Positions 1 through 35,302 of a stretch of DNA of 35,302 nt are shown in pieces. Source of the DNA: an uncultured Dehalococcoidia bacterium (GTDB lineage Bacteria; Chloroflexota; Dehalococcoidia; Lucifugimonadales; UBA3495); NCBI GenBank assembly GCA_950072105.1, contig CATMOE010000039.1, forward strand, positions 1 to 35,302, written 5' to 3'. The position numbers were made by a program, and so were the translations under genes. How positions within the stretch are numbered: the stretch's first letter is position 1; each line of letters starts with the position of its first letter. The notes under the pieces are model-generated. The model did not search any database, was not told the origin of the DNA, and saw only the letters and a program-made list of their open reading frames with translations.

Positions 1-1510
1 CGCGGCCACCGCTTGGGCGACACTTCCCGTCCCGGCGTAGTATTCGAAGGCGCGGCTTAAGGCGGAAAACGCTTCAGAAAGCTGATGTCCAACGCCGGTG
101 GCGGACTTGGCCCGGGCCAGTCCGAACAGCAGGGCCGCGGCCTCTTCGTCATTAGCCGGCTCTGGTCCGGATAGGTCTATGTCCCGGGCAACTAGTCCTC
201 GCTCAGAATAATCCAGCGCGTCTTCGTAGCCATAGGAAGCCAACGCACGATCCCCGGCCAACAACGAATAATGTACTAACTTCTCTTTGCCTACAGCCGT
301 CTGTGCCTCCCTAAAGTGATGAGCCAATTCGGCGGCGTGTGGTTCGACATCATCGCCGTAAATCTCTTCCAGGGTCTCTCCAATGGTGGCGTGGAGTCCC
401 GCTTTCCTGGTCTGGGACATCTCTTCCGCGAATTTTTCTCGAACGAGGGCATGGGTAAACTGATAGCGGCCCCGGGGCAACTCCTCGATGAGCAATGCCG
501 CCATCGCCTCCTGCAGCACCTCTCGGAGCCGGTCTTCAGACGTGTTCTCGACCAATGGGGCAATCAGGCTCGGCTCAAATTCCCGGCCGCTGACTGTCGC
601 GATGGTCAGGATATCGTTGCATTCGTCCGACAGGCTATTAAGCCGTCGGCCAATCACGTCTCTGACACCCTTGGGAATACGGCCGATCCACGTTTCTAGC
701 CCGGCGCCAGAGCCGGCAGTTAGGTCCCCTTCCTGCATCAGCAGCCGAATCACTTCTGTAATGAATAGGGGATTGCCCTCGGTCTGAGTGTAGACCGCCT
801 CCACGAGCTCCTCCGGTGGAGATAGACCGGCGGTTACTTCGATGAAACGGGCCACGTCATTCCGAGTGTGGCCCCGCAGGTTCACCCGGCGGAGCAGCCC
901 TCTACGGTCCAAGGCATCTAAACTTTGGGCCAAGGGGTGTTCCGGCGAAAGCTCCGCGTCCCGGTAGGCGCCGATCAGGAACAACTGGCTGGAGCCAATC
1001 TCCCGGGCCAGAAACTCCAGAAGCAGCAGAGACGACCGATCGGCCCATTGCAGGTCGTCCAGGACTAGCATGAGCGGTTTGTCTTGCGCCGCGTTCTTCA
1101 GGAAGGACGTGATGGAATCAAAGAGGCGGAAGCGGGCCTGGTCCGGTTCCACTTGGGGCGGTGTTCTCAACCCGGGCAATCGCTCCCGAACGTCGGCGAC
1201 GATCTCGGCGATGTGTTCGGCGCCGGCGCCCATCACCGACCGAAGCTCCTCTGGATCTTTCTCTCTTATGTAGGACCGGATGGCCTGCACCCAAGGCCAG
1301 TACGGCGGCACACCTTCCTCTTCATAGCACCGGCCCCAGAGCACCTGGGCTCCCGATGTTCGGCCAGCACACCCAATTCTTCGGCGGTCCGGGTCTTGCC
1401 GATGCCTGGCTCACCGGCCAGCATTACCAGCCTACCCTGCCCGGCCACGGCTTCCGCCACGTTCGCTTCCAGTTCGGCCAACTCGGTCTGGCGGCCAATG
1501 AAGACACGGG
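1..1510 (-). pseudogene. STAND/AAA_16-type ATPase with helical C-terminus, frameshifted and lacking an obvious N-terminal domain; runs off the window edge
   Basis: Minus strand reads VFIGRQTELAEL...LAGEPGIGKT (Walker A, ORF 1266..1481 frame). After a shift at a 3-G run (plus-strand ccc 1352-1354) it continues AQVLWGRCYEEEGVPPYWPW...LVLDDLQWAD (Walker B)...TEGNPLF...YQFTHALVRE to base 1. An in-frame TAG lies upstream at 1575-1577. Confidence 0.8.
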
Positions 1511-1792
1511 CTATGCTGCCAGGGGGATTGGACTCTACTATGGGGCCGCTGCAGCTATTCGTATAATTTGAGTGCTAGGAACCGGCATGGGGAAATAGTA
1601 CGTCGGAGCGGGCGGGATTGTCCACTGCGGGAGCCTGGGACGCTCCACATGATAAACTCCGCGCGGCGTAGCTTTGCCAGGTGTAGAATTGGTGGCGGAT
1701 CAGATGATTCGAGACCGAAATCTTCAGTTTCTGGCCGCCCATCGATAGACGGAGGGTGAGACCTTTCTTCACTTGCGATATTTGGAGATGTA

Positions 1793-2842
1793 ATGAAAAC
1801 CAGAGCCGCGATTCAGATCGCTCCAGGCGGCCAACTTTTGGTCGACGAACTGGAAGTCCCCGAACCAAGGGCAGATCAAGTCATAGTCAAACTTTACTCC
1901 AGCGGGGTCTGCCACTCCCAACTCCATCAGATGGAGAACGACAGCCTTCCCCGCCCTTTGGTGCTTGGCCATGAAGGGACCGGGATAGTGGCGCAGGTGG
2001 GCCGCGACGTGACCCACCTGAAGGAAGGAGACCACGCCATAGTGACTTGGGTCCCCAGAACACCCGTCAGGGGCCGGCCGGCGGCACTGCCTTCTGGCAT
2101 CACCTACCATGAAGAGCCGGTTCACGGCAGCACTTACACGTGGGGAGAAGATGTCCTGATCAGCGGTGATTACGTGGTGCCGATCCCCAAAGACGCCCCC
2201 ACCGACATCAGCTGTATCGTCGGGTGCGCCGTCCTCACCGGGGCCGGCGCGGTGCTGAACACGGCAAAGGTCCGGCCTGGGGACTCGGTGGCGGTGTACG
2301 GGGTCGGTGGCGTGGGTCTGTGTGCGATACAGATGGCCGCCATCTTGGAGGCTTATCCCATCATCGCCGTGGATCTCACGGACGAGAAGTTGCAACTGGC
2401 CCAAGAATTCGGGGCGACCCACATGGTGAACGCTTCCAAAGGGGACCCTGTTGAGGCCATCCAGGAGATTACCAGCGGCGGCGTGGACTACGCCTTTGAT
2501 GCCATCGGTTTAAAGATCACCAACGAGCAGATCCTGCCGTCGACCAGAGGCGGCGGCCCAGGCGCCGATAACCATGGCGGCATGGCGGTGCTGATCGGCC
2601 TGCCCGGATGGGACATCACGATAAATTCCCGGCTCTTTGTGACGCACCAACGGCAATACCGGGGCAGCCTGGGTGCGACCTACCCGGACAAGGACTTTGC
2701 TATGTTCTTGAGGTGGTACCAAGAAGGGAAGTTCCCACTGGATAAGTTGGTCACCCGCCGCTACAGGCTGGACGACATCAACGAAGCCTGCGACGCTCTG
2801 AAGGCCGGCGAGATTGCGGGCCGCGCCATAATCGAGTTTTAA
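1793..2842 (+). CDS. Zinc-dependent (MDR) alcohol dehydrogenase lacking the structural-zinc loop
   Basis: GVCHSQ, LGHEGTG, IVGCAVLTG, Rossmann GVGGVG; SD GGAG upstream. Confidence 0.9.
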   Translation: MKTRAAIQIAPGGQLLVDELEVPEPRADQVIVKLYSSGVCHSQLHQMENDSLPRPLVLGHEGTGIVAQVGRDVTHLKEGDHAIVTWVPRTPVRGRPAALPSGITYHEEPVHGSTYTWGEDVLISGDYVVPIPKDAPTDISCIVGCAVLTGAGAVLNTAKVRPGDSVAVYGVGGVGLCAIQMAAILEAYPIIAVDLTDEKLQLAQEFGATHMVNASKGDPVEAIQEITSGGVDYAFDAIGLKITNEQILPSTRGGGPGADNHGGMAVLIGLPGWDITINSRLFVTHQRQYRGSLGATYPDKDFAMFLRWYQEGKFPLDKLVTRRYRLDDINEACDALKAGEIAGRAIIEF

Positions 2843-2894
2843 CGTCCCAGGCGGTGTGGGGTTGCCGATACCCTTGCCGGGCCGCGTCCCCCAC

Positions 2895-2921
2895 GTCATT
2901 CCGGCGCAGGCTGGAATCCAG
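2895..2921. repeat. REP-like palindromic element
   Basis: GTC-ATTCCGGC-GCAG-GCTGGAAT-CCAG hairpin between convergent genes; resembles the widespread GTCATTCC(N)nGGAATCCAG palindrome type. Confidence 0.6.
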
Positions 2922-3019
2922 GGGATATTTCGGAATATGGTGAATGCCTAGGGGTAGCTACATCACTGGGTTCCCCTTCCGCGGAAGGGCGGGAAAGACG
3001 CGGACGAACGGACCGGATA

Positions 3020-4183
3020 CTAGCCGATGGGAACCTTGATGTACGGCACGTTCTTGGACGGGTCTATCGGCCGCCGTTCGATGAAGGCCGTCCGGCGTTC
3101 CCGGGCTTCCTCCGTTGCTTGGTAGTCGGGCATGTATTCCTGTATCGGGGTCATTGCCGGGTCCTGGAAATGGTCGTGGCGATTGAATGACATCTTCTGG
3201 GTCTGAAGAATTACCGGGCTGACATTCTTGATGTCGGCGATCCACCGGTCAACCTCGGCCCAAAGCCGGTCCGGCTCCACCACAATGTTGACCAATCCCA
3301 TGTCATAGGCCTGCTGGGCAGTGTACTGGCGGCACAACATCCAGATTTCCCGCGCCCGCTTTTGGCCCACCCTGGCCGCCAGCATGGCCACGGTATGACC
3401 GTTGGCCGGGCTGCCAACTCTCGGCCCAGTCTGTCCGAACCTGGATCTGGTGGTAGCAATGGTGAAGTCGCAGGTATAGGCCAAGATGTTTCCGGAACCG
3501 ATAGCGAAGCCGTCCACGGCTGCTATCACCGGCTGGGCCATCTGCTGAACCACCTGGCTATACCGCACCTCGGCCTCTCCCCGGTAGGCCGAGTGCTCTA
3601 ACTCCGGGTCGTAACTCTGGTCGTTGCCGGTGCAAAAGCCGTTGGGGCCGGCTCCGGAGATCACTACTACCCGGATGCTGGAATCGCCCGCGGCGTCTAA
3701 CAGGCTAGTGGCCATCTCATCCATGGTGATGCCCCGCTTGGCGTTATAGGTTTCCGGACGGTTCAGCAGCAGCCAAGCGACCCCGTCTTCTTTTTTGTAG
3801 ACAACGTCGGAATATGAGTCCGAGCCGATGATCGGCCCCAGGTAGTTTGAGAATTTCTGGTCCACCATGTCCAAGGCATCCCGGAACCCTTGGGTGAGTT
3901 GAGCCGAAGTCATTTCCGAGCGGGCCTCGGCGACTATCTCATCGTCGTTGCGGGTTGCTCGAAATCCTTTGGTGCCCAACCAGCGGGTGAATCCCCGGGT
4001 GAAATCGTGCACCGCAGGGCAGGCCTGGTGGTTGAAGGGCAGCCGCTGGCCATTGGCCAGATCGTCCACCGTGATGTTGAGTTGGGCCTGATTCCCGCTG
4101 GACGGAGTGGATAGATTGAAGTTAAATCTCACCCCCGCCTTGTCAAAAGTCGCGCTGGTTTCCATGTTGATGCTGGTTGACAT
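3020..4183 (-). CDS. MenB/BadI-like crotonase-family enzyme with an extra ~120-aa N-terminal domain
   Basis: LNRPETYNA, FCTGNDQ, GFAIGSG, FGQTGPRVGS, VGQKRAREIWMLCRQYTAQQAYDMGLVN; SD GAGG. Confidence 0.85.
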   Translation of the reverse strand: MSTSINMETSATFDKAGVRFNFNLSTPSSGNQAQLNITVDDLANGQRLPFNHQACPAVHDFTRGFTRWLGTKGFRATRNDDEIVAEARSEMTSAQLTQGFRDALDMVDQKFSNYLGPIIGSDSYSDVVYKKEDGVAWLLLNRPETYNAKRGITMDEMATSLLDAAGDSSIRVVVISGAGPNGFCTGNDQSYDPELEHSAYRGEAEVRYSQVVQQMAQPVIAAVDGFAIGSGNILAYTCDFTIATTRSRFGQTGPRVGSPANGHTVAMLAARVGQKRAREIWMLCRQYTAQQAYDMGLVNIVVEPDRLWAEVDRWIADIKNVSPVILQTQKMSFNRHDHFQDPAMTPIQEYMPDYQATEEARERRTAFIERRPIDPSKNVPYIKVPIG

Positions 4184-4262
4184 AAACCTCTCCGTGCCTC
4201 ATGGCAGAATGTGAGATGAAGCTTGTGCTTGAGACATTAACAAGTCTGGTCTGCTCTGGGAC

Positions 4263-5174
4263 TTACCGGACCGGGGGCCACATGATCCAGCCCCGGCGTC
4301 CGGTGTCGCGGGTGCGGATGAGGTGGCCTTGGCCGGAGGTGACGTAAAGGGTGCCCTGGTCGTAGTCGCCGAAGGCGCAGTTGGTGGGACCTTCCACGCC
4401 TACAGGCATAGGGTAGGTCTCCAGGACCCGGCCGGCCGGCGTCCAAACGTAGATCATAGGGCCGGGGCCGCTCACCCAGTTCCCGGCGGCGCCGACGATG
4501 TTGCCCTCGGAGTCCAGGCACATGCCGTCGATGGCCCGCTGCGGTCCCCGGTGGTCCCGCCCGAACTGGTGCAGCACGATGTATTCGCCCAGGGTGCCAT
4601 CGTCCTGGATCGGGTAGGACCTTAACTCCCGGTCACCATCGGGATCGGTCTGGATGATGTATAGGCTACGCTGGTCCGGAGAGATAAGCAGACCGTTGGT
4701 TCCCGTTGTGTCGAAGGTCATCTGCCGGCAGGTCCAGCTCCCGTCGGGCTGAGGGTCGGCCCGTAGTATGTCCTTGCGGGTCATCACCTGTACTTGGCTG
4801 GGGTCGATGTTTCCCGCGTTCCACGGGTTGCTGAACCAGATGCGTCCCTGACGGTCGATGGCAAGGTCGTTGGGTGTGTTGAGCGGTTGTCCGTCCAAAG
4901 AATCGACGATGGTTGTTGTGCCGCCGTCGGGTTCGAAGCGCACGATGGAGCGTCCGCCGGAGCAGCAACCGTATAGGCGGCCGTCCATGTCGAAAGCCAG
5001 GCCGTTGGTGTGGTTGGTGTTGTCGCGGTACACTTCACACTCGCCGGTTGCCGGGTCATAGGCCATGATGCGGCTGCCGGGAATGTAGGTGAACAGAAGC
5101 TTTTCCCCGTCCCAGGCGGGTCCTTCCGTCAACCGGCTGAATGGACCGGCTACATGTTCCCATTCCATTACCAT
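4263..5174 (-). CDS. SMP-30/gluconolactonase family protein
   Basis: LTEGPAWD, TNGLAFD, LNTPNDL, NGLLISPD, DGMCLD, PTNCAFG propeller motifs; SD GGAGG. Confidence 0.9.
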   Translation of the reverse strand: MVMEWEHVAGPFSRLTEGPAWDGEKLLFTYIPGSRIMAYDPATGECEVYRDNTNHTNGLAFDMDGRLYGCCSGGRSIVRFEPDGGTTTIVDSLDGQPLNTPNDLAIDRQGRIWFSNPWNAGNIDPSQVQVMTRKDILRADPQPDGSWTCRQMTFDTTGTNGLLISPDQRSLYIIQTDPDGDRELRSYPIQDDGTLGEYIVLHQFGRDHRGPQRAIDGMCLDSEGNIVGAAGNWVSGPGPMIYVWTPAGRVLETYPMPVGVEGPTNCAFGDYDQGTLYVTSGQGHLIRTRDTGRRGWIMWPPVR

Positions 5175-5233
5175 GAATTCCTCCCTAACGTTGTTGATTT
5201 AGCTCTTTAATAAGGTGAATCGAAGATTATCTG

Positions 5234-6127
5234 TTATCCGCTAGGGTTGGTTCTGGGATGGCGTTGGGCGAAGTCGTCGGCGATCTCATCGAACTTACAG
5301 AACCTAACTCCGGGATGGGACATCAAGTAGGCGGCCAGCCGCTCCAACATAAGTAATACCTGCGGCCGTCCGCTCACGTCTGGATGTATCGTGATGGGGA
5401 AAACCGCTTCATCGTACTCCCGGTAGATGTAGTCGAACTGGTCCCGCCACATCTGTTCTATGTCTCTGGGATTCACAAATCCGTGACTGTTGGGCGATTT
5501 CTTGATGAACATCATCGGAGGCAGATCGTCCAAGTACCAATTGGCGGGTATCTCGACCAAGTCGGTTTCTTGGCCCCTGACCAGGCCTTGCATCCAATCG
5601 CCGGCGGCTAGCGAAAAATCAATCTTCGTCCAACGGTCGCCGACTCTGACGTAGTAGCACTCAAAGTCCTTGTGCATCAGGCTGTGGTCGTACTTGATAC
5701 CGTGTTTCAGCAACAACTCATTTGTGACGTGGCTGAACTCCCACCAAGGGGCGACGTATCCGGTGGGCCGCTTCCCGGATATCTTGGTAATCAGGTCGAT
5801 GCACTTCACCAGGACCGCTTCTTCCTGCTCGGGAGACATGTCGATCGGGTTTTCATGGGAGTACCCATGCATCCCAATCTCGTGTCCGGCCTCGACTATC
5901 ATCGCCGTTTCTTTGGGGAATGTTTCGATGGAGTGGCCGGGGATGAACCAGGTGGTCTTTATTCCCAGCTTGTCGAACAGTTTAATCAGGCGAGGGGTGC
6001 CAACTTCCCCGGCGAATATGCCACGGGAGATATCATCGGGTGAGTTTTCACCGCCATACGACCCCAGCCACCCGGCGACGGCGTCCAAGTCTACCCCGAA
6101 GGCGCACAATATCTGCTTTTCGGCCAT
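5234..6127 (-). CDS. Polysaccharide deacetylase family protein (PgdA/PuuE-like)
   Basis: [43 protein letters not shown]. Confidence 0.9.
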
Positions 6128-6469
6128 AACTACTTACCCCATGATCCGATTTAGCCGGCTGCACCGATGGAGACATGCCCGGCGATGACGGAGGAATGGT
6201 ACGTCGGAGTGGACGGCTTGTCCACCGGACTAGGCGGTTACCACGCCCGTTAATATGTAGGCAACAATGCACACGTTGATTCCTCTACGATTAGTTACTC
6301 GAAAACAGAAATCCTATGTGCGACAGGCTCGGCATGGTGTAAAATATAGTCATATAGGTATTGAACAAGATGGTAATTACATAGCCAACAGCATATAAAT
6401 TAGGAAGCAACGGTCTACCCGACGGGCCACGGGTAGCATGAGCCAGCTTAGTAGCAGCGGAGTGGGGCT

Positions 6470-9400
6470 ATGGTCAAGCGTGAAATCGAAGTTGATGAGT
6501 ATGGGTCGTGGATCTGGAAGGACGATAACGCCCGCGAGCCCAACTTGGTGCTCTTTATCCACGGCTACACCGGACACCCCGAAGCCACGTGGGCTAAGTT
6601 CCCATCTTTGATTCGGCAAGTTGATCAAGGATTCGACAGCGGTTTCGATGTGGCCTCGTTCGGCTATGAGTCTCATATGGTGCGCAACTCCCAGGGGATA
6701 GCTGATATTGCTGGGCGGCTGCTGACCTTTATAGACGCGCACGCTCACGAAAACAAGAACGTATTTATCATCGCGCATAGTTTAGGTGGATTGGTGACCC
6801 GCCGCTTTTTGATCGAAACGTTCAACAACTTGGCTCAGCGAGAGTTCTTCAAGAAGATACGAGATGTTCATTTTATAGGCGTGCCCCACATGGGAGCTTC
6901 GAGAGCACCGAGAGCTCTGCAAGGTATCAGAAAGATCAATCCCCTGGCTGCGGAACTACGTCGGAACAGTCCAGTATTATTAGATATCCTGCGGGCTTGG
7001 GATACCGTTGTTAAGTCATGCTCCCGGGGTAAGATCGCTCTGCCGAAAATCTTCAACTATGTCGGAAATCATGACTGGCTTGCTCCTATGAAGCAGGTCA
7101 TCGGTGAGTTCAACGCCCAGGAAAGCGTCCGGATAGTTGCCGGCAGTCATATTTCCATCGCAAAACCTCACAATAGTGAAAATGACTTATATAAGCTGGT
7201 CACACGCAACATTCTTTCCAGCGCCGAGACTCTAGCTACCACAGGCGATCTTCCACCCGCACCCTACCATGCCCGTCTGGTAGTGAAAGCGGACGACGAT
7301 GGTTACAACGCTCAGTGGGTGGAGCCGGAGGAGACCGACTCGTTCTCATTGATCCTGCCTCTGACCGCGGAAGACATGGCCGAGCTGCGCTGGTACTTGG
7401 AGACCTATCTCCAATTCCCCGGAGCCGGAGATTACGTCAGAGCCCACGGCATCGAAGCCAAGTTCGAATCCTGGGGCCAAAACCTATCCGAGGCTATCTT
7501 TGTTAACCGCGCCGGGCGCAAGATCCGAGATGGTCTAATGAAGGCGGCGAACGCACACAGTTCCAGCCTGCTGACCATCGGCGCATCCGACCCCAGCGTT
7601 CTGGGACAGCCCTGGGAGATGATGCGTGATGAAACCGCGCCACTCACATTCCAGGGAGTGACCATCCGCCGCCAGCTAGAGACCAGTAGTAAGGTCAACA
7701 AATTCGACATGAAACCGCCCCTCCGGGTGTTGCTAATCGTCAGCCGACCCAGCGATATCGGATTCATCGACCCTCGTAACAGCATCGCTCCCTTGCTCGA
7801 TGCTCTTGACGCCCTGCCTCCGGGCCAGGTATCCGTGGACTTTTGCGACCCGCCTACGCTGGCCGAACTGGAAGAGAGAATTTCTCAGGCGCGCAGAGAC
7901 AAACTGCCATATCACATTGTGCACTTCGATGGGCACGGCACTTACGTCCCACAGATCGGTGTGGGTGCCCTAGCATTTGAGAAGGACGACGCTACCACCG
8001 AATTGGTCACTGGTGCCCAACTTGGTGAAAAATTGGTCCGGCTTGAGGTGCCCCTGGTGCTGCTGGAGGCCTGCCGTGGCTCCGATCTTTCCGACAAGGA
8101 AATTTACGGCTCGGTGGCCCCGGCGTTGATCAAGAGCGGGGTGGGGAGCGTCATCGCCTTCAGCCATTCGGTCCACGTCGAGGCGGCCCGGCTGCTCGTG
8201 GAGCGTTTTTACCAGGCGCTGGTTGACGGCTTGACCATCGGCCAGTCCTTGGAAGAGGCCCGCGCCAAGCTCAACGCCAACCGCAAGCGTTGGCTGCACC
8301 AAGGTCCCAATCCCGAGACCATTGAACTGCAAGACTGGTTCATCCCCCAGCTTTACCAGGTGGGCGATGACCTAGCCTTGTTCCCCGGTGGACACAGCGC
8401 CGTCAGCGCAGCTACCTCACCGGTCGAAGAACCGGTCTCTGAGAATGGAACTTTAGAAGGCTTCCCGTTGCAGCCGATGTATCGTTTTCACGGTCGCGCA
8501 ATGGAGATGCTGCAGTTGGAGCGGGACTTCCGAAACTACCCCTCCGTGCTGCTCAGCGGAATGGGGGGTATGGGTAAGACCGCCCTAGCCCGGGAGGCCG
8601 CGGCCTGGTGGTTGCGTAAGGGGCGTTTCGACTCCGCCGTCTTCTGCAGCTTTGAGCAAAAAGTCGAGGCGGACCGGGTGGTCCAACTCATCGGTAAGGC
8701 CCTGGAGGGAGAGTCGTTCAGCTCTCGTCTCGCCGAGGACCAATGGGCCACCGCCGTCCGCCTCTTTCACCAGCGCAAGGTTCTGCTGGTCTGGGACAAT
8801 TTCGAGTCCACCCTGCCCATCTTCCAGAACGGCCAGCCGCCATCCACGGATAAGGAAACAACGGACGCCGTGGAGTCGCCCCTGGAGTTCGGCGCTGAAG
8901 AACGGGGCCGACTGCAGAGACTCTACCGGGAATTGACCGATGGGTCGCCGGAGGGCCGGCTTTTGGTTACTTGCCGTCCGGCAAACACCAACCTGCCCGC
9001 CATCAAAGAGTTGGCCCTGGAGGGGTTAGCCCGGCCCGACAGCCTGCACCTGCTGGCGGCAGTAACCGGCTTGAAGAACATCGCCACCGACCGGCCCGGC
9101 TGCGACCGGACGGAAATTGACGCCTTGCTGGACACCCTGGACGACCACCCCTTATCCATTCAGTTGGTGGCTCCCCATTTGGAAAAAATGACCCCAGCCC
9201 GAATCCGCTCGGAGTTCGGCACGCTGCTGAGCCGATTTGCCGACGAGAATGTCGACGAACCGCGAAACCGTTCCTTATTAGCCTCCATGGAGTTCTCCAA
9301 GACTCGGCTTAGCGAAGCCGCCCAGAAGGTGCTGCCATACCTGGCGTGGTTCGAGGGGGGTGTTTTCGAGCAGTTCCTATTGGACTTCGCCGAATTGGAA

Positions 9401-11008
9401 GCCGGAACCTGGGAGCCTATCCGGAGCGAACTGGTGGCCACGGCCCTTGTCAGTGTTGACGAGGATATCCAGATCTCAGACCCACCTTACCTCCGCTTTC
9501 ACCCGACGCTGCGCTATGCCGCTACAACCGAGCAGGTTCCCGACCGTGAAGCTGCAGAGCGGCGCTTCATAGGGGTTTACCGGAGTGTAGCAGGCGCTGC
9601 TAACCAGGCTCTGCGGGGCAACCAGCCGGCTAACGGGATGGCCCTGCTGGCCCGGGAGGAAGCCAACCTGCGGATCGCCATCGATAGAGCCTTCCGGCGC
9701 GGTGACCGTCAGGAAGGCGGAAACATGGCCGATACTCTGCGCATCTACCTGGAATCGGCGGGTAGGCTGCGAGAGCGGGATGCTCTAGTGGCCTGGGTAC
9801 GCGGCCAGTTGTCGGAGGGTGGTGAACTGGACGGGGTTACTTCCGGCTCCATCCGTCAACATGCCTGGAGCCTCCTCACCCAAGGCCACGCTGCCGAGGC
9901 AATCCAGATGGTGAAGACTTTGATCACCCGCCTGGAAACCGAAGACCTGGCCGGTGGAGCAGACCCGACCTTCCAACTTGCTGTGTCCCAAGCCTACCTG
10001 GGGCGAATCTACTACACCTCCGGTCACAATAACCTAGCCCTGGCGCCGCTGCAAATGGCGATCACCCGTTTCGAGCAATTAGGCCACGACGCCCGTGACA
10101 ACGTGTCCGCTACACTAGGTTCCCTAGCCAACGCCTACAGCAGTTTGGGCCAGCTTGATCGGGCTCTGGAGGTCGCCGAGCGAGGCCTGGCTATAAGGCA
10201 GGAACTGGGCAATCAGCGGGAAATTGCCACTGGCCTCGGGCGCACCGCCCAGATACTGATGGCGCAACAACGATACTCCGAAGCCGACGCCCGCTACACT
10301 GAAGCGTTTGAGGCCGCCGGTGACCTCGGTGTGCAAGGGAGCCTCCTACAACACCAGGGCAGTTTGCAAGACGAAATGGGTAATCTCGACCGGTCTATCG
10401 AGCTTTACAAGGAAGCCATCACCCTCTTTCAGCGGGCCACTAATCGAGGCGCTGAAATGCGTACTTGTAACCAACTCGCCACCGCCGAAAGGGCGCTTGG
10501 CCACCTGGATGCCGCCGAAGCCTGGTACGCCCGCAGCCGGGAACTGGCTAAGCAACTGAACGATAAACCTCAACTGGCAGTCGTGGCCCAAAACACCGGC
10601 ATTCTCTACCAAACCCAGGCCGAAAATGAAGGCGACCCTGTTAAGCAGGCCGTTCTTCTGTCTCGGGCGGTTGACTCTGTGGAAGAAAGTCTGGACATCA
10701 AGCTAGATATGGAGAATCAGCTCGCAGCCGCGGCGTCATACGGCCAATTGGGAATTTTGCAACGTATGCTGGGCAATCTTGGGCTGGCCGAAGAGAATGC
10801 TCGCATGTCCCTTGGGATCTATGAATCGCTCGACCTACCCAACGTATCTCTAAATTACCGTGATTTGGCTGAAATCGCGAGACAGCGAGGCGACCAAGAG
10901 GCAGCCGCTCAGTGGCAGGCCAAGTACGAGGCCAAGGAGGCGGAGTTGGAACGGCTGCGTCGGGGACAGGACCCGGACTCGGAGGCTGGTGAGGAGGCTG
11001 AACAGTAG
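6470..11008 (+). CDS. NLR-like multidomain protein: alpha/beta-hydrolase + CHAT protease + STAND NTPase + TPR repeats
   Basis: Hydrolase: FIHGYTG, AHSLGG, GVPHMG, HDW, GSHISIAKP. CHAT dyad: VHFDGHG and LEACRG. Walker A GMGGMGKT, Walker B LVWDNFE, HPLSIQL. TPR-like repeats such as LGSLANAYSSLGQLDRAL. Confidence 0.9.
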   Translation: MVKREIEVDEYGSWIWKDDNAREPNLVLFIHGYTGHPEATWAKFPSLIRQVDQGFDSGFDVASFGYESHMVRNSQGIADIAGRLLTFIDAHAHENKNVFIIAHSLGGLVTRRFLIETFNNLAQREFFKKIRDVHFIGVPHMGASRAPRALQGIRKINPLAAELRRNSPVLLDILRAWDTVVKSCSRGKIALPKIFNYVGNHDWLAPMKQVIGEFNAQESVRIVAGSHISIAKPHNSENDLYKLVTRNILSSAETLATTGDLPPAPYHARLVVKADDDGYNAQWVEPEETDSFSLILPLTAEDMAELRWYLETYLQFPGAGDYVRAHGIEAKFESWGQNLSEAIFVNRAGRKIRDGLMKAANAHSSSLLTIGASDPSVLGQPWEMMRDETAPLTFQGVTIRRQLETSSKVNKFDMKPPLRVLLIVSRPSDIGFIDPRNSIAPLLDALDALPPGQVSVDFCDPPTLAELEERISQARRDKLPYHIVHFDGHGTYVPQIGVGALAFEKDDATTELVTGAQLGEKLVRLEVPLVLLEACRGSDLSDKEIYGSVAPALIKSGVGSVIAFSHSVHVEAARLLVERFYQALVDGLTIGQSLEEARAKLNANRKRWLHQGPNPETIELQDWFIPQLYQVGDDLALFPGGHSAVSAATSPVEEPVSENGTLEGFPLQPMYRFHGRAMEMLQLERDFRNYPSVLLSGMGGMGKTALAREAAAWWLRKGRFDSAVFCSFEQKVEADRVVQLIGKALEGESFSSRLAEDQWATAVRLFHQRKVLLVWDNFESTLPIFQNGQPPSTDKETTDAVESPLEFGAEERGRLQRLYRELTDGSPEGRLLVTCRPANTNLPAIKELALEGLARPDSLHLLAAVTGLKNIATDRPGCDRTEIDALLDTLDDHPLSIQLVAPHLEKMTPARIRSEFGTLLSRFADENVDEPRNRSLLASMEFSKTRLSEAAQKVLPYLAWFEGGVFEQFLLDFAELEAGTWEPIRSELVATALVSVDEDIQISDPPYLRFHPTLRYAATTEQVPDREAAERRFIGVYRSVAGAANQALRGNQPANGMALLAREEANLRIAIDRAFRRGDRQEGGNMADTLRIYLESAGRLRERDALVAWVRGQLSEGGELDGVTSGSIRQHAWSLLTQGHAAEAIQMVKTLITRLETEDLAGGADPTFQLAVSQAYLGRIYYTSGHNNLALAPLQMAITRFEQLGHDARDNVSATLGSLANAYSSLGQLDRALEVAERGLAIRQELGNQREIATGLGRTAQILMAQQRYSEADARYTEAFEAAGDLGVQGSLLQHQGSLQDEMGNLDRSIELYKEAITLFQRATNRGAEMRTCNQLATAERALGHLDAAEAWYARSRELAKQLNDKPQLAVVAQNTGILYQTQAENEGDPVKQAVLLSRAVDSVEESLDIKLDMENQLAAAASYGQLGILQRMLGNLGLAEENARMSLGIYESLDLPNVSLNYRDLAEIARQRGDQEAAAQWQAKYEAKEAELERLRRGQDPDSEAGEEAEQ

Positions 11009-11031
11009 GTAGCAATCCGCTACCTACTGTT
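11001..11031. terminator. Perfect 13-bp hairpin, probable terminator between convergent genes
   Basis: AACAGTAGGTAGC-aatcc-GCTACCTACTGTT, overlapping the TAG at 11006-11008. Confidence 0.7.
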
Positions 11032-11071
11032 GTTGCTAGCCGCCCTCCCCGGTCGCCGTGCACGTTCCGGG

Positions 11072-12055
11072 TCAGCCCGGTATGGACAACACAGAAGATA
11101 TCTCGCTGAACTCCCGCCACTGTTTGTTCCAGGAGTTGCCGCCGTCGTTGCTGCGGTATAGGTGGCCGTAGCGGCTGCCGGCGAAGGCTATCTGGGGGTT
11201 GGCGGGCTGGACGTTTACTACCCACATGGCGCTGTTGGGCGGGTCGGAGAGGGAGAGATTCTCCCAGGTTTTGCCGGTGTCTTGGGAGCGCATCACCGTG
11301 CCGATTCTTCCGGGCGTGGTGTCGCCGATGGTTAGGAAGACGGTCTTGGGGTCGGCGGGGTGGATCGTGATTCCCCGGGGATAGGTGTAGGGAAAGACAT
11401 CTTTGATGGCAACGGCGGTCCAGGTGGCGCCGTCGTCGGTGCTAGTGAACACGTCGTTGTTGACGACGACCACCACGGTTTTGGGCGGCCCTGCCGTCAC
11501 TGCTATGTTGTGCACGTCTAGGTTAGGAATGTCCCGGCCGGCCTTTTCCCAAGTGTCTCCGCCGTCGGTGCTGTGGCGCAGGCCGTCAACCTCGACGCCC
11601 GCCCAAATGCTGCGGGGATCTGTAGGGTCGATGGCGATGGCGGTCATTTGGGGAAGGCCGATGGGGCATTCTTCGGCCACCTCCATGGGCCGCTTCTCCC
11701 AGCTATTGCCGCCATCGGTTGACCGGAACATGGCGACGGGGCTGGGCGCGCCGGTCCCGGCGAACATGATGTCAGGGTTCGTGGGGTCGATGGCCATCGC
11801 CCAAACAGAAGAGCCGCTCATCGGAGACTCTTTAGACTGCCAATTCTTACCGGCGTCGTCGCTTTGGTAGACACCCCGGTCGGTCCCGGCGTAGATGACG
11901 TTGGGCTTGGATGGGTGATTCACCAGGACCCGAATCACCGGGTTCTGGTACATCCCCTGGTTAATGGCTACCCGTTGCCATGACTCGCCATTGTCGCCGC
12001 TGCGCATGATTCCTTGGCCTGCGGTACCTACCAATATCGTCAATTCGTTCGCCAT
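11072..12055 (-). CDS. BNR/Asp-box repeat beta-propeller protein
   Basis: Multiple S-x-D-x-G-x-[ST]-W boxes (SGDNGESW, STDGGNSW, STDGGDTW, STDDGATW, SQDTGKTW, SNDGGNSW); no signal peptide evident. Confidence 0.88.
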   Translation of the reverse strand: MANELTILVGTAGQGIMRSGDNGESWQRVAINQGMYQNPVIRVLVNHPSKPNVIYAGTDRGVYQSDDAGKNWQSKESPMSGSSVWAMAIDPTNPDIMFAGTGAPSPVAMFRSTDGGNSWEKRPMEVAEECPIGLPQMTAIAIDPTDPRSIWAGVEVDGLRHSTDGGDTWEKAGRDIPNLDVHNIAVTAGPPKTVVVVVNNDVFTSTDDGATWTAVAIKDVFPYTYPRGITIHPADPKTVFLTIGDTTPGRIGTVMRSQDTGKTWENLSLSDPPNSAMWVVNVQPANPQIAFAGSRYGHLYRSNDGGNSWNKQWREFSEISSVLSIPG

Positions 12056-12121
12056 AACATCACCTTTCCAAATAGATTTGCCTATTGGATTTAACTTGTA
12101 GCCCGGCGGGTCTTGGGGGTG

Positions 12122-12886
12122 TCAGGCCAGTGCGTCAGGGTTGATCCTGGGCGTGAACTTGGGCGGTAGGCCCAGTTCCACCGATACCATGTCCCTGGTG
12201 GCGTCCAAGAACCCACTGATCTTGATGGTCGGCGCGTCCACCAGGTATTCGATCTCGTCCCCAGTCACTTTAAAGGGGCGGTCGTGACCTGGATAGATGA
12301 CCGATGCCGCGTCGAATATCTTCTTGAGGCTGGCCTGGGCTTCTTCAACGCTCCAGAAAACGAAAGCAGGCAGTCCCCGCCGCACCGCTCCGGCGTCGGA
12401 AACGGCGTCGCCGCCAAGGCATACAAGCCCTCCGGAGGTCTGGACCAGAACGCTGTGATGTCCGGCGGTGTGGCCCGGCGTGTCCATGGTGCCTATGCCT
12501 TCTTCTATCTGCGTTTCCCCGGCAACTTCCACTACGTCGTGCCCGGCCAGAGTGTCGGCGAAATACTTGGCCGTGGCGTAGTCGCCGGCCCTGGGGTTAC
12601 GGCTGTACTCCAACTCCCGCTTGGATATCACGATCTCCGCGTTGGGGAAGAGGTCGGTATTCTGGGAATGGTCCCAGTGGGCGTGGGTAAGAATGACCCG
12701 GCCGATGTCTTCAGGTTCCAAGCCATGGGCGCGAAGGGTATCCACAAGCATGGACCGGCGTCCGAAGTGGCCCACGTCGACCACCGTCAGCTTTTCTCCC
12801 CGGACCAGCGTTACCGTGCAAAGGCCCAGGGTTGCTTGGTCGGTGTTGATGCTGAATCCGGGTAACAGGATCTCTATCTCCGGCAT
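12122..12886 (-). CDS. Metallo-beta-lactamase fold hydrolase
   Basis: THAHWDH, TPGHTAGH, GGDA, YPGHD; ATG at 12886 follows SD AAGGAG. Confidence 0.88.
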   Translation of the reverse strand: MPEIEILLPGFSINTDQATLGLCTVTLVRGEKLTVVDVGHFGRRSMLVDTLRAHGLEPEDIGRVILTHAHWDHSQNTDLFPNAEIVISKRELEYSRNPRAGDYATAKYFADTLAGHDVVEVAGETQIEEGIGTMDTPGHTAGHHSVLVQTSGGLVCLGGDAVSDAGAVRRGLPAFVFWSVEEAQASLKKIFDAASVIYPGHDRPFKVTGDEIEYLVDAPTIKISGFLDATRDMVSVELGLPPKFTPRINPDALA

Positions 12887-12961
12887 GATTACTCCTTGAT
12901 TCTGTTGTTGCTGCCAGGGTCGTGACTGGCCGGCAAGCAATCGATATGCTTCACGAATGGC

Positions 12962-12989
12962 ATTATAACCGGGACAGGCAGGCTAGCAA
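12962..12989 (-). promoter_or_regulatory. Sigma70-type promoter for the MBL/BNR genes
   Basis: TTGCTA-16-TATAAT on the minus strand. Confidence 0.55.
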
Positions 12990-13167
12990 ACTTCACCATG
13001 CCCAGTAGGGGTTGTAGAGAATGCCAACGCCAGACTCAAGGTGTTTCGGAAGGCCCTGAGGGTGCTGGATAACAATCACTCATAAGGTCTTTGCGACGTT
13101 GTTCCGAGCTCCGCCCCAGTGGGGTTCTTCGTAGCTGAAAAAGCCGATTCCGAAGCTAATTTCTGCC

Positions 13168-13196
13168 TTGTCCAGGGTAGGCGACTCTGCTACAAT
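13168..13196 (+). promoter_or_regulatory. Sigma70-type promoter for the mshD-like gene
   Basis: TTGTCC-17-TACAAT with extended -10 TG. Confidence 0.55.
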
Positions 13197-13308
13197 CCGC
13201 CGAGAGCGCCGAAGGCCATTTCCATGCCTGCAACGCCAGATCGCCATTTTTGGTCCGGAACGGGCTCTATCTAACGATAGCGGTCGTACCCGGCGAGGAA
13301 ATTGATTC

Positions 13309-14208
13309 TTGCCAATCGTCAACTTCAACAACAGCCGGATGTCCGGCCTGCTGGAATTCATCGAGTCTCTCAATAGTTGGGGCCCGAAATCCAGGGAGTT
13401 GGGCCTTGGCACCTTTGAACAATCTCTGGGTGTGCCGGGCCTGGCCCCGGAGGACAACTGTTTCTTACTAGAGGAAGGCGGGCGGGTGCGGGGATTTTCT
13501 TTGATATTCCCGGAATTGCCCATCGGCCGTTCTGTATTGGAGATGGGTATAGCCCGTGATCTGGAGGGAACGCCCCAAGAGCTTGAGTTGGTCCGGCGTT
13601 CGGTGGACCGAGCCCGGCATATCGGGGCTAAGGTCGTCCATATCTGTGTATGCGGCAACCCTTCCAGGGCCAAGATGCTAGAGGCCGAAGGCTTCTCTCT
13701 AGTTCGTGTCTATTGGGACATGGTCTGGAGCCAAGATGAGCTGCCAGATCAGGAGAGACCTCCGGGCTTCAGCGTTCGTTCATACCAGCCGGGGGATGCT
13801 GCCGATCTGACCGAAGCCCAGAATTCGGCCTTTGAAGGCAGCTGGGGATTTTGTCCAAACACGGTGGACCAGATAGAATACCGCAGCCAGATGCCTAACA
13901 CGTCCAACCAAGGGATACTTATCCTGAATGACGGGGACAAGACCGCTGGGTATTGCTGGACTTGCCTAAGTCCCCTGAACGAAAACACCAGGGGTGTCAT
14001 AGGGATGATCGGAGTTGTTCCAGAGTACCGTGGCCGGGGAATCAGCCGTACGATACTGCTGGCGTCAATGGAATATCTTAGGTCCTTGGATGTGGCTGAT
14101 ATCGGCCTTCAGGTGGACGGCACCAACACCCCGGCGACTCGTTTATACACCTCGGTCGGGTTTGAGAAAGTGGGAGAGCTTCACTGGTTCGAGTTGCTCC
14201 TTTCCTGA
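13309..14208 (+). CDS. Tandem GNAT acetyltransferase, mycothiol synthase MshD-like
   Basis: Two GNAT domains. The C-terminal one reads SVRSYQPGD..QNSAF, GYCWT, IGVVPEYRGRGI, LQVDGTNTPATRLYTSVGF. TTG start after GAGG. Confidence 0.75.
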   Translation: MPIVNFNNSRMSGLLEFIESLNSWGPKSRELGLGTFEQSLGVPGLAPEDNCFLLEEGGRVRGFSLIFPELPIGRSVLEMGIARDLEGTPQELELVRRSVDRARHIGAKVVHICVCGNPSRAKMLEAEGFSLVRVYWDMVWSQDELPDQERPPGFSVRSYQPGDAADLTEAQNSAFEGSWGFCPNTVDQIEYRSQMPNTSNQGILILNDGDKTAGYCWTCLSPLNENTRGVIGMIGVVPEYRGRGISRTILLASMEYLRSLDVADIGLQVDGTNTPATRLYTSVGFEKVGELHWFELLLS

Positions 14209-14870
14209 GCCATCACCCCAAACTGCTTGAAGACACGTCCCGCCAGTATCCCCCCGGATATGATTACTTTCATGGCGTCGTCCACTGACATCTCGGTTTG
14301 AGTCACGTCCTTCGCCGCCACCATGACCAGAAACCCTGACGATGGGATCGGCGTAGTGGGTATGTAGACCGCCAGCACTTCCTTGCCGTCGGTGTCGACC
14401 ATCCTTGAAGTCACCAGACCGATGGACTGGATCCCTGGGCGGGGCCAATCGATGAGAACCACGCCGCTGTAGCGGGATTCGTTGTTGTTGGAAAGTAGTT
14501 CTACCGCAGACCGGGTGGTGCCGTAGATGTTCTTGACTAGGGGAATCACCTCCAGCACCCGGTGTCCAAATGCTATGAGGCGACGGCCCACCACTTGGGC
14601 CGCAATGATGCCCACTAAGTAGACAGATACAATCAAAACCGCCAGGCCAATGCCGGGTATTTCCGGGCCTGGAAGCAAGCCAAGGGGCTCTTTGAGAATA
14701 CCGTCCAGGAGATCGAACAGGAATTTGAGGATCAGAATGGTGACGCCGATGGGCAACATCACCAATATACCCGCACCCAAGGTTCGCTGGATGTGGATTA
14801 TAATCTTGCGAAATGGGTTAGAGCGGTCAGAACGTGGAGGGTTGTACGGCGGCAGGGGTGGCTCGGCCAA
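14181..14870 (-). CDS. DUF502 family membrane protein
   Basis: Two TM segments, IPLVKNIY, AVYIPTTPIPSSGFL, MSVDDAMKVIISGG. Confidence 0.85.
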   Translation of the reverse strand: MAEPPLPPYNPPRSDRSNPFRKIIIHIQRTLGAGILVMLPIGVTILILKFLFDLLDGILKEPLGLLPGPEIPGIGLAVLIVSVYLVGIIAAQVVGRRLIAFGHRVLEVIPLVKNIYGTTRSAVELLSNNNESRYSGVVLIDWPRPGIQSIGLVTSRMVDTDGKEVLAVYIPTTPIPSSGFLVMVAAKDVTQTEMSVDDAMKVIISGGILAGRVFKQFGVMAQERSNSNQ

Positions 14871-14888
14871 ATGTTCCTCCGGTTGGTT

Positions 14889-16100
14889 CTAGCGGCTCTC
14901 GGTGATCAGCGAGTCGTAGACACCGGCGATTTGCCCCGCAACGTTGTCCCAGCTCAATCCCTCGGCCCGGCGGCGGGCTGCTAGTCCCATGCTATGTTGC
15001 AGGTTCCTGCTCGATATTATCATCTCCACGGAACTGGCGAAAGCTTCCGGGCAGCGCCAGGCCTTTAGATAACCGGTTCGCCCGTGTTGAATGATCGTGG
15101 AGAGGCCTCCCGCACGGGTGGCGACAACCGGGGTACCGCATGCCATGGATTCCAGGGCGGCCAGTCCGAAACTTTCGTAGAAGGATGGCACCACGCAAAC
15201 GTCGGCGGCGTTGTAGTAGAGGGGCAGGTCCTGCTGATCTACTCTGCCTATAAAATCGAACACCTTGTCAACGTTTAGACTTTTGGCCAATTCGCGTAAC
15301 CGGTCTATCTCTTGGTCCCGCCCGGCGCCACCTCCCACTACCAACACCCTTATCTGCTCGAAGGTTTGCAGTTGGGCGGCAGTGTGCAGCAACAGTTCAA
15401 GTCCCTTCAAGGGCTCGATGCGGCCAACGTACAGAAGCACTTTCTCGCCGTTGAGCCCCAGCTTTTCCCTCACTTCTTGTTGATCCAAGGGGCGGAACAG
15501 GGACAGATCCACGCCGCACGGTATCAGCCCGATTCTGGTTGCGTCGGCTTGGTATAGCCGAACCATGGCGTCCCTTTCATGGGGGCTGAATGCGACGATG
15601 TGATCCGCCGACGCCATCAACTCCCGCTCCACTTGCTGCCGGGTCGCCGGCTCCGACTCTCCCGCCCGGGACTGCATCTTGATAAGAGATAGTGTGTGGA
15701 AAGTGAGGATGTGTGGGGCTCGCCATTCAGTGGCCATCTGTTGCCCTACCCAACCAGAAAGCCAGTAGTGCGAGTGGACTGCCTGATAAGTTAGCCCGGT
15801 CTCTATCTGGAATTCCAGTAGGGCTTGGCTGAATTCGGGCAGGTGGGGAAATAGCCCGTCCAACGCCGTTTCGGTGGGGCCTCCTGGCAGGTGGATCACT
15901 CGCACTCCCGGAGCGATCTCAGTGATCTTGGATTCGGTGTCTGTGTGGTCCCGGGTGAAAATGTCTACCTGCACACCGGCGTTCCCTAAAGCAAGAGCGA
16001 GCTGCCTGGCATACACGTTCATACCCCCCGATTTTCCCTCTCCCGGAGAAGCGAGAGGGCAGGCGTGGAAGGATATGAAAGCTACTCTATTTACGTTCAA
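14889..16100 (-). CDS. GT4 glycosyltransferase, MshA-like
   Basis: ISFHACPLASPGEGKSGGMNVY, HSHYWLSG, TFHTL, VGRIEPLKG, PSFYESFGLAALESMACGTPV. Confidence 0.85.
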   Translation of the reverse strand: MNVNRVAFISFHACPLASPGEGKSGGMNVYARQLALALGNAGVQVDIFTRDHTDTESKITEIAPGVRVIHLPGGPTETALDGLFPHLPEFSQALLEFQIETGLTYQAVHSHYWLSGWVGQQMATEWRAPHILTFHTLSLIKMQSRAGESEPATRQQVERELMASADHIVAFSPHERDAMVRLYQADATRIGLIPCGVDLSLFRPLDQQEVREKLGLNGEKVLLYVGRIEPLKGLELLLHTAAQLQTFEQIRVLVVGGGAGRDQEIDRLRELAKSLNVDKVFDFIGRVDQQDLPLYYNAADVCVVPSFYESFGLAALESMACGTPVVATRAGGLSTIIQHGRTGYLKAWRCPEAFASSVEMIISSRNLQHSMGLAARRRAEGLSWDNVAGQIAGVYDSLITESR

Positions 16101-17089
16101 TTTCGCCTTACCACCATCTGGTATAGGTCATGCTGCTTGCCGCCCAAGTGTTGCTTGTAGGTTTCAGAACCCCGTAGAAAATCAAAATAGCCGATTCCCT
16201 GCTCAATCGCTTCTCGGAGGCAGAGAGCGTTGAGCAATAGCCCAACGCTGTAGTAACCATAATCAAGGTCGTAGCCGCTATTGTACAGCAACCTGGAAGA
16301 GGCGTAGTCGAAACAGAGGCTTGTGGCTACCGGCTTACCCTCCAGTTCAAGGAAATACAACCGAAGCAGGCCCATTTGGGACATTCTCCGGGCCATATTA
16401 TTGAAAAACCGTTCGTGTTCCTCGGTCATGTACTCTTCTTTTGCTTCGCTGCTCTGCTTCATCAGCCTAAGGAAATCTTCTAAGCGTGACATCACCTGCT
16501 GTTCGCCGGTGACCGCATACCATTTCCAATTAGGAACAGTCTCCAATCGCCGGAATTTGCGGCGCAATTCGTGGCGGTCCTTTTTTGACAGTATAGCCAG
16601 GTATTCATCCCATGATGACGGTAACTCAATGCCCGATGCCGTGTCTTCTTTTTCTATCTCCACCGAATAGCCGTGCTGGCGCGCCAGATCCGGTAGGTGG
16701 GTCAAAGTGGGAGAATTCTCCACCAGGGAATCCAGCCGCATAACGTCCCATTGCCGGTCTTCCAAGCTGGTCAGCAACGCTTGGTAGAAATCCGTTTCGT
16801 GGCCCGGACGCACCATGAAATCGTTGTAATCGACCGTTTCTTGGTTTCCGACGAACGACAGGGTGTCGCCCGATATCGTGAGTGAGGCTATACCGTCGAC
16901 ACGGTTAGCATCTGGCCCGTCATTGGATGGAATGTAAAATCCGGCCATGTCCTTGCCGTCGCCGAAGGTGTCCCACCACACTTCCTGCCACTGGGGTGTG
17001 AGGAATACGGTGTTTACCGGGCTGGACGTCAGCACGCCTTCCCACTCAGCCTCTATCTCATGAAAGGATGTGAGGGGCTTGGGCGCCAT
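16097..17089 (-). CDS. GNAT superfamily protein (Acetyltransf_6/BcsL-like)
   Basis: FLTPQW, DYND, WDEYLAILSKKDRHELRRKFRRL, YNSGYD, FDFLRGSETYK; ATG overlaps the folE TGA (TGATG). Confidence 0.85.
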   Translation of the reverse strand: MAPKPLTSFHEIEAEWEGVLTSSPVNTVFLTPQWQEVWWDTFGDGKDMAGFYIPSNDGPDANRVDGIASLTISGDTLSFVGNQETVDYNDFMVRPGHETDFYQALLTSLEDRQWDVMRLDSLVENSPTLTHLPDLARQHGYSVEIEKEDTASGIELPSSWDEYLAILSKKDRHELRRKFRRLETVPNWKWYAVTGEQQVMSRLEDFLRLMKQSSEAKEEYMTEEHERFFNNMARRMSQMGLLRLYFLELEGKPVATSLCFDYASSRLLYNSGYDLDYGYYSVGLLLNALCLREAIEQGIGYFDFLRGSETYKQHLGGKQHDLYQMVVRRN

Positions 17090-17652
17090 CAATCTACCTC
17101 GCGATGTAATAGGGCCAATAGCCCCTTTTCGCCAAGGCCTTTGTTTTCGAACCGGCCCCTGATTGCGGTGGTAACGACCCGGTTACCCGGATTCTGAATT
17201 CCCCGCATGGACATGCACATGTGTTCCGCCTGCAACTCCACGACAACGCCGTGGGGGTCTAGGGCGGAAAATATGGCGTCGGCCACCTGGCCGGTGAGGC
17301 GTTCTTGTACTTGCAACCGGCGAGAGGCTACTTCTAACACGCGAGCCAGTTTGCTTATTCCGGAGATCTTGCCATTGGGGATGTACGCAACCCGAGCAGT
17401 GCCAAAGAACGGCAGAAGGTGATGCTCGCACAGGGAATAAAAGGTGATGTTGCTCAATACCACCGGGTCTTGATGGTCTGCTTCAAACACGGCATCGAGG
17501 GCTGATGCTGGGTCCAGTCCGGTGCCGGATAGGAGCCATTCATACATTTGGGCTACCCGGTGCGGTGTCTCCTGTAGCCCTTCGCGTTTGGTGTCCTCGC
17601 CAACTCCGTCTAGGAGGGTGGTTATTGCCTGCTGAATGAGTTGTGGCTGAAT
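17089..17652 (-). CDS. folE: GTP cyclohydrolase I, probable ATT start
   Basis: SLCEHHLLPF, SKLAR, RLQVQERLT, HMCMSMRG. The conserved N-terminal GEDTKREGLQETPHRVAQMY lies upstream of the ORF-track ATG. SD AAGGAG is 7 nt before ATT at 17652. Confidence 0.88.
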   Translation of the reverse strand: MQPQLIQQAITTLLDGVGEDTKREGLQETPHRVAQMYEWLLSGTGLDPASALDAVFEADHQDPVVLSNITFYSLCEHHLLPFFGTARVAYIPNGKISGISKLARVLEVASRRLQVQERLTGQVADAIFSALDPHGVVVELQAEHMCMSMRGIQNPGNRVVTTAIRGRFENKGLGEKGLLALLHREVD

Positions 17653-17669
17653 GTCCTGTCTCCTTGATG

Positions 17670-18731
17670 TTACGATGCCGTGACCAGAGACGCGGCTTCC
17701 ACGGCCTCGAGTGTTGGCTCTATCTCGGTGGTTTGGCTGACAACGCTCCTAACTGCGAGGTCCGGATCTTTCAGGCCGTTGCCCGTAAAGATACATACTA
17801 CTCGCTGTCCCTCCAGATTCAACCCCTGGCGGCACATCTTCACCAATCCGGCGAAGCTCGCCGCGGAGGCCGGCTCGCAGAAGATGCCCTCCTTCGACGC
17901 AATCATTCGATAGGCATCTAGAATCTCGTCGTCACTTACCATGTCGATGGTCCCCCCGGAACTGTCCCGGGCGTCCACGGCGCCCTGCCAACTGGCTGGA
18001 TTGCCGATGCGAATCGCTGACGCGATGGTCTGCGGATTGGCGATCGGCGCTCCCCGGACGATGGGCGCCGCCCCTTCCGCTTGGAATCCCATCATTTTCG
18101 GCAACCGAAGACTACGTCCCGCCGCTTGATACTCTAGGAATCCCCGCCAATAAGCGGTGATGTTGCCGGCGTTGCCAACGGGGATGAATAGGTAGTCTGG
18201 GGCGTCTCCCAGGGCTTCGATTATCTCGAAAGCGCCGGTCTTTTGCCCCTCCAACCGATGGGGATTCACCGAGTTGACCAGCGTCACCGAATGTTTGCAG
18301 GTGTAGGCTCGGGCAAGGGCCAGCGCCGAGTCGAAATTGCCGTTAATCATCAGTATCCTAGCCCCGTAGGCCATGGCCTGGGCTAATTTGCCCATGGCCA
18401 CCTCGCCTTTGGGGATCAACACCAAGACGGGCAGATCGCAATATGCACCATAGGCGGCGGCCGAAGCGCTGGTGTTGCCGGTGGACGCGCACATCACCGC
18501 CTTGCTGCCATCTTCCAGGGCCTTGGCAATGGCAACAACCATCCCACGGTCTTTGAAAGAGCCGGTGGGATTGCAGCCTTCTAGCTTGAAGTAGAGCTCG
18601 TCGCAGCCCAACTCTTTACCCAGCCGGTTGGACTTTACCAGCGGCGTATTGCCTTCCCCCATGGTTATTAGAGGAGTGGCATCAGTCACCGGCAGAAATT
18701 CCCTATAGGTTTCTAAGATTCCGGCGCCCAT
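17670..18731 (-). CDS. thrC: Threonine synthase
   Basis: [47 protein letters not shown]. Confidence 0.95.
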
Positions 18732-18865
18732 CTAATCCGTTCCACTGCTTATCACAAACGTTCCGGTCTCAGTTTTGGCTTGAGTATCACCAGCGCTCTT
18801 TGGAAACCCGCGCGGGTTGATCTCTTTTATTCGGAGTATCGGGTTGAATATTAGAATCGCGGAGC

Positions 18866-20191
18866 CTATTCCTCGATCCTGAGCAGATTATTTACTTCTT
18901 TGACGACGTTCAATTCTACTACTTTCCGCAGCGATTCTTGGACTGAGGCTTCCAATGCCGGATGGGTGATGATAACTAGTTCCGCCGACTGGTTGTCTGG
19001 GTCGGCGTCCTTCTGAATCACCGAGGCTATGCTGATTTTGCCATCACCCAGAATCTGAGCGATCTGGGCCAAGACACCGGGTTGGTCGGACACGTTTAGC
19101 CTCAGGTAGTATTTGCTCTGCAGTCCGTCGATGGAGGATACGCCGATAGTCTCTTCGGAAGACCCATTCTCCGGCGGCCAAGACATGGGCGGGGACGAAC
19201 CATTTGGATGGGACACCAATCTCCGGCCGGCCTCGATCAGGTCTCCCAACACGGCGCTTGTTGTCGGCTCTCGCCCGGCCCCCATGCCGTGGAACAGCAC
19301 ATTGCCGCAGAGGGACCCCGTAACTTCCACCGCGTTGTAAACGCCATCTACCTTGGCCAGCATGTGCCCCAGAGGAATCAGGGCCGGATGCACTCTGGCC
19401 TGCACGGCGCCGTTGGACATGGATGCGATGGCCAATGGCTTGATGGCGTATCCTAATTCCTGGGCGTATTGGAAGTCCTTGGCTTCTAACGAAGAGATAC
19501 CCTGAAGGAAGATGTCCTCCGGGTTGAAGCGGCGGTGAAAGGCCAAAGAAGCCAAGATCGCCAGTTTGTATCCGGCGTCAATGCCTTCTATGTCGTTGGT
19601 GGGGTCGGCCTCGGCGTAGCCAAGTTCCTGGGCTTCTTGCAGCGCTTGGGCGAAACTTGTGTGGGCCTGGGCCATGCGGGTGAGGATGTAGTTGGTGGTC
19701 CCGTTGATGATGCCGTGGACGGACTGGATGTCGTTGGCGAGGAGTTGATTCATCAAGCAGCCGACGATGGGTATCCCACCGCCGACGCTGGCCTCAAATA
19801 ATAGACTAACACCGTTCTGTTTGGCCAGGGACATCAACTCGGGGCCGGACTTGGCCAACACCTCTTTGTTGGCCGTGACGACATGCTTGCCGGCGGCAAG
19901 AGCGTCCTTTAGGAAGCGGGTGGCCGGGTCGGTCCCGCCAATCACCTCCGCCAAGATATGGATCCCGGGGTCGGCTAGAATCTCTTCCGGGTTGGTGGTT
20001 ATCAGGCTGGCGGCAATGCCGGGGTCCCTGGGTTTAGCGGCGTCCCGGACAAGAATCTTCTTGAGTTTGACACGCCGGCCTACTTTTCTGGAAATATCGT
20101 CAGATTGCTCCAACAGGGCCGTGGCGACACCGCCTCCGACGACACCGAGGCCCAACAATCCAACGTTGATATCATCGGATTCTTCTACCAT
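18866..20191 (-). CDS. hom: Homoserine dehydrogenase with C-terminal ACT domain
   Basis: GLGVVG, VTANK, FEASVGGGIP, NGTTNYIL, GYAEADPTNDIEG, DQPGVLA. Confidence 0.95.
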   Translation of the reverse strand: MVEESDDINVGLLGLGVVGGGVATALLEQSDDISRKVGRRVKLKKILVRDAAKPRDPGIAASLITTNPEEILADPGIHILAEVIGGTDPATRFLKDALAAGKHVVTANKEVLAKSGPELMSLAKQNGVSLLFEASVGGGIPIVGCLMNQLLANDIQSVHGIINGTTNYILTRMAQAHTSFAQALQEAQELGYAEADPTNDIEGIDAGYKLAILASLAFHRRFNPEDIFLQGISSLEAKDFQYAQELGYAIKPLAIASMSNGAVQARVHPALIPLGHMLAKVDGVYNAVEVTGSLCGNVLFHGMGAGREPTTSAVLGDLIEAGRRLVSHPNGSSPPMSWPPENGSSEETIGVSSIDGLQSKYYLRLNVSDQPGVLAQIAQILGDGKISIASVIQKDADPDNQSAELVIITHPALEASVQESLRKVVELNVVKEVNNLLRIEE

Positions 20192-20195
20192 CCGG

Positions 20196-21398
20196 CTACC
20201 TTGGCCCCCCCGGAAAGCCCTGACCTCCGGGCGCCCCTTGGCCGGGGGCTCCCTGCTGTCCGGGATCTCCCCTGGGGGCGCTCAACCGAACTTGGTCCGC
20301 GACCCATGCGTACCATTTGCTGTTGAAATTCATTCTGAGCCAACCTGCATTGGCTCCCCTTATTTGCTCATCGGTTTGCCATTTAGTAACCAGTTCAACG
20401 TTCAGCTTGTTTCGCATTTGGTTGGAGAAATCCCGGTCTGTGGGACCGGTGAGCAGGCGTACGATGTATATGCCGTTCTGGGTGAAGATCGGGCCGCTTA
20501 TCTCGCCGACCTCCAGAGGCGGTATATCCCTCTCTTCGTCACCGAACAATGCGCCATCCAACTCTGGGAAGGCTCCTTTGGGTACCCAACCTACGTAGCC
20601 CGTTCGATCGGCAAAACCCGCAGGAACCCCAACCTCTCCGGCTACTTTGATGAAATCTTCTCCGCCTCCGGTTTTTTCAGTGCCCAGTCTGGCCCTGACT
20701 GCTCCGACGTCGATTCTTCCTTCGATTTCGGTTCTGATCCATTCCACCTCTACCTGCTCGGTGGTTTCAGGGATCGTTCGACCCAACATCAGCCCCAATT
20801 GCTGCAACGCTATCTGCTCTTGGACAATCACACGGAAATCCGCGTCTGCCAAACCGGTGCGGGCCAAAAATATTTGGTAATTGTTCTGGAACTCCTGATC
20901 CAATTGCCCAGGGTCGGATTCCTGTCCTTCGGGCACAGAGGGATAAAACTGGGATTTTATTACCCCGTCTATGTCTTCGTCGGTCAGTCTGAACCCTAGA
21001 TCGGGCGCCGCCTGCCGCAGGACCTCGGCGTTTAGCAGGTCGCGTAGGTATTCGAAAGGTACGGTACTGAGGTCGACCTGCCCGCTGAGCCCCTGGAGGA
21101 CGCGGATGCGCTCCACCAGGTCGCCCATCTTGAACTCTTGATCACGCACGCTGCCAGCCCAAACCCTGGGCGGCCGGTAAAACTCTTGATAAAAACCGAA
21201 TACAACGATGCCGATAACCAGAACCAGAAGGCCGGAGCCGATTCCCCAGGCCAACTTTTCATGGCGCTTTTCACGGGTTGAGCGCGAGCTTTCGGCCCGG
21301 GCTTCTTCTTGTCGTGCTCGCCGTCCTCTTGCCCGGCGGCGGGCATCTGCTGGGGCAGTCTGGTCTTGACCGTCGCCGCGGTTCCAAGGGAAGGCCAT
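20196..21398 (-). CDS. Membrane-anchored SurA/PrsA-like chaperone with degenerate PpiC domain
   Basis: Basic N-terminus, single TM, helical region, then GYVGWVPKG..PELDGALF..LEVGEISGPIFTQNGIYIVRL. Confidence 0.75.
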   Translation of the reverse strand: MAFPWNRGDGQDQTAPADARRRARGRRARQEEARAESSRSTREKRHEKLAWGIGSGLLVLVIGIVVFGFYQEFYRPPRVWAGSVRDQEFKMGDLVERIRVLQGLSGQVDLSTVPFEYLRDLLNAEVLRQAAPDLGFRLTDEDIDGVIKSQFYPSVPEGQESDPGQLDQEFQNNYQIFLARTGLADADFRVIVQEQIALQQLGLMLGRTIPETTEQVEVEWIRTEIEGRIDVGAVRARLGTEKTGGGEDFIKVAGEVGVPAGFADRTGYVGWVPKGAFPELDGALFGDEERDIPPLEVGEISGPIFTQNGIYIVRLLTGPTDRDFSNQMRNKLNVELVTKWQTDEQIRGANAGWLRMNFNSKWYAWVADQVRLSAPRGDPGQQGAPGQGAPGGQGFPGGPR

Positions 21399-21503
21399 AA
21401 ATGTTCCTCACGGATTCGGGTAGCAGAACAGCGGTAGAGCCGCCACCAATGGAGACCCACCCCGCTATGATTACTCTGGCTTAAAGAGACGACTCTGCCT
21501 GAT

Positions 21504-21890
21504 CTAACGTCTCATTGCCCCAACGGTGGGGACGTAAGGCACGAAGGGGACCAACGCGATGTGCCGGGCTCGCTGGATCGCCAGCCGCAGGGCTCGCTGG
21601 TGTTTGGCGCAGACTCCGGAACGGCGCCGGGGTTCTATCTTCGCCCGGTCGGAAATAAACCGGCGAATGCGGTCGACGTCCTTGTAGTCGATCGTTTTCA
21701 CGTGGTCAACGCAGAACGAGCATACCTTTCGCCTAGGAGCATATCTTCCGCGAGGGCGTCCACCGCCGGGACGCCCACCAGGACGTCCGCCGGGGCCGCC
21801 GGTTCTGGCCGGACCTCGGCTCGGTCCTCCGGCTGGAGGAGCACCTGCAGGGGCAGCGGCGGGGGCGGGGCGTGGCGCTTCGGTGGTCAT
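21504..21890 (-). CDS. rpsR: 30S ribosomal protein S18 (Zn-binding type) with Pro/Gly/Arg-rich N-terminal extension
   Basis: [35 protein letters not shown]. Confidence 0.95.
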
Positions 21891-21923
21891 ATCAGTCCAT
21901 TTCCTTTATCAGATTCTTGTTGT

Positions 21924-22349
21924 CTAGAACGGCAGGTCGTCAACGTCTTCCATGGGTGGGCCTTCATCGCCCATCCCGCCGGGGCCAGGGCCTGGCGCGT
22001 AACCGCTCGCTTCCCCTCCCATGTCAGATCCCCGGCTCAAAAATTGCACGTCGGTCAAGTTAATTTCGTTGACAAACCGGGTTTGACCGTCCCGAGTTTC
22101 GTACGTCCGGGAATGGAGACGGCCTTCCACGTAGACTTGTTGGCCTTTGGTCAGATATTGGTTGCACAGCTCCGCATGGCGTCCCCAGGCGCTGACGTTG
22201 AACCACTCTGTCTCCTCACGCTGCTCGCCTGCGGCGGTGGTGTACTTACGATTGGAGGCTATACTGAAGGAAGTGACGCTCTGGCCGTTGGGGGTGTAGC
22301 GCATCTCCGGGTCCCGCCCCAGGTTGCCTATGACGATGATCTTATTCAA
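21924..22349 (-). CDS. ssb: Single-stranded DNA-binding protein
   Basis: NKIIVIGNLGRDPEMRYT, ETEWF, VYVEGRL, C-terminal DDLPF; TTG start. Confidence 0.97.
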   Translation of the reverse strand: MNKIIVIGNLGRDPEMRYTPNGQSVTSFSIASNRKYTTAAGEQREETEWFNVSAWGRHAELCNQYLTKGQQVYVEGRLHSRTYETRDGQTRFVNEINLTDVQFLSRGSDMGGEASGYAPGPGPGGMGDEGPPMEDVDDLPF

Positions 22350-22366
22350 CTCAGCCCCCCTTGCCC

Positions 22367-22996
22367 TTACGTTTTTTCAGGCTCGTCCTCCGGCGCATCG
22401 TCCACCGTTTCATCAGCCGGAGTTGGAGTTTCTTCGACAGTCTCTTCAACTACGTCGGTGGCTTCTTCCGGGGTTTCTTCGGCCACGGCGGGAGCGTCTT
22501 CGACAGTCTCTTCAACTACGTCGGTGGCCTCTTCCGGGGTTTCTTCGGCCACGGCAGGAGCGTCTTCTACGACATTATCAGTTGCATCCGTGGTTGCTAC
22601 AGCAGGTTCCTCGGCCACCAAGGGAGGCTCTTCGGGGACCTGGACCTCTTCAACGACGGGCGGAGCTGTCACGGCGGGCGTCTCGGAAACGGGCTTGGGA
22701 GGATCTCCGACCACGACCATAGACCTTAGCACTTGCTCGTCCTGGCGGAGGAAGGTCTCTAATTCCTGATTAAAGGGGGTTTCAGTGCTGAAACGAGTCA
22801 GGTGATAGGTTCCTTCCAGAAAATGGTGAGAGCCTTTGCGGATGGAGTACGCAAGCCGCCGGGTACCCCAGGTTTCTTCATGGAAGATTTCGCCGTCGCG
22901 GTTGTTGATGAATCCTTTTATCCGTCCCCAAGTGTCCACGGCTTGGTCTTGGTTCAACATGGGGCTCAAAATGACAACAAGTTCGTAGTGGCGCAA
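22367..22996 (-). CDS. rpsF: 30S ribosomal protein S6 with long acidic C-terminal tail
   Basis: RHYELVVILSP, WGTRRLAYSI, VLRSMVV; rpsF-ssb-rpsR synteny; TTG start. Confidence 0.95.
   Translation of the reverse strand: MRHYELVVILSPMLNQDQAVDTWGRIKGFINNRDGEIFHEETWGTRRLAYSIRKGSHHFLEGTYHLTRFSTETPFNQELETFLRQDEQVLRSMVVVGDPPKPVSETPAVTAPPVVEEVQVPEEPPLVAEEPAVATTDATDNVVEDAPAVAEETPEEATDVVEETVEDAPAVAEETPEEATDVVEETVEETPTPADETVDDAPEDEPEKT
22431..22567. repeat. 66-bp tandem duplication inside rpsF (22-aa repeat)
   Basis: Units 22431-22496 and 22497-22562 differ at two positions; they encode DAPAVAEETPEEATDVVEETVE twice. Confidence 0.92.
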
Positions 22997-23041
22997 AGAA
23001 CACTCCTAGAGAATTGAGTCGGGAATTAAATAAGTAATAGG

Positions 23042-23070
23042 ATTATAGCATCGGGGGCTGGGCTGCTCAA
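23042..23070 (-). promoter_or_regulatory. Sigma70 promoter of rpsF-ssb-rpsR
   Basis: TTGAGC-17-TATAAT with extended -10 TG. Confidence 0.7.
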
Positions 23071-24315
23071 CTATAAGTCCAGCCCAGGCACAAGGAAACC
23101 TGAGGTTAGCTCCTTCACTTGCCCGGCTACTTCTTTCTGAACGGATTGGTTGTCCACATTGGTGAGCACTTTGACTATCATACCCGCCACTTGCTTGACG
23201 GCCTCTTCGTCAAAGCCACGGGAGGTTATCGCAGGCGCTCCCAAGCGCAGACCGCTGGTCACCCGTGGGGGCTTGGTATCGAAGGGAATGGCGTTTTTGT
23301 TGGTGACTATCCCTACCTTTTCCAAGGCTGTTTCCGCCGCCTGCCCCGTGATATCCAGGGGGGTGAGGTCCACCAAGACCAGGTGATTATCGGTCCCGCC
23401 GGAGACCAGCCGCAGCCCGGCTTCGGAAAGCTCTTGGGCCAGGGTGCGGCAGTTTGCGACGACCTGGGCGGCGTATCGGCTAAATTCGGGCGTGAGGGCT
23501 TCCCCAAAGCATACCGCTTTGGCCGCGATGACGTGCATCAAAGGCCCTCCCTGGGCGTTGGGGAATACGGCCGAGTCTATTTTTCTGGCCAATCCGCTGG
23601 TGGACAGGACGAAGCCGCCACGGGGACCGCGGAGGCTTTTCTGAGTGGTGGAGGTCACGATCTGAGCGTGAGGCACCGGCGATGGGTGGACTCCTCCCGC
23701 GACCAATCCGGCTATGTGCGCCATGTCAACCATCAATGGAGCGTCCACCGAATCGGCGATCGCCCGAAAACGAGGGAAATCGATCGTCCGCGAATAGGAG
23801 CTGCATCCGGTGACTATGAGCGCGGGCCGGTGCTCCTTGGCTAGCCGCTCCACCTCGTCGTAATCGATGGTCTCGGTCTCCCGGTCCACGCCATAGGGCA
23901 CGAAGTCGTAGAGCTTACCGGAAAAGTTGACCCCGGATCCGTGGGTCAGGTGACCGCCGTGGTCCAATTGCATCCCCATTACCTTGTCGCCGGGTTGTAG
24001 CAGGGCGAAATAGGCGGCCATATTGGCTTGAGCTCCGCTATGAGGTTGGACGTTAACGTGTTCGGCGCCAAACAGCTCCCCGGCCCGTTGGATCGCCAGG
24101 GACTCCACCACGTCCACGTATTCGCATCCGCCATAGTAGCGACGGCCCGGATACCCTTCAGCGTACTTGTTGTTCATGACGCTGGATTGGACTTCCAGCA
24201 CCGCCCGGCTGGCGTAATTTTCCGATGCGATCAACACGATGCAGTCGCGTTGGCGCTGGTCTTCTTGCCGCAGGGCTTCGGCTATCGCAGGGTCCTTTTC
24301 CCCTATGGTCGTCAT
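23071..24315 (-). CDS. glyA: Serine hydroxymethyltransferase
   Basis: [53 protein letters not shown] at 24315 after GGAGG. Confidence 0.97.
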
Positions 24316-24428
24316 TTCGCCTCCTGCCAATCGTTTTGAACACGCGGGCGCCGCTGTAGAGGGGTTAAACGATGGCTGGTAAAGATCAATTTTGCCAGGT
24401 GTATCTGCCTGAAAATGGGGCTAGGGTT

Positions 24429-24458
24429 AGTGTACCGCCCGGCCCAATTTTGTGTCAA
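24429..24458 (-). promoter_or_regulatory. glyA promoter
   Basis: TTGACA-18-TACACT on the minus strand. Confidence 0.6.
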
Positions 24459-24489
24459 CGAAGCTGTGCTCGCAGGGCGAGGCTCCAAA

Positions 24490-24518
24490 TTGCACGCATT
24501 CTGTCCGTCGTGTAGAGT
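24490..24518 (+). promoter_or_regulatory. Promoter for the methyltransferase-GNAT pair
   Basis: TTGCAC-17-TAGAGT. Confidence 0.45.
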
Positions 24519-24539
24519 TAACCTCAGTTAAGTAGAGGT

Positions 24540-25130
24540 GTGCCTGTGACTTCCCAGACCGGACCATCGGACAATCAAGAATTTATACGTCAATTGCTGA
24601 GCCCGGAACGAGCCGAAACTTCGGACCCCATTTTTATCCTGAGTCTTAGTCCCATAAATGCCTACGACACTGTGGCCGACATAGGCTGTGGTCCCGGATA
24701 CTTCACGCTGCCCCTTGCCAAAGCCCTGGTGCGCGGCAAAGTACTGGCGTTGGACCTGGATGACGAAATGTTGGCCGCATGCCGGGAGCGGGTGGCTGAG
24801 GCAAGGTTGGGCAACGTGGAGATACTGAAATGCTCCGAGTTCGAGTTTCCCATCGAGGCGGGGGCGGTCGACGGAGTGTTTCTGGCTTTCGTGATCCAGG
24901 CAAGCCCGGACAAGGGCCGTTTCCTAGAGGCGGTACGAGAGGTGCTTCAACCCAGGGGCTGGTGTTCGGTACTTGAATGGTATCGAAAGGAGACCGAAAT
25001 GGGGCCTCCTCTGGAGCGCCGCATCGACCCCGGTGAGTTGGAAGTGATGACGCGTGAGGCCGGATTTCGCACTATGGGTTGGCGGGACCTGAACGGCGAT
25101 CAGTACATGATGACTCTGCGGAATACCTGA
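24540..25130 (+). CDS. Class I SAM-dependent methyltransferase
   Basis: VADIGCGPG, VLALDLD, VLQPRG, EW..GPPLERRI. Confidence 0.88.
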   Translation: MPVTSQTGPSDNQEFIRQLLSPERAETSDPIFILSLSPINAYDTVADIGCGPGYFTLPLAKALVRGKVLALDLDDEMLAACRERVAEARLGNVEILKCSEFEFPIEAGAVDGVFLAFVIQASPDKGRFLEAVREVLQPRGWCSVLEWYRKETEMGPPLERRIDPGELEVMTREAGFRTMGWRDLNGDQYMMTLRNT

Positions 25131-25145
25131 CATTAGCGCCTCAGT

Positions 25146-25694
25146 ATGCTGATCGACGTTACGACGTACCATTTAGAGATCACCGACCCGAGTGACCTCC
25201 GTCCAAAACCTAACCCGCTTCAGGATCTTGAAATCAAGCTGGTTGGGCAGCCGTCTCCGGAATTCAACAGATTCTTGTATACCGCGGTTGGGGGTGACTG
25301 GTACTGGGTCGACCGGTTGTCTTGGACCTATCGTCAATGGCAAGAGTTGGTGGACCGCCCAAAGTTTCAGACGTGGGTGGCCTACGTCTCCGGGAGTCCA
25401 GCCGGCTATTTCGAACTGGATGGCCAGCCCGAGAGCAGCGTGGAAATTAAGAGCTTCGGCCTGCTACCTCAGTACATAGGCCGGGGTCTGGGCGGACATT
25501 TTTTGAGCGTGGCATTGGAAAAAGGATGGCAGACGGGGGCGTCTCGCGTATGGCTCCACACCTGCACCCTGGACCACCCAACCGCGTTGTCGAATTACCG
25601 GGCCAGAGGGATGCGGGTGTTTCGCGAGGTTACCGCCACGGAAGACCTACCCGGCACTACGCCGGGACCGTGGCCCGGCGCGCAGCATATCTAG
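25146..25694 (+). CDS. GNAT family N-acetyltransferase
   Basis: AGYFEL, FGLLPQYIGRGLGG, VWLHTCTLDHPTALSNYRARG. Confidence 0.88.
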   Translation: MLIDVTTYHLEITDPSDLRPKPNPLQDLEIKLVGQPSPEFNRFLYTAVGGDWYWVDRLSWTYRQWQELVDRPKFQTWVAYVSGSPAGYFELDGQPESSVEIKSFGLLPQYIGRGLGGHFLSVALEKGWQTGASRVWLHTCTLDHPTALSNYRARGMRVFREVTATEDLPGTTPGPWPGAQHI

Positions 25695-25700
25695 CAAGCC

Positions 25701-27521
25701 TTATCCCTCCGCCGGGACCACCGGCAATATCAGATGGGAAGGGTGCTGGGCGTCGTGGTACACGCTGTTTTGCGCGGAGACTTTAACGGAGGACAGGGCC
25801 GGGTTCTCCCCGGTGTTGCCGTTGACGTCGAAGCGGGGAAAGTTGCTGGAGGAGATGTCCAACCGGATACGGTGTCCCCTGGCGAACAGGTTGCTGGTGG
25901 GATAAAGGCGAATGGTGATTGGATAGACCTTCCCAGGCTCCAAAAGTTCGGGCTCGGACCATGAAGAGTGGAACTTGGCCCGCAGGATGCCGTCGGTCAG
26001 ATTCAGGGCGTATCCTTCAGGATAGTCAGAAGATGGCGGATAAACGTCCAGCAGCTTTGCAGTGAAGTCCGTGTCCAGCGCGGACGAAGATATCCAGAGC
26101 TGGGCGCTGACCGGTCCGGTTGCTTCCAGGTCTTCGGTTAGCGGCTCGGTTTGGAACACCAAGACATCGGGCCGAGTGGCCAAGGGCATGTACGGAGGCC
26201 GACTTCCGTAGAACTCAGCAGTTTCCCGCTGGTCGTAACCTCCAGGCTCCATGACCGGTCGTCCCGAGGAGATGTTTCCGCCTATCGTCGGCACCGGATA
26301 GTTGGGGTCGAACAGATAGCGTGACGGCGAGAATTCGCCTTGGGGAGACTGTTGGGAAAGACGGCCATCGGGTTGCAGAAACAACGGGGTTTCTTTTGCC
26401 CGATGCAACGGCCACTCCTGTTCCTCTCGCCACCGGCCGCCGTGATCCAGCCGTCCCTGGGGGTTGCGCTTGCCGCTTCCGCCGCCCATCACGAATATCT
26501 TGACCGGCGAGTCCTGCCCCGATTCGCTTTGGATATCTTTCAACCAGCGGTCGAAGTAACGCAGGCGCAGATGGTTGAAGTCGGGGGCCAGATTGTTGTC
26601 CACCGTGGAATGGGCGCCGAAATCCACATCGCCGGAAAATGAGACGGAACGGGCGCCATGGGTCCAAGGTCCCATGAGCAGGCTTACCGGCCCGGCCTTA
26701 GTCTTGGAAAGGGCAGCAAAGTTGTCGGTGGTCGTGCGAGTGTAGGAGTCGTACCACGCGCCCATGTGCATCTGGGGTACGGCGGAGAAGTCGGAGTAGT
26801 AGGCCTCGGCGCACAGGCCGGACTGTTGCCAGTACTCACCGAAGTTCTCCTGGCTCCATATCTCCATGAGGTAACTTTCGTAATCGGGTGTCCAACGCAG
26901 CGGAGAGTGGTCCTTCTTCCAGGGCATGCGTTGCAACCATTCGTGGATGTCCTGGTTCTCCAGCGCCGCCTTGGTAACCGCCGGGTCGGCTTTGGCCTCC
27001 GAGCTTTGCATGGCCTCACGGAAGGCCCACGTAACCTGCCGAAGCTCGAACGCGCCGCCGTTGCGGCAACCGCTCTGAAACGCGTTGGAAAATCCCCCGC
27101 AATCCAGCCACATGGCGGCCAGGTGGGGCGGGTTCAAACAAGCCAGAGCCGCTTGGGTATGCGCCGCATAGGATAAACCGAAGGTGCCGACCTTGCCGTT
27201 GCACCAAGACTGCTGAGCCAGCCACTCCACCGTGTCGTAGCCGTCCCTGGCGTCGTCCACGTATTTGGAAAACCCGCCTTCGGACTCGAACCGGCCCCGG
27301 CAATCCTGCATCACGGTAACGTATCCGTTGGAGGCGAAGAAAGTCGCTTCCTCGATCCGGGCTTCGGAAGCCTTGTTGTATGGGGTACGCTGCAACAGAA
27401 CGGGCAAGGCCCCCTCGATGATCTCGCCACCGCTGGCCGGACGATGCACGTCGGCCGCCAACACCACCCCGTCCCGCATCGGGACCTGGACGTTATGCTC
27501 AACTTGTACTTGGTAAATCAC
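25701..27521 (-). CDS. CocE/NonD family hydrolase
   Basis: VPMRDGVVLAAD, RTPY, QDCRGRFESEG, GLSYAA, GAWYD, GPWTHG, SSSNFPRFDVN; likely GTG start at 27521. Confidence 0.9.
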   Translation of the reverse strand: MIYQVQVEHNVQVPMRDGVVLAADVHRPASGGEIIEGALPVLLQRTPYNKASEARIEEATFFASNGYVTVMQDCRGRFESEGGFSKYVDDARDGYDTVEWLAQQSWCNGKVGTFGLSYAAHTQAALACLNPPHLAAMWLDCGGFSNAFQSGCRNGGAFELRQVTWAFREAMQSSEAKADPAVTKAALENQDIHEWLQRMPWKKDHSPLRWTPDYESYLMEIWSQENFGEYWQQSGLCAEAYYSDFSAVPQMHMGAWYDSYTRTTTDNFAALSKTKAGPVSLLMGPWTHGARSVSFSGDVDFGAHSTVDNNLAPDFNHLRLRYFDRWLKDIQSESGQDSPVKIFVMGGGSGKRNPQGRLDHGGRWREEQEWPLHRAKETPLFLQPDGRLSQQSPQGEFSPSRYLFDPNYPVPTIGGNISSGRPVMEPGGYDQRETAEFYGSRPPYMPLATRPDVLVFQTEPLTEDLEATGPVSAQLWISSSALDTDFTAKLLDVYPPSSDYPEGYALNLTDGILRAKFHSSWSEPELLEPGKVYPITIRLYPTSNLFARGHRIRLDISSSNFPRFDVNGNTGENPALSSVKVSAQNSVYHDAQHPSHLILPVVPAEG

Positions 27522-27578
27522 AGAATCTTCGCCTCGCCTACCGGATCCAAGAAATATGTCACGCTGCAATAGCAACCT

Positions 27579-27607
27579 ATTCTAGGCATCGGACAGTAAC
27601 GGTGCAA
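27579..27607 (-). promoter_or_regulatory. Promoter of the CocE/NonD gene
   Basis: TTGCAC-17-TAGAAT on the minus strand. Confidence 0.55.
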
Positions 27608-27639
27608 CCGTTCGTCTCATCCGTCCAATGCTGATACCG

Positions 27640-27669
27640 TTGACACCCAAAACAAGTCGAGACTATAGT
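27640..27669 (+). promoter_or_regulatory. trxB promoter
   Basis: TTGACA-18-TATAGT. Confidence 0.55.
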
Positions 27670-27766
27670 AAAATTTCAGAAGCAAACACCGCCCGGTCCG
27701 CAATTGACATGACTGAAATGGGCTAGGGATGGAATCTAACGTGTGGTGTGTTTAGGAGGTTCCGAT

Positions 27767-28693
27767 TTGGCTAACGATTACGACCTGTTGATCATCGGGG
27801 GCGGTCTTGCTGGTATGACCGCGGCGATGTACGGCGCTCAATATGGCCTCAAGACCGGACTGATCGAGCGCATGATGGGCGGGGCCTCCATCATCAACGT
27901 AGAAAAAATAGAGAACTTCCCGGGCTTTCCCGAAGGGATCTCCGGGGCCGAGCTAGGGCCGTCGGTCCAGGAGCAGGCGATGAACGCCGGGGCGGAGTTC
28001 ATCATGGCCGACGTGGCCCGCATCTCCAGGGAAGGCGACTTCACCATGGTGGCCAGCGATGCCGGAGGGTACCAGACCAAGGCTTTGATCGTGGCTGCCG
28101 GTTCTACTCTGCGCCAGATGGGTATCCCCGGCGAGCAGGAATTATTCGGGCGGGGCGTCTCCCAGTGCGCCACCTGCGACGGCCCGATGTTTATGGGCGA
28201 GGTGGTGGGCGTAGTCGGCGGCGGAGACTCGGCGGCCGACGAAGCGCTGACCCTGACCGAGTACTGCGAGAGGGTCCTTTTGTTCCACCGGCGGGACAGT
28301 TTGCGGGCCTACGAGTCTCTTCAGGAGCGGGTGCACCAGAACCGGAAGATCGAAGTAGTCTGGAACTCGGTGGTGGAAGAAGTGGTGGGCGAAGACACGG
28401 TGACGGGAGTTCGAGTACGCAACGTAGTGACAAATCTGGAGAACCAGGTGAACCTATCCGGGCTTTTCGTCTTCGTGGGATTGGAGCCCAATTCCAGTGT
28501 GGTGGAAGGGGTGGTCAAAGTGGACAATGCCGGCCACATCCCGGTTAATGTCTCAATGGAGACGGAAGTGCCGGGGATCTATGCCGTGGGCGACATTCGA
28601 CAGAAGTCTGTGTCCCAACTGGCATCGGCGGTGGGAGACGGCGCGACCGCGGCCATCTCAGCGTTTAAATACATCAGAGGGAAATCCTGGTAG
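27767..28693 (+). CDS. trxB: Thioredoxin reductase
   Basis: IIGGGLAG, IENFPGF, GVSQCATCDG, VGGGDSA, HRRD, AVGD; TTG start after AGGAGG. Confidence 0.9.
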   Translation: MANDYDLLIIGGGLAGMTAAMYGAQYGLKTGLIERMMGGASIINVEKIENFPGFPEGISGAELGPSVQEQAMNAGAEFIMADVARISREGDFTMVASDAGGYQTKALIVAAGSTLRQMGIPGEQELFGRGVSQCATCDGPMFMGEVVGVVGGGDSAADEALTLTEYCERVLLFHRRDSLRAYESLQERVHQNRKIEVVWNSVVEEVVGEDTVTGVRVRNVVTNLENQVNLSGLFVFVGLEPNSSVVEGVVKVDNAGHIPVNVSMETEVPGIYAVGDIRQKSVSQLASAVGDGATAAISAFKYIRGKSW

Positions 28694-28776
28694 AGTGCCT
28701 TCAGACCCTCGCCGTGTAGACTCGAGGGTCTAAATCATCGAATAGCCACTCAATTGTATAACTTGGGGAGGTTCTG

Positions 28777-29205
28777 ATGGATTTGGTAGAGGAGCAACTG
28801 CGCAACAGCAAGACCATCGCCGTGGTAGGTTTGTCCGACAATCCGGAGCGGATCAGCTATGGGGTGTCCAAATACATGCAATCGCAGGGTTACCGGATAA
28901 TCCCGGTCAATCCCATGATTGAGGAAGCCTTAGGGGAAAAGAGCTATCCGGACCTGAAGTCGGTGCCTGAGCACATCGATATGGTGGACATATTCCGACG
29001 CTCGGAGTTGGTGGCTCCGGTGGTTGACGAGGCCATTGAGGTGGGGGTCAAGTACATCTGGATGCAGGACGGAGTGATCGACGAGACCGCCAAAGCCAAA
29101 GCGGAGGCCGCGGGGATCCCCGTCGTGATGGACGATTGAACCCTCCGAGTGCACCGCCGCCGGTTCGGTGGCGAGCAGGTTTCCAGTACGTCTTCCCCCA
29201 GCTAA
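28777..29205 (+). CDS. YccU-like CoA-binding protein, probable selenoprotein (TGA 29137-29139 read as Sec121; 142 aa)
   Basis: TIAVVGLSDNPER, IIPVNP, VDIFRR, IWMQDG, then VVMDD-TGA-TLRVHRRRFG to TAA at 29203-29205. TGA sits at the family's VMDRC Cys. The family call is strong; Sec is inferred. Confidence 0.8.
29140..29177 (+). promoter_or_regulatory. Putative bacterial SECIS hairpin
   Basis: CGCCGCC-GGTTC-GGTGGCG (29155-29173); loop starts with G, 22 nt after the UGA. Confidence 0.6.
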
Positions 29206-29263
29206 CACAGTTAGGACGCCCGCGATCGTCCGATCTCGCGACGAAAAGAGCGGGTCGCACAGT

Positions 29264-29295
29264 CGATTGACCCCCAATCGGTTGATGGTTACTAT
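29264..29295 (+). promoter_or_regulatory. Promoter of the Fur/PerR gene with a palindrome over the -35 box
   Basis: TTGACC-17-TACTAT; CGATTG-N5-CAATCG at 29264-29280. Confidence 0.5.
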
Positions 29296-29396
29296 CACGT
29301 ATGAGAATGTAAGGCGAAGAGTACGGCGTTCCCAATGGTTTTAGATCAACGGATCTGTCCGATCTTACCCGTGGCGCTAATAAGGGGCAATGAAAT

Positions 29397-29849
29397 TTGA
29401 CGACTCAGGAAGAACTGGCGGTCAGGCTTAAGCAGTTGGGCATTCGGGTTACGCCCCAGCGGTTGGCTATCGCCGAAGTGGTGATCAATTCCGGGGACCA
29501 TCCATCGGTGAAGGATGTGTTCGAAAGGGTAAAAGAATTTTTCCCCTATGTAACCCTGGCAACGGTATACGCGACTTTGGATTTGCTGGAACGGGCCGCC
29601 ATCGTGCGGGAATTGCCTTTCCAGCGTCAGTCCCGGTACGACGCAAACCTTTCACCTCACGCCAATCTGGTATGCATAAGTTGCGGCGCGGTGGTGGATG
29701 CCGAAGTGGGACAGAGCATGGTTGAGGAACTCAAGAAATTGGTGGAAGAGGGGACCGACTTCGAGATTGCCACCCAGCGCGTGGACTTCTATGGGAAGTG
29801 CCCAGGCTGCGCCGCCGGCACCCACGCGCCCACCCAGGCATCGGTTTAG
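29397..29849 (+). CDS. Fur family regulator, PerR-like
   Basis: RVTPQRLAI, DHPS, TLATVYATL, RYDAN, two CxxC motifs (CISC, CPGC); TTG start. Confidence 0.9.
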   Translation: MTTQEELAVRLKQLGIRVTPQRLAIAEVVINSGDHPSVKDVFERVKEFFPYVTLATVYATLDLLERAAIVRELPFQRQSRYDANLSPHANLVCISCGAVVDAEVGQSMVEELKKLVEEGTDFEIATQRVDFYGKCPGCAAGTHAPTQASV

Positions 29850-29916
29850 AGTTACTTCCGAGGCCGCTCTCAGATCGCCGAGTGTTTGGTTAGGGAGAGC
29901 TAGACCCCCTCTCTAA

Positions 29917-29972
29917 CTCTCCCCCTTCGTAAGGGGGAGAGAACAAGTCCCTTCCCCCTCGACGGGGGAAGG
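29917..29972. repeat. Twin GC-rich palindromes (REP-like or terminator)
   Basis: CTCTCCCCCTT-cgt-AAGGGGGAGAG and CCTTCCCCC-tcgac-GGGGGAAGG. Confidence 0.7.
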
Positions 29973-29979
29973 TCCGGTG

Positions 29980-30007
29980 TTCACAATCTGCAGCCTACTG
30001 TTACCAT
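29980..30007 (+). promoter_or_regulatory. Promoter upstream of tRNA-Pro
   Basis: TTCACA-16-TACCAT with extended -10 TG. Confidence 0.45.
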
Positions 30008-30084
30008 ACGGATACCAGGTAACCCGAGCCAATAGAATACCACCGGCACGCTATATCGTCATCGGAGTCCAACGTGCCCTTGCT

Positions 30085-30160
30085 TTAGTTGGGGCGCAAT
30101 GGCTAGCGCGCTTCGTTCGGGACGAAGAGGCCGGTGGTTCGAGTCCACTCACCCCGACCA
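30085..30160 (+). tRNA. tRNA-Pro(CGG) with aberrant 5' acceptor strand
   Basis: D arm GCGC-AATGGCTA-GCGC; anticodon arm CTTCG-TTCGGGA-CGAAG; T arm GGTGG-TTCGAGT-CCACT; 3' end CACCCCG-A-CCA. The 5' strand reads TTAGTTG instead of CGGGGTG. Confidence 0.8.
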
Positions 30161-30343
30161 TTTTTTAATCTAGTATCGTCACACAAGTGGCCGTCCTTCC
30201 GATAATTGAGCCATTTCCTAGGTTCTTCCCATGTTGAGAGCAGAAAATGAGCCATTACCTTATCGCGTTACCACCAACCGCAGCAGTCGACTAGTGTTCC
30301 CGGTATAGTTCAACTCTACTGTAGCGCTCCAGCAGTTAACTTT

Positions 30344-30541
30344 TTACCACCCTCCTCTTACCGAGGCAAACAGCGTCGCCTGGTTGTTGAAGGCCGCAAC
30401 CCAGCGCCCTACGGCCCTCAGACTGACCGGCATTTCATACCCCTGCTCCAACATTACAGTGAATGTCTTAGCAGTTGACCCTTGGAGATAGTGCTTGCGT
30501 GCACTGACCTGTTGTCCCTCTGGTGCTTTTGGTCGTCCCAA
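30344..30541 (-). other. Short ORF downstream of the tRNA, possible HTH-like mobile-element remnant
   Basis: GRPK...VSLRAVGRWV pattern; no integrase or transposase visible. Confidence 0.2.
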
Positions 30542-30591
30542 CTGGATTCCTGCAAATTAGTTTTGATAGAGAAACTCGAAAAGGCGCTCGT

Positions 30592-30620
30592 TTGCTGAGC
30601 GCTGCAAGCTTTGGTACCAT
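30592..30620 (+). promoter_or_regulatory. Promoter of the aldo-keto reductase
   Basis: TTGCTG-17-TACCAT with extended -10 TG. Confidence 0.5.
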
Positions 30621-30645
30621 CTCGGCAATCACGTAGGAGGTTGCA

Positions 30646-31623
30646 ATGGACCCCTTGGAATTGGCCGAGATCGGCAAAACGGGACTGAAGGTATCGCGCC
30701 TGGGGGTCGGCGGCGTGGCAATCGGACGGACGGCCACCGCAGAAGAATCGGATGAAACGTTGAAAAGATGCGTGGAGTTGGGAGTTCGGTACTTCGACAC
30801 TGCGCCGTTGTACGGCGGGGGCGTCAGCGAGAAAAGGTACGGCGAGGTCCTCTCCTCCATCCCCCGTTCGAGTTTCACCATATCCACCAAGGTCGGCCGT
30901 TTACTGGAGGCGCCGGCCCCCACGCCGGTGGGCGCCGTGATCGGACCGGGCGGCTCCAGCGACATGCCTTACATCTACGACTACGACACCGTCATGCGGG
31001 TTTTCGAGGGAAGCCTCAAACGATTGAATCTGGACAATGTAGATATTCTGTTGATTCACGACCCCGATAGCCATTTTCAAGAGGCCATGGACGGCGCTTA
31101 CAGGGCATTATCTGAGTTGCGGTCTCAAGGAGTGGTCAAGGCCATCGGGGCGGGAATGAACCAGTGGGAGATGGAAGCCCGGTTGGCTCGGGAAGGAGAC
31201 TTCGATTGCTTCTTGCTGGCTGGGCGCTACACTCTGCTCGATCACCAAGCGCTGCCCGAGTTCCTGCCACTGTGCCAGGAGAAGAACATCAGCGTGATCA
31301 TCGGCGGCCCGTATAACAGCGGGATTCTCGCCTCGGATTTAACCGAGTCGGCCACGTTCAACTACGTCGCCGCCCAACCCGAAGTCTTGGATCGTGCGCG
31401 GCGGTGCAAGGATGTGTGCGATCGCCACGGCGTTCCCCTCAAGGCCGCCGCACTACAGTTCGTCTTTGGCCATCCGGCTGTGACAGCGGCAATCCCCGGT
31501 CCGCGCTCCGCCGCCGAGGCCGAAGAGAACTTCCAAATGATGGCGCACTCTATCCCTGCAGCATTGTGGGAAGAGCTACGCCATGAGGGCCTCATTCCGG
31601 CCGAAGCTCCTACCCCTGCGTAG
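30646..31623 (+). CDS. Aldo/keto reductase (D-threo-aldose 1-dehydrogenase-like)
   Basis: YFDTAPLYG, ISTKVGR, LLIHDPD, IGAGMN, LLAGRYTLLD, GGPYNSGIL; SD AGGAGG. Confidence 0.92.
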   Translation: MDPLELAEIGKTGLKVSRLGVGGVAIGRTATAEESDETLKRCVELGVRYFDTAPLYGGGVSEKRYGEVLSSIPRSSFTISTKVGRLLEAPAPTPVGAVIGPGGSSDMPYIYDYDTVMRVFEGSLKRLNLDNVDILLIHDPDSHFQEAMDGAYRALSELRSQGVVKAIGAGMNQWEMEARLAREGDFDCFLLAGRYTLLDHQALPEFLPLCQEKNISVIIGGPYNSGILASDLTESATFNYVAAQPEVLDRARRCKDVCDRHGVPLKAAALQFVFGHPAVTAAIPGPRSAAEAEENFQMMAHSIPAALWEELRHEGLIPAEAPTPA

Positions 31624-31684
31624 CTTGCCTTTACTGAATGATAGCCATATGACGAGTGCCAGCAACCCCACCGGACCGGCGGTC

Positions 31685-31797
31685 ACCGTGATGGCAACGA
31701 TGCGGTCTAGGCCAGTATCCCGGGCGCGATAAACCGTGCCCTGGCCTCCGCGGCCTATCTGCCCTAGGATTTCGAATTTACCGATCCGCTGGAGCAT
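31685..31797 (-). pseudogene. Ser/Thr protein kinase N-terminal fragment (subdomains I-II only)
   Basis: RIGKFEILGQIGRGGQGTVYRARDTGLDRIVAIT; the VAIK Lys is lost and similarity ends there. Confidence 0.75.
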
Positions 31798-32067
31798 CGC
31801 TGTTGCCGCGGATTATAGCGGATGGACAAATATGAGTCGGGGGATTCAGTGGAGGAGGCGGCCATGTGGTGGCGGCGGCTTTGGCCGAGTCCCTGGACAA
31901 TCCGTTTGCCTGGGCGGAGGGATTCTTCTTCGTCAACGTCGAGGTGGACGGGCTGGTCTGTGACAACGTTGACCTAGGCTGAGAATCGGTCTGTATTCAT
32001 TCGGGTCGTCAGCGAGAGTTCCTTGGTGTGCTTTCCTTGGTCACGGTCGTCCTAGACCGAGGCCCCG

Positions 32068-32096
32068 TTGCGTAGTGAAGTTCCAAGACCTAGTAT
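32068..32096 (+). promoter_or_regulatory. Promoter of the UGSC operon
   Basis: TTGCGT-17-TAGTAT. Confidence 0.45.
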
Positions 32097-32176
32097 AAGT
32101 TAGGGAAACTGGCATCTGTATCGTTCAATCACGGCGGTGCGCTACGAGGCAACGCCAATATATAGAGGGGAAAGCC

Positions 32177-32713
32177 ATGGTATCGAACCAATCGACCACG
32201 GTGCTTCACCCAGGAGCGGAAGACCCAGCCCGAAAATTCGGATTGGCCCCGCGGTTGGGTGATCTGAAAGGAATGACTGTAGGCATTATCGACAACCACA
32301 AGCGGAACGTCGACGTGTACGTTGCCGAGTTAGGCCGGGTGCTTCAGGATGAGTATGGCGTCGCCAAAGTGGTGACATACCGGAAGGCCAGCCAGAGCAT
32401 CCCGACTCCCGCCGACGTATTAGATAGCCTTGCCGCCGAATGCGACGCCATCGTCCATGCGGTGGCTGATTGAGGCTCCTGCACAGCGTGGGGTCTCCAC
32501 GACGGGATAGAGGCGGAAAAGCGGGGCCGGCCCGCAGTAACGGTTATCACCAAGGCTTTCATCAAAGCAGCAGACCTCAGGGCCAAGGCACTGGGGATGA
32601 TCGACCATCCAGTGGTGGTTATTGATCACCCGATCGCCAGCAAAACTCCTGAAGCCGTTCAGATATTGGCTTTGAACAGCACCGACGAGATTGCCAAGGG
32701 ATTGGTGTCCTAG
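32177..32713 (+). CDS. UGSC-family selenoprotein (Sec99, UxxC; 178 aa)
   Basis: DAIVHAVAD-TGA-GSCTAWGLHDGIEAEKRGRPAVTVIT...HPI, open to TAG at 32711-32713 just before the next gene. Confidence 0.88.
32474..32505 (+). promoter_or_regulatory. Putative bacterial SECIS hairpin
   Basis: CGTGG-GGTCT-CCACG (32487-32501); loop begins 18 nt after the UGA. Confidence 0.7.
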
Positions 32714-32738
32714 ATCAGTTAAACGTGAAGGGTAAACG

Positions 32739-33806
32739 ATGAGCCAAGCAGAGGTAGGTAACCAGGCTAGCCGACTCCAAGTATCCGGGTCGATAAGCCA
32801 GGTAAACGACTATTTTTACGATCAGGGTTGGACCGATGGGTTGCCAATCGTGCCGCCCACCGAGGACCTAGTTCTGGAGATGCTAGAGGCCTGCTCAATG
32901 TCAGGCTCCAGCGTTCTGGGTAGGATTCCGCCCCTGGACGGGACAGTGACCGTTGAGAAGGTTGCTATCAACAGCGTGATGGCCGGTTGCAAGCCCGACT
33001 ACTTCCCGGTGGTCCTAGCGGCGGTCAAAGCGGTGTTGCAACCCCAGTTCAACGTCGGCTCCATCACCACCACAACCGGTGGGGCCGCGCCGGTTGTGGT
33101 GGTCAGCGGGCCGGTTGCCGATAGATTAGAGATTCATGGCGGCACGGCGGTATTCGGTTCGGGCCACCGGGCTAACGCAACGATTGGCCGGGCTCTTCGA
33201 TTGACCATGCGAAACCTGGGCGGCGCGATGGCTGCGACTATGGAGAAGTCCACACACGGCTGGCCAGGCAAGTACACCATGTGTTTCTCCGAGAACCAAG
33301 ACGCCAACCCCTGGGAGCCGCTTCACGAAGAGATGGGTTACAAACCCAGCGACAGTACCGTCATGGTGCTGGCCTCCCGGGGCATCCACACGCTGGTGGA
33401 GTCCAGTCAGGAAACTGGCCGGGGAGTGCTTGAGACTATGGTCGGCTCCATGACTGCCGGAGGCATCTCAGGCTACAGCTTCCAGTCTTGGGGAGCATCG
33501 GTACTCATCGTACTGGGGCCTGAACATGCTGCGGAGATTGCCGCCGACGGTTTCGGACGCAAAGAAATCAAGGATTATCTGTTCGAGAACGTCCGAATGC
33601 CCATGGGTAAGATCAAGAATCGGGGACACTACGGCACCCGGTCCTGGCCTGACGAATACGACAGCAAACCGGACGACTTCATGGTGCCGTTGGTGGCGAA
33701 TGTCAACAAACTAGTTCTGGTAGTCGCCGGCGGCGACGGACGCCACAGTTCTTGGTTCCCAGCCTGGTCTTATACCCAGCGGGCCGTTGAGGTGATTGAG
33801 GGTTAG
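32739..33806 (+). CDS. Conserved uncharacterized protein of the type found beside or fused to UGSC proteins
   Basis: GWTDGLPIVPPT, TVEKVAINSVMAGCKP, RANATIGRALRL, FSENQDANPWEPLH, LVVAGG. Confidence 0.8.
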   Translation: MSQAEVGNQASRLQVSGSISQVNDYFYDQGWTDGLPIVPPTEDLVLEMLEACSMSGSSVLGRIPPLDGTVTVEKVAINSVMAGCKPDYFPVVLAAVKAVLQPQFNVGSITTTTGGAAPVVVVSGPVADRLEIHGGTAVFGSGHRANATIGRALRLTMRNLGGAMAATMEKSTHGWPGKYTMCFSENQDANPWEPLHEEMGYKPSDSTVMVLASRGIHTLVESSQETGRGVLETMVGSMTAGGISGYSFQSWGASVLIVLGPEHAAEIAADGFGRKEIKDYLFENVRMPMGKIKNRGHYGTRSWPDEYDSKPDDFMVPLVANVNKLVLVVAGGDGRHSSWFPAWSYTQRAVEVIEG

Positions 33807-34711
33807 GGCTGCAAATCGCCCGACCATGACTCGACCTGCATCGGCCCCGTTTGCATCGGCAATGATGGATCGGCGGCCCACTCAGACATTGAAGCGTCGT
33901 AGACTGCCACGTTCTCGTAGCCCAGCAAGGTCAGGATGAAGGCGTCGTTGCTGGCGGCGATACCGCCTCCGCAGTAGGTAATCACCCGTTCCGCGCGGTC
34001 CGCGCCGACTTGGGCGAACCGCTCAGCCAACCGCTCGGCTGGGAGATAGGCGTGGGTGACGGGGTCCGTCAAATCTGCGGCAGGTACGTTCACGCTATTG
34101 GCTATGCGGCCGGCGCGCCCGTAGTTGGCTCCACCCGAGCCCAGGTGTTGTTCCCCACTGAGTGCGTTCAACACGCAGGTCGATCCATTATCCAGGGCGG
34201 CCAACACTTCATCCTTGTCTGCCATGAGTCCGGCCCTGCGTTTGGCGAGAAAAATAGCGGGAGGATAGGTTGATGGGTCGCTGTTCACTGGGCGGCCCTC
34301 AAGCTTCCATTTGTGGAGGCCGCCGTTGAGGATATAAGCGTCATCGAACCCGAAGGCACGCAGCATCCACCAGATGCGGGTGGCCCAGGAACCGGTAGTG
34401 GAGTCGTATAGCACCACCCTAGTGCCGGCGCCCACACCGTAGCTGGAAAATGCCTGGGCTAGCTGTGGTACCTGGGGAAGCATGTACCGGAAATGGGCAT
34501 CGTTGTCGGAGAGATCATTCACCAAGTCCGCGTGTCCAGAGCCGGGGATGTGTTCCATGGCCCACGACTCGCGGCCGCTTTCGGCCCGTATACCGCCGCT
34601 TCCATCGGGCCGGTTGAAGGCAGTACAGTCCAGAACCCGGAGGTCGCTGTCGTTTAGGTGGTCGGCAAGCCAGTCGGTCTCCGCCAGAAATTCGGGGTAT
34701 TTAAAGGCCAT
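33803..34711 (-). CDS. Tandem-domain rhodanese sulfurtransferase (SseA/MST-like)
   Basis: HIPGS, VVLYD, TRIWWMLRAFG, LNGGLHKW, active site YCGGGIAA, VYDASMSEW; ATG at 34711 after GGAGG. Confidence 0.92.
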   Translation of the reverse strand: MAFKYPEFLAETDWLADHLNDSDLRVLDCTAFNRPDGSGGIRAESGRESWAMEHIPGSGHADLVNDLSDNDAHFRYMLPQVPQLAQAFSSYGVGAGTRVVLYDSTTGSWATRIWWMLRAFGFDDAYILNGGLHKWKLEGRPVNSDPSTYPPAIFLAKRRAGLMADKDEVLAALDNGSTCVLNALSGEQHLGSGGANYGRAGRIANSVNVPAADLTDPVTHAYLPAERLAERFAQVGADRAERVITYCGGGIAASNDAFILTLLGYENVAVYDASMSEWAADPSLPMQTGPMQVESWSGDLQP

Positions 34712-34775
34712 GATCTTGCCTCCGGCAATCTCGTTCGTGCTTCCTCTTGCTAATAGCAAAAGGCGGTCAGCCGCA

Positions 34776-34804
34776 ATCCTATGGCGGACTAAACGCCCTG
34801 TCAA
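34776..34804 (-). promoter_or_regulatory. Rhodanese promoter
   Basis: TTGACA-17-TAGGAT; the ORF track's TTG start at 34804 is this -35 box. Confidence 0.6.
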
Positions 34805-35302
34805 TCGAAATCGTTTCGCGGAGGTTTAACACTTTTAGAAAACCCAGCCGAAAGGGGCCAGAAAGCCCGTGCCTAAAAAGACAATCGCAACGCAACGTGC
34901 TGGTGAGGAGCACTGATCTGTTGCTTGTACTATTTCAGTGAAGGATTAGTTAATACGTGGGCAATGACGTATTGACCCAGGCTCCTGTTCTCAGTGAAAT
35001 CCCCGATGTCCAATCCCTCACCTTTAAGCTACTGGCTTGAGCCGTGGTAGTGGATGAGATCAGACCTGTTTGATACGGCTTACTAACCGCCAAGGGTCCA
35101 CATCTAAACCGCTCTTTTCAACCAGGCAATCGAACCGATTTGTATCCACCGAGATTCCTGGGAAGTTAGTTGTTGGGCGGTTGGACTCTACTCCAACTCC
35201 TGATACCCTACTTTTTGCGCCGTGACCATGGTGGCGAAAAGGGGGGCGTATTCAGGCTTCGGCTCGATATCGTCTGATTTCAGCCAATAAGAAGACCCGG
35301 AA

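Follow-up and report, generated by a model that had tools for sequence, protein, structure and literature searches.

A recent chimera of a lipase-like hydrolase and a CHAT-STAND-TPR sensor at a variable site in an uncultured Dehalococcoidia bacterium

Avs and other bacterial NLR-like STAND proteins have an effector-NTPase-repeat layout and spread horizontally, and the N-terminal effectors of Avs are swappable and include caspase-like peptidases, as set out in the accessible text of two accounts (PMC13581612; 10.1101/2022.07.19.500537); the gene described here appears to share each of these features. It also resembles KrAvs12 and EACC1, in which a caspase-like protease lies N-terminal to a STAND sensor (PMC12642450). 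The LcHydrolase-LcCaspase pair likewise combines an alpha/beta-hydrolase and a caspase-like protease in one defence-type unit, there made up of two genes, and its hydrolase, from a protease-linked family, is cut at two conserved R/G sites within the fold (PMC12642450). Lamassu LmuA offers a further parallel, being a lipase-like effector with a Ser-Asp-His triad carried by a sensing scaffold; the Lamassu Ec-Lipase depends on its catalytic His for protection and autoactivates when overexpressed (PMC12663957). In all-in-one bacterial and fungal NLRs, alpha/beta-hydrolase (SesB), TIR and CHAT domains are each described singly as effectors (10.1101/2020.01.06.895854). The gene lies in a 35,302-nucleotide stretch of DNA, called the window, from a marine bacterium.

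The gene and its domains

The gene is a single uninterrupted frame (Table 1), and the 1512-residue product and every hydrolase, CHAT and Walker motif quoted in the preliminary description were recovered in place: AHSLGG (residues 102-107), HDW (201-203), GSH (225-227), Walker A (697-704) and Walker B (772-776), with HFDGHG at nucleotide 7922 and Cys535 at 8072. Four Pfam matches exceed their cut-offs (DUF676, 6e-8; CHAT, 1e-19; NB-ARC, 2e-7; TPR_12, 3e-21), the last confirming the TPR region, and the start methionine is common to all nine hydrolase relatives in the alignment. An assembly chimera was ruled out, since a single contig from run X4, with two substitutions relative to the window, covers 6156-11144 and so crosses the fusion; the window, L012, L013 and X4 all have one continuous frame at the seam, which rules out a pair of genes or a frameshift there. 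One contig of run X12 covers 5669-8968; X4 and X12 are both flagged as possible sources, so that no more than one of these studies is necessarily independent. Nine extra bases follow position 10309 in X4, X12, X15 and L013, and the window allele, which is missing them, is therefore three residues short in one TPR helix.

Table 1. Positions of the gene, its parts and its surroundings in the window
Feature	Position	Strand	Basis
Polysaccharide deacetylase, left flank, common to congeners	5234..6127	-	Pfam, congener comparison
Variable site, 4.9 kb here versus 268 unrelated bases in congener G001	6173..11071	.	Congener and run comparison
GGAG, ribosome-binding-site-like, 7 nt 5′ of ATG	6459..6462	+	Sequence
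Whole gene, 1512 aa, hydrolase-CHAT-STAND-TPR	6470..11008	+	ORF, Pfam; one run X4 contig spans it
DUF676/PGAP1-type alpha/beta-hydrolase, aa 1-253; Ser104 (6779), Asp202 (7073), His227 (7148)	6470..7228	+	Pfam, alignment, model, PADLOC LmuA
Breakpoint where L019 and one X15 contig enter a repeated element	6751..6753	+	Contig comparison
Short Ser/Thr/Pro linker, fusion seam, aa 250-264	7217..7261	+	Alignment with homologues
CHAT (caspase-like) protease module, aa 263-640; His489 (7934), Cys535 (8072)	7256..8389	+	Pfam, conservation, structure-chain alignment
STAND NTPase (NB-ARC-like); Walker A 8558-8581, Walker B 8783-8797, Arg836 sensor, winged-helix ~9494	8462..9529	+	Pfam, motifs; boundaries approximate
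Arg688 codon; stop in run X12, P0287 (16 contigs), P0292, P0200	8531..8533	+	Allele comparison
Helical/TPR sensor region	9530..10954	+	Pfam, homologue comparison
Perfect 13-bp hairpin across the stop codon, between convergent genes	11001..11031	.	Sequence
BNR/Vps10-repeat protein, right flank, common to congeners	11072..12055	-	Pfam, congener comparison

The hydrolase triad (S104, D202, H227) is invariant in 10/10 aligned hydrolases, and the predicted structure (pTM 0.80) adopts an alpha/beta-hydrolase fold (best structural match Z 17.0, rmsd 3.2, 198 aligned). Fold and conservation thus mark the domain as a predicted alpha/beta serine hydrolase with a nucleophile elbow and a Ser-Asp-His triad. 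In the protease module, H489 is kept in 247/251 and C535 in 250/254 homologues, and in an alignment with the solved chain 8tl0 (E 6.5e-7) the two residues fall on its His and Cys motifs; by sequence, this His-Cys dyad in HxxGHG and LxAC motifs is that of a CHAT, or caspase-like, protease. The STAND assignment rests on the NB-ARC match and on motifs kept in 217-242 of 226-242 homologues, with Lys703 (242/242) and Asp776 (239/239) unchanged throughout. With the CHAT and DUF676 domains N-terminal to the NTPase and the TPR_12 sensor (3e-21) C-terminal to it, the NLR/Avs-like layout seen in the preliminary description is borne out. The sensor region lacks a ~90-aa helical tail present in most close homologues. 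In the PADLOC comparison proposed earlier, the LmuA profile matches residues 22-250 (E 1e-9), and the STAND region has no Avs match in the 2023 library, which is without Avs7-21 models.

Searched whole against solved structures, the protein matched through its TPR region only. A promoter scan of the gene strand returned nothing above chance, and the hairpin over the stop codon would be terminator-like by its position. Contigs of two RNA runs hold pieces of the gene at depth 2-6, from which we do not infer transcription.

Origin and allelic variation

Sequence comparison indicates that the gene is a recent chimera, in which a lipase-like domain was grafted onto a common protease-bearing sensor. 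Core homologues, 55-66% identical, are patchily distributed among Chloroflexota, Pseudomonadota, Acidobacteriota and others, and 39 relatives gave no match above 32% identity across the core; together with the variable site, this patchiness fits horizontal acquisition. Among the 225 homologues that reach the core start, the N-terminal slot holds no cap in 190 (these begin at about residue 263), a TIR domain in 28, another domain in 7 and a hydrolase in none. The survey of N-terminal domains suggested beforehand thus turned up alternative caps, mostly TIR, and no second hydrolase; the fusion, known from one species only and absent from other species in these 225, counts in this respect against our preferred reading. 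Among 2256 long candidates, a word-based search, which can miss some, found just two distant hydrolase-STAND proteins. TIR acquisition requires three changes on the tree, at least two of them forced, and both dyad residues are kept in 26/28 TIR fusions. A rapid tree built from 130 CHAT regions without bootstrap places the protein beside P0010 and L032 (SH-aLRT 92) and away from the TIR fusions, and a direct swap from the TIR-fused clade is accordingly not supported. The host family has its own CHAT-STAND-TPR paralogue among housekeeping genes in 22/23 genomes; orthology to it was ruled out by 27-30% identity and a CHAT dyad that is dead in 10/10 copies.

The hydrolase part has a different composition (GC3 0.58 versus 0.70 in the remainder of the gene; Fisher p 4e-4) and different kin. 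Its nearest relatives, 53-69% identical, are joined directly to NB-ARC; of the eight closest longer hydrolases, five are NB-ARC fusions and none carries CHAT or any other protease domain. CHAT was also absent from the five related loci scanned, two of them short. These loci, with a split NLR and TPR gene (L014), STAND-FGS genes (L015), WD40 (L016) and an integrative element (L020), are conflict loci, and plasmid relatives are annotated as NB-ARC, NACHT, ABC-three-component and TPR. The domain belongs to a mobile conflict-effector subfamily that is elsewhere carried on NB-ARC and has no protease close by. Its profile found two distant matches only in 149 further genomes from the host family; viral contigs yielded one distant hydrolase and three distant cores. 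The seam is clean and similar to TIR-fusion linkers, with a single Asp and neither Arg nor Lys, and no motif is shared among the linkers, those of the TIR fusions included.

At this site the gene is a single insert, missing from congener G001, and another contig of run X4 bypasses it, joining 6235 to 11090; no convincing target-site repeats flank it. The repeated element entered at the internal breakpoint has seven matches at contig ends of G000 and is probably an IS.

In the population the gene is polymorphic and many copies are broken, a frequency of breakage that the window alone does not reveal. None of the 14 other listed members of its 319-member cluster (15/319 being listed) is full length, some of them ending at contig ends, and at least 10 carry a lesion or a Met701 restart. 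The hydrolase is broken in alleles L012 and L019, and two alleles that differ in other respects, L013 and P0289, both have Cys535Arg. Where Arg688 is replaced by a stop, hydrolase and CHAT are left alone, unchanged on 16 contigs, a pattern consistent with effectors that stay silent when the STAND scaffold is missing, provided that the allele is expressed. Part of the lesions may be assembly errors; the frame and all catalytic motifs are intact in the window and the X4 contig.

Candidate mechanisms

We consider it about evenly balanced that the gene encodes a single-gene NLR/Avs-like anti-phage receptor, produced by recent domain grafting, whose lipase-like effector is activated by clustering. 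By analogy with STAND biology, the TPR region would bind a phage protein, and the NTPase would exchange nucleotide and oligomerise, bringing the N-terminal domains together. Clustering, with no cleavage, could then switch on the serine hydrolase, which would most likely attack membrane lipids and so kill or arrest the cell. CHAT would dimerise on the same scaffold and may cut host proteins as a second warhead, or may be orphaned because the family's usual hemolysin-fold partner in trans is absent. The gene would be costly, or no longer selected, and therefore polymorphic and often broken. Against this reading stand the missing Avs match of the STAND region in PADLOC and the absence of flanking defence genes (PADLOC on six neighbours, Pfam on the window ORFs), as well as the caspase-fused distant hydrolase relative P0280 and the published caspase-activated hydrolase zymogen (PMC12642450).

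Close homologues often adjoin an unannotated protein with an alpha-hemolysin/leukocidin-like fold. No such partner is adjacent to the gene, in agreement with the earlier statement that no separate substrate gene adjoins it (Pfam of the window ORFs), nor was one found in G000 or on viral contigs. This neighbour is likely the native CHAT substrate, and that it is a CHAT-activated defence effector is a serious if tentative possibility. It may matter more than the chimera, since it points to a possible new pore former of bacterial immune systems that a protease would activate.

The preliminary description had supposed that the activated CHAT protease cuts its own chain, perhaps in the linker near residues 250-265, and frees or remodels the hydrolase to cause death, a one-chain sensor-protease-zymogen. 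LcHydrolase offers a two-gene precedent, as a death effector that a caspase-like protease switches on (PMC12642450), the CHAT dyad is intact, a trans partner is neither adjacent nor found in G000, and P0280, a distant hydrolase relative (27%), is a caspase-hydrolase-TPR-S fusion. Against this, LcHydrolase is cut within its fold, at R/G positions that are conserved (PMC12642450), whereas the single RG of our hydrolase (residue 186) is absent from the nine relatives; these sit on NB-ARC, with CHAT nearby in 0/5 loci; and the linker has no basic residue or shared motif to recommend it as a cut site. The same slot holds TIR in 28/225, and a recent graft is unlikely to suit a protease whose family has another candidate substrate in trans. 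Self-cleavage thus seems fairly unlikely, as does processing of the hydrolase in cis by CHAT at large, and it is quite improbable that both ideas hold, the family being a protease-gated platform for a pore former that a cis-processed lipase replaced in this marine lineage. Of the self-contained defence system first envisaged, the defence-type evolutionary pattern (patchy, at a variable site) is supported, and single-chain self-activation is not supported.

The allelic variation looks neutral, and the chimera may thus never have worked: an in-frame recombination product, drifting and decaying. The absence of full-length copies among the 14 cluster members favours this, as does the ratio of 22 replacement or stop to 4 silent changes in L012 and L013, which is neutral (p 0.37), set beside 4 to 23 in the flanking genes of L012, L013 and L019; 19/62 substitutions fall at conserved columns, as expected by chance. 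The intact frame and motifs, the clean seam and the possible assembly errors weigh the other way, and a costly conditional defence gene would equally show loss under relaxed selection. We judge decay unlikely.

That CHAT is the true effector, acting broadly on host or phage proteins or on an unlinked substrate with the hydrolase as accessory or passenger, is improbable. Most homologues are cap-less, among 14 close loci that extend 1 kb or more upstream, 8 showed no hemolysin-fold partner (three of the eight being cut downstream), and a stand-alone caspase-like protease protects E. coli with no effector (PMC12642450). Recurrent Cys535Arg (n=2) would be expected if the protease were costly; the hydrolase, however, is also broken in two alleles, its triad is intact here, and the domain is the sole effector of NB-ARC fusions. 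Non-defence signalling, with developmental or metabolic control by proteolysis as in HetF-type CHAT proteases, is most improbable: a weak NCBIfam HetF match falls far under cut-off, and the host-family paralogue, which shows that the layout can be vertical, is dead and distant, while the present gene has a patchy distribution, is variable and is broken in many copies.

Comparison with described systems

The gene is a natural snapshot of effector grafting onto a bacterial NLR: composition changes at the seam, each half has its donor family, and intact alleles coexist with broken ones in the population. It allows one to ask cleanly whether paired effectors on a single STAND work in series, the protease freeing the enzyme, or in parallel, a question that bears also on the 28 TIR-CHAT-STAND proteins. 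The literature searched, subscription papers mostly excepted, gave no description of a hydrolase-CHAT-STAND-TPR chain or of a hemolysin-fold CHAT substrate, and the ten effector families surveyed in the accessible part of PMC12642450 do not include the hemolysin-fold neighbour.

The gene differs from Avs in its two enzymatic domains in tandem and its lack of an Avs match in the 2023 PADLOC library. The substrate of KrAvs12 is a separate small pore-former (PMC12642450), whereas our gene has none adjacent and its close homologues have a different, hemolysin-fold neighbour. From LcHydrolase, compared by description, it departs in being one chain, with no Arg-Gly position common to the 10 hydrolases and relatives that lack a protease (pairing in 0/5 loci). 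Neither an LmuB SMC-like ATPase nor LmuC was found (PADLOC, six neighbours; Pfam, 32 other window ORFs), and the scaffold, in contrast to Lamassu, is a STAND NLR. Finally, a tandem of hydrolase and CHAT is not among the all-in-one NLRs in the accessible part of their description (10.1101/2020.01.06.895854).

Domain architecture and chimeric origin

The gene is a single frame whose product carries DUF676, CHAT, NB-ARC and TPR domains in that order, all above the Pfam cut-off, and every motif named in the preliminary description was found where it had been placed. The hydrolase triad, Ser104, Asp202 and His227, is invariant in 10/10 aligned relatives, and the predicted model of residues 1-255 (pLDDT 74, pTM 0.80) resembles lipases and esterases (best Z 17.0, rmsd 3.2, 198 residues aligned). 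In the CHAT domain, His489 (conserved in 247/251 homologues) and Cys535 (250/254) align to the catalytic motifs of the solved chain 8tl0, which we take to be SAVED-CHAT, in agreement with the PADLOC match; Lys703, Asp776 and Arg836 of the STAND module are conserved as well. Most close homologues (P0002-P0121) contain a conserved 90-aa helical C-terminal domain, sometimes doubled or replaced, that is missing from the window's protein. The fusion is real, since one contig of run X4 covers the whole gene with two substitutions and one from run X12 crosses the seam between the hydrolase and the CHAT-STAND-TPR core.

The window's protein is a recently formed chimera. Many proteins from Chloroflexota, Pseudomonadota, Acidobacteriota, Sumerlaeota and one archaeal bin share 55-66% identity with residues 263-1500, while the hydrolase has a separate set of relatives at 48-69%. 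Among the 225 of 267 core homologues that align as far as the core start, 190 lack an N-terminal cap, 28 carry a TIR domain, seven have something else and none has the hydrolase. TIR was acquired more than once (three changes, at least two of them forced, in a quick tree), and 26 of the 28 fusions retain both dyad residues. Five of the eight closest longer hydrolase proteins are hydrolase-NB-ARC, and none of the eight is fused to CHAT. The hydrolase domain gives a PADLOC match to LmuA, and its plasmid-borne relatives sit in NB-ARC, NACHT, ABC-three-component and TPR proteins. The hydrolase has a third-position GC of 0.58, compared with 0.70 for the core and 0.71-0.80 for nine window genes, and the shift coincides with the seam.

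Elsewhere, a Holophagales contig (L037, L039, L041) carries at least four CHAT-STAND-TPR paralogues in tandem. Among distant hydrolases with a TPR-S sensor, possible ligand-activated lipase systems, one adjoins a TIR-like gene and one has an N-terminal caspase domain.

Locations of the gene, its alleles and related features (G000, genome holding the window; C, its contigs; L, loci; P, proteins; X, sequencing runs)
Feature	Location	Remarks
Gene under study (window)	6470-11008 (+)	1512 aa
Host-family CHAT-STAND-TPR paralogue	G000:C5 about 66600-70300 (-); also L002-L010	
TIR-CHAT-STAND-TPR proteins	P0034, P0049, L036, L043, L048 and others	mostly intact dyad
Hydrolase locus	L014	split NLR and separate TPR gene
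Hydrolase locus	L015	STAND-FGS genes
Hydrolase locus	L016	WD40 gene
Hydrolase locus	L020	integrative element
Distant hydrolases with TPR-S	L120:835-2244, P0279, P0280	
Allele	L012	two stops
Allele	L013	Cys535Arg and two frameshifting deletions
Alleles	L019 (6031-6155), X15 contig	hydrolase interrupted by repeated element
Allele	X12	Arg688-stop
230-aa orphan	L034:6266-6970, L032:6077-6775, L033:6206-6901, L047:6249-6944, L030:1006-1692, L058:2168-2857, L025:11506-12198	
230-aa orphan, distant copy	L123:1444-2205	immediately behind different CHAT gene
140-aa neighbour	L072:6388-6843, L070:10893-11327, 12 more loci	weak PADLOC PDC-M35B match

Genomic site and neighbours of the core family

The host is a marine Chloroflexota bacterium, probably of the SAR202 type within Dehalococcoidia, and the genes flanking the chimera are metabolic. 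The flanks lie 268 bases apart in one congener (G001) versus 4.9 kb in the window; in G002 a contig breaks at the site. Depths in run X4 are 23 for the gene and 88 for a contig that bypasses it by joining 6235 to 11090, values to which related strains or species may contribute. The site 6235-11090 may thus swap cargo between strains. No close copy of the gene was found among 39 relatives. A different CHAT-STAND-TPR gene occurs in 22/23 genomes of the host family and 0/16 of the order's other families; it adjoins a conserved small gene, lacks the His/Cys dyad in 10/10 copies examined and looks like a domesticated pseudo-protease NLR.

Neighbour clustering of 89 loci revealed a recurrent 230-aa orphan protein beside core-family receptors. 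It adjoins the receptor in 7/80 genome loci (immediately upstream on the same strand in six) and is present in 6/14 loci that have CHAT identity of at least 54% and an upstream sequence of 1 kb or more. When 401 genomes were searched reciprocally, two matches appeared, L033 again and the distant copy; neither Pfam nor PADLOC gave any. The model (pLDDT 75) is topped by NetF, gamma-hemolysin, leukocidins, CytK and alpha-hemolysin (Z 10.6-9.5, rmsd 3.3-4.2, 148-175 aligned), with unrelated beta-sandwiches reaching Z 9.2, and its low-confidence segment 118-154 lies where a stem hairpin would be expected. The orphan is a candidate CHAT substrate and protease-activated defence effector, in which cleavage could occur at the variable loop of residues 22-33. 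Neither G000 (92% complete) nor the three TIR-CHAT-STAND-TPR loci inspected yielded it; in the tree, the window's CHAT clusters with that of L032, which has it (SH-aLRT 92). Separately, distant core homologues, mostly cyanobacterial, adjoin the gene of a 140-aa protein that has two hydrophobic helices at its C-terminus and is another candidate substrate.

Activation and the state of the alleles

In STAND proteins the repeat region binds the trigger and the NTPase oligomerises (PMC13581612, available portion). By this precedent, the TPR region would bind a trigger and oligomerisation through the NTPase would cluster both N-terminal enzymes. In our main reading, clustering would switch on the hydrolase, and CHAT would be a second warhead or an orphan. 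We give activation of the hydrolase by clustering an even chance of being correct. It is favoured because hydrolase relatives act from the same slot without a protease, TIR repeatedly fills that slot, the related Lamassu lipase effector needs no protease (PMC12663957, available portion) and the common Arg688-stop allele leaves both enzymes unchanged with the scaffold lost.

The preliminary description instead suggested that CHAT might free or activate the hydrolase of its own chain. A precedent is LcHydrolase, which a separate caspase-like protease activates at two conserved R/G sites (PMC12642450, available portion), and P0280 is a distant caspase-hydrolase fusion; however, no RG is conserved among the hydrolases here and the linker lacks basic residues, and self-cleavage appears unlikely.

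Many alleles are broken; those of the window and X4 keep the frame. The repeated element in L019 and the X15 contig, probably an active insertion sequence, recurs at seven G000 contig ends (C8, C10, C14, C43, C54, C59, C64). The 90% cluster has 319 members; among the 15 listed, query included, none of the 14 others is full length and at least 10 either restart at Met701 or carry a lesion. Assembly error may account for some of the lesions. Replacement and silent changes number 22:4 in the gene, equal to the neutral ratio, and 4:23 in the flanking genes, the latter mostly from one diverged L012 tract. This pattern fits a conditional defence gene that is costly or has lapsed, and likewise a chimera that never worked. 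We consider a dead chimera improbable. Killing by the protease only is about as improbable, and a role in non-defence signalling highly so.

Comparison with known systems

As proposed in the preliminary description, the layout is NLR-like, and the protein is a STAND/NLR-like receptor by structural definition, which may also belong to Avs. It is not a member of Lamassu, and it differs from the LcHydrolase zymogen family, as described in the available portion of PMC12642450, in two tested features. No description of a tandem hydrolase-CHAT arrangement was found in the literature searched, the coverage of which was incomplete. Each of the three domains, hydrolase, TIR and CHAT, has been described as an NLR effector (10.1101/2020.01.06.895854, PMC8195603, 10.1101/2022.07.19.500537, available portions). 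The fusion is known from one species, where it is partly decaying, and part of its interest comes from the hemolysin-fold neighbour of the core family.
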